The position numbers were made by a program, and so were the translations under genes. The notes under the pieces are model-generated. The model was not told the DNA's origin. It saw only the letters and a program-made list of their open reading frames with translations, and made no database searches. A stretch of DNA of 64,000 nt. Origin: an uncultured Acidobacteriota bacterium. Its GTDB lineage: Bacteria; Acidobacteriota; Thermoanaerobaculia; UBA5066; DATFVB01. Location of the stretch: NCBI GenBank assembly GCA_963813155.1, contig CAWEYG010000004.1, positions 40,328-104,327 on the forward strand, written 5' to 3'. Positions 1 through 64,000 of the stretch are shown here, piece after piece. The number at the start of each line of letters is the position of its first letter. The stretch's first letter is position 1.

Positions 1-1388
1 CGCGGGCCGTCAACGATCTCACGGCCGTGCGAATGATGCTGGGGCCGGGGCTGATGCAGTCTTTGAACACGATCGTCACGGCGTCGATTGCGATCGCGCT
101 GATGGTGCGGGTCGACTGGTCGCTGACCTTGCTCGCGCTCGCGACCCTTCCCCTCACGGCGGCGTCCACGAAGATCGTCGGGCAGAAAATCCACGTGCTG
201 TTCGAGAAGGTCCAGGAGTACTTTTCCGAGATGTCGGCCCGGGCACAGGAGAATTTTGCGGGCGCCCGGGTCGTGCGGGCATTCACCCGCGAGAACTCGG
301 AGATCGAACTGTTTCGGGCGGCCAACCACGAGTACATGCAGAGAAACCGGAAGATCATCAAGGTGTCGGCGCTGTTCTACCCCCTGCTGCAGACGCTCGT
401 CGGCCTCTCGTTCGTGCTGGTTCTCTGGAGGGGAGGCCGGCTCGTCCTCGCGGAGAAGATCACGGTCGGCAAGTTCGTCGAGTTCAACCTCTACCTCGTC
501 GAAATGGTCTGGCCGATGATCGCGCTGGGCTGGGTCGTCAACCTCCTGCAGCGCGGCGCGGCGTCCTGGAATCGAATGCGCGAGATCCGCGACACGGAAC
601 CGTCGATCCGGGACGTGCCGCCCCTGGCGACGGGCTTCTCGCCGAGGGGGGAGATCGAATTCCGGGGGCTGTCGTACTCGTCCGGGGGCGCGCGAATCCT
701 GTCCGACATCGACCTGAAGATCCGGGCCGGGTCCTTCGTGGGGATCGTCGGTCGGACCGGCGCCGGCAAGACGACTCTCGTCTCGCTCATTCCCCGGCTC
801 CTCGACCCTCCGCCCGGGACCCTGTTCTTCGACGGTCTCGAAGTCCACCGGATCCCGGTCGCCGACCTTCGGCGAGAGATCGGGATGGTCACGCAGGACA
901 CGTTCCTGTTCTCGGAAACGATCGCGGGAAACCTCGCCTACGGGGTCCCCGACGCCGAAACCGAGGCGGTCGAGCGCGCGGGAGAGATCGCGGGCCTGAC
1001 GCCGGACATCGAGGGTTTCCCGGAGCGGTGGAACACCCAGATCGGGGAGAGGGGCATCACGCTTTCCGGAGGACAGAAGCAGAGGGCCGCGATCGCGCGC
1101 GCGATCCTTCGGGCGCCGAAGATCCTGATCCTCGACGACTCGCTCTCGGCCGTCGATTCGGAGACGGAAGCGAAGATTCAGAACCGTTTGCGGGACGTGG
1201 TCGCGAAAAGGACGACGCTGCTGATCGCGCACCGCCTTTCTTCCCTGCGGGACGCCGACGAGATCGTCGTGCTGGAGGAGGGCCGCATCGCGGAGCGGGG
1301 CTCCCACCGTGAGCTCGTCGCGCGCGGCGGGCTCTACGCGGGGATGTGGGAACGCCAGCGCCTCGAGGAAGAGGTCGAGAGCGCGTGA
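1..1388 (+). CDS. ABC exporter, fused permease + ATP-binding subunit (5' end cut by the window edge)
   Basis: ORF 27..1388 stays open in frame back to base 3. A membrane domain is followed by an NBD with Walker A GRTGAGKTT, signature LSGGQKQR and Walker B ILILDD. Confidence 0.9.
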   Translation, partial: RAVNDLTAVRMMLGPGLMQSLNTIVTASIAIALMVRVDWSLTLLALATLPLTAASTKIVGQKIHVLFEKVQEYFSEMSARAQENFAGARVVRAFTRENSEIELFRAANHEYMQRNRKIIKVSALFYPLLQTLVGLSFVLVLWRGGRLVLAEKITVGKFVEFNLYLVEMVWPMIALGWVVNLLQRGAASWNRMREIRDTEPSIRDVPPLATGFSPRGEIEFRGLSYSSGGARILSDIDLKIRAGSFVGIVGRTGAGKTTLVSLIPRLLDPPPGTLFFDGLEVHRIPVADLRREIGMVTQDTFLFSETIAGNLAYGVPDAETEAVERAGEIAGLTPDIEGFPERWNTQIGERGITLSGGQKQRAAIARAILRAPKILILDDSLSAVDSETEAKIQNRLRDVVAKRTTLLIAHRLSSLRDADEIVVLEEGRIAERGSHRELVARGGLYAGMWERQRLEEEVESA

Positions 1389-3256
1389 GCGAAGCCGCCC
1401 ACCACGAAGAGGAGGTCCTCGGGAAGGCCTACGACGCTCGTCTCGCGCGCCGCCTGCTCCACTACGTTCGACCCTACCGCGGAAGTCTGATCGCCGGGAC
1501 CACCCTGATCCTGTTCGGTTCGTTCTTCCAGCTCCTCGGGCCGGCGATCACCGCGGCGGCGCTGGATTTCGCAATCGCTCCGAAACCGGGCTCCCGGACC
1601 TCGGTCCTGGCGAGAATCGTCGCTGCGCTCGCGACCCGCCTCCATTTGAACGTCGCCGGGAGGGCCGGCCTCGATCTGTTCGCCGGAGCGTTTCTGGCGT
1701 CGCTCCTGTTGTCGTTTTTCCTCATCTACGCGCAGGTCTGGATCGTCAACTGGATGGGGCAGCGAATCATGTTCGACCTGCGGGCGGAAATCTTCGAGAA
1801 GCTGCAGCGCGCGGACGTGGCCTACCTGGATCGGAATCCCGTGGGCCGGCTCATGACGCGGCTGACGACCGACGTCGATGCGCTCAACGAGCTGTTCACT
1901 TCGGGAATCGTTTCCATGGTGGGGGACGTCTTCTCGCTCGCGGGGATCGTCGTCGCGCTCTTCCTGCTCAACCCGCCGCTCGCCTGGGTGACGTTCCTGA
2001 CGATCCCGCTGATCGTGGGCCTGACCGCCTGGTTTCGAAAGCGGGCCCGCGAGACCTATCGCGACATCCGGGTCCGGATCGCGCGAATCAATGCGTTCCT
2101 GCAGGAGCACATCACGGGAATGCCCGTCGTGCAACTCTTCAACCGCGAGGAGAGGGCCCGCCGCGATTTCGCCGGCATCAACGACGCGCACCGCGTGGCC
2201 TACGTCCGCGCGATCTTCTATTACTCCGTGTTTTATCCCGGCGTCGAGTTCCTGTCCGCGCTCGGCCTCGCTCTGATCGTCTGGTATGGCGGCTCCGAGG
2301 TGATCCGGGGCGCTCTTTCCCTCGGCGTCCTCGTCGCGTTCATCCAGTACGCGCAGCGGTTCTTTCGCCCGATCGCGGACCTCTCCGACAAATACAACAC
2401 GCTGCAGTCGGCGATGGCGTCCTCCGAGCGGATCTTTCGCCTTCTGGACATGGAGCCGGAAATCGTGACCCCGGGCGGAGCGGACGCGCCGGGGCGAATC
2501 GGAAGCCTCGCTCTGGAGAACGTCACGTTCCACTACAAGCGCGGCGAGGAAGTCCTCAGGAACGTCTCGTTCCGGGTCGAGCCCGGGGAGCGCGTCGCTC
2601 TCGTCGGGCACACGGGGGCCGGGAAGACGACGATTGCGTCGCTGTTTCTCCGGTTCTACGACGCGCAGACGGGCGCCGTCCGCGTCGACGGGATCGACGT
2701 TCGCCGTTTCGCCCTCGACGACCTGCGCGGCCGATTCGCGATCGTCCTGCAGGACCCGTTCCTGTTCACGAGCTCGATCGCGGAGAACATCCGTCTCGGG
2801 AACCGGGCGATCTCCGACGAAAGGATTCGATCCGCCGCCCTCGAGGCGCGCGCCGCGGGCTTCATCGAAAAGCTCCCGAAGGGATACGACACGGTTCTGC
2901 AGGAGCGCGGCGGAGGCCTTTCCGCCGGGCAGAAGCAGCTGATTTCGATCGCGCGGGCCTTCGCGTTCGATCCGGAATTCCTCGTCCTCGACGAGGCGAC
3001 GGCGAACATCGACACGGAGACCGAGCTGGAGATCCGCGAAGGCCTATCGCGCCTGTTGAAGAGCCGGACGTCGCTCGTGATCGCGCACCGGCTCTCGACG
3101 ATCCGCCAGGCGTCGCGGATCGTTGTCCTGCACAAGGGAGAGGTCCGGGAAAGCGGGACCCATGCGGAGCTGCTCGAGCGCGACGGGCTGTACGCGAAGC
3201 TCTACCGGCTGCAGTACCGCGACCAGGAGCTCCGGCCCGAGGCAGTCTCGGAGTAA
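1346..3256 (+). CDS. ABC exporter, fused permease + ATP-binding subunit (partner of the upstream gene)
   Basis: 636-aa ORF with a 6-TM region, then GHTGAGKTT, LSAGQKQ and FLVLDEAT. An alternative in-frame GTG at 1385 gives a GTGA overlap with the upstream stop. Confidence 0.9.
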   Translation: MGTPAPRGRGRERVSEAAHHEEEVLGKAYDARLARRLLHYVRPYRGSLIAGTTLILFGSFFQLLGPAITAAALDFAIAPKPGSRTSVLARIVAALATRLHLNVAGRAGLDLFAGAFLASLLLSFFLIYAQVWIVNWMGQRIMFDLRAEIFEKLQRADVAYLDRNPVGRLMTRLTTDVDALNELFTSGIVSMVGDVFSLAGIVVALFLLNPPLAWVTFLTIPLIVGLTAWFRKRARETYRDIRVRIARINAFLQEHITGMPVVQLFNREERARRDFAGINDAHRVAYVRAIFYYSVFYPGVEFLSALGLALIVWYGGSEVIRGALSLGVLVAFIQYAQRFFRPIADLSDKYNTLQSAMASSERIFRLLDMEPEIVTPGGADAPGRIGSLALENVTFHYKRGEEVLRNVSFRVEPGERVALVGHTGAGKTTIASLFLRFYDAQTGAVRVDGIDVRRFALDDLRGRFAIVLQDPFLFTSSIAENIRLGNRAISDERIRSAALEARAAGFIEKLPKGYDTVLQERGGGLSAGQKQLISIARAFAFDPEFLVLDEATANIDTETELEIREGLSRLLKSRTSLVIAHRLSTIRQASRIVVLHKGEVRESGTHAELLERDGLYAKLYRLQYRDQELRPEAVSE

Positions 3257-3526
3257 GCAAGGCTCGCTCGCCGGCGACCGGGGCCAAGCCCCAGCACTCC
3301 GCTCGGCAAGTCTTCTCGACCCTCGGCCGCAGTTCGCTTTCCCTCGGGATCTCGAAGACCAGCCTGCGCGGAGCGCGTTAGCCCGGGCCGCTCCGCCGTT
3401 TTCGCGGGCGGGTGGCGTGGGAGGAGACCCCTGTTGCCGCTCGCGGCGCGGAGTCGTAGCAAAGTCCTCAAACCGCAGCGAGCGGAACAGCGGGTCGAGT
3501 CCCGTGACAGGACCCGCCCGCCGGAT

Positions 3527-4399
3527 CTAGTCCGCGCGCCCGAGGTCCGCGGGAGCGAGGCGCTTCCCGGAGAAACCGGCGAGCGCGACGATCGAAAGGA
3601 CGTAGGGGAGGAGTAGAAGGGCCTGCGAGGGGAGATGGAAGAATCCCGCGGCCTGGAGCTGGTACTGGATCGCCTGGAGAACCCCGAAAATCAGGGCCGC
3701 TCCCGCAACCGCGATCGGATTCCAGCGCCCGAACGCGACGAGCGCGAGGGCGAGGAAGCCGCGGCCGGCCGACATTCCCTCGACGAAGGAATCGGAGAGC
3801 TCGAGCGCGAGTGAGGCGCCCGCGAGACCGCTCAGCAATCCGCCGGCGAGCGCCGCGCCCGTTCGGTAGGCCGCCGCCGGGATCTTGAGCGCCGAGGAGT
3901 CGCCGAGCGACTCGCCGACCGCCCGGAGGCGCAGTCCCCAGGAGGTCCGAAAGAGAAAAGCAAACGCGGCGAAGGGAATCGCGAGCGCGGCGAGATCGAG
4001 CCCCGTCAGCGGCCCGAGCCGCGGCGTGAGGAGCACCGGAGGGCGGAGCACCCATCGCTCCGGCATGGCGCGAAGGAGGAGACCGGTCGCGCCGAGCGCC
4101 AGAAGGTTCACGGCGGTGCCCGTGACGATCTGATCTCCCTTCCAGCGGATCGACGCGATCGCGAAGATCGCGGACGCGAGGACCCCGGCGGCGGACGCGG
4201 CGACGATCCCGGCGGCCGCGGAGCCCGTCGCGCGCGAGATGCCGAAGGCGGCGAACGCGCCGAAGAGCATCTGGCCCTCGATTCCGATGTTGATCATTCC
4301 GCCTTTCTCTCCGAGCGTCTCGCCCGACGAAGCGAAGAGCAGCGGCGTCGCGGCCGTCACGCCCGACTCGAGAACGGCCAGCAGAAGGGAAGCGCTCAC
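3527..4399 (-). CDS. BMP-family ABC transporter permease (second permease)
   Basis: This is the C-terminal part of the artefactual 1066-aa ORF. It begins MSASLLLAVLESG.. and contains INIGIEGQMLFGAF. The GTG start at 4399 overlaps the upstream stop as GTGA. Confidence 0.85.
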   Translation of the reverse strand: MSASLLLAVLESGVTAATPLLFASSGETLGEKGGMINIGIEGQMLFGAFAAFGISRATGSAAAGIVAASAAGVLASAIFAIASIRWKGDQIVTGTAVNLLALGATGLLLRAMPERWVLRPPVLLTPRLGPLTGLDLAALAIPFAAFAFLFRTSWGLRLRAVGESLGDSSALKIPAAAYRTGAALAGGLLSGLAGASLALELSDSFVEGMSAGRGFLALALVAFGRWNPIAVAGAALIFGVLQAIQYQLQAAGFFHLPSQALLLLPYVLSIVALAGFSGKRLAPADLGRAD

Positions 4400-5266
4400 G
4401 ACGCGGCCCCGGGCCGCAGGGCCCGCCTCCAGCGGGGCAGGCCGAGGACGGCGAGCAGCAGCAGGGCTTCCGCGGCCATCGCCGAGACGGCCGAGATCCC
4501 GAGGCGCCGCTGGACGAGAGTCGCCGCTCCCTGCAGAAATCCGAACGCGAGCGACGCCGCCGCGGCGCCGCCCGGCGAGAGCCCTCCGACGACCGCGGCC
4601 GCGAGGCCGATGAAGCCGTATCCCGACGAGAATGAGTCGAAGAGCCTTCCCGTGACGCCGAGGAGCTCGGCGGCGCCGCCGAGCCCCGCGATACCCCCCG
4701 CGGCGACGAACGCGAGTGACCCGGACTTTTCGCACCGGGATCCCGGCGACTTCGGCGGCGGCGGGATTCGCCCCGGTCGCGCGCAGGCGAAACCCGCTTC
4801 GGGTTCGGAGACGGAAGATCGCAAGCGCCGCGCAGAGGACGGCCGCGAGGGCGATCCCCGCGTGAACTCGCGTGCCGGCCCACAGAATCGGAAGCCTCGC
4901 GGCGTCGGGAACCGGATCGCTCTGGGGAAAGGTTCGCGCCCGTTCCTGGAGAAAGCCGTGGACGGCGATCGAGACGGCTCCCGCGGCGATGAAATTCAGC
5001 AGGATCGTCGCGAGGACGTCCAGCACCCTGCGCTTTTCGGCGAGCCAGGAAGCGATCGCCGCCCACGCAGCGCCGCCGGCAGCTCCCGCCAGGAGAGTCA
5101 GCGGCGCTCCCGCCGAAAATCGCGTGCACGCGAGCGCGGCCGCGAGAGCGCCGGTCAGGAACTGCCCCTCCGCTCCGATGTTGACGACCCCCGCGTCCCG
5201 CGCGAGCAGAAACGAAAGGGCGCAGAAGAGGATCGGGGCGCCCTTGACGGCCGCGTCCGCGATCAC
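4396..5266 (-). CDS. BMP-family ABC transporter permease (first permease), frame broken once
   Basis: The N-terminal part (VIADAAVKGAPILF..NIGAEGQFL..RLRATGANPAAAEVAGIPV) is in the frame of ORF 3527..6727. The C-terminal part (SLAFVAAGGIAGLGGAAELLGV...) is in ORF 4396..4824. The switch is near 4715-4740. The GTG start at 5266 overlaps the ATPase stop. Confidence 0.8.
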
Positions 5267-6690
5267 GGAAGGCCCGCCTGCGCGGCCGAAGCCGCTTCGG
5301 CGCGGCGAAGGCCCGCCATCGCCCGGCCCACGGCCGCGGAAGGTTCGTCCGGCCGAAACGGACCGGCGAGCCGCCCGCGGTACAGGACGAACATCGTGTC
5401 CGCCAGCTCGCGGGCTTCGTCCAGATCGGAGGTCACGAGCAGGACCGCCGCTCCCGAGCCGGCCGCGTCGCGAATGGCGCCGCGCGTCATACGGGTGCTC
5501 GCGAGATCGAGCCCGCGGGTCGGCGAGACCGCGAGCAGGAAGCGCGGTTCCCGCGAGAGCTCGCGCGCGAGCACGACTTTCTGCTGGTTTCCTCCCGACA
5601 GAGACCGGGCCGGCGCGCCGGGCGCCGGCGGATCGATTCCGAATCGCTCGATGAGGGAGCGGCTCCGTGCCGGTTCCCGGACGGGGATGGGCTCGGCAAG
5701 CCTCAGATTTTCCTCGACGGTGAAATCGAGAATCAGTCCCTCGCGCCGGCGGTCGCCCGGGATGACGGAGGTCTTCTGCCGCCGAAACTCCCGCGCCGGA
5801 GACCGGCCGCCCGAAGAGGGTCGCGGAAAACGGAGCCGCGCCCTCGCGGCCGGCGACCGCGCGGGTCGCTTCTTCTTGCCCGTTGCCGTCCACGCCGGCC
5901 AGCGCGACGATCTCACCCTCGCGAACGACGAGCGGAACCTCCGAATCCGAACCGAAGCTTCGGAAGCCGTCGAGCCGGAGCACGTCGGAGCCCGGAGCCC
6001 GCGGCGAGGAGCGGGGGGAGCGTCCCCCTCGAGGAACTCGGCGGCGAGCGACGCGGGGGTCGCTTCGGAGGCAAGGCGGCTGGAGACGAGCCTTCCGCGC
6101 CGCAGGACGGACACCCGGTCGCAGAACCCGAAGATCTCGGCGAGCTTGTGGGTGATGAAGACGACGGCGGCGCCGTTGGCCGCCGTTTCCCGCACGGACA
6201 CCATGAAGCGATCGACTTCCGGAGGCGCGAGAACGGCAGTCGGCTCGTCGAGGATCAGAAGGTCGGGGTTGCTCGCCCGAGCCCGGGCGAATTCCAGGCG
6301 CTGGCGCGCGCCGACGGCCAGGCGCGCCGCTTCGGCGTCCGGCCGCCCGAGATCGAGCCCGACGCGGGCCTCGATCTCTCGAAATCGGTCGCCGAGGCGC
6401 GCCGGGGTCGCCAGGCGGAGTCCCGGTTCTTCGAGCGCGAGGCACTCCGCGGAAGTGAGGCCCGGCGGGAGAGCGAAGTGCTGGTGAACGTGGCCGACGC
6501 GGCCGGCGATGCGGACGCGGCCCGAGTCGGGAACGAGAATTCCCCCGAGCACGTTGCCGAGCGTCGACTTTCCGGCCCCGTTTTCGCCGAGAAGGGCATG
6601 GACCTCTCCGGGCCGGAATTCGAGCGAGACTTCCGAGAGGGCAACGGTCTCTCCGAAACGAACCGAGATTTGTTCGACCGAAAAGGTCAG
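5263..6690 (-). CDS. ABC transporter ATP-binding protein with duplicated NBDs (BMP-family importer), frame broken twice
   Basis: NBD1 (LLGENGAGKST, ILDEPTAVL) is in the frame of ORF 5263..7908. The NBD2 Walker A segment (REGEIVALAGVDGNGQ) is in the frame of ORF 3527..6727. The tail (LSGGNQQKVVLAREL...) returns to the first frame. The switches are near 5992-6030 and 5795-5820. The only start-like codon is CTG 6690, which overlaps the SBP stop as CTGA. Confidence 0.8.
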   Translation of the reverse strand: MTFSVEQISVRFGETVALSEVSLEFRPGEVHALLGENGAGKSTLGNVLGGILVPDSGRVRIAGRVGHVHQHFALPPGLTSAECLALEEPGLRLATPARLGDRFREIEARVGLDLGRPDAEAARLAVGARQRLEFARARASNPDLLILDEPTAVLAPPEVDRFMVSVRETAANGAAVVFITHKLAEIFGFCDRVSVLRRGRLVSSRLASEATPASLAAEFLEGDAPPAPRRGLRAPTCSGSTASEASVRIRRFRSSFARVRSSRWPAWTATGKKKRPARSPAARARLRFPRPSSGGRSPAREFRRQKTSVIPGDRRREGLILDFTVEENLRLAEPIPVREPARSRSLIERFGIDPPAPGAPARSLSGGNQQKVVLARELSREPRFLLAVSPTRGLDLASTRMTRGAIRDAAGSGAAVLLVTSDLDEARELADTMFVLYRGRLAGPFRPDEPSAAVGRAMAGLRRAEAASAAQAGLP

Positions 6691-7655
6691 AAGTTTCCCC
6701 GCGGGACGATGAGTTGGCCGGCCGCAATCTTTCCCTTCGCGTCTTCGACGAGATCGCTGACGTCCTTCGGCACGCGGGAGGCGAGGCCGGGGTTCCACAC
6801 GAACGAAATCACGCCGTCGTGGAGACCGAAGCGGATCGATCGCGGGCGGAACGATCCGCCGCGGACTTCGCGGGCGACCTCGACGAACGCTTTCGGAATG
6901 TCGATCACTGCCGACGCGAGCACCGTGTCGGGCGCGATCGCGTTTTGATCCTTGTTCGTTCCGAATGCGTAAATCTTTCGCTCGCGGGCGGCCTGAAAGA
7001 CGCCCGCTCCGGCCGCGTCCGCGTTGTGGATCAGGAAGTCGCAGCCCTGGTCGGCGAGGGCGAGAGCCGCCTGCCGGCCCGCGGCCACGTCGTCGAACGA
7101 GCCCGTGTACACGACCTTCACGCGCGCCGAGGGATTCGCCGCCTTCACGCCTCCCTCGAACGCGAGGATCGTCGAGGCGACCGACGGAATCTCGGTGCCG
7201 CCGACCGCTCCGACCGATCCCGTTCGCGTCATCTTTCCCGCGACGAGACCGCACAGGTAGGTGGCCTGCTCCAGCTCGAAGACCATCGGAGAGAGGTTCG
7301 GCCCGATGCGCGAGCCCGACGTCGTGATGAAGACCGTTTTCGGATAGGCCCGCGCGGCGCTCGCCGCGGCGTCCTGGAATTCGAATCCGTGTCCGAAGAC
7401 GAGCCACGCGCCGTGCGAAGCGAAATCGCGGAACTGCTCCTCGAACTCCGACGGCGTCTTGACCTGGACGTGCGCGACCGGGACGCGAAGCTGATCCCGG
7501 ATCTCGATGAGGCCTTCGTAGGCGGCGGCGTTCCAGCCGCGGTCGGAGATCGGGCCCGGGGTCAGGAGGCCGACGCCGGCGGATTTCCCCCCGCAGGAGG
7601 AAAACGCTAGGGCGGCGGCGATAGCGGAGGCGGCGGCGAAAATTCGGGTCTTCAA
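6687..7655 (-). CDS. BMP-family ABC transporter substrate-binding lipoprotein
   Basis: The ORF is 6687..7676. TTG at 7655 gives MKTRIFAAASAIAAALAFSSCGG, a canonical lipobox. The body resembles Med/PnrA-type basic membrane proteins. Confidence 0.85.
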   Translation of the reverse strand: MKTRIFAAASAIAAALAFSSCGGKSAGVGLLTPGPISDRGWNAAAYEGLIEIRDQLRVPVAHVQVKTPSEFEEQFRDFASHGAWLVFGHGFEFQDAAASAARAYPKTVFITTSGSRIGPNLSPMVFELEQATYLCGLVAGKMTRTGSVGAVGGTEIPSVASTILAFEGGVKAANPSARVKVVYTGSFDDVAAGRQAALALADQGCDFLIHNADAAGAGVFQAARERKIYAFGTNKDQNAIAPDTVLASAVIDIPKAFVEVAREVRGGSFRPRSIRFGLHDGVISFVWNPGLASRVPKDVSDLVEDAKGKIAAGQLIVPRGNF

Positions 7656-7720
7656 GATTTCCGCGCAGTTTAGCACTGCGCGCTCCGGCCGGAATCGCGG
7701 AGCTTGATAAGATCGGGAAA

Positions 7721-8266
7721 ATGAATTCGATCGGCGACTGGCTGCGAAAGATCGCGCGAGCTCTCGAGCTCGACCGCCTGTTCGACGGCGAAACGGGGTT
7801 TTTCGTCCGACATGGGGGTTCGCCGCGTCCTTCGCCGGAACCCGGAGAAGGTTCGGCCTCCTCTTTGGAGCCTCCCTCGCTCGAGATTCGCGTCGGGTCG
7901 CCGTTCATTTCGCCGGCCGTTTCCCCGGCTTCGGACGGCGCATCGCGCTCGGGCTCGCCTTTCGCAACGAGCTTCGTCGCGACCTGGCGTCCCGTGCCGA
8001 CCCCGCCGGATCGCTGGATCCAGTTCCTGCGGGAGGCGCCGTTCGGAACTCAGACCACGACTGCCCGCGAGCTCCGCTGGAACGGAAAGGAGATCTCGAT
8101 CGAGCGCGTTACCGAAGGGGAGATCGAGGCTTTCGTCTCCCGGATGGACGAGTGGGCCGAATACGCGAATCGCGAGTTCGCCGGCTGGCAGGCCACGCCC
8201 GAGGTCCGGGCGAATTTCGAAGCACAGTCCCGCGCCCGCCAACTCCAGGAGAAGCTCCGGCGCTAA
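7721..8266 (+). CDS. hypothetical protein
   Basis: 181-aa ORF with no motif I recognise. TAAGAT lies 7 nt upstream of the ATG. Confidence 0.5.
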   Translation: MNSIGDWLRKIARALELDRLFDGETGFFVRHGGSPRPSPEPGEGSASSLEPPSLEIRVGSPFISPAVSPASDGASRSGSPFATSFVATWRPVPTPPDRWIQFLREAPFGTQTTTARELRWNGKEISIERVTEGEIEAFVSRMDEWAEYANREFAGWQATPEVRANFEAQSRARQLQEKLRR

Positions 8267-8271
8267 TCGGG

Positions 8272-8823
8272 ATGGACGAGTCCGGGCGCAAGCAGGTCCT
8301 CGACTACGTCAAGCCGCTGTCGGTCGGACTGGACGGAGTCACGAATTTCGGCGACGTCGAACGGATCGTGCGGGCCTGCCTGGCCATCGCGGCCGATCGG
8401 TCCGATCTCGACGGGGACCGGCTTTTTCTGCTGGCCGTGTTTTCCGGTCAGGACAAGTGGGTGGGGAAGTTCGGGCATGGCACGCGAACGGAGCTGTTCC
8501 TTTCTTCGGTCGGCGTTCCGGCGGAGGAATTCCGGCGGCTGCTGCGCTCCCTGTCCCGCTTTCGAGAGGACCCCCGCACAGGCGAGGAAGAGGTCGTTCA
8601 CGACGCCGTCCGGCTGGAAGAGCTCGGCGCCTACGGGATCGCTCGCATCGTCGCGGAGGGCGCTCACGACCGGATGGACTTCCGGGAGCTGGCGGGCGCG
8701 ATCGAGAGTGACGCGCGCGACGACTTCCGAACGGAGCGCGGGCGCGAGCTCGCGACTCCCCGGATCGCGCTGATGCGGCAATTCGCCGCGCGGCTGCGAG
8801 GAGAAGTCGAAGAGTTCGGTTAG
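8272..8823 (+). CDS. HD-domain-like protein with a degenerate metal-binding motif
   Basis: The in-frame ATG at 8272 follows the upstream stop. The C-terminal VVHDAVRLEELGAYGIAR resembles the distal HD-superfamily motif, but the proximal H..HD positions are not conserved. Confidence 0.5.
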   Translation: MDESGRKQVLDYVKPLSVGLDGVTNFGDVERIVRACLAIAADRSDLDGDRLFLLAVFSGQDKWVGKFGHGTRTELFLSSVGVPAEEFRRLLRSLSRFREDPRTGEEEVVHDAVRLEELGAYGIARIVAEGAHDRMDFRELAGAIESDARDDFRTERGRELATPRIALMRQFAARLRGEVEEFG

Positions 8824-9576
8824 AACAGCGAGCGGCCGCCGTCGAGGACGACGACCTGGCCGGTCAGGAAGCGCGGGCCCCTCGCAGAGAAAGCGCACGG
8901 TCTGGGCGACTTCCTCCGGCGTTCCGAGGCGCTGCAGCGGAATCTGGGCGACGAGCTTCTCGGTCTCGGCTTTCGCCATGGACTCCGGCGGCAGGATCGT
9001 GCCGGGCGCGATCCCGTTCACGGAAACTTCGGGCGCCATCTGGCGCGCGAGAACGCGGACGACCATCTCCAGGGCCGCCTTCGAGATCGCGTGCGCGGAA
9101 TAGTCCTTCCAGACGCGGTGCGCGGCCAGGTCGGAGAGGAGCACGATTCTTCCTCTCCGCTTCCGGAGCTCCGCCTCCGCCGCTCGCGCGAGGAGGAAGT
9201 TCGCTCGCGCGTTGACGTTCATCGCTTCGTCCCAGACGAGCGCGGTCGTTTTCGAGAACGGAACGCGAAGGAAGTTCGCGGCGGAGCCGACGAGAACGTC
9301 GAGGCGCCCCATCGAGCGAAGAGCCCTGTCGACGAGCCGGGGAGCCTCGCTCGATTTCGCGAGGTTCGCTTTCATTTCCGCGGCGCGCGCTCCGAGGGCG
9401 CGAACCTCGCGCGCGAGCTGCTCGGCGGAGGCGGACGAGGACCGGTAGTGGAGGACGAGGTCGTAGCCCGCCGTCGCGAGCTCGAGCGCGATCGCTCGGC
9501 CGACGCGGACGGCGCTTCCGGTCACGAGTGCGACCTTTCGGGTCCCGGGTCGGGCGGGCGCGCGGACGGAGCTCAT
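8820..9576 (-). CDS. SDR-family oxidoreductase (pteridine reductase/FolM-like), frame broken near the 3' end
   Basis: It contains VALVTGSAVRVGRAIA and a Y..K catalytic region (YSAHAISK). After LCEG the listed ORF turns into a PR-rich tail. Shifting by one base at 8871-8880 restores ..PRFLTGQVVVLDGGRSLF with the stop at 8820-8822. Confidence 0.8.
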
Positions 9577-11319
9577 TTCCAGAAACTATAGGCGTATCCG
9601 GGCGCCGCGTAGGCCGCGTCCGAAATCGCGGTCAGGTCGGCGTCCCGGTCGTGGTCCATTTCCTTGAGACTGCCGACGATGCGGTGCCGCGCTTCGCGCA
9701 CGAAGACCTTTGCGAGCCGGATCTCGTCGGCGGCCTTTTCCGCTCCCTTTTGCCGGATCTCGGCCGTCACCCGGGACAGCGTCGCGAAGCCGGCGAAGAG
9801 CTCGATCGCGGCGCTCGCGAGCCGTTCCTGGTGGTACTGCTTTTCGACGACCCGCTTGCCGTATTTTCGCAGGAGCGTCTCGACGGCGTTCGCGAGCGCG
9901 GCCGAATACCGCACGAGCATCTCTCCCTCCGCGGCGAGCTCGGGCGCGACGCCGGCGAGGTGGCCAGGCTTGACGACCCGCTTGATCCGCGTTCCGGCGA
10001 AGCTCGACAGGATTCCAAGGGAGCTGAGCGGCGCCTTGAGCGCTTCGCCGACGCCTTTCATGTACTCGCCGACGTCGCGCACGCCGGACAGGGCGATCAG
10101 CATCCGGAGAATCTCGTTCGTCCCCTCGAAGATCATGTTGATCCGCGAGTCGCGGAGGGCCTTCTCGTAGGGATATTCCTCCATGAAGCCGTTGCCGCCG
10201 GCGATCTGCAGCGCGTCGTTGATGTTCCTCCAGACGATTTCCGTCCCGAAGACCTTGCAGCAGGCGCCTTCGAGCGAATAGTCCTCGACGCCCGAATCGA
10301 TGAGCCCCGTGGTGAAGTACACCATCGATTCGAGCGCGTAGGTGTCGACGACCATCCGCGCGAACTTCGTTCGGATCATTTCGAAGTGTGCGATCGGCTT
10401 TTGAAACTGCTTTCGCTGAGTCGCGTGGAGCGCGGCCGCGCGGAGCATCGCCTTCGATCCGCCCACGCACCCGGCCGCAAGCGACGTCCGGCCGGTGTTG
10501 AGCACCTCGACGGCGATCTTGAACCCCTGTCCGCGGGCGCCCAGCACGTTGGCCTCCGGCACGCGAAGGTTCTCGAAGTGGATCTGGCACGTGGAGGAGC
10601 CCTTGAGGCCGAGCTTGTTTTCCTCCTTGCCGCGGGTCAGCCCGGCGAGGTCCGACGTCACGACGAATGCGGTGATCTTTCGGTGCGCCTCGGCCGCTTC
10701 GAGGTTCTCGTCGCGAGCGAAGACCGTGAAGAAGGAGGCAAAGCCGCCGTTCGAGATCCACTGCTTCGTTCCGTTGAGGACGAACTCCTTCTTCGCGGCG
10801 TCGTAGACCGCCGTGGTTTTCTGCGCCGCCGCGTCGGAGCCGGCTTCCGGCTCGGTGAGGGCGAACGCGGCGATGAGCTCGCCCGAGGCGAGCCGGGGAA
10901 GCCACTTCCGTTTCTGTTCCTCCGTGCCGAACAGCATGAGACCCTTGCATCCGATGGACTGGTGGGCTCCGACGACGATCGCGAGCGAGGCGTCCGCGAT
11001 GCCGACCTCCTCCATCACCCGGCAGTAGGCCGACGCCGAGAAGCCGTATCCGCCGTACTCTTCGGGAATCGACATTCCCATCAATCCAAGCTCGGAGATT
11101 CCGCGGATGACGTCGTCTCCGACCGTGTGCTCGCGTTCGATCCTCGCCGGATCGACGTTCGCCGCGGCGAACTGCCGGAACGAATCGATGAACGTCGAGA
11201 CCGTCTCGCGCTCCTCCGGGCGCGATCGCCGGGTAGGGGAACAGGACGTCCTCGTCGATTTCGCCGGCGAACAGCGACCTCAGGAACGTGCCGGAGCGGG
11301 TCGGCGTTTTTCGCGGCAT
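9573..11319 (-). CDS. acyl-CoA dehydrogenase (long form), frame broken once
   Basis: ORF 9573..11084 carries the ACAD core (TEPEAGSDAA.., QIAGGNGFMEEYP). The N-terminus MPRKTPTRSGTFLRSLFAGEIDEDVLFPYPAIAP is in another frame, starting at ATG 11319 preceded by AAGGAGG. An extra base lies in 11213-11220. Confidence 0.85.
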
Positions 11320-11330
11320 CCGGGCCTCCT

Positions 11331-13470
11331 TCAGGCGTCGGGGTGGAACTTTTTCTTGTCGTTCGCCATCCGAACGAGAAGCGGCGACGGCTCGAACCGG
11401 GGGCCGAGCCGCTCTTCGAGATCCTCGAGGCGGTTGACGACGCGGTCGATTCCGAGATCGTCGGCGTAGCGGAGCAGGCCCCCGCGAAACGGCGGAAACC
11501 CGGTTCCGAAGATCATCGCGAGGTCGAGCTTGGCCGCGGAGGGCACGATCCCGTCGTCGAGGCAGAACGCGGCTTCGTTGACCATCGGCATGAGCAGCCG
11601 GGCCTGGAGGACCTCCGGGGGGAGAGGCGACTCGCTCGGCGGCCGCAGATTCAGCAGGCCGTAGGCGGACCGGTCCGGGCCGGTGCGCGTGGAGCCTTTG
11701 TAGAGGTAGAAGCCGCGCCCGGTCTTTCGGCCGAGCCGCTTCGCGTTCGCGAGGCTCTCGAAGTTGTCGGCGACCGGAAGGCGTTTCGGAAACGCCTCGG
11801 CGAGGGTCTGCCCGGCCTTGATGGCGACGTCGATCCCGACGTCGTCGAGCAGCGCGAGCGGTCCCACCGGCATTCCGAAATCGACCATCGAGGAATCGAC
11901 GTCTTCGATCCGGCAGCCGTCCTGGAGGAGCCGCACCGATTCCGACAGGTACGGCGCGAGAATCCGGTTGACGAGAAACCCGGGGGCGTCTCGCACGACG
12001 ACCGGGGTCTTGCCGAGACGGCGGGCGAGGTCGAAGACCGTCGCGATGGCCTCGTCCGAAGAGCGCTCTCCGCGGATCACCTCGACGAGCGGCATCTTGT
12101 GCACGGGATTGAAAAAATGCATCCCCACGACGCGCGCCGGCTGGGCGGCCGCGCTCGCGATTCGCGCGATCGGAATCGTCGACGTGTTCGAAGCGAAGAT
12201 CGGATCGTCGCCGGCCGCGCGCTCCCATTCCCGAAGAACCGCCTGCTTGACCGCGAGCTTTTCGACGACCGCTTCGATCGTCACCTCCGCGGCGGCGAAT
12301 CCCGAGTAATCGAGGCCTCCCGAGAGAAGGTCCATCTTTGCCCGGAACTGCGACGGCGTGAGGCGCCGCCGCTTCATCCGATCTTTCCAGACGGCCGCCG
12401 CGGCCTGGAACCCGTGGGCGAGCGGCTCGGGCGCGATGTCTTTCATCCGGGCGGGAATGCCCTTGTCGGCGGCGAGCTGGGCGATTCCGCCTCCCATCAC
12501 GCCGGCTCCGAGAACCCCGACGCGCGTGACGGCGCGGGGCGAGAAGCCGGGATCGAGGGTTCCGGTCTCCTTCTTGATCTCCTCGGTCCAGAAAAAAATC
12601 CGCATGAGGTTCTTCTGGATCGGCGTGCCGATCAGATTGCCGAGATGAGCGTTTTCGATCGCGAGCGCCTCGCCGATCTTTCGCGGGTATCCCTCTTCGA
12701 CGGCGGCGAGGGCCTCGAGCGGCGCCGGGTAGTGGCCGTGCGTCCGCGCGAAGACCGCCTGGCGCGCTTTTCGAAACACGAGCGCGCGGCCGAGCGGGTT
12801 TCCCTCGAGAACGAAAAGGGCGGGCGACGGCCGGAGCCTCCGGCCCCGCGGCTTGCGGGTTCGAAACTTCGACCGCGCGAACTTCTCCGTCCATTCCCCG
12901 AAGATCGGCTCCGGGACGACAGCGTCGGCGAGCCCGATTTTCAGCGCGCGCTTACCGTCGAGCGCTTTGCCGGTCAGGATCATGTCGAGCGCCGCGGACA
13001 CGCCCACGAGGCGGGGAAGGCGCTGCGTTCCGCCCCATCCGGGGAGGATGCCCAGGTTGACTTCCGGCAGGCCGATCACCGCTTTCGGGGAGTCCGACAC
13101 GACGCGGTAGTCGCACGCGAGCGCGAGCTCGGTGCCGCCGCCGAGGCACGCGCCGGCGATCGCGGCGACGGTCGGAAAGGGGAGGCGGGACCATCGGTCG
13201 AAGATCTGCTGGCCGATCGGCGGACTTCATCCTGCCTTCCTCGGGCGAACCGATGTTCTCGATCTCGCGAACGTCGGCGCCGGCGATGAAGATGTCCTTC
13301 TTCGCGGAGAGAAAAAGCAACGCCGCGATTCCGTTCGCGGCGGAGAGCCTGTCGGTCAGGCTGCTCAGCTCTTCCATCACGGACGTGGAGAACTTGTTGA
13401 CCTTCTCGTCGAGATCGAAAGTGACGACGGCCAGGGAATCGATGAGGGCCAGGCGGAAGGCGTTGCCCAT
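11331..13470 (-). CDS. bifunctional enoyl-CoA hydratase / 3-hydroxyacyl-CoA dehydrogenase (FadB/FadJ-like), frame broken once
   Basis: ORF 11331..13100 has the HADH Rossmann motif [14 protein letters not shown]. The crotonase N-terminus ([19 protein letters not shown]...) starts at ATG 13470 in another frame. The switch is near 13212-13225. Confidence 0.85.
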
Positions 13471-13490
13471 CGTCCGGCAGTATATCCGCA

Positions 13491-13521
13491 CGCAAAAGAA
13501 CGCCCCGGCGAAACCGGGGCG
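13491..13521 (-). terminator. intrinsic terminator after the FecR-like gene
   Basis: An 8-bp GC stem pairs CGCCCCGG (13501-13508) with CCGGGGCG (13514-13521). On the minus strand it is followed by TTCTTTTGCG. Confidence 0.6.
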
Positions 13522-13546
13522 AAGGAGATCTCGAAGGTCGCGCCGG

Positions 13547-15517
13547 TCAGCGGTGCGGCCGGTCGTCTCGGCTTGGCGGAGCGGAACGCTGCTGGGCTCT
13601 CGGCGGCGGCGCTGCGGAACGCGGAGCCGGACTTTCATGCCGCGGGGCCGCCTCGGAGCGTGGACGGGGCGGAGGCTCGAAGTTTCGCGGCGAACCCTCG
13701 ATCCTCCGCGGAGACTCGTAGCGCTGAGGCGGAGGCCCTTCGAATCGTCGCGGCGAGCCGTCGTACCGCTGCGGGATTTCCCGCGGGTTCGGTTCGACGC
13801 GCCTTCCGCGGTCGATCCCCTCGATCACTCGCTGGGCCGGAGGGGCGCTGGAGCGCCCCCTCCAGCTCTCGGTGGAAAACGTCTCGGCCCGGGAACGGGA
13901 ATCCGGTCGGGGCGACCCGGGCTCGAAGCTGCCCGGTCCCGCGGGAGCGATGCGCGAGGAGGGACGTTCTCGCCAGTCGGACCGCGCCGCGAGATTCCGC
14001 GGCGCCGAAGGAACTGCCCGGGTTCTCGGATCGAGCGCGCGATCGTCTCCCTGCAGCGTTCTCCAGGCCTCCTGCCGGGGGCCCGGGATCGAGCGCGGCG
14101 AATCGGATCGCGGGCTGCCGACGCGCGCGGAGCTCTCCTGCGCGAGCGCCTGGATCGTCGCGGGCGGCAACGTTCGTTCCCTCGCGAGGAAGGGCGTGAG
14201 CGCGGCCGACTGAGTCGACGTGGTTTGCCGCGAGATCGCCTGGGGCGCCGAGCGAGCGAAGGACTTGAGCAACGCGGGCGCCATCCCGGCCCTTCCGGAA
14301 ATCGGCACGACGGCGGGTTGCGAAGTGACCGCGAGACTCGTGCCGAGCCGTCCGGCGATCGACCGCCCGGAAAGAATGGACCGCCGGTCGAACGGCTGGC
14401 CGAATTTGTCGACGCCGAGGAAACGCCATCCCCGGCCGATGTCGATGCGGGCGGTGTCGAAGACCCCGTTGATCGGGACGTTCCGGCCCCACCGTCTGCC
14501 GTTAGAGCCCCCGTAGTAGCCGGCCGGGCACCATCCCACGTAAGAGCCGGTATAGCCCCAGTAGACCCACGCGGGAGAGAACAGATACGCCGGGGACCAG
14601 CACCACGAGTTGAAGGCCGCGTCGAAGAACCAGTTTCCGTAGTGATGGGGAAACCATCCCCACGGCTCGTACGAAACCCAGGAAGCGCCGACCGGCGTGT
14701 AGTACCAGTATCCCGAGCTGTAGGGCGACCAGTCCGCCGAGACGGTGGGCCGCCACACTTCCTGCTGGTAGGTGGGGGAATAGTCCCACTGGCCGTAGTC
14801 GTCGAGGACCGCCACGTCTTCGTCGTAGTCGCTGCCTTCCACGTATTTGGCCGACGCGGAGTTGTACGCCGCGAGCGTCGAATCGGTCCGGTCCGCGACC
14901 CACACGTCGAAGCGATCCCGCGAGAAGGATCCGCGCTCGACTTCCGGCTGCTCGCCGCCGCGGATCAGGAGATAGCTGCCCTGATCCACCGTCGTCGAGC
15001 CAGCCCGCGTTCGGATTTCCGCGGAACCGCGCCGGACGACGACCGAGGTGCCCCGGGCGGCCTCGATGTTGATCCGGGCCTGCGACTGCGCGGGGAGATA
15101 GACCGATGCGTCGGGTGTGTCGATTCGAAGCGCCGAGTCGCCCCCCGTGAGGGATTCTGCGGCCACGGAGCCTTCCAGGACGTTGAGCGACGATTCCGAC
15201 GCCGAGGATCCCTCCTGGCTCGCAACGGCGTCGAGGCGAACGCGCGACTCGCCGGCGACCTGGAAGCGGTTGCCGTCGGCGAGCTCGATTTCGGCCCGGC
15301 CGCCGGCGTTGGTGACCACCTGGTCGCCTTCGGCGAGCGGAAGATTCACTCTGGCGTCGACTTCTCCGTTCGCCTCCGAAGTCACGGAAGCGGACCCCTC
15401 GACGGCGGTCAGATGGGAATAGCCGTTTCGCTGGGCGCGCGCGGGCAGCGCGAAGAGCCCGAGCGCAACAAGAATGACGAGGACGAATGCCGGGCGCTGA
15501 AAGAATTTGCTGCTCAT
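13547..15517 (-). CDS. secreted FecR-domain / DUF6600-like protein with a Pro/Arg-rich tail
   Basis: It has the signal peptide MSSKFFQRPAFVLVILVALGLFALPARAQ, a FecR-like beta region, a Trp/Tyr-rich segment (GYWYYTPVGASWVSYEPWGWFPHHYGNW) and a low-complexity C-terminus. Confidence 0.7.
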   Translation of the reverse strand: MSSKFFQRPAFVLVILVALGLFALPARAQRNGYSHLTAVEGSASVTSEANGEVDARVNLPLAEGDQVVTNAGGRAEIELADGNRFQVAGESRVRLDAVASQEGSSASESSLNVLEGSVAAESLTGGDSALRIDTPDASVYLPAQSQARINIEAARGTSVVVRRGSAEIRTRAGSTTVDQGSYLLIRGGEQPEVERGSFSRDRFDVWVADRTDSTLAAYNSASAKYVEGSDYDEDVAVLDDYGQWDYSPTYQQEVWRPTVSADWSPYSSGYWYYTPVGASWVSYEPWGWFPHHYGNWFFDAAFNSWCWSPAYLFSPAWVYWGYTGSYVGWCPAGYYGGSNGRRWGRNVPINGVFDTARIDIGRGWRFLGVDKFGQPFDRRSILSGRSIAGRLGTSLAVTSQPAVVPISGRAGMAPALLKSFARSAPQAISRQTTSTQSAALTPFLARERTLPPATIQALAQESSARVGSPRSDSPRSIPGPRQEAWRTLQGDDRALDPRTRAVPSAPRNLAARSDWRERPSSRIAPAGPGSFEPGSPRPDSRSRAETFSTESWRGRSSAPPAQRVIEGIDRGRRVEPNPREIPQRYDGSPRRFEGPPPQRYESPRRIEGSPRNFEPPPRPRSEAAPRHESPAPRSAAPPPRAQQRSAPPSRDDRPHR

Positions 15518-15679
15518 CTCTCTCTCCCCGGACGCCGGAGCGTCCATGGTATCGATGGAGCGAGATCAATGCCAGAGTTTATCGTTTGTTTTCTGATGAT
15601 TAGACAGCGCCCTCGTCCTGTATTCGTGACAGCCGCGGATCGGGGAGGACACGGACGGCGGCCTGCTAAGATCCGGGGA

Positions 15680-16387
15680 ATGGCCGAACAAGAAGGTCCG
15701 GGGAGGGCGGCGCTCGAGCGCTCCGCCGAAGAAGCGAGACTCGCGGGCCGCGAGAAGGAGGCCCTCTCCCTTTTCGAGGACCTCGTTCGGGCAGACCTGC
15801 GGGCCGGGCAAATCGCGCGGGCCGTGTCGGTCTATCAAAAAATCGTGCTGTGGAAGCCGGAGCTCCGGGACCTGCATCGCCGCCTTGCGCAGCAGATCGG
15901 AGACGCGCGGGAATCCACGCTACCCGGAAGGCCTTCTGCGGCCGCGCCCGGTTCCGCGCTTCCGGAGAGCCCCCTTTTCCAGGGAATTCCGGCCGAGCAG
16001 CTGCCCGATGTGCTTCAGAGCATGCAGCCGAGGAAATTCGCCGCCGGCGACGAGGTCGTCCGCGAGGGCGATCCGGGCGACTCCCTCTTTCTGATCACGG
16101 AGGGAAGCGCGTCGGTGCACACCCGGGACGAAGAAGGGCGGGAGGTCCCGCTCGCCACGCTCGGCATCGGGGATTTCTTCGGGGAGGTCTCGCTGCTCAC
16201 GTCCCGGCCCCGGACGGCCACCGTGCGCGCGGACTCCGCCGTCGGCGTCCTCGAGCTCGACCGGGAGCGCCTCGCGCTGCTGCGCGCCCGATTCCCCGGC
16301 GTGGACCAGGCCCTTTCCGACTTTCACCGCCTGCGCGCGCAGAGGACGATCGAGTCGATCCTGGCCCGGCGCCGCCGGCCGTCGTGA
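15680..16387 (+). CDS. cyclic nucleotide-binding domain protein
   Basis: This is the C-terminal part of ORF 13253..16387, starting from ATG 15680. It carries the cNMP-binding signature GDFFGEVSLLTSRPRTATVRA. Confidence 0.8.
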   Translation: MAEQEGPGRAALERSAEEARLAGREKEALSLFEDLVRADLRAGQIARAVSVYQKIVLWKPELRDLHRRLAQQIGDARESTLPGRPSAAAPGSALPESPLFQGIPAEQLPDVLQSMQPRKFAAGDEVVREGDPGDSLFLITEGSASVHTRDEEGREVPLATLGIGDFFGEVSLLTSRPRTATVRADSAVGVLELDRERLALLRARFPGVDQALSDFHRLRAQRTIESILARRRRPS

Positions 16388-16400
16388 AGCTGCCGCGGCC

Positions 16401-16901
16401 GTGATTCGCGAGATCGTCAAGTACGGGGACCCTCGCCTGCACGGGAGGAACGAAGAGGTCGTGGATTTCGGCGCCGACCTCCGGGAGCTCGTCCGCGATC
16501 TCGTCGAGACCTGCCATGCCGCGCCCGGCCTCGGTCTGGCGGCGCCGCAGATCGGCGTCAACCTTCGTGTCGCGATCGTCGATCTGTCGATCGGAGCGGA
16601 GCCCTCCAGCGTGGTCGTTCTCGTCAACCCGGTGCTGCTCTCGTCCGAAGGAGAAATTCGAGAGGACGAAGGATGCCTGTCGATCCCGGGCCTCTCCGAA
16701 CCGTTGACGCGCCCGGCGAAGGTGGTCGTCGAGGCCGCGGACGCGGGCGGGACGCGAAGAAGGGTTGAGGGGGAGTCGCTGTTCGCGCGGGCGCTGCTCC
16801 ACGAAACCGATCATCTGGATTCCCGCCTTTTCGTCGACCGGCTCCGCGGGCTGAAGGGGGAGCTCGTCCGGCGCAAGATCGCGCGCAAATTCAGGCGATG
16901 A
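16401..16901 (+). CDS. def: peptide deformylase
   Basis: The three PDF motifs are present: GLGLAAPQIG, EGCLSIPG and HETDHL. Confidence 0.95.
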   Translation: MIREIVKYGDPRLHGRNEEVVDFGADLRELVRDLVETCHAAPGLGLAAPQIGVNLRVAIVDLSIGAEPSSVVVLVNPVLLSSEGEIREDEGCLSIPGLSEPLTRPAKVVVEAADAGGTRRRVEGESLFARALLHETDHLDSRLFVDRLRGLKGELVRRKIARKFRR

Positions 16902-17643
16902 CGAGGCGGCTCGGGCCTTCCGCGGGCTCGGCCCGCCGGATCCCGGCGAGGAGCAGCTCGCTCAATTCGACGAGCCGCGAGGATTCGTCCGCGTCGCAGG
17001 GCGCCTCCCGGTGGAGCCGGAAGATGGAGTCGCCGGCCCGGGGGATCTCGACCGCGACCGGCGCGGCGAGGTTGCCCCAGGAATAGATCGGCCGGCCGTG
17101 GGCGGAGATCGAAACGCCGTCCGCCTCGTAGGCTTCCGCGATGTCGGCCATCAGCTCGGCGATTCGCGGCGCGAGCGAGCCGAGGTCTTCCTGCTGGGAG
17201 AGCGACCGCGAGATGCGGAGGCATCGCTCGTAGAATCGGCCGCGGATCCGCAGCTCTTCGAGGAGCGACCGCGTCCGAAGCGCGTTGCGGAGACGGGCGC
17301 GAAGCTCGCGCGGCCGGAAGGGCCGCACGAGAAAGTCGAACGCGAGCGACGCGAACCCCTCCAGCACGTCCTCGGCTCGGTGCCGCGCCGTCACGAACAG
17401 GATCGGGATCTCGGACATCGCCGGGTCTGCCTTGAGAGAGCCGCAAAGCTCGTAACCGGAATTGTCGGGCATGAGGATGTCGAGGACGATCGCGTCGAAC
17501 TGCCGCTCCGCGGCGAGCCGCCGGCCCTCGGCGCCGGACCCGCACCAAACGAGCTCCGCGGAGAGCCCCTCGACGATGGAAGAGACGAGTTCCTGTTCCG
17601 AGTTGTCGTGATCCACGACGAGGATGCGGCGCCGGGACTTCAT
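16891..17643 (-). CDS. response regulator (REC domain plus an uncharacterised C-terminal domain)
   Basis: From ATG 17643 it reads MKSRRRILVVDHD...DAIVLDILMPDNSGYEL...ILFVTA. The 3' end overlaps def by 11 nt in a convergent arrangement. Confidence 0.8.
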   Translation of the reverse strand: MKSRRRILVVDHDNSEQELVSSIVEGLSAELVWCGSGAEGRRLAAERQFDAIVLDILMPDNSGYELCGSLKADPAMSEIPILFVTARHRAEDVLEGFASLAFDFLVRPFRPRELRARLRNALRTRSLLEELRIRGRFYERCLRISRSLSQQEDLGSLAPRIAELMADIAEAYEADGVSISAHGRPIYSWGNLAAPVAVEIPRAGDSIFRLHREAPCDADESSRLVELSELLLAGIRRAEPAEGPSRLVIA

Positions 17644-17679
17644 TGAATTCAGAATAGCACAGGGTAAACTTCCGGGGAG

Positions 17680-19086
17680 ATGCCGACACTCGAAGTTTTC
17701 AACACGTTCGGGCGAAAGCTCCAGCCGCTCGTTCCGATCGAGCCGGGTCACGTTCGGATGTATACGTGCGGGCCGACGATCTACAACGACGTGCACATCG
17801 GGAACCTCCGGACCTTCCTCTGGGAGGACGTCCTGCGAAGGACGCTCAGGCGATTCGGGTACCGAGTGACGCAGGTGATGAACCTCACCGACGTCGACGA
17901 CAAGACCATTCGAGGAGCGTCGGAAGCGCGGATGGATCTGCGCGCTTTCACCGAGAAGCACGCCGAGTCCTTCTTCCGGGATCTCGAGACGCTCGGCGTC
18001 GAGCGGGCGGAATTCTACCCGCGAGCGACGGATCACATCCCGGAGATGATCGCGATAGCGGAGAAGCTTCGGGACCGCGGCCACACGTACGAGAGCGACG
18101 GCTCGCTGTGGTTCAAGATCTCGACGTTCGCGCCCTACGGCCGCCTCTCGGGGATCGACCTTTCGCAGGCGAGGCAGGGGTCCCGCGTCGCGGACGACGA
18201 ATACGAGAAGGACGACCCGAAGGATTTCGCGCTCTGGAAGGCCGCGAAGGAAGGGGAGCCGGCGTGGGACTCGCCGTTCGGCCGAGGCCGGCCCGGATGG
18301 CATCTCGAATGTTCCGCGATGTCAATGAAGTATCTCGGCCCGCAATTCGACATTCATACCGGCGCCGTCGACAACATCTTTCCGCACCACGAGAACGAGA
18401 TCGCCCAGAGCGAGGGAGCGACGGGCGAGCGCTTCGTCAACTTCTGGCTGCACGCCGAGCACCTGATCGTGGACGGCGAGAAAATGTCCAAATCGAAGGG
18501 GAACTTCTATCTCCTCCGCGACGTTCTCGCGAAGCGAAACGACCCCTCCGCCCTGCGCTACATGTTCCTCTCCGTTCCCTACCGAAAGAAACTCAACTTC
18601 ACGTTCGAGGCGCTCGCGGGAGCCGGGACGGCCGTCGAGAGGATTCGCGCGCTGGATCGGCGGCTCGGCGATCTCGAACACGCGGCGGGCCGCGCCGCGG
18701 CAGCGCCGTTCGACGCCGAGTCCCGGGCCGCGAAGTTCGAAAGCGACTTCGACGAGGGGTTGGCCGACGATCTCAACACGGCGCGGGCGCTCGCCTCGCT
18801 GTTCGACTTTCTTCGGGACGTCAATCTCGCGGCCGACGGGAATGCGCTCGACGCCGCAGGCGCGGCGATGTGCCGGGCCGCGCTGCGGCGTTCGGACTCG
18901 GTGCTTGGAATTCTTCCGGCGGGAGACGATTTGCTGCCGGCCGAGATCGAGCGCCTTCTCGCGGAACGGTTGGAGGCCCGGAGAAAGCGCGATTTCGCCC
19001 GCTCCGACGCGATCCGGGACGAGCTCGTCGGCAACGGCATCCTCCTCGAGGACACTCCGCAGGGGACGCGCTGGAAGAAGGCGTGA
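17680..19086 (+). CDS. cysS: cysteine--tRNA ligase
   Basis: It has the HIGH-type motif (DVHIGNLRTF) and KMSKS, and is an intact 468 aa. Confidence 0.95.
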   Translation: MPTLEVFNTFGRKLQPLVPIEPGHVRMYTCGPTIYNDVHIGNLRTFLWEDVLRRTLRRFGYRVTQVMNLTDVDDKTIRGASEARMDLRAFTEKHAESFFRDLETLGVERAEFYPRATDHIPEMIAIAEKLRDRGHTYESDGSLWFKISTFAPYGRLSGIDLSQARQGSRVADDEYEKDDPKDFALWKAAKEGEPAWDSPFGRGRPGWHLECSAMSMKYLGPQFDIHTGAVDNIFPHHENEIAQSEGATGERFVNFWLHAEHLIVDGEKMSKSKGNFYLLRDVLAKRNDPSALRYMFLSVPYRKKLNFTFEALAGAGTAVERIRALDRRLGDLEHAAGRAAAAPFDAESRAAKFESDFDEGLADDLNTARALASLFDFLRDVNLAADGNALDAAGAAMCRAALRRSDSVLGILPAGDDLLPAEIERLLAERLEARRKRDFARSDAIRDELVGNGILLEDTPQGTRWKKA

Positions 19087-19091
19087 GGCTG

Positions 19092-19177
19092 GCTGTCATT
19101 GCGAGGAGCATCGCGACGAAGCAATCTGACCTTCGGATCAGATCGCCACGCCCGCTTCGCGGGCTCGCGATGACAGC
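19092..19177. repeat. 86-bp composite palindromic (REP/MITE-like) element
   Basis: The outer arms are GCTGTCATTGCGAG (19092-19105) and CTCGCGATGACAGC (19164-19177), with 1 mismatch. The inner hairpins are ATCTGA/TCAGAT (19124-19143) and GCCCGC-TTC-GCGGGC (19150-19164). Confidence 0.7.
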
Positions 19178-19180
19178 GCC

Positions 19181-21784
19181 ATGACCCTCTCCGCCGGGAC
19201 CCGGCTCGGGCCCTACGAGATCGTTTCGCCGCTCGGCGCGGGCGGCATGGGCGAGGTGTACAAGGCGCGCGACACGCGACTCGGGCGCGAAGTCGCCGTC
19301 AAGGTCCTGCCGGAGACGTTCGCGCGGGATCCCGAACGTCTCACGCGCTTCGAACGCGAGGCGCGCGCGGCGTCCGCCCTGTCCGATCCGCACATCGTCG
19401 CGGTGTACGACGTCGGCCGCGAAGGCGAAACGCACTTTTTCGTGAGCGAGCTCGTCGAGGGCTCGGACCTTCGAAGCCGGCTGGAATCGGGAGGCCTGCC
19501 GGCGAAAAAGGCTCTCGAGCTGGCCGAGCAGATCGCGAGCGGCCTCGCGGCCGCCCACGAGAAAGGAATCGTCCATCGCGATCTCAAGCCGGAGAACATC
19601 CTGATCACGAAATCCGGACTGGCCAAGATCGCCGACTTCGGGCTCGCGAAGCTCACGGAGTCTTCGGAGGCGGGCGTTTCGGAGCTGCCCGACTTCCGAC
19701 GGGCATCAGACGACGGCCGGCGTCGTCATGGGAACGGTCAGCTACATGTCGCCGGAGCAGGCTCGCGGAGGGACGGTCGATTTCCGGTCGGATCAGTTTT
19801 CCTTCGGGTCGATCCTCTACGAGATGCTGACCGGAAAGCAGGCCTTCAAGAGGGGCAGCGCGCCGGAAACGATGTCCGCCATCATCCGGGAGGAGCCGTT
19901 GCCCGTGGCGGAGATCGCGCCGGGCGTCGCGGCGCCGCTGGCCTGGCTCGTCGAGCGATGTCTGGCGAAGGACCCTCAGGAGCGATTCGCCTCGACCCGC
20001 GACCTCGCGCGCGACCTCGCGAGCCTGAGTCAGCATTTGTCGGCATCGGCCACCGGTCTCCGCCGACGCTCGCCGCGGCATCGAATCGACGTCCGCTCGC
20101 CCTGCCTCTCGCGGCGGCGGCGATCGTCGCGGCCGGCTGTTCTCGGCGCGCTTCTCGCGCGGCAGCAGCGGCGCGCCCCGACTGCCGACTCTCCAGCAGC
20201 TCACGTTTCGCCGCGGAGTCGTGACCGGCGCCCGTTTCACGCCGGACGGCCGGAGCATCGTCTACTCGGCCCGCTGGGGCGGCGGCCAGAGCGGCGATCT
20301 ACTCGGTCCGGCCCGCGAGCCCGGAATCGCGGTCGCTCGAGATTCCGGGAGCGACACTCCTGGCCGTCTCGTCGAACGAAGAGCTCGCGATCAAGCTTCG
20401 CCCGAAGCTGTGGAGCGGGTTTCTGCACGGCACGCTCGGGCGCGTGCCGTTCGGCGGCGGCGTTCCGCGCGAGGTGATGGACAACGTTCAGGACGCCGAC
20501 TGGACGCCCGACGGCAGCTCTCTCGCCGTTCTTCGTTTCGGTCTCTCGGCGGCGGTGCGCTGGGTGATCGAGCTTCCGCCCGGGAAAACGCTCTACGAAG
20601 ATCCCTCCGCGCCCGTCATCGGGGTCCGGATATCGCCCGACGGCTCACGCCTCGCGGTGGCGGAGGGAGGGTTTCTCGGGCTTCCGACGGCGATCCGTCG
20701 TCGTCGACCGAAGCGGAAAAGCCCGCGTGCTCGCGGAGGCGGTCGTGACCGGCGTCGCCTGGTCGGCTGGCGGCGGAGAGATCTGGTTTTCGCAGGACGA
20801 CGGCGTCGGCTCGAGCAGTTTGTGGGCCGTCGACTCTCTCGGGCAGGAAGCGCCTGATCCTTCGCCACGCGGGAGCGATGATCCTGCGGGACATCTCCCG
20901 CGACGGAGCCGTTCTCGCCACCGTCGGGCATCCGCAACTGAGCGTGATGTTCAAGGGCCCGGGCGACTCGGCGGAGCAGGATCTGGCGTGGCTCGACGGC
21001 TCGCAGGCCGTGGCGATCTCGGAGGACGGGAAGACGCTGCTTCTCAACGAAACGGGTGTCGGCGCGGGACCGGGGGGAGCCTTCTATCTTCGGAGCCACC
21101 GACGGCTCGCCCGCCGTCCGGCTCGGCGAGGGCATCGCAAACGCGCTCTCGGCCGACGGAAAATGGGTCACGGCGAGGCCTCGGGAGTCTCGCGACCGCG
21201 TCATGGTCGTGCCGACCGGCGCCGGGCAGACCCGCACGATCCGGCTCCCTTACGGCTGCGATCAGTGGTGGTTCTTTCCCGACGGCAAGCGGCTTCTCGT
21301 CAACGGCGTGCTTCCCGGGAGCAACGCGCCCGGGATCAGCTCGATCGGGCTCGACGGGCAGAATCCGAAGCGAATCGCGCCGGATGGATGGGACAGCTTC
21401 TTCGGCGAGGTGCCGATCTCGCCCGACGGGAAATGGATCGACAGCCAGAGCGGCGGGTTGGACGACGTTTCCCTTCGGCTCTATCCGACGGACGGAAGCC
21501 TCGCTTTCCGGACCGTGCCGGGCTTCGAGTCGGACGACGTCGTGATGCGCTGGACGCCCGACGGCCGGGGCCTCTACGTTTTCAAGCGCAACGAGCTGCC
21601 GGCCAGGGTCTTTCGCCTCGACATCGAAACCGGAAAGAGGACGCTCCTGTTCGCTCTGAAACCGGAGGACGGCGCGGGCGTGACGAGGATCCCGATCGTC
21701 GTGATGACTCCCGACGCAAAGTCGTACGCCTACAACATCACGCGCGAGCTTTCGGACCTGTATTTGATTCGAGGGTTGAAATGA
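19181..21784 (+). pseudogene. Ser/Thr protein kinase - TM - PD40/TolB-like beta-propeller, frame broken about 8 times
   Basis: The kinase motifs ([27 protein letters not shown]) and propeller pieces are spread over ORFs 19181, 19728, 20221, 20444, 20727, 20878 and 21056. The order and junctions follow the downstream paralog. Switches lie near 19690, 20030-20075, 20125-20135, 20170-20180, 20285-20297, 20690-20702, 20848-20855 and 21092. Confidence 0.8.
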
Positions 21785-21824
21785 CCCGTCTTCGCGATCC
21801 TCGCTTCGGCGCGGCGAGCCCATC

Positions 21825-24406
21825 ATGAGCCTATCGGGCGGCACACGTCTCGGACCTTACGAGATCCTCTCGCCGCTCGGCGCCGGCGGGATGGGCGAGG
21901 TTTACCGGGCGCGCGACACGAAGCTCGATCGCGGCGTGGCGATCAAGATCCTCCCGGAGCGCCTTGCGACCGATGAGGACGCCCTCGAGAGGTTCGAGCG
22001 CGAGGCGAAGGCGGTCGCGGCGCTCAACCATCCCAACATCCTGGGGATCTACGACTTCGGAAAAGAGGGGAGCGTCTCGTATGCCGCGATGGAGCTTCTC
22101 GAAGGCGAAACCCTTCGGGAGAAGCTCGGTTCTCCTGTTCCCGTTCGAAAGGCGATCGAATACGCGGTCCAAGTTGCCCAGGGCCTCGCGGCTGCCCACG
22201 AAAAGGGGATCGTTCACCGTGACCTAAAACCCGAAAACCTGTTCGTCACAAACGACGGCCGCGTCAAGATCCTCGACTTCGGTCTCGCGAAGGTCGTTGC
22301 GGCCGAGATTCCGGGAACCAACGCGCCGACCGCCGCCCTCGGCACCGAACCCGGTGTCGTGATGGGGACGGTCGGCTACATGTCTCCCGAACAGGTGAGG
22401 GCGCGGCCGGCCGACCACCGCTCGGACATTTTTTCCTTCGGCGCGATCCTCTACGAAATGCTCTCGGGCAAGCGTGCCTTCCGCGGCGACTCCGCCGCCG
22501 AGACGATGGCCGCCATCGCGAACACAGACCCGCCGGAGCTTTCGACGACGAGTGCGAACGTCTCGCCGACGCTCGACGGGATTGTCCGGCACTGTCTCGA
22601 GAAGAGCCCGTCGGAACGCTTTCAGTCGGCTCGCGACCTTGCCTTCGACCTGCAGGCATCCTCGACATCATCGGCGCGAAGCGGAACCACGGCGCGCTTC
22701 GCGGGCCGCGGCGTTCGCATTCCCACGCTCGCGGCGGCGGTCGCGGCGGTCGCGGTGGTTCTCGCGCTCTCGGCGGCGTTTCGGGTGGGGTCGGCCGTCG
22801 GCGAGCGGCGGGCCCGGTCGCATCCTCCGAGTTTTCAGCGGCTGACGTTCCGCCGGGGGACGGTCCTGGACGCGAGATTTTCGAGCGACGGAAAGACTCT
22901 GGTGTATTGCGCCGCGTGGCAGGGAGAGCCTCCGTCGCTCTACTCGGCTCGCGCGACGGCCCCGCAGTCCCAGAAGCTCGATCTGCCGCCCGCGACTCTC
23001 TTCTCGATTTCGCGGTCGGACGAAGTGCTCGATCGGCCTCGGCTGGCACTTCACGATCGGCTACACGTCCGAAGCGACGCTCGCGCGGGCGGGGATCTCG
23101 GGGGGAGCGCCGAAACCGATTGCCGAGCGCGTCGTTTCGGCGGACTGGAGCCCGGATGGCCAGACGATGGCGATCTCCCGGTTCGTGGGCGAGAGCAACG
23201 TTCTCGAGTATCCGATCGGGCACGTCCTCTATTCGACGGTCAACTGGATCGACAACGTTCGAGTTTCGGCCGACGGAAATCGGGTGGCTTTCGCCGACCA
23301 CGACGTCCGGGGCGACAGCGCGGGAGACGTGGTCGTGATCGACCGGCAGGGCAAGACAAGGAAGATCATCCGGGCGGCGAAGAGCATCGCCAATCTCGTG
23401 TGGTCGCCCGACGGACGCGAGATCTGGTGGAGCGGCGACCGAACGGGCAACGCCAACGTGGTCGAAGCCGTCGATCTCTCCGGCCGCGAGCGCGCGGTTT
23501 TTGGGAGCGGAGCGAGCAGTGTCGTGTCGGACATTTCCGCGACCGGGGGAGCGCTCATGATTCAGTCCAGCGCCCGGCGCGAGTTGAGTCTGGTGACGCG
23601 GGAGTCGCCCGCCGAGCGCGACCTGTCGTGGCTCGACTGGTCCTTCCCGACCGATCTCTCGGCGGACGGCCGCCGGGTCCTCATCTCCGAGCAGGGCGAC
23701 GCGACGAAGGTGGATTACATTCTCTTTCTTCGCCCGACCGATGGATCGTCCGGCATCGAGGTCGGCCTCGGTCTCGGCTCGACGATCTCGCCCGATGGCA
23801 GGTACGTCGTATCGGTGCGCCGCGCGGGCGACGAGTACCTGATGGTTTATCCAACCGGCATCGGTCAGCCGAAGGAGATCGCGTTTCCCGGCCTCAAGCC
23901 GATCTGGGCCTGCTGGTTTCCCGACGGCCGCCGCCTCCTCGTGAGCGCGGATTCGACCGAAGCGTCCGGCCGGCTTCTACGAGAAAGACCTTCAAAGCGG
24001 AGCCCTCCGTCCGGTAGCGTCGCCGCCGCTCAATCCCTTCCATTTCCGCGTCTCTCCGAATGGCGAGACCGTGGCGGGCATGTCGCCGGACGAAAAGATC
24101 ACGCTCGTGTCGCTTCGGACGGGCGTATCGCGAACTTTTCCCGACGACCTGCTGGCCGGCGACGTGCTCGCCTGGAGCGCCGACGGCCGCTCGCTGTATT
24201 TCTCGGACCGAATGCCGATGCCCGCGAGCGTCTATCGCCTCGACATCGCTACGGGCCGGCGGGAGCTCGTCCGGGAAGTCGTGCCGCAGGATCGCGCCGG
24301 CGTTCAGGCGATCGCGCCCGTGTTCACGACGCCCGACGGCGGGACGATCGCATTTTCGTTTCGGCGAATTCTCGACGACCTGTTTCTCGTCGACGGATTA
24401 AAGTAG
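21825..24406 (+). CDS. Ser/Thr protein kinase - TM - PD40/TolB-like beta-propeller, frame broken twice
   Basis: The kinase domain and TM segment are in ORF 21825..24017. The propeller continues in ORF 23167..24459 (switch near 23030) and then in ORF 24071..24406 (switch near 23950-23965). It ends ..[14 protein letters not shown], matching the ..[11 protein letters not shown] ending of the upstream paralog. Confidence 0.8.
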
Positions 24407-25489
24407 TTACATCCGGACGAGGCCGGCGCCCCAGTGAAGCCCCGCGCCGAGCGCGGTGAAGCAAACGAGGTCGCCGGCCTTCACTTTGCCAGCCTCCTTC
24501 GCCTCGTGGAAGACGAGCGGGAGCGTCGCGGCCGTCGTGTTGCCGTACTTCTGGATGTTGTTGAAGACTTTCTCGTCCGGAAGGCCAAGCGCCTTCTGAA
24601 CCGCTTCGTTGATGCGGAGGTTCGCCTGGTGCATCAGGAGGAGCGAGATGTCTTCCACGGCGAGCCCGTGCTTCGCGGCGATCTCGCGAACGATCGCGGG
24701 CATCGCGGTCGTCGCGAGCTTGAAGACCTGCCGGCCTTCGACGATCGGGATTTCCCGGTGGGCGTCGAGGGCGTCCTTCGTCACGTAGGGAAAGGAGGCC
24801 GAGCCGAGCGAGGGAACGTAGAGCTTGTCCCAGTGGTGGCCGTCCGTCCGCATCTCGAATCCGAGGAAGCCCCGGCCGTCGCCGGAGTCGTTCGCTTCGA
24901 GCAGAAACGCGCCGGCGGCGTCGCCGAAGATCACGGCGCGGTCGCGGATGGAAGTGCCGAACGCGTAGGTTTCGGGGGAAGGCGCCTCCTCCGTCTCCCC
25001 GAACAGGATCCGCCATTCGGTATCGCTCCAGGGATAGAAGGCGGCGTGGCATTCGGCGCCGACCAGGAGAACCCGGCGATACGTTCCCGAACGGATGAAC
25101 GCGTCGCTGACCTGCAACCCGGAGAGAAATCCGGCGCATTGCATGCGGATGTCGAGAGCGGGCGTGCCCGAGAGTCCGAGTCTCGCGGCGACGATTCCTC
25201 CGTTTCCCGGAAAATAGTGGGCCGGCGTCATCGTCGCGAAGACGATCAGGTCGACGTCGGACGCCGCCAGCCCGGCGGATTCGAGCGCCCGCTTCGCCGC
25301 CTCGTAGCCCAGGTCCGCGGAGGAGGTCCCCTTCCGGGCGTAGTGGCGCTCGCGGATTCCCGTCCGCTGCTGGATCCACTCGTCGTTCGTGTCCATCAGG
25401 CGGGAGAGGCGCTCGTTGGTGACCACGCCGTCGGGCACGAAGAGCCCCGAGCCCCGGATCACGGATTGGACGGACGGGGAAGGAATCAT
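24407..25489 (-). CDS. fabH: beta-ketoacyl-ACP synthase III
   Basis: It is 360 aa and contains DEWIQQRTGIRERH, the active-site region QCAGF and the C-terminal GAGLHWGA. Its stop directly abuts the kinase stop. Confidence 0.9.
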   Translation of the reverse strand: MIPSPSVQSVIRGSGLFVPDGVVTNERLSRLMDTNDEWIQQRTGIRERHYARKGTSSADLGYEAAKRALESAGLAASDVDLIVFATMTPAHYFPGNGGIVAARLGLSGTPALDIRMQCAGFLSGLQVSDAFIRSGTYRRVLLVGAECHAAFYPWSDTEWRILFGETEEAPSPETYAFGTSIRDRAVIFGDAAGAFLLEANDSGDGRGFLGFEMRTDGHHWDKLYVPSLGSASFPYVTKDALDAHREIPIVEGRQVFKLATTAMPAIVREIAAKHGLAVEDISLLLMHQANLRINEAVQKALGLPDEKVFNNIQKYGNTTAATLPLVFHEAKEAGKVKAGDLVCFTALGAGLHWGAGLVRM

Positions 25490-25493
25490 CGGC

Positions 25494-25997
25494 TCAGGCG
25501 TCGAGTGCCATTCGGATCTCCGGGCTCCGGCGCAGTGTCTGGTAGACGACGCAGTAGCGTTCGGTGAGCTCGATCAACCTGCGCTGCTCTTCGGGGGACG
25601 CGTCGGAGTCCAGCTCGATGAAGAGGCGGATCTCGCGGAAGCCGACGGGCGCGTCCTTCGAGACCGCGAGGGTTCCCCGAAAGTCGAGATCGCCCTCGGC
25701 TCGGAGCTTCCCGCCGCGAACCGAAAGACCGAGCGAGGTCGCGACGGCCGAAAGCGTCACGCCGGCGCACGCGACGAGCGCCTGCAGGAGCATGTCTCCG
25801 GAGCAGGCCTGGAGGCCCGTTCCTCCCGTCGCGGGATGCAGGCCGGCTTCGACGAGCGCGCGGCCCGTCGCGACACTGCACGAAACGTTTTCTCCGAGAG
25901 TGCCCTCGGCTCGCAGCGTCACGAGGGCGCCATCGGGCTCCTCCCTGTAACGCGCTTTGAGCGGCGCCTGCAGTCCTTGAAGCTCTTCGCGGTTCAT
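25494..25997 (-). CDS. OsmC-family peroxiredoxin-like protein
   Basis: It is 167 aa with OsmC-like conserved Cys contexts (ACSGDMLLQALVACAG). Confidence 0.75.
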   Translation of the reverse strand: MNREELQGLQAPLKARYREEPDGALVTLRAEGTLGENVSCSVATGRALVEAGLHPATGGTGLQACSGDMLLQALVACAGVTLSAVATSLGLSVRGGKLRAEGDLDFRGTLAVSKDAPVGFREIRLFIELDSDASPEEQRRLIELTERYCVVYQTLRRSPEIRMALDA

Positions 25998-26032
25998 GCG
26001 AAAGAAGAATTTAGCACGGCTAGAATAAGGAT

Positions 26033-29000
26033 ATGAGTTTGACGACCGGCGCTCGCCTGGGTCCCTACGAAATCGTCGCTCCTCTCGGCGCCGGAGGCAT
26101 GGGAGAAGTGTACCGGGCGAGGGACGTGCGCCTCGGCCGCGAAGTGGCGGTCAAGGTATTGCCCGAAGAGTTCGGGCGGGATCCCGAGCGCCGGCAGCGA
26201 TTCGAGCGGGAAGCTCGCGCCGCTTCCGCCCTGTCCAGCCCTCATATCGTGACGGTCTTCGACGTCGGCCAGGAGGCCGAGGTCTGTTTCCTCGTGACCG
26301 AGCTCGTCGAGGGCGGTGACCTGCGCTCCCTCATCGGCAGTTCCGGTCTCACGGTCGAAAGAGATCGTCGCTCTCGCGCACCAGATCGCCGTCGGCCTTT
26401 CCGAAGCGCACGAGAAGGGAATCGTCCATCGCGACCTGAAACCGGAGAACGTTCTCGTCTCGAAATCGGGGGCGGCGAAGATCGCCGATTTCGGTCTTGC
26501 GAAAGTGTCGGCGAACGACGGAGACGACCTGTCTCAAATGTTGACGACCGACCGGGAGATGACCAGCCAGGGGGTCATCCTGGGGACGCTGCCCTACATG
26601 TCCCCCGAACAGGCGCGCGGAGAGAGAGTCGACTTCCGGTCGGACCAGTTCGCGCTCGGCGCGATCATCTACGAGCTCTTGACGGGGTCTCGCCGTTCAA
26701 GCGCCCGACGGCGGTGCTGACTCTCTCCGCGGTGATGGACCACGATCCACCGGCGCTGGGGGAGCATCGCAGCGGGCTGCCGGCTCGGTTCGAGAGAATC
26801 GTCCGTCGCTGCCTGGCAAAGGACAGGGAAGCGCGGTACCACTCGACGAAGGACCTCGCGCGGGACCTTCTCGACGCGTCCCGGCCCACGGTCGCGCCGT
26901 CGAAATCCGCGGCCTTGCCGCCCAGCCCGACTTTCGGGCGGACCCGCGAGCTCGAGGGGCTTCGGGCCCTTCTCGAACGAAGGGACGTTCGCCTGCTGAC
27001 GCTGACGGGCCCGGCCGGGATCGGAAAGACACGCCTCGCTCGCCAGGTCGCCTACGAGCTCGCGTCCGATTTCCCGGGCGGTGTGGAGTTCGTGTCTCTC
27101 GCGACTCTCAGCAATCCTTCGCTGCTGATTTCGGCCATCGCGAAATCGCTCGGGGTCGGCGAGCAGCCGGGCCGGCCGCTCGACGAGTCCCTTCGGGAGC
27201 ATCTGGCCGGCCGGGCCGGGGGCGCGACGCTCCTCGTTCTGGACAACTTCGAGCATCTCGTCTCGGAGGCCGGAGCGCTTCCGCCCATTCTCGACGCGGC
27301 GCCCGGGGTCAAGATTCTCGCGACGAGCCGCTCGGTGCTTCGCCTCTACGGCGAGCAGGAATTCCCGGTTCCGCCGCTCGAAACTCCGCGAGCGGGTGGC
27401 CGCGCCACGCCGGAGGCTCTCGAGACCATCGCTTCGGTCGAGCTCTTTCTCCAGAGGGCGCGCGCCGTGGCGCCGGATTTCTCGCTGACCGCCGAGAATG
27501 CGTCCGAAATCGCCGAGATCTGCCGGCGCCTGGAAGGAGTGCCCCTCGCGTTGGAGCTCGCCGCCGCGCGGGTCAAATTGTTCGCTCCCCGGACCCTGCT
27601 GGGACGCCTGGAGAAACGGCTCGATCTTCTGACGGGCGGTCCGCGGGACTCGCCCGGCCGCCTTCAGACGCTGCGGGCGGCGATCGATTGGAGCCACGAT
27701 CTGCTCGACGATTCGGAGAGGACGCTCTTTCGCCGGATCGCGGTCTTCCGGGGCGGTTTCACGCTGGAGGGCGTCGAGGCGGTGTGCAACGCGCGCGAGG
27801 ACCTGAGCCTCGACGTTCTGGAAGGAGTTGCTTCGCTCCGGGACAAGAGTCTCCTTCTCCGAATCGAGGGTGAGGAGGAGGAGCCGCGTTTCGCCCAGCT
27901 GGAGACGATTCGCGAGTACGGGTCGGAGCAGTTGACGAAGAGCGCGGAGCAGGAGTCGGTCTGCCGCTGTCATGCGGCGTATTTCCTGGTTCTCGCCGAG
28001 GAGGCCGACGCGAAGCTGACGGGCCCCGAGGGCCCGGCGTGGTACACGCGCCTGAAGCAGGAGGAGGCCAACCTGCGGGCAGCCGTGGATTGGTTGACGC
28101 TCGGGAACGAGCCGGTCTGGGGCCTGCGTCTCGGCGCGGCCCTGCTTCGGTACTGGGAGAGGCAGGAGTATTTCTCCGAGGGACGCGCGCAGCTCGAGGG
28201 CCTGCTCGCCGTGGCGGGCGCGCAGGTCCGGACGCGGGAGCGCGCGAGAGCCCTGCTCGCGGCGGGCATCCTGTCCTTCGCCCAGGGCAACCTTGCCGCG
28301 GGAACCGCCCGCGCTCAGGAGAGTCTCGAGATCTTTCGCGAAGTCGGCGATCGCCGAGGATGGGTCGCGGCCTTGAACGATCTGGCGGTCGGCGCGTTTT
28401 CCCGGGGCGAGTACGCGACGGCGGCTCCTCTGTTCGAGGAAGCGATCCCGATTCTGGAAGAGATCGGCGACCGCCTCGCCGCGGAGCGCACGCGGATGAA
28501 CCTTGCGGACACACTGCGGGCTTCGGGAGACGAGGAACGCGCCCGCGCGCTATTCGAGCGGTGTGTTCAGGCATTCACCGATCTCGCGGACTTCGACGGC
28601 CTGGCGTGGACGATGAGTCATCTCGCCAGGATGGAGAGCGACCGCGGGGGCCGCGTCGAGGCAAGACAACTGCTGACCCACAGCCTTTCCCTTTTCGAGA
28701 AGACGGGGGATTTCGTCGGGGTCGCCAATTGCCGGAGCGACTTGAGCAGGATTGCGGGAGGGGAGGGCGATTTTCCGGCCGCCCGCGAGCACCTTCGCAG
28801 CGGTATTCTCGTGGCGAGACGCGAGGGACTGCGGAGAAGCCTTGCGCGCCTCGCCGACGACGCCTGCGCGATGGCCGTCGCCGAGGGGCGATCCGAGGCA
28901 GCGCGTCCGCCTGGCCGCATCGGTCGAATCGTTTCGGAGGAGCAGCGGCTTTCCCGCGCCCGCAGGTGGAACGGACCGATTTCGACGGGACTCTTTCGAG

Positions 29001-29118
29001 GGCGAGGGCGGCCCTGAGTGAATCGCGCGCGGAAAGCGCTTGGCGCGACGGCGCGTCGATGTCGATCGACGACGCGCTCGAGGAAACCCTGGCTATTCCG
29101 CCGTCGTCGGATCGATGA
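26033..29118 (+). CDS. Ser/Thr protein kinase fused to a STAND-type P-loop NTPase and TPR repeats, frame broken about 4 times
   Basis: Kinase subdomains VI-IX ([19 protein letters not shown]) are in ORF 26316..26720. The rest is in ORF 26033..29017, including the P-loop [22 protein letters not shown] and a long TPR region. The C-terminus continues through frames 28752 and 28039 to the stop at 29118. Switches lie near 26345, 26685, 28905 and 28950. Confidence 0.8.
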
Positions 29119-29367
29119 GGTTGCGAACGAGCGAGATTCGGCTTGCCGGAAAGCCGGATCTCGCGCGGCGTGCTGCTTGATGAGGTCTTCGTCGGGCGCG
29201 AGATAGACGCAGTAGAGCCTGTCGTCGGTCACGAAACTCTGCAGCCACTGGATGTTGGGTCCCAGCTCTTTCAGGGTCGCGAGCGATTTCTGGGCCGCGG
29301 CCTGCAACTCCGAGGGGGACATCTTTCCGGCTCCGGGGATTTCCCGTTCGATGACGAATTTCGGCAT
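29093..29367 (-). CDS. DUF4242-like small protein, frame broken once
   Basis: It reads MPKFVIEREIPGAGKMSPSELQAAAQKSLATLKELGPNIQWLQSFVTDDRLYCVYLAPDEDLIKQHAAR. After a switch near 29155-29165 it continues ..[26 protein letters not shown] lies 7 nt upstream of the ATG. Confidence 0.65.
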
Positions 29368-29416
29368 CCTGACCTCCGGCTTTCCGCCCAATTGTAGCAG
29401 GCTGGGCGGAACCTCC

Positions 29417-29445
29417 TTGACAGGGGACGGGGGCTCGACTAGAGT
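29417..29445 (+). promoter_or_regulatory. sigma70-like promoter for the aro/trp leader
   Basis: TTGACA (29417-29422), a 17-nt spacer, then TAGAGT (29440-29445). The leader ATG lies 9 nt downstream. Confidence 0.55.
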
Positions 29446-29454
29446 TCCGGCTCG

Positions 29455-29508
29455 ATGAAGATCGGCTTTTCGCCCAGCTGGTATTGGTATAACGAGGCAA
29501 CTCGGTAG
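29455..29508 (+). CDS. candidate attenuation leader peptide MKIGFSPSWYWYNEATR
   Basis: A 17-codon ORF with Phe at codon 5 and alternating Trp/Tyr at codons 9-12 (29479-29490). It is followed by overlapping alternative helices and a terminator, and it lies directly upstream of the aromatic supraoperon. Confidence 0.5.
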   Translation: MKIGFSPSWYWYNEATR

Positions 29509-29568
29509 GGCGAAGCTCGCCCTGCCGGAGAAATTCGGGCGGGGCGATCGAGAGAGCGGATTGAATCG

Positions 29569-29598
29569 AAACCCCCGGCCGAACCGGGGGTTTTGAAT
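29569..29598 (+). terminator. intrinsic terminator (attenuator) abutting the aroDE start
   Basis: AAACCCCCGG (29569-29578) pairs with CCGGGGGTTT (29584-29593) across a 5-nt loop, followed by TGAATTTT. The TTG start of aroDE is at 29600. Confidence 0.7.
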
Positions 29599-29599
29599 T

Positions 29600-31116
29600 T
29601 TGGAACGGCCGCTTCCCCATCCCGCGTTCATCGCGTCGATCGCGCCGGCGGATTTCGACGACGCGAAACGGCTCGTGTCGCTCGTTCCCGAGGGGGCGAA
29701 CGCGATCGAGTACCGTCTGGATCTCGCGGCGGGGCGCATCTCCTCGAGGGCGCTCCTGGAGCTCGACCCGCGGTGCGCGATCGTGACCTACCGCACCGAG
29801 CGGGAAGGGGGAAAGTTCGGCGGGACCCTCGACGAGTACCGGCGATCCGTTCAATCGGCCTACGAAGCCGGGGCCGCCGTCGACGTCGAGCTGGAGAGCG
29901 CGACACTGGAAGATCGCGCCTTTCTTCCGGACCGGCGGCGCGTCATCGGCTCGCGGCACGCCGCGGGCGAGGGCGGCTGGCCGGACGCGGAGGTGTCCCG
30001 CTACCTGTCGGCGGACGTCGGCGCGGTCAAGCTCGTGCGCACGAACGTGAGCTCGATTTCCGACGGGTCGGCCTGCCTCGCCGCCCTGAGACGCCATTCC
30101 GGATCGCGGCCGTTCTCCTGCTTCGCGACCGGAACGCGCGGCACGTTCACCCGGATCGTCGGCGCCCGGTTCGGGTCGGCGCTGACGTACGGGAGCGTCG
30201 GAGCGCCGACGGCGGACGGGCAGGTTTCCGTCGCCGACCTCCGGGACGTCTATGGCGTCGGCCGGCCGGATCCGCCGACGAGAATCTTCGGCATCTACGG
30301 CGCCGACGTGTCGCGGTCGCTCTCGCCCGTCATCCACAACGCCCTCTTCGCCCGGCGCGGCCTTCCTTCGCTCTACCTTCCCCTGTCCGCGTCGGACGGA
30401 GCTCCGGGCGGGGACGTCCTGCGGCGCGATCTCGAAGCTCTCGCGTCGGCGGATCTCCTTCCCGCCGGGTTGTCCGTCACGAACCCGTTCAAGTCGGCGT
30501 TCGAGTCGATCGTGGAGGCGATCGACGAGGACGACGCGGTCGCGCGCACGGGCGCCGCGAACACGCTCGTCCGGATCGACGTCCCGGAGGACGGGCCGCG
30601 ATATCTCGCGCGGAACACCGATGCGGAAGCGGTCCTCGAGGTCCTCTCCGGCCTGCGGCTCGCGGGACGCACGGTCGTCGTCCTCGGCAACGGCGGAGCG
30701 GCGCGCGCCGCGGCCTACGCTGCCGGCCTGGCCGGGTGCGCGGTCTTCCTGGCCGGGCGCGACCTTCGGAAGGTCAAGCCGGTCGCCGACCGGTTCGGCG
30801 CGAACGCGATCGCCGTGGGCGATCTCTCGGGCCTGGAGGCGGACGTGCTCGTCAACGCGACTCCGCTCGGGACGGATCGAGGACGACCCGATCCCTTTCC
30901 CGCGCTCGTTGCTCGGCCCGGAAGCCGGCCGTCATCGATTTCGTGTACCGGCTCTCGGGAGAGACACCGCTCGTCCGCGAGGCCCGGGAGCGCGGCTGCG
31001 ACACGGCGGACGGCCGCGAGCTCCTCGCGCGCCAGGCCGTCGGGCAGGCGAAGCTCTTCGGCGCGGAGGGAGTTTCGTACGAGGAGATCGACGCGATCCT
31101 CCGGGAGCACCGGTGA
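29600..31116 (+). CDS. aroDE: bifunctional 3-dehydroquinate dehydratase (type I) / shikimate 5-dehydrogenase, frame broken at least once
   Basis: The N-terminal AroD-like half and the AroE half (SPVIHNA.., NTDAEA, VVVLGNGGAARAA, VNATPLG) are in ORF 29600..32248. The tail AVIDFVYRLSGETPLVREARERGC..GRELLARQAV is in ORF 29593..31116. The switch is near 30920-30930. Confidence 0.8.
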
Positions 31117-32520
31117 CGCGCGTCGTCACGCGGACGCTGCTCGCGGACACGACGACGCCCGTCGCCGTCATGCGAAAGCTGCTCGCCTCGGGCGGGGAGT
31201 CCTTTCTGCTCGAGAGCGTCGAGGGAGGCCGAAACGTCGCCCGCTACTCGTTTCTCGGCACGGCGCCGAAGGCGCGCATCGTGTTCCGGGACCGGGAGAT
31301 CTCCGTCGAGGGAGACGGGGCGGAGCAGCCGGCGTTCGACGGCCGCGATCCCCTCGGGGTCGTCAGCCGGCGCGTGGTGCGGCCGGGCTTTCGCCGGGAG
31401 GAAGGGCAGCCGCCGTTTTCGGGTGGCGCCGTCGGTTACCTCTCGTACGACGCGGTCCGGATGTTCGAGCGGATTCCCTCCCGGCACCCGCGCGTCTCCC
31501 GCATGCCGGACGCCCTGTTCCTCGTGTTCGATTCGACGATCGCGTTCGACCACGCGAAGGGGATCATGGTCCTCCAGTCGCTGGCCGAGGACTCGGAGGC
31601 CGACGCGGCCGCGGAATCGCGGCTCGACGTTCTCGAGAGGATCGTCGGGGCGCCCGCTCCGCCGGAAGACGGGCCGGCCGCGGCTCCTCCGGACTTCACG
31701 GAACGAACCTCGCGGGAGGGGTTCCTCGCGTCCGTCGACCTCGCGAAGGAACGGATTTCCGCGGGCGACATCTACCAGATCCAGATCTCCCGGAGGTGGT
31801 CCGGCCGGCTCGAGAGCGATCCGTTCGAGGTCTATCGCGCCCTCCGGAGGGTGAACCCTTCGCCTTACCAGTTCTTCCTGCGCACTCGCGAAGCCGATAT
31901 TCTCGGAGCGTCGCCGGAGATGCTCGTCCGGATCCGGGCCGGACGGATCGAGACCCGTCCGATCGCCGGAACGTATCCCCGCGGAGCCACTCCGGCGGAA
32001 GACCGGGAGCTCGAGGAGCGGTTTCTCTCCGACCCGAAGGAGAAAGCGGAGCACATCATGCTCGTCGACCTCGCGCGAAACGATCTCGGCCGGGTGTGCG
32101 AGAGCGGCAGCGTCTCGGTGCCGGAGTTCTTCCAGGTCGAGAAATACTCGCACGTGCAGCACCTCGTCTCCTCCGTCGTCGGGCCGCCTCAAGCCGGGCG
32201 TCACGGCTCTCGAGGCTCTCGCCGCGTCGTTTCCCGCGGGAACTCTGACCGGCGCGCCGAAGATCCGCGCGATGGAGCTGATCGACGAGCTCGAGACGAG
32301 CCGACGCGGGATCTACGGAGGCGCGATCGGATACCTGGACGCGTCGGGCGATCTCGACTCGGCGATCGCGATCCGCACGATGGCCGTCGAGGACGGGGAA
32401 GCCCGAATCCAGGCGGCCGCCGGGATCGTCGCCGACTCGGTGCCGGAGCGTGAGGCGCGGGAGACGGAGATCAAGTCCGGCGCGTTGTTCCGCGCGGCGC
32501 GGGAGGCGTGCGGCCGATGA
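31113..32520 (+). CDS. trpE: anthranilate synthase component I, frame broken once
   Basis: The GTG at 31113 forms a GTGA overlap. The body is in ORF 30252..32453 (LLESVEGG, SPEMLVR, IAGTYPRG, VDLARNDLGRV). The tail GAPKIRAMELIDELE..GIYGGAIGY is in the frame of ORF 32272..32520. An extra base lies near 32181-32186. Confidence 0.85.
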
Positions 32521-33092
32521 TCCTGATGGTCGACAACTACGACTCGTTCACGTTCAACCTCGTGCAGGCGATCGCGGTGCTCGATCCCGACGTTCGAGTC
32601 GTCCGGAACGACGAGTTCGACGTCGCCGAGGAAATCTCCCGGAAGCCGGCGAGGATCGTGATTTCGCCGGGGCCGGGCAGGCCCGAGGACGCGGGCAGGA
32701 CGATCGAGACGATCCGGGCCGCGGAGCGGGAGCGGATTCCGCTGCTCGGGGTCTGCCTCGGGCACCAGGCCATCGCGGTCGCGCACGGCGCGACGGTTTC
32801 GCGCGCTCCGGTGCCCGTGCACGGAAAGACTTCGCGGATCTCGCACGCCGGGATCGGCATCTTCGCCGGTCTCTCGAACCCGTTCGAGGCCACGCGTTAC
32901 CATTCCCTCGCGGTCGCGGAGCGGACGCTTCCGGAGGAGCTCGTGACGACCGCGCGTTCCGAGGACGGGCTCGTGATGGGAATTCGCCATGCGTCGCTGC
33001 CGGTCTTCGGCGTCCAGTTCCACCCCGAGTCGATTCTTTCGATCGAGGGACCGAAGCTGATCGCGAACTTCCTGCGCGGGAGCTTCGAGTGA
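32517..33092 (+). CDS. trpG: anthranilate synthase component II (glutamine amidotransferase)
   Basis: It reads MILMVDNYDSFTFNLVQ, with GVCLGHQ (the catalytic Cys) and FHPES. Its start forms an ATGA overlap with trpE. Confidence 0.9.
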   Translation: MILMVDNYDSFTFNLVQAIAVLDPDVRVVRNDEFDVAEEISRKPARIVISPGPGRPEDAGRTIETIRAAERERIPLLGVCLGHQAIAVAHGATVSRAPVPVHGKTSRISHAGIGIFAGLSNPFEATRYHSLAVAERTLPEELVTTARSEDGLVMGIRHASLPVFGVQFHPESILSIEGPKLIANFLRGSFE

Positions 33093-34099
33093 GCCTCCCG
33101 GACGCGCTCCGTCTGCTCGCGGAACGCCGGCCGATGAGCGGGGAGACGGCAAAGGGGGCGTTCCTCGACCTGATGGAGGGCCGGGCGACGGACGCGCAGA
33201 AGGGCGCGCTCCTGCTGGGGCTCGCGGCGCGGGGCGAAACGCCGGAGGAGGTCGCGGGAGCGGTTTCCGCGTTGCGGGAAAAGATGACGGCGGTGGTTTC
33301 GCGCCGGTCGCCGCTCGTGGACACGTGCGGAACCGGCGGCGACGGCGCGGCGACGTTCAACGTCTCCACGGCGGCGGCGCTCGTCTGCGCCGGGGCCGGA
33401 GCGGCCGTCGCGAAGCACGGCAACCGCGCGGTGTCGTCGCGCTGCGGATCGGCGGACGTTCTCGAGGCGCTCGGCGTTCCTCTGGAAACGACGGCCGAGG
33501 AGGTCGCGAGGGACCTCGAGTCCCGGGGATTCGCGTTCCTCTTCGCGCCCGCGTTCCATCCCGCGATGAAGGAAGCCGCCGCCGTCCGCCGACAGCTGGG
33601 CGTGCGCACGATATTCAACCTGATCGGTCCTCTCGCGAACCCGGCGCGACCGTCGCGGCAGCTGATCGGCGTCGGACGATTCGAGGTCGCGGACCTGCTG
33701 GCCCGGGCGATGGCGCTCCTCGAAAGCGAGCGGACGATCATCTTCCATTCCGAAAACGGCCTCGACGAGCTGACCCCGGGAGTTCCCGCGATCGGTTTCG
33801 AGATCCGCGGGCCGCGCGTCGACCCCTGGAAATTCGATCCCGGCGTGCTGGCGCAGCGCGCCGTCGCCCGCGAGGAGCTGGCGGGAGGCGACGCCCGCGA
33901 GAACGCCGCCGCGCTCGTTCGCCTCCTCGGGGGCGAGCGGGGCCCCTTGCGGGAAACCGTTCTCCTGAACTCCGCCGCGGGACTCTGGGTCGCGGGGACG
34001 GCGGCGACGCTGCACGACGGGTATGACCTCGCGTGCGATTCGATCGACGGCGGCCGCGCGGGCGCGGTTCTCGAGGCGGCGCAGCGGAGCGCGGCATGA
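33089..34099 (+). CDS. trpD: anthranilate phosphoribosyltransferase
   Basis: It contains DTCGTGGDG, KHGNRAVSS and a GTGA overlap start. Confidence 0.9.
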   Translation: MSLPDALRLLAERRPMSGETAKGAFLDLMEGRATDAQKGALLLGLAARGETPEEVAGAVSALREKMTAVVSRRSPLVDTCGTGGDGAATFNVSTAAALVCAGAGAAVAKHGNRAVSSRCGSADVLEALGVPLETTAEEVARDLESRGFAFLFAPAFHPAMKEAAAVRRQLGVRTIFNLIGPLANPARPSRQLIGVGRFEVADLLARAMALLESERTIIFHSENGLDELTPGVPAIGFEIRGPRVDPWKFDPGVLAQRAVAREELAGGDARENAAALVRLLGGERGPLRETVLLNSAAGLWVAGTAATLHDGYDLACDSIDGGRAGAVLEAAQRSAA

Positions 34100-34872
34100 G
34101 CGCCGGGGTGCTCGACGCGATCGTCTCCGCGACGCGACGCCGCGTTCGGGAGGGCGGGTATTCTCCCGCGGCGAAGGCCGGACCCTCGCCGCGCGGGGAT
34201 CTGTTCCTCGCGTCTCTGCGGGAGCCGGGGACCCGGATCATCGCCGAAATCAAGGCGAAGTCCCCGTCGGCCGGGGAGATCGTGCGGGACTGCGGCCGAA
34301 AAGTCGAAACCCTCGCGCTCGCGTACCGGCGAGGCCACGCGGCCGCGATCTCGGTCGTCACGGAACGGGAGTATTTCGGCGGGGATCCGGACTGGATCGC
34401 GAGGGCGAAAAAGATCTCCGGCCTGCCCGTGTTGATGAAGGACTTTGTGGTCGAGGAGGCCCAGCTGGACTTCGCGGCTTCGCACGGAGCCGACGCCGTG
34501 CTCCTGATCGCCTCGATTCTCGACGAGTCGGAACTGAGACGGCTGCGGGAGGCGGCGGAAGCCCGGGGATTGGCGGCCCTCGTGGAGACGCATTCGGAAA
34601 TCGAAATTGAGAGAGCGATCGCCGCCGGGGCGACGATCGTCGGGGTCAACGCGCGCAATCTTCAGTCCTTCGCCGTCGGGCTCGAAGACCTCGTTTCCCT
34701 CGCCCCGCGAATCCCTTCTCCGAGGGTTCGGGTTGCCGAGAGCGGAATCCGGACCCGCGGGGACGTCGAGACGCTCGCCGCCGCCGGATACGGCGCGTTT
34801 CTCGTCGGCGAGACGCTGCTGCGCTCGCACGAGCCCGAAGTCGTCCTCCGAGGCCTGCGGGGCGAGCCGTGA
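34096..34872 (+). CDS. trpC: indole-3-glycerol phosphate synthase
   Basis: It contains [16 protein letters not shown] and ESGI, with an ATGA overlap start. Confidence 0.9.
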
Positions 34873-35476
34873 CCGGCGTCAAGATCTGCGGGTTGACGCG
34901 GCCCGGGGACGTCGCGCTGGCGGCGGCCCTCGGCGCGAGCCACGTGGGCTTCAATTGTTCCCCGCGGAGCCCGAGGCGCGCCGATCTCCGGATCGCGGCC
35001 GAGCTCGCGCGGGAATCGGGAAACGCGAAGCGCGTCGGCGTGTTCGTCGACGAGACGGCGGAAGAGATTCGCCGGGCGGTCGACGCCCTCCGGCTGGACT
35101 TCCTTCAGATCCATCGCGCCCTTCGAGCTTCGGACCTGGATCACGGCCTGCCGGTCGTCGCCGTCGCCCGGGTCGACGGCGAAGCGGCGGAGGTGCCCGA
35201 GACGGCGCTTCTGCGCCGGTGCCGGGCGATTCTTTTCGATACCGCCGATCCCGGGAGGCCGGGCGGCACCGGGAATTCCTTCGACTGGAGGCTCCTCGAA
35301 CGGATGACCTTCCCCGTGCCGATGTGGCTGGCAGGCGGCCTGCGCGCCGACAACGTGGGGGAGGCGATCCTTCGCGGGCGGCCCGAGGTCGTCGACGTCG
35401 CGTCCGGAGTCGAATCGTCTCCCGGCGTCAAAGACAAGGCGAAGCTCGAAGCTTTCTTTCTCGCGGCGAGGCGGGC

Positions 35477-35480
<4 letters not shown>
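34869..35480 (+). CDS. trpF: phosphoribosylanthranilate isomerase
   Basis: It begins VKICGLTR and contains GGTGNSFDW and LAGGL, with a GTGA overlap start. Confidence 0.85.
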
Positions 35481-36651
<1,171 letters not shown>

Positions 36652-36655
<4 letters not shown>

Positions 36656-37461
36656 CGGCGTCGCGCCTCGCCGGGAAGTTCGAGGCCGCGCGGCTGGACG
36701 GCCGCGCCTGCTTCATTCCTTACCTGACGGCCGGCGACCCGGATCTCGCGACGACCGTCGCGCTCGCGCGGGAGCTCGATCGGTCCGGCGCGGACGTGCT
36801 CGAGCTCGGCGTTCCGTTCTCCGACCCGATCGCCGACGGACCGACTCTCCAGCGGGCCGCCGCCCGCGCGCTGGCCGGCGGAACGACGCTCGCGGGCGTG
36901 CTCGAATGCGCGGCCGAGATTCGCCGCTCCACCCGTCTCGCGCTCGTGCTCTTTTCGTACGCGAACCCGCTCTTCGCGCCGGGGTTCGCGCGCGCGATGG
37001 ACAGGTCGGCCGCGGCCGGTTTCGACGGCGTCCTGCTGACCGACGTTCCGGCGGAAGAGGCGGACGATTTCCTGCCCGCGATCGCGGCCTCGGGCCTCGA
37101 CCCGATCTTCCTCGTGTCGCCGACGTCACCCGAAGAGCGAATGCGAAGAGCCTCGCGCCTCTCGCGGGGTTTTCTGTACGTCATCTCGCGGACCGGGACG
37201 ACGGGGGAGAAGAAGTCGCTCGCGAGGGATCTCGCGCCGACGGTCCGGCGCGCCCGCCGCTGCTCCCCGGAGCTGCCGGTCGCCGTCGGGTTCGGCATTT
37301 CGACGGCCGCCGATGCGGCGCGCGTGGCCGCCCTTGCGGACGGCGTCATCGTCGGCTCGGCGCTCGTCCGGCTCGTCGAGTCGAGCGGACGGGACGCCGT
37401 CCCGGCGGCGGGACGGTTCGTCCGCGAAATGAGCGCGGCCTGCCTTCGAGCGCGGCGATGA
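36652..37461 (+). CDS. trpA: tryptophan synthase alpha chain
   Basis: It contains [15 protein letters not shown] and GFGIS, with a GTGA overlap start. Confidence 0.9.
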
Positions 37462-37751
37462 GCGTCAGCGAGTTGGAGCGCCTGAGGCAGGCGATCGACG
37501 AGCTCGATCGCGTGATCGTGAAGCTCCTGAACCAGCGCGCGAAATACGCGATCGAGATCGGCCACGCGAAGAAGACTGTCGCGCTGCCGGTGTATTCGCC
37601 CGAGCGGGAGCGCGAAGTTCTTCGCAACGTCGAGGACGAGAACCGCGGCCCGCTCTCCGCCGACGGAATCCGCCGGCTCTACGAACGCATCATCGACGAG
37701 TCGCGGCGAATCGAGCGCCAGGCGAAAGAAGAAGAACGGGAAGAGGAGTGA
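37458..37751 (+). CDS. chorismate mutase (AroQ class)
   Basis: It reads LRQAIDELDRVIVKLLNQRAKYAIEIGHAKK...PEREREVL and is 97 aa. Its start forms an ATGA overlap with trpA. Confidence 0.8.
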   Translation: MSVSELERLRQAIDELDRVIVKLLNQRAKYAIEIGHAKKTVALPVYSPEREREVLRNVEDENRGPLSADGIRRLYERIIDESRRIERQAKEEEREEE

Positions 37752-37758
37752 GGAACCC

Positions 37759-38772
37759 ATGTTGATCGTGATGAAGCCGAACGCGGGCGAAGCCGAAGTC
37801 GACGCGGTGATCGCGCGGCTCGTCGAAAAGGGGTTCGACGTCCACCGGTCGACGGGAGCGGAGCGGACCGTGCTCGGCGCGGTCGGACACGTCCAGAACA
37901 GCGACCCGCGGTTCTTCGAGGACATGGCCGGCGTGTTCGAGGTCGTCCGGATCAGCGAGCCGTACAAGCTTGCCGGGCGCACGTTCCAGCCGCGCGACAG
38001 CGTCGTGTCGGTTCGCGGGGTGCCGGTCGGCGGCGACGAGGTCGTCGTGATGGCGGGGCCGTGCACGATCGAGACGCGCGAGCAGGTGTACGAGAGCGCG
38101 AAGGCGATCGCCCGGGCGGGCGCGAAGATCCTGCGCGGGGGCGCGTACAAGCCGCGCACGTCCCCGTATTCCTACCAGGGGATGGGCGTCGATGGCTGGA
38201 AGATCCAGAGGGAAGTCGCCGACGAGTTCGGCCTCGCGACCGTGTCGGAGGTCATGGACTCCTCGCAGATCGAGGACGCGCTGGAGTACGTGGATCTCCT
38301 GCAGGTCGGCGCGAGGAACATGCAGAACTTCACGTTCCTGAAAGAGCTCGGCAAGATCCGCAAGCCGGTTCTCCTGAAACGCGGTCTCTCCGCGACGATC
38401 GAAGAATGGCTGTTGTCCGCCGAATACATCATGGCGGGCGGCAACCGCGACGTCATCCTGTGCGAGCGGGGAATCCGCACGTTCGAGCGCTACACGCGCA
38501 ACACGCTGGACATCTCCGCGATCCCGGTCATCGAGAAGCTCTCGCACCTGCCCGTCGTCGCCGACCCGTCGCACGGCACGGGGCACCGCGAGCAGGTCGC
38601 GCCGATGGCGCTCGCCGCGGCGGCCGCGGGCGCGGACGGCCTGATCATCGAGGTGCATCCCGATCCGGACAACGCGCTGTGCGACGGCCCGCAGTCGCTG
38701 CTGCCGGAGCAGTTCACGAGGCTGATGGATCAGCTCAGAATCATCGCCCCGGCCGTGGGGAAGCGGATTTGA
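37759..38772 (+). CDS. aroF: 3-deoxy-7-phosphoheptulonate (DAHP) synthase, type I-beta with an N-terminal regulatory extension
   Basis: It has an ACT/FL-like N-terminus ([21 protein letters not shown]), then [23 protein letters not shown] and DPSHGTG. Confidence 0.9.
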
Positions 38773-38778
38773 GCTACT

Positions 38779-38838
38779 CCCTCTCCCGGCGGGAGAGGGG
38801 TGGGGACCGGGGGGATGTCATTCCCGCGAAAGCGGGAA
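38779..38838. repeat. two GC-rich palindromic repeat units downstream of aroF
   Basis: One hairpin pairs CCCTCTCCC and GGGAGAGGG across GGC (38779-38799). The other is TTCCCGC-GAAA-GCGGGAA (38821-38838). No T-tract follows. The first unit recurs inside the gene at 40719-40759. Confidence 0.65.
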
Positions 38839-39828
38839 GGTGGATTCACATTTGAAGTGCAACAGATGAGAGAAGACCTCGGCCGGGGTTTGGAAGTCAA
38901 GGCATTTCCTAGGTGTGTGATTGTAGAGTTGGGCAAGGCGGAGGATTTGGCTCGTGGGAAGGACTGCCAGGTCGGTTTTTCGGGGGAGGAAGCGACGAAG
39001 CCGGCCGATGGCATTTTCGACTCCGCCCTTCTGCCAAGGAGACCGTGGATCGCAAAAGAATGTTTCGACTCCGAGGGTTTTTCCCAGGCGGTGATGGAAA
39101 GCGAACTCGGTTCCGTTGTCGAAGGTCACGGTGCGGCGCAGGGACGGGGGAAGAGGTCGCAGAAGATTTTCGATGGTAGAGACAAGAGGTGCGGCGGCCT
39201 TGCTTTGTTGACGCAGGATAACCGTCAGTCGAGAAGTACGTTCGTGAAGGGCCAAGACGGCCTGCCCATAGGTGGCAAAGAGCATGAGATCGGCCTCCCA
39301 ATGGCCAGGGTTGGTTCGGTCACTGGCTTCTGGGGGTCGCAGAGCAATGGGGACACGGTTTTGGATGTGCACGGTCGAGTTGCCGTGTTTTGGGGAGCGT
39401 CGGCCGCGCTTGCTCTTGCCGCGGGGGAGGTAGAGCCGCCAGGAGTAATCCTTGGTGCGAGCGATCTGAGCGGCGATGAAGCGATAAATGGTTTCATGAC
39501 TGACAACCGGCCGGCCTTCTTCGCGCGCGAGCCTGCCGGCGACCTCCTGCGGCGACCATCCCTGACTGAGGCGGTCCAAGACCAGAGCCTGGAGGTCGGG
39601 CCGACGCAACAGTTTGCTGCCGGTCCAGCGCCGTGCCTTGGCCTGTTGACCGGCGTAAACGGGCTGATACCCGCCCGACGTCGTGCTGTTGCGCTTCAGC
39701 TCCCGAGCAACGCTCGATGGCGCGCGATCCAGACCTGCCGCGATTTGCCGGATCGATTGCCCGGCGCAGCGACGCCGGGCAATCTCACACCGTTCCTGGA
39801 TCCCAAGCTGCCCGTATTGGCGCCCCAT
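38818..39828 (-). CDS. IS30-family transposase
   Basis: It is 336 aa with an N-terminal HTH (RCAGQSIRQIAAGLDRAPSSVARELKRN) and a DDE region (GHWEADLM, TFDNGTEF, PWQKGGVEN). The ORF reads through the left IR and stops 25 nt outside it. Confidence 0.9.
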   Translation of the reverse strand: MGRQYGQLGIQERCEIARRRCAGQSIRQIAAGLDRAPSSVARELKRNSTTSGGYQPVYAGQQAKARRWTGSKLLRRPDLQALVLDRLSQGWSPQEVAGRLAREEGRPVVSHETIYRFIAAQIARTKDYSWRLYLPRGKSKRGRRSPKHGNSTVHIQNRVPIALRPPEASDRTNPGHWEADLMLFATYGQAVLALHERTSRLTVILRQQSKAAAPLVSTIENLLRPLPPSLRRTVTFDNGTEFAFHHRLGKTLGVETFFCDPRSPWQKGGVENAIGRLRRFLPRKTDLAVLPTSQILRLAQLYNHTPRKCLDFQTPAEVFSHLLHFKCESTFPLSRE

Positions 39829-39872
39829 CGCAGCACCCCCATCAGAAGGTGTTGCACTTCGTTTGTGAAATC
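38843..39872 (-). mobile_element. IS30-family insertion sequence (about 1.03 kb)
   Basis: The imperfect terminal inverted repeats are GATTCACATTTGAAGTGCAACA (38843-38864) and TGTTGCACTTCGTTTGTGAAATC (39850-39872). It has a single transposase ORF and visibly lower GC than the flanks. I could not define a target duplication. Confidence 0.8.
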
Positions 39873-39909
39873 AAAGAATCGCTCTGGCGTGCCCGTGTAA
39901 AATCTCCCG

Positions 39910-41031
39910 ATGTCATCCCCCCTCCCTCCCGTCGCGATCGTCGGAGCCGGGCCGACCGGAATCGCGTGCGCGATCGAGCTCCAGCGTGTCGGCCGCGAGG
40001 CGATTTGCTACGACCGCGGCGGGATCCTCGATTCGATCTACCGCTTTCCGGAGGAAATGGTCTGGTTTTCCACGCGCGACCTGCTGGACATCGGCGGAAT
40101 CCCATTCGCGACGCCGCACGCCCACCCGACGCGCCTCGAGACGCTCGCGTATTACCGGGGTGTCGCCGAGAAGTTCGGCGTGAAGATCGAGGCGGAAACC
40201 GAAATCGAAAGGATCGAAAAATCGAGCGGAGGGAACTTCCGCTTCCTCGCGCGTCGTCGCGGCGAGACGGTTTCGTTCGAGGCCTCCGCGGCCGTGCTCG
40301 CGACCGGGTTCTTCCATAACCCGAAAAAGCTCGACGTGCCGGGATGCGACCAGGCTCACGTTCATTCTCGGTACGTTTCGGCGTATCCGTACCACGGCCG
40401 TGACGTCGTCGTCGTGGGTGCGAAGAACGGGGCCGCGGAAGCGGCGCTGGACCTGTACCGCCACGGCGCCCGTGTGACGCTCGTCGCGCGAGCGGGCGAG
40501 ATCTCCGACCGCGTGAAGTACTGGGTGAAGCCCGACATCGAGAACCGCATCCGAGAGGGGGCGATCCACGCGTTGTTCCACGCCTCGATCGTCGAGATCG
40601 GCTCTGATTCCGTTGTCGTCCGGGCGCGGTCCGGCGGGCAGACCTCGCGGCCGCGTGCTTCGCACACCGAGCTGAGCGGCCGCTCACTTCCAACCGAGGG
40701 GAAGGTTCCCCTCGATCTCCCCTCTCCAACTGGAGAGGGGTGGCCGTCAGGCCGGGGTGAGGTCAAGATCCCCGCGGACGCGGTTTTCGCCCTGATCGGC
40801 TACGAACCGGATTTTTCTCTCCTGGAGAGATGCGGTGTTCGGCTGGAAGGGGAGAAGAGAGTCCCCGCGCACGACCCGGAGACGTTGGAGTCGAACGTGC
40901 TCGGGCTCTATCTCGCGGGCGCGCTCCTCACGGGCACCGAGACGGGCCGCATTTTCATCGAGAACAGCCGCCACCACGCCGCCCAGATCGCCCGCGCGAT
41001 CGCGCACCGGATCCCCGCGGCTCATGCCTGA
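39910..41031 (+). CDS. ypdA: YpdA-family FAD/NAD(P)-binding oxidoreductase (thioredoxin-reductase-like) with an internal repeat-derived insertion
   Basis: It contains VAIVGAGPTGIACA and VVVVGAKNGAAEAA and ends ..IFIENSRHHA. About 40 extra residues are encoded by a palindromic element at 40637-40756. Confidence 0.7.
   Translation: MSSPLPPVAIVGAGPTGIACAIELQRVGREAICYDRGGILDSIYRFPEEMVWFSTRDLLDIGGIPFATPHAHPTRLETLAYYRGVAEKFGVKIEAETEIERIEKSSGGNFRFLARRRGETVSFEASAAVLATGFFHNPKKLDVPGCDQAHVHSRYVSAYPYHGRDVVVVGAKNGAAEAALDLYRHGARVTLVARAGEISDRVKYWVKPDIENRIREGAIHALFHASIVEIGSDSVVVRARSGGQTSRPRASHTELSGRSLPTEGKVPLDLPSPTGEGWPSGRGEVKIPADAVFALIGYEPDFSLLERCGVRLEGEKRVPAHDPETLESNVLGLYLAGALLTGTETGRIFIENSRHHAAQIARAIAHRIPAAHA
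40637..40756. repeat. intragenic palindromic repeat element, inserted in frame
   Basis: It holds consecutive hairpins: GCGGCCGC twice (40647, 40676), GTGC-TTC-GCAC, GAGGGGAA-GG-TTCCCCTC (40696-40713) and CCCCTCTCC-AACT-GGAGAGGGG (40719-40740), followed by TGG..CCGGGGTGA. It is the same family as 38779-38816. Confidence 0.6.
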
Positions 41032-41704
41032 GGCGACCGAGAGGGAGCTGCTCCGGCTGCTCGCCGGGATGGACGTTTCCCCGGAACGGATCCGCCAGCT
41101 CCTGGGAGACCGCGATGCCCGGCGGCTCCACGTCGTTCGGCGCATTCTCGCCGCGCACCCGAAGACTCCCCGGGCCGACGCGCTCGCTCTCGTGCCGACG
41201 CTCTACTGGCGGGACCTCGCGTGGATTTCCTCCGAGGCGCGTGCCCATCCCGCGATCCGGCAGGCCGCCGACCGGGAGATCCTTCGCCGGGCGCCCGGGC
41301 TCGCGGTGGCCGAGCGATGCGCCGTCGCGCAGCTCTCCGGGCGCGGAGTGATCGCGGCGCTTCGCCGGGACGCCGACGGCGCGGTTCTGCGAGCGCTCCT
41401 CCGAAACCGGCTGACCGTCGAGTCGGACGTCGTTTTCATCGCGGGCACGTCCCGCGACCCGGACCTGCTCGTTTCTCTGCTTTCGGCGCCTGTGTGGGGC
41501 GTCCGCGTCGCCGTCCGGGCCGCGATCGCCCGGAATCCCTTCACGCCCGAAGACGAGGCGGTTCGGCTCTTTCCGTCCATCCCGCTCGCGGACCTGCGCG
41601 AGATCTGCGGGGAGGGCCGCCGCCCGGTCTCCTTCCTGTTTCGCGCCCGCCAGGCGCTGGCCGAGAGGGTCGAAGGGCGTGACAGCTGCACGCGAGTGGT
41701 CTAG
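41024..41704 (+). CDS. hypothetical protein with LRV/HEAT-like repeats
   Basis: The ATG at 41024 overlaps the upstream stop. The repeated motif resembles ..HPKTP.. and ..RNPFTPEDE.. . No catalytic motif was seen. Confidence 0.55.
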   Translation: MPEATERELLRLLAGMDVSPERIRQLLGDRDARRLHVVRRILAAHPKTPRADALALVPTLYWRDLAWISSEARAHPAIRQAADREILRRAPGLAVAERCAVAQLSGRGVIAALRRDADGAVLRALLRNRLTVESDVVFIAGTSRDPDLLVSLLSAPVWGVRVAVRAAIARNPFTPEDEAVRLFPSIPLADLREICGEGRRPVSFLFRARQALAERVEGRDSCTRVV

Positions 41705-41705
41705 C

Positions 41706-42499
41706 ATGTACCGAACATCAATGGCCGATTCGGGCGAGGTCGGGTTCGGCGAAGAATTGCGGCGCAACCGCCTGGTGCGCGAAGTGTCCCTGGAAAGCAT
41801 CGCGAGCGCAACGAAGATCTCGAAACGGCATCTCGAGGCGCTCGAGAGGGGCGATTTTTCGCGTCTTCCGGCGCCGGTCTTCACGCGGGGCTTCATTCGC
41901 GCCTACGCGGGATACCTCGGGCTCGACCCCGAAGAAATGGTGAATGCCTATCTTTCCGACACGGTGAATGCGTCCCCGCGGGCAGATGCGAGATCCGAGG
42001 CGTCGATCTCCCGTCGTCCGCGTTCCGTCGCGATCCTGCCCGTTGCGGCAGCTGTTCTCGGCATCGGATCGTCCTGGCGGGCGTCGCCTGGCGGGCGGCG
42101 CATCGCGCTCGCCCGGCGTCGGCGAAGACGACCGTTCTGCCGCCCGTGTCGGCTTCTCCTTTCATTCGTGAAATTCCGAAGTCCACCTCCGCGCCCGCGC
42201 CGGGGATCTCCGGCGGCGCGCCGGCCGCTCCCCTGGCCCTGACTCTGAGGTTTCAGGAGGACTGCTGGATCGAGCTCTTCGGCGACGAGAGGCTCCTCTT
42301 CTCGGGGATGTTGAAGAAGGGCGAAGACCGGACCTTCGAAGCGCAGAGCGACTTCCGCCTCACCCTGGGAAACGCGCGCGCGGTGGCCGTCGCCGTCAAC
42401 GGCCGGTTGCTGCCGCCGCTCGGCGGAGCGGGGCAGGTCGTCCGCGATCTTCGCATCGACGCCGCCCATCTGGACGAGCTCGTTTCCCGCCGGAGCTAG
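41706..42499 (+). CDS. rodZ: RodZ-like cytoskeleton protein (HTH + TM + DUF4115), frame broken once
   Basis: The N-terminal HTH (LESIASATKISKRHLEALERGDFSRLPAPVFTRGFIRAYAGYLGLD) is in ORF 41679..42242. The C-terminal DUF4115-like domain (LTLRFQEDCWIELF..RLTLGNARAV) is in ORF 42146..42499. The switch lies within 42040-42140. Confidence 0.7.
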
Positions 42500-42500
42500 C

Positions 42501-43559
42501 CTGGCAGGGGGGCCGATCTCGCCGGATCGCGATTTTACCGTCGCGTCTCTTCTCGACGGCTCGGCCGACCGAGTCCTTCGCCTGTTCGGCGCAAAGGCCC
42601 TTCTTCCGCTCGGGATCGAGGACCGGCTTCGAATTCTGCTGAGCTGCCGGAACGATACCGACGCGGAAATCGCGGGAGAGGCGGCCGCCTCGATCGCGAA
42701 AGTGCCTCCGGAGGAGTGGCTGAGCTTTCTGGACTTCGGCGAGCTCTCGGGAGGAGAGATTGGAGTCCTCGCGACCTCCACCGACGATCCTTCGGTCCTG
42801 GAGCGGCTGGTGCGCCACCGGGCGACGCCCGACGCGGTGCTCGTCCGCCTCGCGCGCGAGGCTCCGGCGGCCGTTCTGGAGGCGCTCGTCGTGAACCAGA
42901 AGAGACTTCTGGCGCATCCGGCGATCATCGACGCCGCGGAAGCCAATCGCGCCCTTCCCCCCGATTGCCGCAGGCTCCTTCGGGAGATCCGCGAAGAATT
43001 CTTCGAGAAGGAATCCCGGCGGCGGGACGCCGCGGAGGCCGCGGCGCCGCTCGAGTCCGCACCCGAGGAAGCCGCGGGCCCGGCCGACCCCGAGACGCCG
43101 GCGTCCGGGGAGGTCGAGGCGGGCGAGACCGAGGAAGAGCACGAGCGCCGGATGGCGATCAACCAGCGAATCGCTTACATGAACGCGGCGGAGAAAATCG
43201 AGACGGCGCTCAAGGGGACGCGCGAGGAGAGGCGGATCCTGGTCACCGACGTGAACAAATCCGTGTGGGAGTCGGTTCTCAAATGCCCTTACCTCACGGA
43301 CGTCGAGCTCGAGGCCTTCGCCTCGATGCGCAACGTGGACCCGGGGGTCTTTCGGCTGATGGCGCTGAAACCCGACTGGATGCGCAAGTACGGCGTCGTG
43401 CACAAGCTCGTGAACAACCCGATCGTTCCCAACGAGATCAGCATGGGACTGGTGAAATTCCTGCGGATGCGGGACCTCCGGCTCGCCATGAACGACAAGA
43501 ATCTCCCGGAACCCGTCCGAATCACGGCGCGGAAGATCTACCTCATCCGGCGCGCCTAA
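42501..43559 (+). CDS. hypothetical protein with LRV/HEAT-like repeats (start uncertain)
   Basis: The listed ORF starts at GTG 42702. The same frame is open and protein-like back to 42501 (LAGGPISPDRDFTVASLLDGSADRVLRLFGAKALLPLGIEDRLRILLSCRNDTDAEIAGEAAASIAK) with no ATG, GTG or TTG. A CTG at 42501 follows the rodZ stop. Confidence 0.55.
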   Translation: MAGGPISPDRDFTVASLLDGSADRVLRLFGAKALLPLGIEDRLRILLSCRNDTDAEIAGEAAASIAKVPPEEWLSFLDFGELSGGEIGVLATSTDDPSVLERLVRHRATPDAVLVRLAREAPAAVLEALVVNQKRLLAHPAIIDAAEANRALPPDCRRLLREIREEFFEKESRRRDAAEAAAPLESAPEEAAGPADPETPASGEVEAGETEEEHERRMAINQRIAYMNAAEKIETALKGTREERRILVTDVNKSVWESVLKCPYLTDVELEAFASMRNVDPGVFRLMALKPDWMRKYGVVHKLVNNPIVPNEISMGLVKFLRMRDLRLAMNDKNLPEPVRITARKIYLIRRA

Positions 43560-43626
43560 GCTCTCTCCTTCGAGGGTCTTGCGCAATCCATCGGAATTGC
43601 CGGATAATTGTCGAAGAAACCGAAGA

Positions 43627-44250
43627 ATGGCAGAGACGGTCAACCAATACGATGTGCTCGGCGTCCCGCGGAGCGCGACGACGGAGGAAATCCGAAAGCG
43701 ATTTCGCGACCTCGCGCGCGAGCGCCATCCCGACCGGAGTTTGCCGGGCGAGAAGTCGCGCGCCGAAGCGGAGTTCCAGGCGCTCACGGCCGCCTACAAC
43801 GTGCTGATGAGCCCGGTGAGGCGGGCGGCGCTGGATTTCGACCTCGACAACAAGGTCGTCTCCGAATCCGACCCGAAGGCGATCGCCCAGGCGTACCTCG
43901 CCAAGGGAGTGGAGGAATACCGGGAGGGGAGGCTGGACTCGGCGTTTTCCAATTTCGAGCTCGCCCTCCATCACGACGCGGAAAACGCCGTGATCCAGCA
44001 CCACTACGCGCTTTCCGCCGCGCGATCTCCGAACCGGCTTCGCCATGCGATCGCGGCGATCGAGAAATCGATCCGGATCGACCCCCACAACGCGGGCTTC
44101 CTCCGGGACGCCGGGACGATCTTTCGTCAGGCAGGGCTTTGGACTCGCGCCGAAAAGTGTTACCTTGAGGCATTGAGGTGGATGCCCGACTCGCCGGAGA
44201 TCCGGCGAGGCCTGGAAGACGCGCGGAACCATCGGGCTCCGCAACAGTGA
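43627..44250 (+). CDS. J-domain protein with TPR-like C-terminal region
   Basis: It reads YDVLGVPRSATTEEIRKRFRDLARERHPDR (HPD motif) and has a helical repeat tail. Confidence 0.8.
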   Translation: MAETVNQYDVLGVPRSATTEEIRKRFRDLARERHPDRSLPGEKSRAEAEFQALTAAYNVLMSPVRRAALDFDLDNKVVSESDPKAIAQAYLAKGVEEYREGRLDSAFSNFELALHHDAENAVIQHHYALSAARSPNRLRHAIAAIEKSIRIDPHNAGFLRDAGTIFRQAGLWTRAEKCYLEALRWMPDSPEIRRGLEDARNHRAPQQ

Positions 44251-44257
44251 ATTTCGA

Positions 44258-45040
44258 ATGACGATGACGTTTCGCGCATTCGGTTTGACCGATATCGGCC
44301 GGAAGCGAAAGCACAACGAAGATTCCTTCGTGATCGACCTCGGCGAGGGACTGTTCGTCGTCGCGGACGGAATGGGCGGCCACGCCGCCGGCGAGGTCGC
44401 CGCCAAGATCGCCGTCGACACCATCGAAGAATTCATCAGCGACACGAGCCAGAAGTTCGAAAGCACGTGGCCTTTCCAGTACAACCACCAGTGGCGGTTC
44501 AACAGCAACCGTCTCGCGGTCGCCGTCGAGAAAGCCAACGAGAGGGTGATCTCCGCGGTCGCGAAGCAGCCCGCGCTGAAAGGCATGGGGACGACCCTCG
44601 TCGGCGCCATCCTCAACGGCTCGGGCATGTCGCTCGCCCACGTCGGAGACAGCCGCGCCTACCGCTTCCGGGGCCGCGAGCTGCGCCGCCTGACCGACGA
44701 CCATTCGTGGGTTCACGAGCAGATCGTGACGGGCATCCTCACCGAGGAGGAGGCGAAATCGCACCCCCTGAAGAACGTCGTGACCCGGGCTCTCGGCGGC
44801 GGTCCGACCGTCATGCCGGAGCTTCAGGAGCTCGACCTGCAGCCCGGCGACCAGTACCTCTTCTGTTCCGACGGTCTGACGACGATGCTTTCCGACGAGG
44901 AGGTCGGGCAGGTGCTCGTCGCCGAGGGCGATCCGGAAGCCTCCTGCCGGGAGTTGATCGAGAAAGCCAACGAAAAGGGCGGGCTCGACAACATCACGGT
45001 GATCATCGTCGAGGTCCGCGAGAACTCGCAGCCCGCCTGA
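44258..45040 (+). CDS. PP2C-family Ser/Thr protein phosphatase
   Basis: It contains GRKRKHNEDSF, ADGMGGHAAGEVA, GDSRAY, CSDGL and DNITVIIV. Confidence 0.9.
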   Translation: MTMTFRAFGLTDIGRKRKHNEDSFVIDLGEGLFVVADGMGGHAAGEVAAKIAVDTIEEFISDTSQKFESTWPFQYNHQWRFNSNRLAVAVEKANERVISAVAKQPALKGMGTTLVGAILNGSGMSLAHVGDSRAYRFRGRELRRLTDDHSWVHEQIVTGILTEEEAKSHPLKNVVTRALGGGPTVMPELQELDLQPGDQYLFCSDGLTTMLSDEEVGQVLVAEGDPEASCRELIEKANEKGGLDNITVIIVEVRENSQPA

Positions 45041-45151
45041 GTCTCCCGGCGGAATGAAACGCCGGAGCCCGGTGTTCCGTAAACGTAACAGCGCATTGGT
45101 CTCGACTGCGAGAAAGGCTATCGTCGCGCATGGTCCTGTAGATTCAGACAT

Positions 45152-46615
45152 TTGCCTGTCGCGGCAGTGCTGCTGATGACGGCGTTTGTGCCGCCGTCGT
45201 CTCTCCGGGCTTCTCCCTGGCAGCGGCGCGAGCTGCTGCGCTCTCCTCTGGCGATCAACCTGCACCATCCGGACCTGCGATTTCTCGACGACGCGGGGCC
45301 GGGCGACCTCTCGCTGTGGGGAGGCAAGCTGCGCGTCCGCGCCCCCGGTGTCAGCGCGGAGACGGTCGCGTCGATCGCTCCGGCCATCGAGGCGAGACTC
45401 CGCGGCTCGCTCGATTCGTGGGACGTTCCGTTCTCGGCGAGCGACCCGATCCGCCTGCTGATCGTCGCCTCCGGCGAATCCCCCTTCTCGGAGGTTTTCA
45501 GCCTCGCCGGAGAAGGCGGCGCCGACCGCGAGCCGGTGATCGCGTTGAACGTCACGGGGCAGACGGACGTCGAGATCGCGGCCGAGGTGGTCCGCGACGT
45601 GGGGTCTTTCGTGCTTCGGCGCCTGGCTCCCGGCGCGGACGAGGCGCTCGTCTTCGCGGCCGCCCGCGCCGTGTCGATTTCCGGCGACCTTCTCGACTCG
45701 GATCGACAGGAGATCCGCGAGGCGGGATCTTCGCCGGTCAACAGCCTCGAGCGACGCGAAGGAGAGATCTTCGCCGCGGCCTGGATCGACGAGATGGCGG
45801 CCGGGGCGGGGTCGAGCTTCGTTTCCTCCGTCTGGACCAGCCGCGTCGCCACGGGCGAGAGCACGCTGCTCGCGTTCGCCCGGGCCTACGCGGAAGCGAC
45901 GCACCAGTCGCCGTGGGACGCGCTCCAGCGTTCACTGGAGCGAGATTACAGCCGGACGGAAGTTTTCGGCGATCTCTCCCGCCTCACCGATCGCGATCGG
46001 GAGGCGGGCGTTCTCGACGCGTCCAGCCCGGCCCCGCTTTCCTGGAGGTTCTTCAGCGCCGACATCGACCCCGCCGCCGGAGCGTCGGCCGGCCTGAACG
46101 TCTCCTGGCCCGGCGACGCGGCGCGAGGGTTCGCCGTGCTCCACTACGAAGACTCCCTTCCGAGCGACGTCATTCGTTTCGCGCCCGGAGAGTCGAAGAC
46201 GCTGCCCCTCTCGGGCGTCTCGAGGATCGACTGGATCGTCGCGGGAGGCGACCGCGCGGGTTCCGCGCTGGCGTCGCCGGTGCCGATTTCTCCCCTCGAG
46301 AATTTTCCGCTTTCCGGGCTTTCGGCCCGCGCCGTCGCCGAGCCCGGCCAGGGTGTCTCGCTCGAATGGAGCACGGCCCGCCAGCTCGACGTCGGCGGAT
46401 GGGCGATCTTTCGGGCGGAAGTGGACGAGTCCGGCAGGATCGCGAAGTCCGCTCCGCAGTGGCTTCCTTCTTCGAGCGGGCCGCAGCAGCACTCGCTGTA
46501 TTCGTTCGTCGATTCCACGGCCGTTCCCGGCCGTTACTATCGCTACGATGTCTGGGCCGTCACGGAAGACGGCGCCCTCTCCCGTTCGTTCCGGGAGACC
46601 GTTCAGGCGCGGTAA
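45152..46615 (+). CDS. hypothetical secreted protein
   Basis: It is 487 aa with a hydrophobic N-terminus (MPVAAVLLMTAFVPP) and no recognised motif. TAGATT lies 7 nt upstream of the TTG start. Confidence 0.6.
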   Translation: MPVAAVLLMTAFVPPSSLRASPWQRRELLRSPLAINLHHPDLRFLDDAGPGDLSLWGGKLRVRAPGVSAETVASIAPAIEARLRGSLDSWDVPFSASDPIRLLIVASGESPFSEVFSLAGEGGADREPVIALNVTGQTDVEIAAEVVRDVGSFVLRRLAPGADEALVFAAARAVSISGDLLDSDRQEIREAGSSPVNSLERREGEIFAAAWIDEMAAGAGSSFVSSVWTSRVATGESTLLAFARAYAEATHQSPWDALQRSLERDYSRTEVFGDLSRLTDRDREAGVLDASSPAPLSWRFFSADIDPAAGASAGLNVSWPGDAARGFAVLHYEDSLPSDVIRFAPGESKTLPLSGVSRIDWIVAGGDRAGSALASPVPISPLENFPLSGLSARAVAEPGQGVSLEWSTARQLDVGGWAIFRAEVDESGRIAKSAPQWLPSSSGPQQHSLYSFVDSTAVPGRYYRYDVWAVTEDGALSRSFRETVQAR

Positions 46616-46645
46616 TCCGGATCTCGCTTTCGACGGCGATCGCCG

Positions 46646-47926
46646 TCAGATCGCCTCGACGACGACCGCTCCGCCCTGTCCCCCTCCGATGCACATCGTG
46701 GCGACGCCGAGCGCGACGTTTCGCCGCCGCATCTCCTTCAGGAGCGTCAGCACGAGCCGTGTGCCGCTCGACCCGACCGGGTGTCCGAGCGCGATCGCTC
46801 CGCCGTTGACGTTCGTCCGGTCGAAGTCGATCTCGCCGATCGGGCCGTCGAGCCCGTTCTTCTTCGCCCAGTCGGCAGAGCTCCACACTTTCGCGCACGC
46901 GAGCACCTGCGCGGCAAACGCCTCGTTGATTTCGAGCAGGCCGACGTCCTTCCACGCGACGCCGGCGCGCTTCAGGGCCAGCGGAGTCGCGACGACGGGC
47001 CCGAGGCCCATCCGAGCGGGGTCGGTGCCGGCGAAACCGAAGGACAGGATTCGGCCGATCGGCTTGAGCCCGAGGCCCCGGGCTGCTTCTTCGGACATCA
47101 CGAGCGTGGCAGCTCCGCCGTCGGTGATCTGGGAGGAGTTCCCGGCGGTCACGGTTCCGAATTTCCGGTCGAAGTAGGGCTTCAGCTTCGCGAGCGCTTC
47201 CAGGGTCTGATTTTCGCGGATGCCGTTGTCCTGGACGGCGAGCCGGCCGTAGTCGGGCGGAATCGGGACGGGAACGATTTCCTCGGCGAGCTTCGAGCGG
47301 GCAGCGGCCGCGCGCTGATGCGATCGCAGGGCGAAGGCGTCCTGTTCCTCCCGCGTGATGTGGAATTCCTTCGCGAGGATTTCCGCGGTCTGTCCCATGT
47401 TGAGATCGCAGATCGGGTCGGTCAGGCCCAGCTCGAGTCCGACGACCGGCCGGAAATCGGACGGGCGAAACCGAAGGAGCGCGCCGAGCCGCGCGCCCGC
47501 GCTCTTCGCGCCGAACAGGGCGAAGAACTTCCGCTTCGCCGCCTCCGAAAAGAGCAAAGGGATCTGCGACATCGATTCGACTCCGCCCGCGGCGACCGCT
47601 TCGTTGAGTCCCGCCTGGATCCGCAGAAAACCGTCCGCGATCGACTCCGCGCCGGAGCCGCAATTCCTCCCGACGGTGAACGCGGCCACCGAGCGAGGAA
47701 CCCCCGAGCGCAGCGCGATCACCCTTGCGATGTTCGCCGAATCCGCGGGAGTCGCGATGTTCCCGAAGATGACCTCGTCGAGGTGCGCGGGGTCGAATCC
47801 GGTCCGGGCGAAGAGCTCCACGAGCGCGGCCCGTCCCAGGTCCGCCGCCGAGAGGTCGCGAAGGTCGGTGTTCGCGCGGCAATACGGTGTTCGCACGCCG
47901 TCGACGAGAACGACGCTACGCGGCAT
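46646..47926 (-). CDS. acetyl-CoA C-acyltransferase (thiolase)
   Basis: It contains VGRNCGSGAESI (the active-site Cys), NEAFAAQV and CIGGGQG, and is an intact 426 aa. Confidence 0.9.
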   Translation of the reverse strand: MPRSVVLVDGVRTPYCRANTDLRDLSAADLGRAALVELFARTGFDPAHLDEVIFGNIATPADSANIARVIALRSGVPRSVAAFTVGRNCGSGAESIADGFLRIQAGLNEAVAAGGVESMSQIPLLFSEAAKRKFFALFGAKSAGARLGALLRFRPSDFRPVVGLELGLTDPICDLNMGQTAEILAKEFHITREEQDAFALRSHQRAAAARSKLAEEIVPVPIPPDYGRLAVQDNGIRENQTLEALAKLKPYFDRKFGTVTAGNSSQITDGGAATLVMSEEAARGLGLKPIGRILSFGFAGTDPARMGLGPVVATPLALKRAGVAWKDVGLLEINEAFAAQVLACAKVWSSADWAKKNGLDGPIGEIDFDRTNVNGGAIALGHPVGSSGTRLVLTLLKEMRRRNVALGVATMCIGGGQGGAVVVEAI

Positions 47927-49691
47927 GCGCCTTCTCTTCGTACATTCGGTCGATGAGGGTCTTGTATCTCTCGTCGATGACCTTGCGCTTGATTTTGAGC
48001 GTCGGCGTGATCTCGCCGGCTTCGATCGTCAGCTCGCGCGGGAGCAACGCGAACGCGCGGATCTGCTCGTGGTGGGCCTTGCCCGCGTTGTAACGGTCGA
48101 TCTCGCTCTGGATTCCGGCGCGGAGCGAGGCGTCCCGATCGAGAGCGGCGGCATCGCCGGGCGCGGCGGAGGTCTTTCCGAAGTTCGGCACGATCAGCGC
48201 GGAGAGGAACTTTCGCCGGTTTCCGATGACGATCGGGAGGGAAATCCAATCCGATTGCTTCAGGGCGTTTTCGATCGGCTGCGGGGCCGCTTTCTTGCCG
48301 CCGGAAAGCACGATCAACTCCTTCTTCCGGTCGGTGATCCGGAGAAAACCCTCCGAATCGAGCTCGCCGATGTCGCCGGTCGCGAACCATCCGTCGGCGT
48401 CGATGACCTTCGCGGTTTCTTCCGGCTTGCCGTAGTAGCCTTTCATGATGTGCGGCCCGCGCGTGAGGATCTCCCCGTCCTCCGCGATCTTCACCTCGAC
48501 GCCGGGGACAGGTTTCCCGACCGTCCCGAGCCTCCACCGCCCCGGGCCGTTGACCGCGATCACGGGAGACGTCTCGGTCAAACCGTATCCCTCGTAGATC
48601 GTGACGCCCGCGCCCCAGAAAAATTCCGCGAGCTCCTGCGAAAGGGGGGCTCCGCCCGAAATCGCGAACTGGAAATTCGGTCCGAGGCGCGCCCGGAGCT
48701 TCGAAAAGACGAGCCGGTCGGCGATGCGGATCCCGAGGGAGGTCGGATCGGTCTCGCCGCCTTCGAGGCGGCGAAGGCGTTCGCGGCCCTTCCCGGCAGC
48801 CCAGCCGAAGATCGCGCGCTTGAGCGGCGATTTCGCCGCCTTCTCCCGGACGGCCGCGTAGATCTTCTCGTAGACGCGCGGGACTGCCCCGAAGACGCCG
48901 GGCTTCACGATGGCGAGGGCGTCGCGGACCTTGTTGACGTCGTCGAGATAGGCGATGCGGCTTCCCTTGTACAGGTACGCGTAGTCGATCATCCGCTCGA
49001 AGACGTGCGACAGGGGAAGGAAAGAGAGGGCGACCGTGTCGCTGGGAAACGGAACGACTTCGCAGCAGGCAAGCACGTTGGACGCGAAGTTTCCGTGCGT
49101 CAGCACGGCGCCCTTCGGTTCGCCAGTTGTGCCCGAGGTATAGATGATCGTCGCGGGGTCTCCGGCGCGGATCCGTTTTGCGCGCGTCTCGAAGACGGTC
49201 GAGCCCATCTCGAGATTTCCGCGCCCCCGGTCCACCGTGCGCAGCCAGCTGTCGTATCCCGCCTCGGCCGGAGGTTCGGGGTCGATGGAAAGGACGTGCT
49301 CCAGCGAGGGACACTTTTCCCGGATCGACACCAGTTTCTCGAGCTGTTCCGACGTCGAGACGACGGCGATGCGCGCGCCGGAATCGTTCAGGATCTGGAC
49401 GATCGGCTCCGCCGGGAGCGTGGGGTAGATGGGAACGGTCAGAGCGCCGCCGCACACGATCGCGTAGTCGGTCATCGCCCACTCCGGCCGGTTTTCCGAG
49501 AGGATCGCGACCCGGTCTCCCGGCTGCATCCCGAGCGCGTTCAAGCCCAGGGAGAGGGCGCGGACCGTGAAGGAGAAGTCGCGCGACGCGATCGGTTTCC
49601 ACTTCTCGCCGTCGCGGGCGAAGAGAAGATCCGGCCGGTCGGACCGCGCGGCAATCTCGAAGATGTCGTACAGCGTTTCGATCTCGGGCAT
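47916..49691 (-). CDS. long-chain fatty acid--CoA ligase (AMP-forming)
   Basis: From ATG 49691 it contains IIYTSGTTGEPKGAVLTH, GYGLTETSP, TGDIG and ITDRKKE. GGAGG lies upstream of the start. Confidence 0.9.
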   Translation of the reverse strand: MPEIETLYDIFEIAARSDRPDLLFARDGEKWKPIASRDFSFTVRALSLGLNALGMQPGDRVAILSENRPEWAMTDYAIVCGGALTVPIYPTLPAEPIVQILNDSGARIAVVSTSEQLEKLVSIREKCPSLEHVLSIDPEPPAEAGYDSWLRTVDRGRGNLEMGSTVFETRAKRIRAGDPATIIYTSGTTGEPKGAVLTHGNFASNVLACCEVVPFPSDTVALSFLPLSHVFERMIDYAYLYKGSRIAYLDDVNKVRDALAIVKPGVFGAVPRVYEKIYAAVREKAAKSPLKRAIFGWAAGKGRERLRRLEGGETDPTSLGIRIADRLVFSKLRARLGPNFQFAISGGAPLSQELAEFFWGAGVTIYEGYGLTETSPVIAVNGPGRWRLGTVGKPVPGVEVKIAEDGEILTRGPHIMKGYYGKPEETAKVIDADGWFATGDIGELDSEGFLRITDRKKELIVLSGGKKAAPQPIENALKQSDWISLPIVIGNRRKFLSALIVPNFGKTSAAPGDAAALDRDASLRAGIQSEIDRYNAGKAHHEQIRAFALLPRELTIEAGEITPTLKIKRKVIDERYKTLIDRMYEEKAHAA

Positions 49692-49742
49692 CGCGCCTCC
49701 GGTTCGAACGATTGTAGCAGGGTGGGTTATTCTCTCGGACCG

Positions 49743-50676
49743 ATGGCGATCGCGCTTCTCCTCGTGACCGGCGCCGCGGCGGCCGGCTTCCTCGTGTCGT
49801 CGTATTTCGGCTTCGTGCTCGCAGCTCACGGGGCCCACGATCCGATGGTGAGGGCGCTCGTGACGCGCCACGTGCTGTATTCGATTCCGGCGGTGATGCT
49901 CTCTCTCTTCTCGCAGTCGATGGTGATCTTCTATTTCATCGGGACCGGCAGGCTCGTGAAGGACGAAGTGGAGAACTTCCCGGAGGCGAAGAAGCTGCCG
50001 GTGCTGCGAGCCCTCCGCCGATTCAAGGCCCGTACCTCGCCGCCCGCGACGTTTTCGATGCTCGCGGCGATCTTCGTCTTCGTCGTCGGGGGATGGGTGC
50101 ACACGGCCCCGCCGGGAACGCGCGCCGTCGCGCACTGGACGCACCTGGGAGCGAGCGTGCTTGCGGTCGTCCTTCACCTCTGGGCCCTTTTCGCCGAGTA
50201 CCCCGTGTTCGTCGAGAACAACGAACTGATGGCCGATCCGACGGCGTATGCAGCCGCGGGGGCAGGCGTCTCCCGTGGCCGTGAAAAAGGGCGTCGTCGT
50301 CGCGGCGGCGATTTCCGTGCCGTTCCTCGCGATCGCCGCCCGGGAGGCCTCGAAGCTCCTGGCGGGGCTCTCGGACCCCGCGAAGTCGAGCCCCGCGTCG
50401 ATTCTCTGGATCTTCGCGATCTTCGTCGTCCTCGCGCTGCTCTGGGTTTCGGTGTACGCGATCTCGCGGCGCGCGCAGCCGGCGTCGGACAGGCTTCCGT
50501 TCGCCGCGGCCGCCGCGATCGCGATGCGCGAGGCGAAGAAGCGCCCGCCGGCGGCAAAATGCCCGCGCTGCGGCCGCGCGCGGATCAGCGACAGCGTTTC
50601 GAAATGCCTCTATTGCGGGGCGGAGTTCGGTGGGCCACCGACGCCGGTGACCGGGCACGAAGCTCCTCGGGCATGA
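49743..50676 (+). CDS. multi-pass membrane protein with C-terminal zinc-ribbon, probably frame broken once
   Basis: The TM-rich N-terminus runs from ATG 49743. Its frame becomes Arg-rich nonsense after ..TAYAAAG at the G5 run 50256-50260. ORF 50248..50676 continues with two more TM segments and CPRCG..CLYCG. Confidence 0.5.
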
Positions 50677-50728
50677 AGCGATAAAACTTCCTTACTTGTG
50701 GTAAGGAATCTGTGGTAAGATCGCGGCC

Positions 50729-50977
50729 ATGTCGAGCGCGAAGATGACGAGCAAAGGCCAGATCACTGTCCCCAAGAGGATCCGCGAAACGCTGCGGCTC
50801 GAGCCCGGAGACAGGATCGAGTTCAGCGCGAGTGCTTCGGGCGAGGTCGTGGTGCGGGCGAAGACTCGCTCGATCACAGAGCTCTATGGCGCGCTGAGGC
50901 GCCCCGGCCGGCGGCCGGTGTCTCTCGCGGAAATGGAGCGGGCGATCCTCGCGGCGCACGGCAAATCGTCCACGTGA
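50729..50977 (+). CDS. vapB: AbrB/MazE/SpoVT-family antitoxin (VapB-like)
   Basis: It has the SpoVT-AbrB motif MTSKGQITVPKRIRETLRLEPGDRIEF and is 82 aa, located upstream of a PIN gene. Confidence 0.85.
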   Translation: MSSAKMTSKGQITVPKRIRETLRLEPGDRIEFSASASGEVVVRAKTRSITELYGALRRPGRRPVSLAEMERAILAAHGKSST

Positions 50978-51400
50978 TTGGTCTCGACACGAATGTCGCT
51001 GATCCGGCTGCTCGTCGAGGATGACGCGCGCCAGGCGAGGGCCGCGAAAGAACTGATCTCGAGCGCAGTGGCCCGCGGAGAACTACTGCGAGTCGATCCG
51101 GTCGTGCTGTGCGAGGTCGTGTGGGTTCTTCGGAGCGCGTATCGCGTGCCGAAAGCTCGGATCGCCGACGTTCTGGAAGGGTTGCTTTCGGCCGGCGAGC
51201 TCGAGATCGGAGACGCGGACCCGGTGCGCGACGCGCTCGAGGACTTTCGAGTGGGGAAGGGCGACTTCGCCGACTACGTCATCGCTCGCCGCAACCAGGC
51301 TGCGGGCTGCGGGGTCACGGCAACCTTCGACCGCTCGCATTCCGGCGATTCGTCTTTTCGCGTGATCTCGCCGGGTCACCGAAAGCGCGGTGGAGGCTGA
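50974..51400 (+). CDS. vapC: PIN-domain toxin (VapC-like), frame broken after codon 8
   Basis: The GTG at 50974 (GTGA overlap) reads VIGLDTNV and then hits a stop. Removing one base near 50998 joins it to ..LIRLLVEDDARQA... of ORF 50978..51400. Confidence 0.75.
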
Positions 51401-51437
51401 GGTCGTTGCGGGCCTGGCGCGACGTCCCCGTGATCCG

Positions 51438-51464
51438 CGCCCGAAGCCCTCGGGCGTTTCGCTT
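51438..51464 (+). terminator. intrinsic terminator after vapC
   Basis: CGCCCGA (51438-51444) pairs with TCGGGCG (51450-51456) and is followed by TTTCGCTT. Confidence 0.55.
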
Positions 51465-51782
51465 ACGTCCGGAGCGGCTGGAACCCGGTGATCGAGACCT
51501 TGTCCGCTACGCGGTCCTTGCCGTCGAGGTGGTACGTCACCGTAACTTCGTCTCCCACCTTCAGGTCTGACCAGGTCGCCTTTTTCTCGCCAATCAGGTA
51601 GGTCGTCTCAGCGGAGGTCTTGTAGCTCGATTCCTTGGTCTTCCATTTCAACGTGAAGGTCTTGGACGCATCGTTGACCGCGCTCACTTTACCGCCCTGC
51701 GGGGGCTCGAACGCTGCAACGACCCGCTGACCGCGAACAGGCAGAGGCAGACGAGAAGTCCCCAGGTCATGATCTTTCGCAT
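51463..51782 (-). CDS. small secreted protein, frame broken once
   Basis: ATG 51782 is preceded by GGAGG and gives the signal peptide MRKIMTWGLLVCLCLFAVSG. The mature part (AAFEPPQGGKVSAVNDASKTFTLKWKTKESSYK..DEVTVTYHLDGKDRVADKVSITGF) is in ORF 51463..52104. The switch is near 51700-51725. Confidence 0.6.
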
Positions 51783-52146
51783 ACGAGCCTCCTCTCTGAA
51801 AATCATCATCGCCAGTATACCCGCCGGGTGCGCGGTCACGGTCGAGGTGGTACTCGGACGACCCGCCGCGCAAAGTCTCGGTCAGGTACTCAAGCGTTGA
51901 AGGCGTTCGGTATGAGCTGACGCTGTCCGTCGTCAAGTCCGAACACGACCACCGGCCGTATTTGCTCATCCAGGATTGGCAGACCAGGGAGCTTGGAGGG
52001 CAACTCAGACGTCTCTCGCGCGCGGTGACGGCGCGGTGACCGACTACCTGACCTCCTCGCGTGCGCGCCGGTTTCCGTTTGACCGTAGTTTGACCCGGAC
52101 ACACGTCAAACTGGGGTCAACGGGGGCCGTGTTCACACGGTGCACG

Positions 52147-52183
52147 CAGAAGAAAAGAGGCGGGCCGTTAGTTTCGGCCCGCC
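52147..52183 (-). terminator. intrinsic terminator downstream of the tRNA
   Basis: A 9-bp stem pairs GGCGGGCCG (52159-52167) with CGGCCCGCC (52175-52183). On the minus strand it is followed by TCTTTTCTTCT. Confidence 0.7.
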
Positions 52184-52212
52184 GATATTGGCGTAAAACC
52201 CTTGTCTTGAGG

Positions 52213-52289
52213 TGGTGGCGGCGGGGGGAATCGAACCTCCGACATGGCGCTTATGAGACGCCCGCTCTAACCATCTGAGCTACGCCGCC
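52213..52289 (-). tRNA. tRNA-Met (anticodon CAT; tRNA-Ile2 not excluded), CCA encoded
   Basis: It folds as a 77-nt cloverleaf: GGCGGCG-TA-GCTC-AGATGGTTA-GAGC-G-GGCGT-CTCATAA-GCGCC-ATGTC-GGAGG-TTCGATT-CCCCC-CGCCGCC-A-CCA. The G1-C72 pair and the anticodon stem argue against an initiator. The T-stem has one A-C mismatch. Confidence 0.85.
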
Positions 52290-52368
52290 CGGAGCGCCTT
52301 TTATCACAGGCACGGACCATCCTCTCCCGCGACGCGCTGCCGGCCTCATACCCCAGCGACGTGCTTGC

Positions 52369-52695
52369 TCAGTACGCCTCGGGCCCGTTGGGCTCGGGCG
52401 CTCGTCGCGCCGTCCGCGCAGTTGAAGTCAGTGAAGTGCTGGCGGCCGCGCGCCGGCGGACGAGGACGATGTTTCGGATGTAGACGAAGAAGCCGAATGC
52501 CTGCCCCGAGATGAAGACGGGATCTCTCCGCTCGATCGAGTAGGCGAGAAGGAGCGCGGCCCCCGCGAGAGAGAAATACCAGAAGACCATCGGTATGTGG
52601 CTTTCGCCTTTCCGTTCGGAGGAGATCCACTGGACGAAGAAGCGTAGGAAAAATGCGATCTGGCCGGCGAACCCCACGACAATCCACGCGCTCAT
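52369..52695 (-). CDS. lipid-A-disaccharide synthase N-terminal (LAB_N) domain membrane protein
   Basis: It reads MSAWIVVGFAGQIAFFLRFFVQWISSERKGESHIPMVFWYFSLAGAALLLAYSI. Its start forms an ATGA overlap with the upstream GT2 gene. Confidence 0.7.
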   Translation of the reverse strand: MSAWIVVGFAGQIAFFLRFFVQWISSERKGESHIPMVFWYFSLAGAALLLAYSIERRDPVFISGQAFGFFVYIRNIVLVRRRAAASTSLTSTARTARRAPEPNGPEAY

Positions 52696-53423
52696 AGTTC
52701 CTCCCACTCGGAATGGACACGCCGCCGCAAGAGCCATCTCAAGCCCGCCAGGTCCGCGGCGGGCGAGAGGAGGCGATTGAAGAGCCCGTACTTCGCGCGC
52801 CCGTGGATGCGGGGGCGGTGGCGAATCGGAACTTCCTCGACGCGCCCGCCTTCCCGTCGAACGAGCGCCGCGATGAATCGATGCATTCCGTTGAAGCGAA
52901 CGATCCGCCGGGCCATTTCCGCCCGGATCGCCCAGAGGCACGTCCCGCCGTCGTGCGCGCCATCCCGCAGAACCGTGCGCCTCACGGCGTTGGCAAGGCG
53001 TGAGCTGAGCCGCCTCACGAGAGGGTCGTTTCGCGCGGTTCGAACGCCGAGTGCCGCATCGGCCCTCGCCAGAGCCGCCAAAAGAAGCTTGATGTCCGCG
53101 GGGTCGCTCTGGAGGTCTGCGTCCATCACGACGATTCGATCTCCCCGTGCCGCATCGATGCCGGTGACGGCGGCGGCGGACTTTCCCTCGCGTCTCTCCC
53201 GGCGGAGCACTCGAAGCGCAACACCGGGCCTGCGGGTACGCCAGGCGAGAGCGCGGCGCGCGGTTGCGTCCGTCGAACCGTCGTCGACCAGGAGGATTTC
53301 GGCACTGGTCCCGCCCGCGCTCAATTCAGCGGTGAGCTCATCGAGGAGCGGCTCGAGGTTATCCTCCTCGTCGTAGGCCGGAAGCACGATCGAGACCTCG
53401 GGAGCCCGGAGGTCGGTGTTCAC
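52692..53423 (-). CDS. family 2 glycosyltransferase (polyprenyl-phosphate sugar transferase, ArnC/GtrB-like)
   Basis: It contains VSIVLPAYDEEDNL, LLVDDGSTD and VVMDADLQ and is 243 aa. Confidence 0.85.
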   Translation of the reverse strand: MNTDLRAPEVSIVLPAYDEEDNLEPLLDELTAELSAGGTSAEILLVDDGSTDATARRALAWRTRRPGVALRVLRRERREGKSAAAVTGIDAARGDRIVVMDADLQSDPADIKLLLAALARADAALGVRTARNDPLVRRLSSRLANAVRRTVLRDGAHDGGTCLWAIRAEMARRIVRFNGMHRFIAALVRREGGRVEEVPIRHRPRIHGRAKYGLFNRLLSPAADLAGLRWLLRRRVHSEWEEL

Positions 53424-55123
53424 TGTTCCCCCGGAAGTCCGACGAGCGCGACACTGGCATTCCAGATCCGGAAGTCTTGCTCATCCCGATGTGACGGGAT
53501 CCTGTCGACGACGTCTTTCCCCGTCAACACGAGCGTCGGTTGCTGCGGGCGGACGAGCGATTCCGGCAGAGCAGTCTCGCTGGCGAGGTTGTAAATCCTG
53601 ACGCCATGCAGTCCCTGAAGGTACCATCGCGCCTCACACCAGACTCCGGGGACTTCGCCGGTGGGAGCGAGAGACGGGAAATTCCAGAACGTCACCGCGT
53701 TTCCATAGGAGGGCGCGATCGCTTCGATTCGCCTGGCCAGAAGCTCGGAATTCAAGACTTCTCCGCCCAGGCGAAGCGGCGCCAGCGCGAAGGCTGCGGA
53801 AACCGCCGTCAGCTCGGCGACGAGAAGCGTTCGCCCCCAGCGGGGCCGCAGGAGGATCAGGCACACCAGTAGCACTCCGAGCGCGATCGGCAGGATCAGT
53901 ACGGCTCCCGTTGACACGAACCGGATGCTTGCGCCCGTCCAAAGCCAGAGGAAACAGTCGCTGCTCCATCGCGGTCGGAAGAGGAGCGCCCCTGCGGCGA
54001 GCGCGCCCGCTGCCGTCGTCAGAGCGACGCTGTGGCGCCCGGCCGCAAGAAGCCTCTGGACGAAGACGCCGATCAGAATCGCGACGGCGGGGTAGAAAGG
54101 GTAGCCGTACCAGGCCGTCGGGTTGGTGGCGGCGAGCATGCCGGCCGCGTACAGGCCGATCCAGCCCGCGCTCAGGGCCCGGTCATCGTGTCTCCACTCC
54201 GGCAGCCTCCGCAAGACCCACGCGATGATCAGCGGCGCAAGGAGGCTCCAGGGGAAGAACCCGTCAAAGAGCGTTCGCGCCAGAACGCCGACCCGGCCGG
54301 ACAACGGCCGCGGGGTCTTCCATGGCAGAGGTCTCCCGCCGCCCAAATTGAACCGTCCCAGGTTCTCCCGCAAGAGGAACACTTCCGCGAACGCCCGGCC
54401 ATGCAGGATCAGCATCGCCGCCGGCCAGGCCACGGAAAGCGCGAGGAGCATCGCCGTGGCGCCCCAGATCAGGCGGGGGGGAATTGGAGGATTCGCCCTG
54501 CGCGTCGCAAAGAGATGGATTCCAACGAGGGCGGCCGCCGGGAGGCCCAGGAAGTTCTTCGTCAGACTGGCGAGCCCGAATGCGATGCCCGCGAGTATCA
54601 GAAGCCGCGGGTGCGCTCTGCGAGAAACGACACACAGCATTCCGAGCGCGATCCAGAACGTCGCCGTCGGATCGAGGCAGCAATTGCGAGCTCCATGGTA
54701 ATAGACGAATCTTGCTGACGTCGCCAGGGCCAGCGCCGCGAAAACTCCCGCCCGGGCCCCGAAGAGACGACGCCCGATCAGCCCGGTCAACAGCACGGTC
54801 CCGGCGCCGGCGGCACCCGACCAGAAGCGCAGAGCGAGGTCCGTTTGCCCGACGACGAGGAACGTACCGGCAGTAAGCCAGAAATAGAGCGGCGGCTTCG
54901 TGTAACGGAAACCGCCATTCAGACGGGGCGTGAGCCAGTCTCCGGTCTGAAGCATTTCCCGTGAGGTGAGCGCTTCGATCGCTTCGTCGCTGTCCTTCAG
55001 GCTGGGCGCGCCCAGACGATAGAAATTGAGCGCGAGCGACAGGACGGCGACCGCGAGCATGCCGATTACGAAAAAGCGGCGGTCGCGCCGGGCCGAATCG
55101 AGCGTCTCGGCCACGTCCGTCAC
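53420..55123 (-). CDS. ArnT/PMT-like (GT39/GT83) membrane glycosyltransferase
   Basis: It is a 567-aa polytopic membrane protein. The first periplasmic loop reads DEAIEALTSREMLQTGDWLTPRLNGGFRYTKPPLYFWL. Confidence 0.8.
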   Translation of the reverse strand: MTDVAETLDSARRDRRFFVIGMLAVAVLSLALNFYRLGAPSLKDSDEAIEALTSREMLQTGDWLTPRLNGGFRYTKPPLYFWLTAGTFLVVGQTDLALRFWSGAAGAGTVLLTGLIGRRLFGARAGVFAALALATSARFVYYHGARNCCLDPTATFWIALGMLCVVSRRAHPRLLILAGIAFGLASLTKNFLGLPAAALVGIHLFATRRANPPIPPRLIWGATAMLLALSVAWPAAMLILHGRAFAEVFLLRENLGRFNLGGGRPLPWKTPRPLSGRVGVLARTLFDGFFPWSLLAPLIIAWVLRRLPEWRHDDRALSAGWIGLYAAGMLAATNPTAWYGYPFYPAVAILIGVFVQRLLAAGRHSVALTTAAGALAAGALLFRPRWSSDCFLWLWTGASIRFVSTGAVLILPIALGVLLVCLILLRPRWGRTLLVAELTAVSAAFALAPLRLGGEVLNSELLARRIEAIAPSYGNAVTFWNFPSLAPTGEVPGVWCEARWYLQGLHGVRIYNLASETALPESLVRPQQPTLVLTGKDVVDRIPSHRDEQDFRIWNASVALVGLPGEQ

Positions 55124-55176
55124 AGAGGGAGATTAGCACCTTGGGGTCCGCTCGCGCGACTCGCGGGCAACGCGGA

Positions 55177-55587
55177 TTATTTCTTGTAGAACGCCTCGAC
55201 GACCTTCTTGATCTCGTCGTCGGCCGAGCCCTCGGCCTTCATCTTCCCGGCGAGCTCCGCTTCGCCGCGGCAGATTTCGCACCCCGTCGCGTGGAGCGAC
55301 GTGTAGCAGGTGAGAAGCGACCTATGGTGCAGGTTCGGGCTCTCCTCGCAGCCGCAATAGCAGTGGATCTTGTCGATCGTTTCCGGATATTTCTTCGCGG
55401 CCGCGTAAGCCGGGCGCGATTCCGCGTCCTCATCGCCCAGCTCCGCCGGGTCGAGGAGCGGCTTGGTTTCGCGGCACGCCGCGCATCCGTTGGATTTCGG
55501 CGATTCCTTCTTTGGCGCGGTTTTGTCGGCGAAGGCGATGGCGCCGGCGAGGAGCAGCGCGCCTCCGGCCGCGAGAATGAGTTTCAT
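55177..55587 (-). CDS. PCYCGC-motif family secreted protein (HCYCGC variant)
   Basis: It has the signal peptide MKLILAAGGALLLAGAIAFA, then IHCYCGCEES...CYTSLHATGCEIC. Its start forms an ATGA overlap with the GT4 gene. Confidence 0.65.
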   Translation of the reverse strand: MKLILAAGGALLLAGAIAFADKTAPKKESPKSNGCAACRETKPLLDPAELGDEDAESRPAYAAAKKYPETIDKIHCYCGCEESPNLHHRSLLTCYTSLHATGCEICRGEAELAGKMKAEGSADDEIKKVVEAFYKK

Positions 55588-56717
55588 GATTTCTCCATCA
55601 ACGGAAGGGTAACGTTTCCCCGCTTTCGATTGTTCCAGAATTCGAGCGCTTCGGCGTAGAAAGAAGAGGCTTCCGCCGCGAACGGCTTCGCTGAAAACCT
55701 CTCCGAAGCCGCCCTCGCGTGACGCGACATCGAGGCTCGCTGGTCGGGATGGCTGTGGAGGAACGCGAGCGACGCCGCGGCCTCCTCTTCGGTCCGGCAG
55801 ACGAGCCCGGATCCGGCGGGAAGGCGCGCGTCTTCGATGCCGGGGACTGAGAGCGACACGGCCGGCAACCCGCTCGCCATCGCCTCGAGGACCGCGCGGT
55901 GGCCCTGATCGGCGCCGGAGGCGGTGAAGAGGAATGCGTCCATCGACCGATAGAGGTCCGGAAGGAGGTCCTCCTGGTAGCCGGTCCCGAAGCTCCGGCC
56001 GCCGACGCCGAGCGAGCCGGCGAGCCGGCGGATCTCGTCTTCCCGTTCCCCCTTCCCGATCTGGAGGAGAACGATCGAAGGCTCGCCGATTCGGGCGAGG
56101 ATTCGAACCGCCGCGTCCTGCCCCCGTCCCGGGGCGATTTTCCCGATCGTGCCGACGACGAACGAGCCCCCGGGGACGCCGAACGACCGCAGGAGAGCCT
56201 CGTCGCGCGCGCCGGGAAGGAATCGATCGCGGTCGACAACCGGAGAGAGGACGCGGGAGGGCGCCGCGGAAGGGAATCGCTCGCGGAACTGCGACCCGAT
56301 CGCGCTGTTGGAGAAAGCGTGTCCCGCGGATCGCCGGATCATCCAGCCCATACCGGCTCCCGTGCGAAGCGAACGCGCGTGGTGAAAGGAGCGGACGATC
56401 GGAAATCCGCGTCGCGGAGCCGCCGCGAGGGCCACGAGGTGGTCGTGGGAGGCATGGGAATGGAGAAGATCGAACGGCTCTGTCCCCAGGATCTCGGCGA
56501 CGCGCCCGACGTCGCGAAGGAACGCCCGCGGTCCGGCCCCCGGCGAGAGCATCGGCCGGGCCCATCCCGCGGATTCGAACCGGCGCGCGAGGGGGCTCTC
56601 CGCGGTGAAGCCGATCTCCGCTTCGACTCCGGCCGAGCGGAGGGCGCGGACCTGATCGAGAGCGACGGCCGCGGGTCCGGTCCATTTCGCGCCGGCGACC
56701 AGATGGAGAACGCGCAT
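55584..56717 (-). CDS. family 4 (GT-B) glycosyltransferase
   Basis: It is 377 aa with a GT-B C-terminal signature (DAFLFTASGADQGHRAVLEAMASGLPAV). Confidence 0.8.
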   Translation of the reverse strand: MRVLHLVAGAKWTGPAAVALDQVRALRSAGVEAEIGFTAESPLARRFESAGWARPMLSPGAGPRAFLRDVGRVAEILGTEPFDLLHSHASHDHLVALAAAPRRGFPIVRSFHHARSLRTGAGMGWMIRRSAGHAFSNSAIGSQFRERFPSAAPSRVLSPVVDRDRFLPGARDEALLRSFGVPGGSFVVGTIGKIAPGRGQDAAVRILARIGEPSIVLLQIGKGEREDEIRRLAGSLGVGGRSFGTGYQEDLLPDLYRSMDAFLFTASGADQGHRAVLEAMASGLPAVSLSVPGIEDARLPAGSGLVCRTEEEAAASLAFLHSHPDQRASMSRHARAASERFSAKPFAAEASSFYAEALEFWNNRKRGNVTLPLMEKS

Positions 56718-56780
56718 CGCGCGGATCGTAACTCAGAGCCGGTCCCGACGCTGATAGACTCCCTCGCGGAGGAAACGCGG

Positions 56781-57032
56781 ATGGCCGTCGACCCGGAATT
56801 GCTCGCGATCCTGGTCTGCCCGAAGACGAAGGGCCCGCTCGAGCAGGTTTCGCTTCCTTCCGACGTTCGCAAGATGCTCGTGGACCGGTACCGCGAGAAG
56901 TTTCGCGACGAGGAGCCGGTCGTGGAGGTGGGGCTGTTTTCCCCCGAGGCCTCGCTCGTGTACCCGATCGTGTCGGACATCCCCGTGATGCTGATCGACG
57001 AGGCGCTTCCGGCTTCCTCCATCGGAAGGTGA
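56781..57032 (+). CDS. Trm112/YcaR-family small protein
   Basis: It reads LLAILVCPKTKGPL.....YPIVSDIPVMLIDEA and is 83 aa. GGAGGAAA lies upstream. Confidence 0.8.
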   Translation: MAVDPELLAILVCPKTKGPLEQVSLPSDVRKMLVDRYREKFRDEEPVVEVGLFSPEASLVYPIVSDIPVMLIDEALPASSIGR

Positions 57033-57033
57033 T

Positions 57034-58272
57034 TTGAGCCTTTCGTCGCTTCTCGGGCGGCGAGAACCTCTTTCCCGGGCATTGCTGGTGCTTTGCCTGG
57101 CGCTCGCCGCGTCCACCTCGGCCGTCGCCGTCGCGAACATCCTTCTGGGCTTCACGGGCCTCGCCTGGCTCGCCGAGCTGCGCCGCGGCGGACGGTCGCG
57201 CGGGGCGGAGGCGTTCGGCTCGCCGGTCGTCCTCGCTCTCGCGATCTTCGTGCTCCTCCTCGTCGGTTCCGCCGTGTTTTCGATTCATCCCGGGCGAAGC
57301 CTGTTCGCGCTCAAGGGCATCTTCACGCTGCTGCTCCTTCCGCTGTTCGCCGACGTCCTGGAGACGGGCGACGATCTCGCCGCCGTCGCGAACGCGCTCG
57401 GGGTCGCGGCGCTCGTCCTCGCCGCGATCGGCGTCTGGCAGTACGCGCACGGAGCGAACCGGCTCTCGGACCGCATCGAGGCGACGCTTTCGCACTACAT
57501 GACGTTTTCCGGCCTCCTGCTCGTCGTGTGCCTGCTGTTTCTGGGGCGCACCGTCGAGGATCGGTCGGTGCGGGCGGCCGCGCTGGCCGTGACGATCTGC
57601 CTGGGCGCCGCCCTGCTGATGACGTTCACGCGAAACGCGTATGTGGGCTTCATCGCGGCGAGCCTGGTCTTCCTCGCGATTCGCCGGCCTCGATGGATCT
57701 GGACGGCGGCGCCGGTCGCGTTTCTCGTCTATTTTCTCGCTCCCGCCGGAATCCGGCTGCGGATGCTTTCGACGTTCGACCCCTCCGATCCGACGAATCG
57801 GGACCGGCTCGACATGGCGGTGGCCGGTCTTCGAATGATTCGCGATCATCCGGTCTTCGGGCTCGGTCTGACGCTCGTCAAACCGTACTATCCGCTCTAC
57901 CGCGTGCCGAGCTCTCTCCGATTCCGCGTTCCGCATCTCCACGACAACGTTCTGCAGATCGCGGCGGAGTCGGGCCTCTTCGCGGCGGGCGCTTATCTCG
58001 CCCTGCTGGCGTGCTTTTTCGTCGCCTGTCTCCGGCGCCTCCGTTCCGAGCGGGATCCGCGCCTCCGCGGGCTCCTGGCAGGCTCGTTCCTCGCGGTCGC
58101 GGGCATCTCGGTGGCCGGCCTCTTCGAATACAATTTTGGAGACGTCGAAGTCCTGATGACCACCCTCATCGTCATGTCGTTTCCCTTTCTCGCGCGCGTT
58201 CCGGCGGCGCGCCGACTCGGAGGCCGATGTTTCCCGCTGATTCGCTCTTTCCCCGGCCGATCTACCGGGTGA
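57034..58272 (+). CDS. O-antigen ligase/polymerase family membrane protein
   Basis: It is a 412-aa polytopic protein with a Wzy_C-like core (LLMTFTRNAYVGFIAASLVFL ... HLHDNVLQIAAESGL). Confidence 0.8.
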   Translation: MSLSSLLGRREPLSRALLVLCLALAASTSAVAVANILLGFTGLAWLAELRRGGRSRGAEAFGSPVVLALAIFVLLLVGSAVFSIHPGRSLFALKGIFTLLLLPLFADVLETGDDLAAVANALGVAALVLAAIGVWQYAHGANRLSDRIEATLSHYMTFSGLLLVVCLLFLGRTVEDRSVRAAALAVTICLGAALLMTFTRNAYVGFIAASLVFLAIRRPRWIWTAAPVAFLVYFLAPAGIRLRMLSTFDPSDPTNRDRLDMAVAGLRMIRDHPVFGLGLTLVKPYYPLYRVPSSLRFRVPHLHDNVLQIAAESGLFAAGAYLALLACFFVACLRRLRSERDPRLRGLLAGSFLAVAGISVAGLFEYNFGDVEVLMTTLIVMSFPFLARVPAARRLGGRCFPLIRSFPGRSTG

Positions 58273-59457
58273 GCCAGCTCCTCGCCGAGGTGAACACGGC
58301 TCTCTCGGTCGGCTGGCGGCGGGTCGCGGTGTCGGGCGAAGCCTGCGAGGTCCGGCCGTATCCGAGCGGGCACATCTACTTCGCGCTCAAGGACGAGGCC
58401 GCAAAGGTCAATGCCGGTGCTGTGGCGATCGGACGCCGTCCGGCTTCCGTTTCGCCTCGAGGAAGGGATGCAGATCGTCGCGACCGGCACTCTCGGCATC
58501 TATTCCGCGCGCGGCCAGTTCCAGATCCAGGTTTCGGACATCCAGCCGATCGGCGCCGGGGCTCTCGCGATCGCCTTCGAGCAGCTCCGGAAGAAGCTGG
58601 CCGAAGAGGGCCTTTTCGACGAAGCCCGGAAGCGGGCGCTTCCTTCTCTTCCGAAGAGGATCGGCATGGTCACTTCCCCCGATGGCGCCGCAGTTCGCGA
58701 CATCCTTTCCATCCTGAAGCGGCGGCACCCGAATCTGCACATCACGATCTTCCCCGCCCGCGTGCAGGGGGAGGGCGCGGCGGCGGAGGTCGCGGAAGGC
58801 GTCCGGGTCCTCAACCGGCTCGCCCGGTTCGACGTGATCATCGTCGCGCGCGGGGGAGGGTCGGCCGAAGACCTGGCGGCGTTCAACGACGAGCGGCTCG
58901 TCCGCGTCCTCGCGGCCTCCGCGATCCCGACGATTTCCGCGATCGGACACGAGACAGACTGGACCCTGTGCGATTACGTCGCCGATCTCCGAGCTCCGAC
59001 TCCGTCGGCCGCGGCCGAGCTCGTCATCGGAGTCCAGGAGGAGATCTCCCGTCGGCTCGCGCTGGCCCGCCGCTCGCTCTTCCAGACCGCTCGGCGCCGA
59101 ACCTCGGAGCTTCGCGCGAGGGTCTCCCAGGCGCGCCGCGCCGAAGCGCTCGTGCGCTTTCCCTACGTGCTCATGCGGCGACGGGACCGGGTCGAATCCG
59201 CGTCCGAGCGGCTCGAAGAGAGGATGCGGGCGCGGATGGAGCGCTCGCGGTCGCGGCTGTCGAACTCGGCGGACCGGATGGGTGCGCTGGACCCGCTCGC
59301 GGTCCTGCGCCGGGGCTATGCCGTCGTCTACCGGGAGGGCTCGGATTCGCCGCTGCGAAGCTCGCGGGGCGTCGCGCCGGGGACGCCGCTGCGCGTTCGC
59401 CTCGCGGACGGAGACCTTCGCGCGTCGGTGACCGAAAACCGGGAGGAGAAATCGTGA
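58227..59457 (+). CDS. xseA: exodeoxyribonuclease VII large subunit, frame broken once
   Basis: The N-terminal OB-fold (RVSQLLAEVNTALSVGWRRVAVSGEACEVRPYPSGHIYFALKDEAAKVNA) starts at ATG 58227. The remainder is in ORF 58411..59457 (VLWRSDAVRLPF..GVITSPDG-type core, ARGGGSAEDL). An extra base lies at about 58416. Confidence 0.85.
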
Positions 59458-59726
59458 AACCGAAGAAGGATTCGCTCCAGAGCTTCGAGAAATCGCTCGA
59501 GCGGCTCGAGGCGATCGTCGAAAAGCTCGAATCGGAAGATCTCGGGCTGGACGCGTCGCTCGCACTGTTCGAGGAGGGGATCGGCCTTTCGCGGGTCTGC
59601 CGCGAAAAGCTTTCCGATGTCGAGCGGCGCGTCGAGCTGGTGCTGAAGGAGGCCGACGGCGGGTACAAGTCGGCGCCGTTTCCGGCCGGGGACGAGGGCG
59701 AGGCGGAAGGGGAAGACCCCGATTGA
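59454..59726 (+). CDS. xseB: exodeoxyribonuclease VII small subunit
   Basis: It reads FEKSLERLEAIVEKLESEDLGLDASLALFEEGIGLSRVCREKL, with a GTGA overlap start. Confidence 0.85.
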   Translation: MKPKKDSLQSFEKSLERLEAIVEKLESEDLGLDASLALFEEGIGLSRVCREKLSDVERRVELVLKEADGGYKSAPFPAGDEGEAEGEDPD

Positions 59727-60640
59727 GCCCGGATTTTCTGGTCCACTGGCGCGAGAGGATCGACGTCTCGCTCTCCGAAATGCTCGCGCCCGAATCGGAC
59801 TGGCCGCGGAACCTGCACGCGGCGATGCGCTATTCGGTTCTCGCCGGAGGAAAACGCCTGCGCCCGATCCTCGCGCTCGCCGCCGCCCGTGCGTGCGGCG
59901 GGGACCTCGAGGCCGTCCTTCCCGCCGCCTGCGGACTGGAGCTGATCCACACCTATTCGCTCATCCACGACGACCTGCCGGCGCTGGACGACGACGAATG
60001 GCGGCGCGGCGTGCCGACCTGCCATAAGAAGTTCGGGGAGGCGACGGCGATTCTCGCGGGCGACGCGCTCCTGACCGACGGTCTCCGTTGCTTCACGCTC
60101 TTTCCGGCGGACGCGAGGTTCGACTCCGCGAAGATCCGGGCGGCCAATGCGGTGGCCGAGGCGATCGGCACACGGGGCATGATCGGGGGGCAGGTCGAAG
60201 ACATCGAGGCGGAGCGGGAGAGCCCAGCCGGCGAGAGGTCGCTGGCACGGCTGGAGAGAATTCACGCGAACAAGACGGGAAAGCTCATTCGCGCCGCGCT
60301 CGCCGTCGGGGGGATCCTCTCGTTCGCGTCGGAGGAGATTCTCGCGCTGCTGGACCGATACGGGGAGAACCTCGGCCTCGCGTTTCAGATCAAGGACGAT
60401 CTCCTCGACGTGGAATCGACACGCGAGGAGCTCGGGAAGGCGACCGGGAAAGACGAGGCCCACGGAAAGATGACCTTTCCGGGACTGCTCGGCCTCGAAG
60501 AGTCCCGGCAGGCCCTGGCGAAAACGGTCCTGGAAGCCCACGCTCTCGCCCGGATGCTCGAGTCGGGCGCGGGTCCTCTCGGGTCGGGCGAAGGCCCGCT
60601 TGGACAGCTCGCGGAATTCGTTTCGGCGCGGAAGAGTTGA
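59723..60640 (+). CDS. ispA: (2E,6E)-farnesyl diphosphate synthase / polyprenyl synthetase
   Basis: The first Asp-rich motif is LIHDDLPALDDDEWRRG and the second is KDDLLD. Its start forms a TTGA overlap. Confidence 0.9.
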   Translation: MSPDFLVHWRERIDVSLSEMLAPESDWPRNLHAAMRYSVLAGGKRLRPILALAAARACGGDLEAVLPAACGLELIHTYSLIHDDLPALDDDEWRRGVPTCHKKFGEATAILAGDALLTDGLRCFTLFPADARFDSAKIRAANAVAEAIGTRGMIGGQVEDIEAERESPAGERSLARLERIHANKTGKLIRAALAVGGILSFASEEILALLDRYGENLGLAFQIKDDLLDVESTREELGKATGKDEAHGKMTFPGLLGLEESRQALAKTVLEAHALARMLESGAGPLGSGEGPLGQLAEFVSARKS

Positions 60641-60660
60641 GGTCCTCGGGAGAGTGTTCC

Positions 60661-61401
60661 ATGGCCGCATTCTTTCTCCCGGCGCTTCTTTTCTTCGCCC
60701 CGGCCGCTTCCGCTCCCGCGGCGGCCCGAAATGCCCCGGTGAGCGACGACGCGGCTCTCGCCGTGCGGATCGAGTCCGCCTGGCGCGTCCAGCAGCGTTG
60801 GGCGAGCATCGTGAAGAACGGAAACTACGACTATGCGTTCGAGCTGAAGACCTGGAGCTCGGAGCGCTTGAAGGAACAGATCGAGCGCTCCGCGCGCGTG
60901 GAATCGCGCGACGGGGTCTCCCGGACCGAAATTCTCTCCGCGCGAAAAGACGGCCGCGACGATCTTGCGAGCGCGCGGGAGCAGCAGCGCGAGGCGGAAG
61001 GAAAGCGGGCCCGGGGGGACGGAAAATCGAGGGAGTTTCCGTCCCCTTTCGACCCGAAATACCGGGCGGAATACGCACTTGCGGCCGAGATCTCGAGGGA
61101 CGGTCGCCCGGCCGTTTCGTTCCGGCCGCGCCGCCGTCTCGACGGGGCGATCGCGGGAACGGTCGAGTTCGACGGCGAGGGACGGCCCCGCCGGGTCGCG
61201 TTTACGCTCGCCCATGCGCCGATCTTCACGCGGAACCTCCGTTTCACGGTCTCGCTCGACGAGAAGGGAAATCCGGAGCGAGTCGAGTCGAGCGGCGAGG
61301 TCTCCCTGATCGTCTGGAAACGCAGATTCGAGTCGACGCTCGTCGTTCGGAATGTCGTCCCGGCTACTTCCCCTGCTCCGCCTTCCACCGCATCGCCATG
61401 A
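60661..61401 (+). CDS. hypothetical secreted protein
   Basis: ATG 60661 gives the signal peptide MAAFFLPALLFFAPAASAPAAA. No motif was recognised. Its 3' end overlaps the convergent M48 gene by 38 nt. Confidence 0.55.
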   Translation: MAAFFLPALLFFAPAASAPAAARNAPVSDDAALAVRIESAWRVQQRWASIVKNGNYDYAFELKTWSSERLKEQIERSARVESRDGVSRTEILSARKDGRDDLASAREQQREAEGKRARGDGKSREFPSPFDPKYRAEYALAAEISRDGRPAVSFRPRRRLDGAIAGTVEFDGEGRPRRVAFTLAHAPIFTRNLRFTVSLDEKGNPERVESSGEVSLIVWKRRFESTLVVRNVVPATSPAPPSTASP

Positions 61402-62642
61402 GGATCCGGCTGCGGCCGCTCGGGTGGTCGAAGAAGAGGAACTCCTCCAGCTTGCCGGGATCGAGCTTCCGGTACTCGCCGAGCATCAGGTCGACTTTCG
61501 CCTCGGCGTCGGGCTCGCGTGCGGCGTTCAGCCCGAAGAGGTCCGCCTCGGCCTCCTGGGTGCGGATGTAGGTGTTCGTCAGGGGGGTGAGAAGGAAGAA
61601 GTAGATCGAGATCAACAGGACGAAGAGCGGGAGGCCCGCGACGTCCCCGACGCCCGACACTCCCCACGCCGCTCCTTTTGCGGCGACGATCCGATCGAAC
61701 GCCCACCGGACGGCCGCGAAGCCAACGACGATCAGAACGCCGAAAAAGAGAATCCCCTCGTAGACGTGGTGGAGCACGTAGTGCCCCATCTCGTGGCCCA
61801 TGACGGCTTCGATCTCCGGAAGGGTGCAGCGGTTGAGAAGGTTGTCGTTCAAGGTGATTCGCTCCGTACCCAGGAAACCGTTGACGAACGCCGAGACGCG
61901 TTTCGACTGGCGCGAAGCATCCTGCTCGTAGACATCGCGCGCGGTGATTCCGTTCGCGCGGGCGAGCGAAAGGATCGGCTCTCTCACCCTCGCGTCCTCG
62001 AGTTTCTTGTACGTGTTGAAGAGCGGCGCAACGTAGATCGGCGCCACGATCTCTCCGAGGACGAGCAGCAGCATGGCGGTGAGGGAGCCCCAGAGCCACC
62101 AGGTCTTCGGCGCCCGCCGAAGGACGCCGTACAGAACCATGACCGCGAGACCCCCGAACACGACGGCGATCGCGAGTCCCTTGAGCTGGTCGCCCATCCA
62201 GGGCCCGAAGGTCTGATTTGCGAGGCCGTACCGGTGCTCGCGGAAATAGCCTTCGTAGACGGTCAGCGGAAACAGGACGGCGCTCGTGAGAAGGAGATAG
62301 AACACCCAGTAGATTCCCGTCTGCAGCGGCTTTGGCTTAGCGATTCTTTGCCGCGAGGTCGCGCAGGCGCGCGGACAGCCGCGTCTTCAGGAGCAGGAAT
62401 GAGACGAGAGCGCCGGCGAGAAAATCCCAGAGGAGAAGCCAGTACCCGCCTTCGAAATAGGCGTCGGACCTGGCTTTCTGCGCCGGCGGAACCGAGGCGA
62501 GGTACGCGGCCGTCGCGGCCGCCGGGTCCATGCGCGAATCGGCGGCCGAAGCCGCTCCCGGAGCGGAGGACTGCGCTCGTGCCGCGCCGCAGACGGCGAG
62601 CGATGCCGCGAGGGACAGGAAGAGGGTGGCCGCGGTTTTCAT
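61364..62642 (-). CDS. M48-family (Ste24/HtpX-like) zinc metalloprotease, frame broken once
   Basis: ORF 61364..62305 has HEMGH and the downstream E. The N-terminal signal/TM part is ORF 62337..62642, ending ..LRDLAAKNR. It joins ..KPKPLQTGIYWVFYLL after a shift at 62330-62340. Confidence 0.8.
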
Positions 62643-62701
62643 TCAGGTCTCCCTGCCCGCATTGTACGATTGAGAAGAAGAAAGGTTCGTGAACCCCGAA
62701 C

Positions 62702-63691
62702 ATGCGCGCAGCCGTTCAATCCGCTCTCGGCATGATGGAGATCCGCGAAATCGAAGCCCCGGTCGCCGGGCCGGGGGAGCTCGTCGTGCGCGTGCGGGCC
62801 GCTTTGACCTGCGGCACCGACCGCAAGATCCTCGACCGGGGGCACGAGAAGTTCTCGCCCCCGCTCGTGATGGGACACGAGTTTTCGGGAGACGTCGTGG
62901 ACGCGGGGGCGGGCGCGCCGTTTCGCGTCGGCGACGCCGTGATGGGCGGCATTTCGGGGCCCTGCGGGGAATGCGGGGAATGCCGCGGGGGAGCCTCGAA
63001 CCGCTGCGATTCGCCGAAAAGGGAGATCGCCTGGGGCGCCTTCGCGGAGCTCGTGCGGATCCCCGCCCGGGTCGCGGCCCAAAACACGTTTCGAAAGCCG
63101 GTCGCGCTGTCGTATGAGTCGGCCGCGATCGTGGATCCGCTCGCCTGCGTCGTGCGGGGGATTTCCCGGCTCGGGTCCGGCGCCCTCGACGATCTCCTCG
63201 TCGTGGGAGCCGGGGCCGTCGGCCTGTTGTGGGTCGCCGCCGCGCGGGCGGAGGGTGCGAAAAGGGTGTCGGTGATCGGAAAGGGCCGGGAGCGGCTCGA
63301 AATTGCGCGCGGGCTCGGGGCGAGCGTCTTCGAGCTCGGCTCGGCGGAGCCGCCGCCCGCGAAGACCGTCGTCGAATGCGTGGGAACGCCGGAAGCCTGG
63401 ACCGGCGCCTTCGCCCGGGCCGCGCCGGGCGGAACGACGCTGTTTTTTGGCGGGTGCGCGCCGGAGACCCTGGTCGCGCTCCCGGCGGCGAGGCTGCACT
63501 ACGGCGAAGTGACGGCGGCCGGGTCGTTTCATTACCGCCCCGAGGACGCGCGGAAAGCGGCCGATTGGCTCGTCTCCGGCGCGGTCGATCCGAGGCCCCT
63601 GTTCTCGGGCTCGGGCCCGCTTTCGAATCTGCCGCTGTTTTTTGACAGAATGCGCAGAGGAGAAGGCATCAAGTTCGTGGTGAATCCGTGA
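62702..63691 (+). CDS. zinc-dependent medium-chain alcohol/polyol dehydrogenase
   Basis: It contains GHEFSGDV, the structural zinc cluster CGECGECRGGASNRC and VVGAGAVG. Confidence 0.85.
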   Translation: MRAAVQSALGMMEIREIEAPVAGPGELVVRVRAALTCGTDRKILDRGHEKFSPPLVMGHEFSGDVVDAGAGAPFRVGDAVMGGISGPCGECGECRGGASNRCDSPKREIAWGAFAELVRIPARVAAQNTFRKPVALSYESAAIVDPLACVVRGISRLGSGALDDLLVVGAGAVGLLWVAAARAEGAKRVSVIGKGRERLEIARGLGASVFELGSAEPPPAKTVVECVGTPEAWTGAFARAAPGGTTLFFGGCAPETLVALPAARLHYGEVTAAGSFHYRPEDARKAADWLVSGAVDPRPLFSGSGPLSNLPLFFDRMRRGEGIKFVVNP

Positions 63692-64000
63692 TCGTTTATG
63701 CGACCGACGACAAGGGCGTCGCTTCGCTCCAGGAGGCCGACGTTCCGCCGATCGGCCCGGGGGAGGCGCTCGTCAAGGTCGCCGCGTGCGGCGTGTGCAG
63801 CTCCGACACGCTCGAGTGGTATGTCCGCCAGAAATCTCCCGTCGTCCTCGGCCACGAGCCGGCCGGCACCGTCGTCGAAACGGGTCCGGGCGTCACGCAT
63901 CTGGCCGCCGGCGACCGGGTGTTCTTTCACCACCACGCGCCGTGCCTCGGGTGCGTTTTCTGCCGCCGCGGCCGGTACGTGCACTGCGAGACCTGGAAGA
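63688..64000 (+). CDS. zinc-dependent medium-chain alcohol dehydrogenase (3' end cut by the window edge)
   Basis: The GTG at 63688 forms a GTGA overlap. It contains CGVCSSD, GHEPAG and CLGCVFCRRGRYVHC. Confidence 0.8.
   Translation, partial: MIVYATDDKGVASLQEADVPPIGPGEALVKVAACGVCSSDTLEWYVRQKSPVVLGHEPAGTVVETGPGVTHLAAGDRVFFHHHAPCLGCVFCRRGRYVHCETWK

Follow-up and report, generated by a model that had tools for sequence, protein, structure and literature searches.

A predicted leader-peptide attenuator with exchangeable sensing codons upstream of aroDE in Thermoanaerobaculia

The aroDE-trpEGDCFBA-CM-DAHPS operon in the window (the whole stretch of 64,000 nucleotides that was analysed) is very probably controlled by a ribosome-mediated (leader-peptide) transcription attenuator that consists of five RNA segments, as judged from sequence comparison. 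The first-pass annotation, made on the window's letters, had proposed a near-leaderless Trp/Tyr leader peptide, followed by alternative helices and by a terminator that hides the Shine-Dalgarno (SD) sequence of aroDE. This proposal is supported by a comparison of 46 loci. When the sequence was read again, the promoter, the short open reading frame (sORF), the helices, the TTG start of aroDE at 29600 and the GGGGG run at 29586-29590 were all where that annotation had placed them. Leader-peptide attenuation is textbook biology, yet to our knowledge almost all of its examples come from Proteobacteria and Actinobacteria. With the element described here, the Acidobacteriota would gain a well-defined attenuator family of their own, in which classical attenuation takes a new form. 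The features of the leader and operon are as follows.

29417-29422, + strand: -35 hexamer TTGACA of the leader promoter, from a promoter scan and comparison of relatives
29440-29445, + strand: -10 hexamer TAGAGT, 17 nt after the -35 hexamer, from the promoter scan and relatives
29455-29508, + strand: putative leader sORF of 17 codons plus UAG, peptide MKIGFSPSWYWYNEATR, with ATG at 29455 and TAG at 29506-29508
29479-29490, + strand: candidate regulatory codons UGG UAU UGG UAU (W9 Y10 W11 Y12), codons -9 to -6 from the stop
29502-29513, + strand: segment A, 5' arm of the A:B hairpin, which spans the final sense codon (CGG) and the UAG stop at 29506-29508, from alignment and folding
29517-29529, + strand: segment B, partner of A or alternatively of C, from alignment and folding
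29534-29547, + strand: segment C, partner of B (anti-antiterminator) or of D (antiterminator), from alignment and folding
29566-29583, + strand: segment D, made up of the terminator 5' arm at 29566-29578 and the loop at 29579-29583; 29573-29583 is also the partner of C, from folding
29584-29596, + strand: segment E, terminator 3' arm with the SD-like GGGGG of aroDE (29586-29590), from folding and relatives
29591-29601, + strand: U tract TTTTGAATTTT, running into the aroDE TTG start (29600-29602) by two bases, from sequence and relatives
29600-31116, + strand: aroDE, the first gene under the proposed control, encoding a fusion of type I dehydroquinase and shikimate dehydrogenase, with a TTG start and an apparent frameshift near 30905-30919
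31113-38772, + strand: rest of the operon, namely trpE, G, D, C, F, B and A, chorismate mutase (CM_2) and DAHP synthase (DAHPS) with an FXD domain

The trpE of the window, like its aroDE, bears an apparent frameshift.

We compared the Thermoanaerobaculia loci with DNA available upstream of aroDE, 46 in number and with AroDE identities down to about 40%. An element of ~190 nt lies upstream of aroDE in 45 of them. These 45 have kept the TTGACA promoter, the sORF, a stop codon in the hairpin, segments B, C, D and E, and an SD sequence in the 3' arm of the terminator. The one locus that lacks trp genes (L039) also lacks the leader. Each locus has a single copy of the element, and a search of the window and of the 20-kb related loci revealed no further copy of the scaffold ahead of other operons. 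A metagenome scan for close relatives returned one locus only. A covariance model of the element could be used for annotating uncultured genomes of the group.

The TTGACA/TAGAGT pair is the sole sigma-70-like site that the promoter scan found between 28500 and 30500, where shuffled sequences lead one to expect 0.1. TTGAC(A/T/G) is found in 44 of the 45 distinct leaders at a constant distance from the sORF start, and in the relatives the -10 element is an nAnnnT hexamer 16-19 nt downstream of the -35. The end of the -10 element is separated from the start codon by 7-12 nt (mode 9-10) in 44/45 leaders, and this interval is pyrimidine-rich and carries no SD sequence. As the -10 element is so close to the start codon, and as there is no SD, the leader transcript is predicted to be leaderless or nearly so, with its start placed by promoter spacing. 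A 7-bp palindrome at 29384-29390 and 29403-29409, offered earlier as an additional operator, does exist. However, the window has 3.8 perfect 7-bp inverted repeats per kb when spacers of 5-20 nt are allowed, and the repeat is missing from relatives that are 90% and 96% identical (L002 and L042). As such repeats are both frequent in the window and absent from these relatives, the palindrome looks like a chance occurrence, and we rejected it as an operator.

The in-frame sORF, predicted to be translated, is 14-25 codons long in 45/46 related loci, and codon -7 from its stop is UGG in 44/45 leaders. Outside the sensing codons the leader peptide is free to vary, apart from its last codon CGG and the UAG stop, both of which belong to helix A. 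For Tyr, the leaders use TAT as well as TAC, and for His, CAT as well as CAC. This interchange of synonymous codons indicates selection on codon identity and not on RNA sequence. The Phe at codon 5, which had been counted as part of the sensor, is not conserved even within the W/Y clade and is not regulatory. We also considered a TnaC-like arrest through the REATR/EVNR tail of the peptide and rejected it, as this tail varies by clade and only its helix A codons are invariant.

The predicted sensing codons match the products of the operon, being W, W/Y or H/W. In trp-only operons, the leader codons are WWW or WW, and the loci with W-only leaders (L047, L048, L050 and L054) have no CM_2 and DAHPS after trpA. 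W/Y leaders (WYWY, YWYW or WYWYW) are those of the window, L043 and L049, with CM_2 and DAHPS downstream of trpA. Every HHWH(H/Y) leader precedes aroDE-hisZGDCBHAFIE-trpE, in which aroDE and trpE are separated by a full his operon, and every leader of any other type precedes aroDE-trpE. Two loci, L021 and L047, nest in the His-type clade and have neither his genes nor His codons. Their nesting is the sole use made of a neighbour-joining tree of AroDE, which is noisy because several genes from long-read metagenome-assembled genomes are frameshifted. As the scaffold stays constant while the codons are swapped with gene gain and loss, this comparative evidence points to the codons, rather than the peptide, as the sensor. 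A single clade underlies the Tyr/CM-DAHPS link, and a single clade the His/his-operon link, which leaves few independent events.

These sequence patterns lead us to favour, with some reserve, the reading that a single leaderless, five-segment, default-ON scaffold exists in Thermoanaerobaculia, whose specificity would have been rewritten at each remodelling of the operon. The codons would have changed from W to W/Y as CM and DAHPS joined, from W to HHWHH with insertion of the his operon (giving a hybrid His+Trp sensor on a fused aro-his-trp operon), and back to single W where his genes are absent. If this is true, starvation for either amino acid would derepress the whole unit, which amounts to OR logic, and the element predicts which amino acids control the fused aro-his-trp operon. 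The group would also offer a natural experiment, in which the RNA scaffold is fixed and the sensing codons are exchanged in step with the gain and loss of operon genes.

In the folding models, helices A:B, B:C, C:D and D:E are mutually exclusive and nearly equal in energy (about -21 to -23 kcal/mol). A:B, which had been drawn by eye as 6 bp, is present and extends to 12 bp (29502-29513 with 29517-29528, -22.2 kcal/mol). B:C has 12 bp and one bulge (29518-29529 with 29534-29546, -23.9 kcal/mol). In C:D, 10 of 11 positions are paired (29534-29544 with 29573-29583). This helix overlaps the 5' arm of the terminator at 29573-29578 and hence excludes D:E, a GC-rich stem of 13 bp (29566-29578 with 29584-29596). 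In the window, C:D has -23.2 kcal/mol and D:E -23.7 kcal/mol. The mean energies over the 45 loci are -21.4, -20.9, -22.7 and -23.1 kcal/mol for A:B, B:C, C:D and D:E, respectively. None of 200 dinucleotide shuffles folds as well as the region 29450-29605 (z = -4.1).

We propose that transcription would start at the AUG of the sORF or a few bases off, and that the leader peptide would be translated in leaderless mode. If charged tRNA-Trp, and presumably tRNA-Tyr, were scarce, the ribosome would stall so that its leading edge lies just before segment A. A:B would then stay closed and C would stay unpaired, so that C:D could form once D had been made. C:D would block the terminator D:E, which would allow readthrough into aroDE and expose the SD sequence in E. 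With a good supply, the ribosome would reach the stop codon and occupy A, and B would pair with the emerging C. As B:C leaves D free, D:E would form, transcription would terminate in the U tract, and the SD sequence would be hidden in any RNA that reads through. Without translation, folding predicts A:B and C:D, so that the default state would be ON. The analysis establishes the conservation of the element, the match between codon type and operon content, and the helix energies; we infer where transcription starts, in which order the segments fold, that termination occurs and that Tyr is sensed. Such a default-ON, five-helix, iso-energetic design could be reused in synthetic biology.

Folding under ribosome constraints, which the first-pass annotation had put forward as a check, reproduces the stalled state of this scheme. 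When the ribosome is held at the W codons and the transcript ends before E, the minimum-energy fold is A:B with C:D in every locus listed, as proposed. If the ribosome is instead placed at the stop codon, with its footprint extended to +12 beyond it, the window and roughly half of the listed loci keep C:D as their equilibrium fold. B:C is obtained in about half of the listed loci, and the outcome for the window varies with the length of the footprint. Since C:D is favoured at equilibrium with the ribosome at the stop, termination would need B:C to form first, which is a kinetic inference. In full-length minimum-energy folds, we also saw the 5' part of the sORF pairing with C. This pairing is gone in most loci when E is left out, and we take it to be a by-product.

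Pairing is well kept across the alignment. The motif CGGUAGGGCG in segment A is invariant and 98.9% of A:B cells are paired. In B:C, which draws on the same bases as A:B, 95% of cells are paired. C:D has 86% of its cells paired in a fixed register, without significant covariation, and the helix core GGSCGGGGCG of segment C is conserved. Overall, pairing counts are 92-95% of cells, compared with 31-62% when the partners are slid. Distal C:D duplexes are more stable between cognate arms (-9.8 kcal/mol) than between non-cognate arms (-8.7 kcal/mol; permutation p = 0.004). The search for covarying helices that had been recommended gave a divided answer: the score of B:C with D:E was reached by only 1/500 shuffles, and that of A:B with C:D by 174/500. 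For the latter pair, covariation is weak and uninformative because the arms are nearly invariant.

Control might instead be translational only, with D:E hiding the SD sequence and the start codon of aroDE without terminating transcription, and with translation of the sORF remodelling the leader. In all loci, the 3' arm contains the SD-like GGGGG and the U tract ends in the start codon of aroDE. In the relatives, GGGGG is 8-14 nt upstream of this start, and the U tract, again ending in the start codon, reads TTTTTGTTTTG or TTTTTGATTTTG. The window's own U tract is interrupted (TTTTGAATTTT) where relatives carry GGGGGTTTTTGTTTTG, and a simple terminator scan did not call the D:E hairpin of the window. 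However, most relatives have a textbook terminator, a GC-rich stem of 11-14 bp followed by UUUUUGUUUUG. Moreover, the same alternative helices serve transcriptional and translational control, which makes translational control likelier as an added layer than as a replacement. We thus regard purely translational control as unlikely, and transcription attenuation as the preferred reading.

It is far less probable that the leader is a protein- or ligand-binding RNA (a riboswitch, a T-box or a TRAP-like target) to which the sORF is incidental. The near-invariance of CGGUAGGGCG...CGCCCUGCCG...GGSCGGGGCG goes beyond what simple helices need and would suit a binding site, but it is also explained if each base serves two exclusive helices. 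No Rfam family matches the leader: the window region had no relevant match at E <= 10, including Trp_leader (RF00513), T-box, riboswitches and known leaders, and four related loci had no match at the gathering score. The frame, length, start spacing and UGG position of the sORF are conserved, and its codons shift with operon content, which is not required of a ligand sensor. A TRAP-type target would consist of ~11 (G/U)AG triplets spaced 2-3 nt apart. By inspection, 29455-29600 shows only a few irregular GAG/UAG and the leader holds no regular (G/U)AG array. Finally, high-GC DNA is rich in spurious ORFs and inverted repeats, and the short ORF might be the chance neighbour of an ordinary hairpin. 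The conserved frame, position and structure in 45/46 loci, together with the fold z-score, already contradict chance, and we give this idea practically no weight.

The attenuator proposed here resembles trpL of Escherichia coli (Rfam Trp_leader RF00513) in that it has a short ORF with Trp codons, exclusive helices and an intrinsic terminator, and in that the position of the ribosome would decide between outcomes. There is no similarity in sequence or by covariance model, and five segments are found here where E. coli has four. In the present leaders, the Trp codons precede the first helix, which itself contains the stop codon. The untranslated E. coli trpL leader terminates, whereas the untranslated leader here is predicted to read through. 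Other differences from E. coli are an sORF without SD that begins 7-12 nt after the -10 element, and an operon that includes aroDE, CM and DAHPS. The enterobacterial his, thr and ilvGMEDA leaders have more than three alternative helices, and in some leaders of this kind codons for more than one amino acid match the operon products. The amino acids that those leaders mix come from one pathway or from linked ones, whereas the single conserved scaffold described here joins Trp to Tyr, or to His where a his operon is inserted. A literature search found no description of a His+Trp leader. In Bacillus subtilis, a supraoperon unites aro, trp and a his-related gene in one transcription unit with termination control in its leader (see also PMC4027176). 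There, the TRAP protein binds 11 (G/U)AG repeats; no such array is present here, where the sensor is a predicted translated sORF.

Leaderless leader peptides have been described elsewhere. In Deinococcus deserti, 14 are predicted, including one before trpEGD with a mapped transcription start at -1 (PMC4007540), and the poly-Cys sORFs of mycobacteria are leaderless leader peptides as well (bioRxiv 10.1101/834739). Like the leaders studied here, these sORFs have no SD, are rich in the cognate amino acid and lie upstream of biosynthetic genes. They are at or near the 5' end of the transcript, as is predicted for our leaders from promoter spacing. They belong to other phyla and have unrelated sequences. 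Classical attenuation with Trp codons is also known from high-GC Gram-positives, namely Streptomyces venezuelae trpE and Corynebacterium glutamicum (PMC1262725, PMC4833913). These actinobacterial trp attenuators differ in lineage, helix chain and operon content, and the Rfam search revealed no homology. In Sinorhizobium meliloti, the RNA and the peptide released from the Trp attenuator trpL (rnTrpL and peTrpL) have second jobs (PMC6614838, PMC7298713). The peptide here is not conserved beyond its sensing codons; second jobs of the S. meliloti kind may be a reason for the extra sequence conservation of the leader.

Within 29200-29800 of the window we recovered, at the coordinates assigned by the first-pass annotation, a near-consensus promoter, a short open reading frame (sORF), four mutually exclusive helices and a TTG start codon for aroDE, with an SD-like run inside the 3' arm of the preceding terminator.

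Features of the leader region in the window
29391-29396, minus strand, divergent -10 TACAAT, preceded by TGC (extended -10-like motif)
29417-29422, plus strand, -35 TTGACA, with a 17-nt spacer to the -10
29440-29445, plus strand, -10 TAGAGT
29455 (ATG) to 29506-29508 (TAG), plus strand, leader sORF MKIGFSPSWYWYNEATR
29586-29590, plus strand, SD-like GGGGG inside the terminator 3' arm
29600, plus strand, aroDE start TTG

The promoter-like site at 29417-29445 was the sole one in a 2-kb scan (shuffles: 0.1). The RNA from 29450 to 29605 folds at -72.3 kcal/mol, below all 200 dinucleotide shuffles (z = -4.1). A simple terminator scan did not call the hairpin, and in the window the U tract 3' of its stem is interrupted (TTTTGAATTTT). 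Rfam searches returned nothing above noise for the window leader region (E <= 10) and no match at the gathering score for four related loci.

The annotation had suggested looking for the same arrangement upstream of aroDE in relatives, and it is present in 45 of the 46 loci that have DNA there, in one copy per locus and with no further copies elsewhere in the window. These loci, all from metagenome-assembled genomes of the Thermoanaerobaculia (Acidobacteriota), were collected by aligning AroDE against species-representative genomes (41 loci) and supplemented by one metagenome match and eleven exact-protein look-ups, which also gave wider context for loci already retrieved. In the relatives, a -35 of TTGAC(A/T/G) is followed after 16-19 nt by a -10 of nAnnnT and, 7-12 nt later (mode 9-10), by the sORF start (ATG in 40, GTG in 4); the interval is pyrimidine-rich and lacks an SD. 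The sORF spans 14-25 codons; an invariant CGG-UAG-GGCG, whose CGG and UAG are its last sense codon and stop, leads over a loop of 3-6 nt to CGCCCUGCCG. A GGSCGGGGCG string separates CGCCCUGCCG from a GC-rich terminator (AACCCCCGRCC...GGGGGUUUUUGUUUUG), and the aroDE start codon (TTG or ATG) sits where the U tract ends. This non-coding leader is much more conserved than AroDE itself, whose identity falls to about 40%.

The most interesting result is that, judged by sequence comparison, the sensing codons appear to have been rewritten in step with operon content while the scaffold stayed fixed. Downstream of aroDE (DHquinase_I and Shikimate_dh_N domains), the window has trpE, G, D, C, F, B and A, then genes for a type II chorismate mutase and for a DAHP synthase that carries a ferredoxin-like FXD domain.

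Sensing codons (one-letter amino acid code) and operon content of Thermoanaerobaculia loci (L handles)
WWW, WW, WxW: majority of loci; trpE directly after aroDE
WYWY, GYWY, YWYW, WYWYW: window, L002, L042, L044, L046, L001, L043, L003; AroDE at least 54% identical
HHWHH, HHWHY: L010, L015, L017, L018, L028, L051, L052, L053; aroDE, hisZ, G, D, C, B, H, A, F, IE, then trpE
NGWRN (single W): L021, L047; no his genes, no His codons
No leader: L039; trp genes not next after aroDE

A UGG codon stands at position -7, counted back from the stop, in 44 of 45 leaders. Where W-only operon ends are visible (L048, L050 and L054), neither chorismate mutase nor DAHP synthase is found; the visible ends of W/Y-type operons (window, L043 and L049) carry CM_2 and DAHP synthase. 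The FXD-type DAHP synthase of Thermotoga is reportedly feedback-inhibited by Tyr, and by analogy Tyr as a sensed amino acid would fit the FXD-type enzyme of the window operon. Behind HHWHH leaders lies an operon that fuses aro, his and trp genes (hisZ to hisIE, in the order tabulated, between aroDE and trpE, G, D, onward) in L010, L015, L017, L018, L028, L051:10001-21485 and L052:2940-14391; to our knowledge, this gene order has not been described. L021 and L047 fall inside the His-type clade in a neighbour-joining tree and share its EVNR tail. In L039, no leader was found by eye or by covariance model, nor a promoter-like TTGACA.

Such a match between codons and operons is what a translated sensor would predict. 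Both Tyr codons (TAT/TAC) and both His codons (CAT/CAC) are in use, so it is codon identity that is under selection. Outside the sensing codons the peptide differs from clade to clade, save for the last sense codon CGG and the stop UAG (window 29503-29508), which are base-paired in helix A and present in 45/45 leaders; the invariant UAG may reflect an extra need for RF1-specific termination. Sensing codons that vary with operon content are hard to reconcile with the leader being a ligand- or protein-binding RNA. The Phe codon that the annotation had included in a mixed sensor is not conserved and drops out.

The five consecutive RNA segments A to E can form an A:B helix, an anti-antiterminator (B:C), an antiterminator (C:D) and a terminator (D:E), which in the window are almost iso-energetic.

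Helix energies (kcal/mol), window; mean of 45 leaders
A:B, -22.2; -21.4 +/- 1.5
B:C, -23.9; -20.9 +/- 1.9
C:D, -23.2; -22.7 +/- 3.1
D:E, -23.7; -23.1 +/- 2.7

In the alignment of 45 leaders, 94.5% of cells were paired for B:C + D:E and 92.3% for A:B + C:D, against 31-62% when partners were slid by 1-3 columns. The arms are so constant that there is little covariation; such constancy is to be expected of B, C and D, whose every base takes part in two mutually exclusive helices. B:C + D:E scored above 499/500 shuffles, with compensatory changes in three pairs (56-66, 57-65, 58-64) and three pair types at 111-124; A:B + C:D did no better than shuffles, 174/500 of which reached the observed score. 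The distal variable part of C pairs with its own terminator apex at -9.8 kcal/mol, versus -8.7 kcal/mol with those of other loci (permutation p = 0.004, weakened by locus relatedness).

Ribosome-constrained folding reproduced the proposed switch in part. With the transcript ending just before E and a ribosome blocking the first or last W codon, A:B + C:D was the minimum-energy fold in every locus among those listed. The geometry agrees: when the A site holds the last sensing codon, the footprint stops 0-3 nt short of segment A. A ribosome at the stop codon covers A and the loop, and B:C was then best in roughly half of the loci listed. For the window the outcome depends on footprint length: B:C prevails if the footprint reaches no further than +10 (29516), C:D if it reaches +12. 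Transcription passes C about 25 nt ahead of D, and the B:C hairpin is local, so B:C would form before C:D and hold. Full-length leaders fold as A:B + D:E in most loci, nearly all relatives included, and as B:C + D:E in the window. The ribosome-free truncated transcript mostly adopts A:B + C:D, and the predicted default is readthrough.

Conservation, the codon-operon match and stalled-state folding together support the annotation's reading of the gap before aroDE, and the element is very probably an attenuator; we hold the exact five-segment kinetics with more reserve, as a reasonably likely account. It would work like classical attenuation. Unlike the E. coli model, it has five segments instead of four, a stop codon inside the first hairpin, sensing codons upstream of that hairpin, an sORF without SD, a terminator that would also mask the SD and, as predicted from folding, a default ON state; the default of E. 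coli trpL is the opposite. Reports of leaderless leader peptides exist for Deinococcus deserti, trpEGD included (PMC4007540), and for mycobacteria (bioRxiv 10.1101/834739). Our literature search, which covered part of the subscription journals, found no trp leader for Acidobacteria and no His + Trp leader.

The gene 5' of the leader is divergent and encodes an SCO4226-like protein (ATG 29370, minus strand). TACAAT lies 21 nt upstream of this ATG, with a GGAGG SD in between, and its plus-strand form, ATTGTAGC, is kept in the window's clade (L002, L043, L044 and L046). It is likely the promoter of the divergent gene and not part of the attenuator. The 7-bp palindrome at 29384-29390/29403-29409, put forward as an additional operator, occurs at chance frequency, is not conserved and was discarded.

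Compared with intact L043 orthologues, aroDE (30905-30919), trpE (32182) and the SCO4226-like gene (29164) each contain one frame switch. Since long-read MAGs ('MFD' isolates) are common among the related genomes, the switches are probably indel errors, though the three may be pseudogenes. An antisense Rfam match to M23 RNA within aroDE (29919-29963, minus strand; E = 0.0007) stays below threshold, with 31.6 bits for a gathering score of 41.2, and is probably due to chance in GC-rich sequence. Right behind the DAHP synthase gene, where the operon ends, lies a transposase-like gene (38818-39828, minus strand) with HTH_38 above the Pfam cut-off and an rve integrase core at 27.4 bits, under the 32.6 cut-off. 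A conserved gene of 218-219 aa without Pfam match directly follows trpA in W-only operons.

Positions of the 218-219-aa gene
L048:17894-18550
L050:17958-18617
L054:18006-18662
L047:18355-19011

In L039:3700-5600, the gene next after aroDE is the 218-aa one, and GGGGGTTTTTGTTTTG lies upstream of aroDE despite the missing leader. In the W/Y clade, the 218-219-aa gene lies about 2.3 kb further downstream, past the chorismate mutase, DAHP synthase and Pyr_redox genes.
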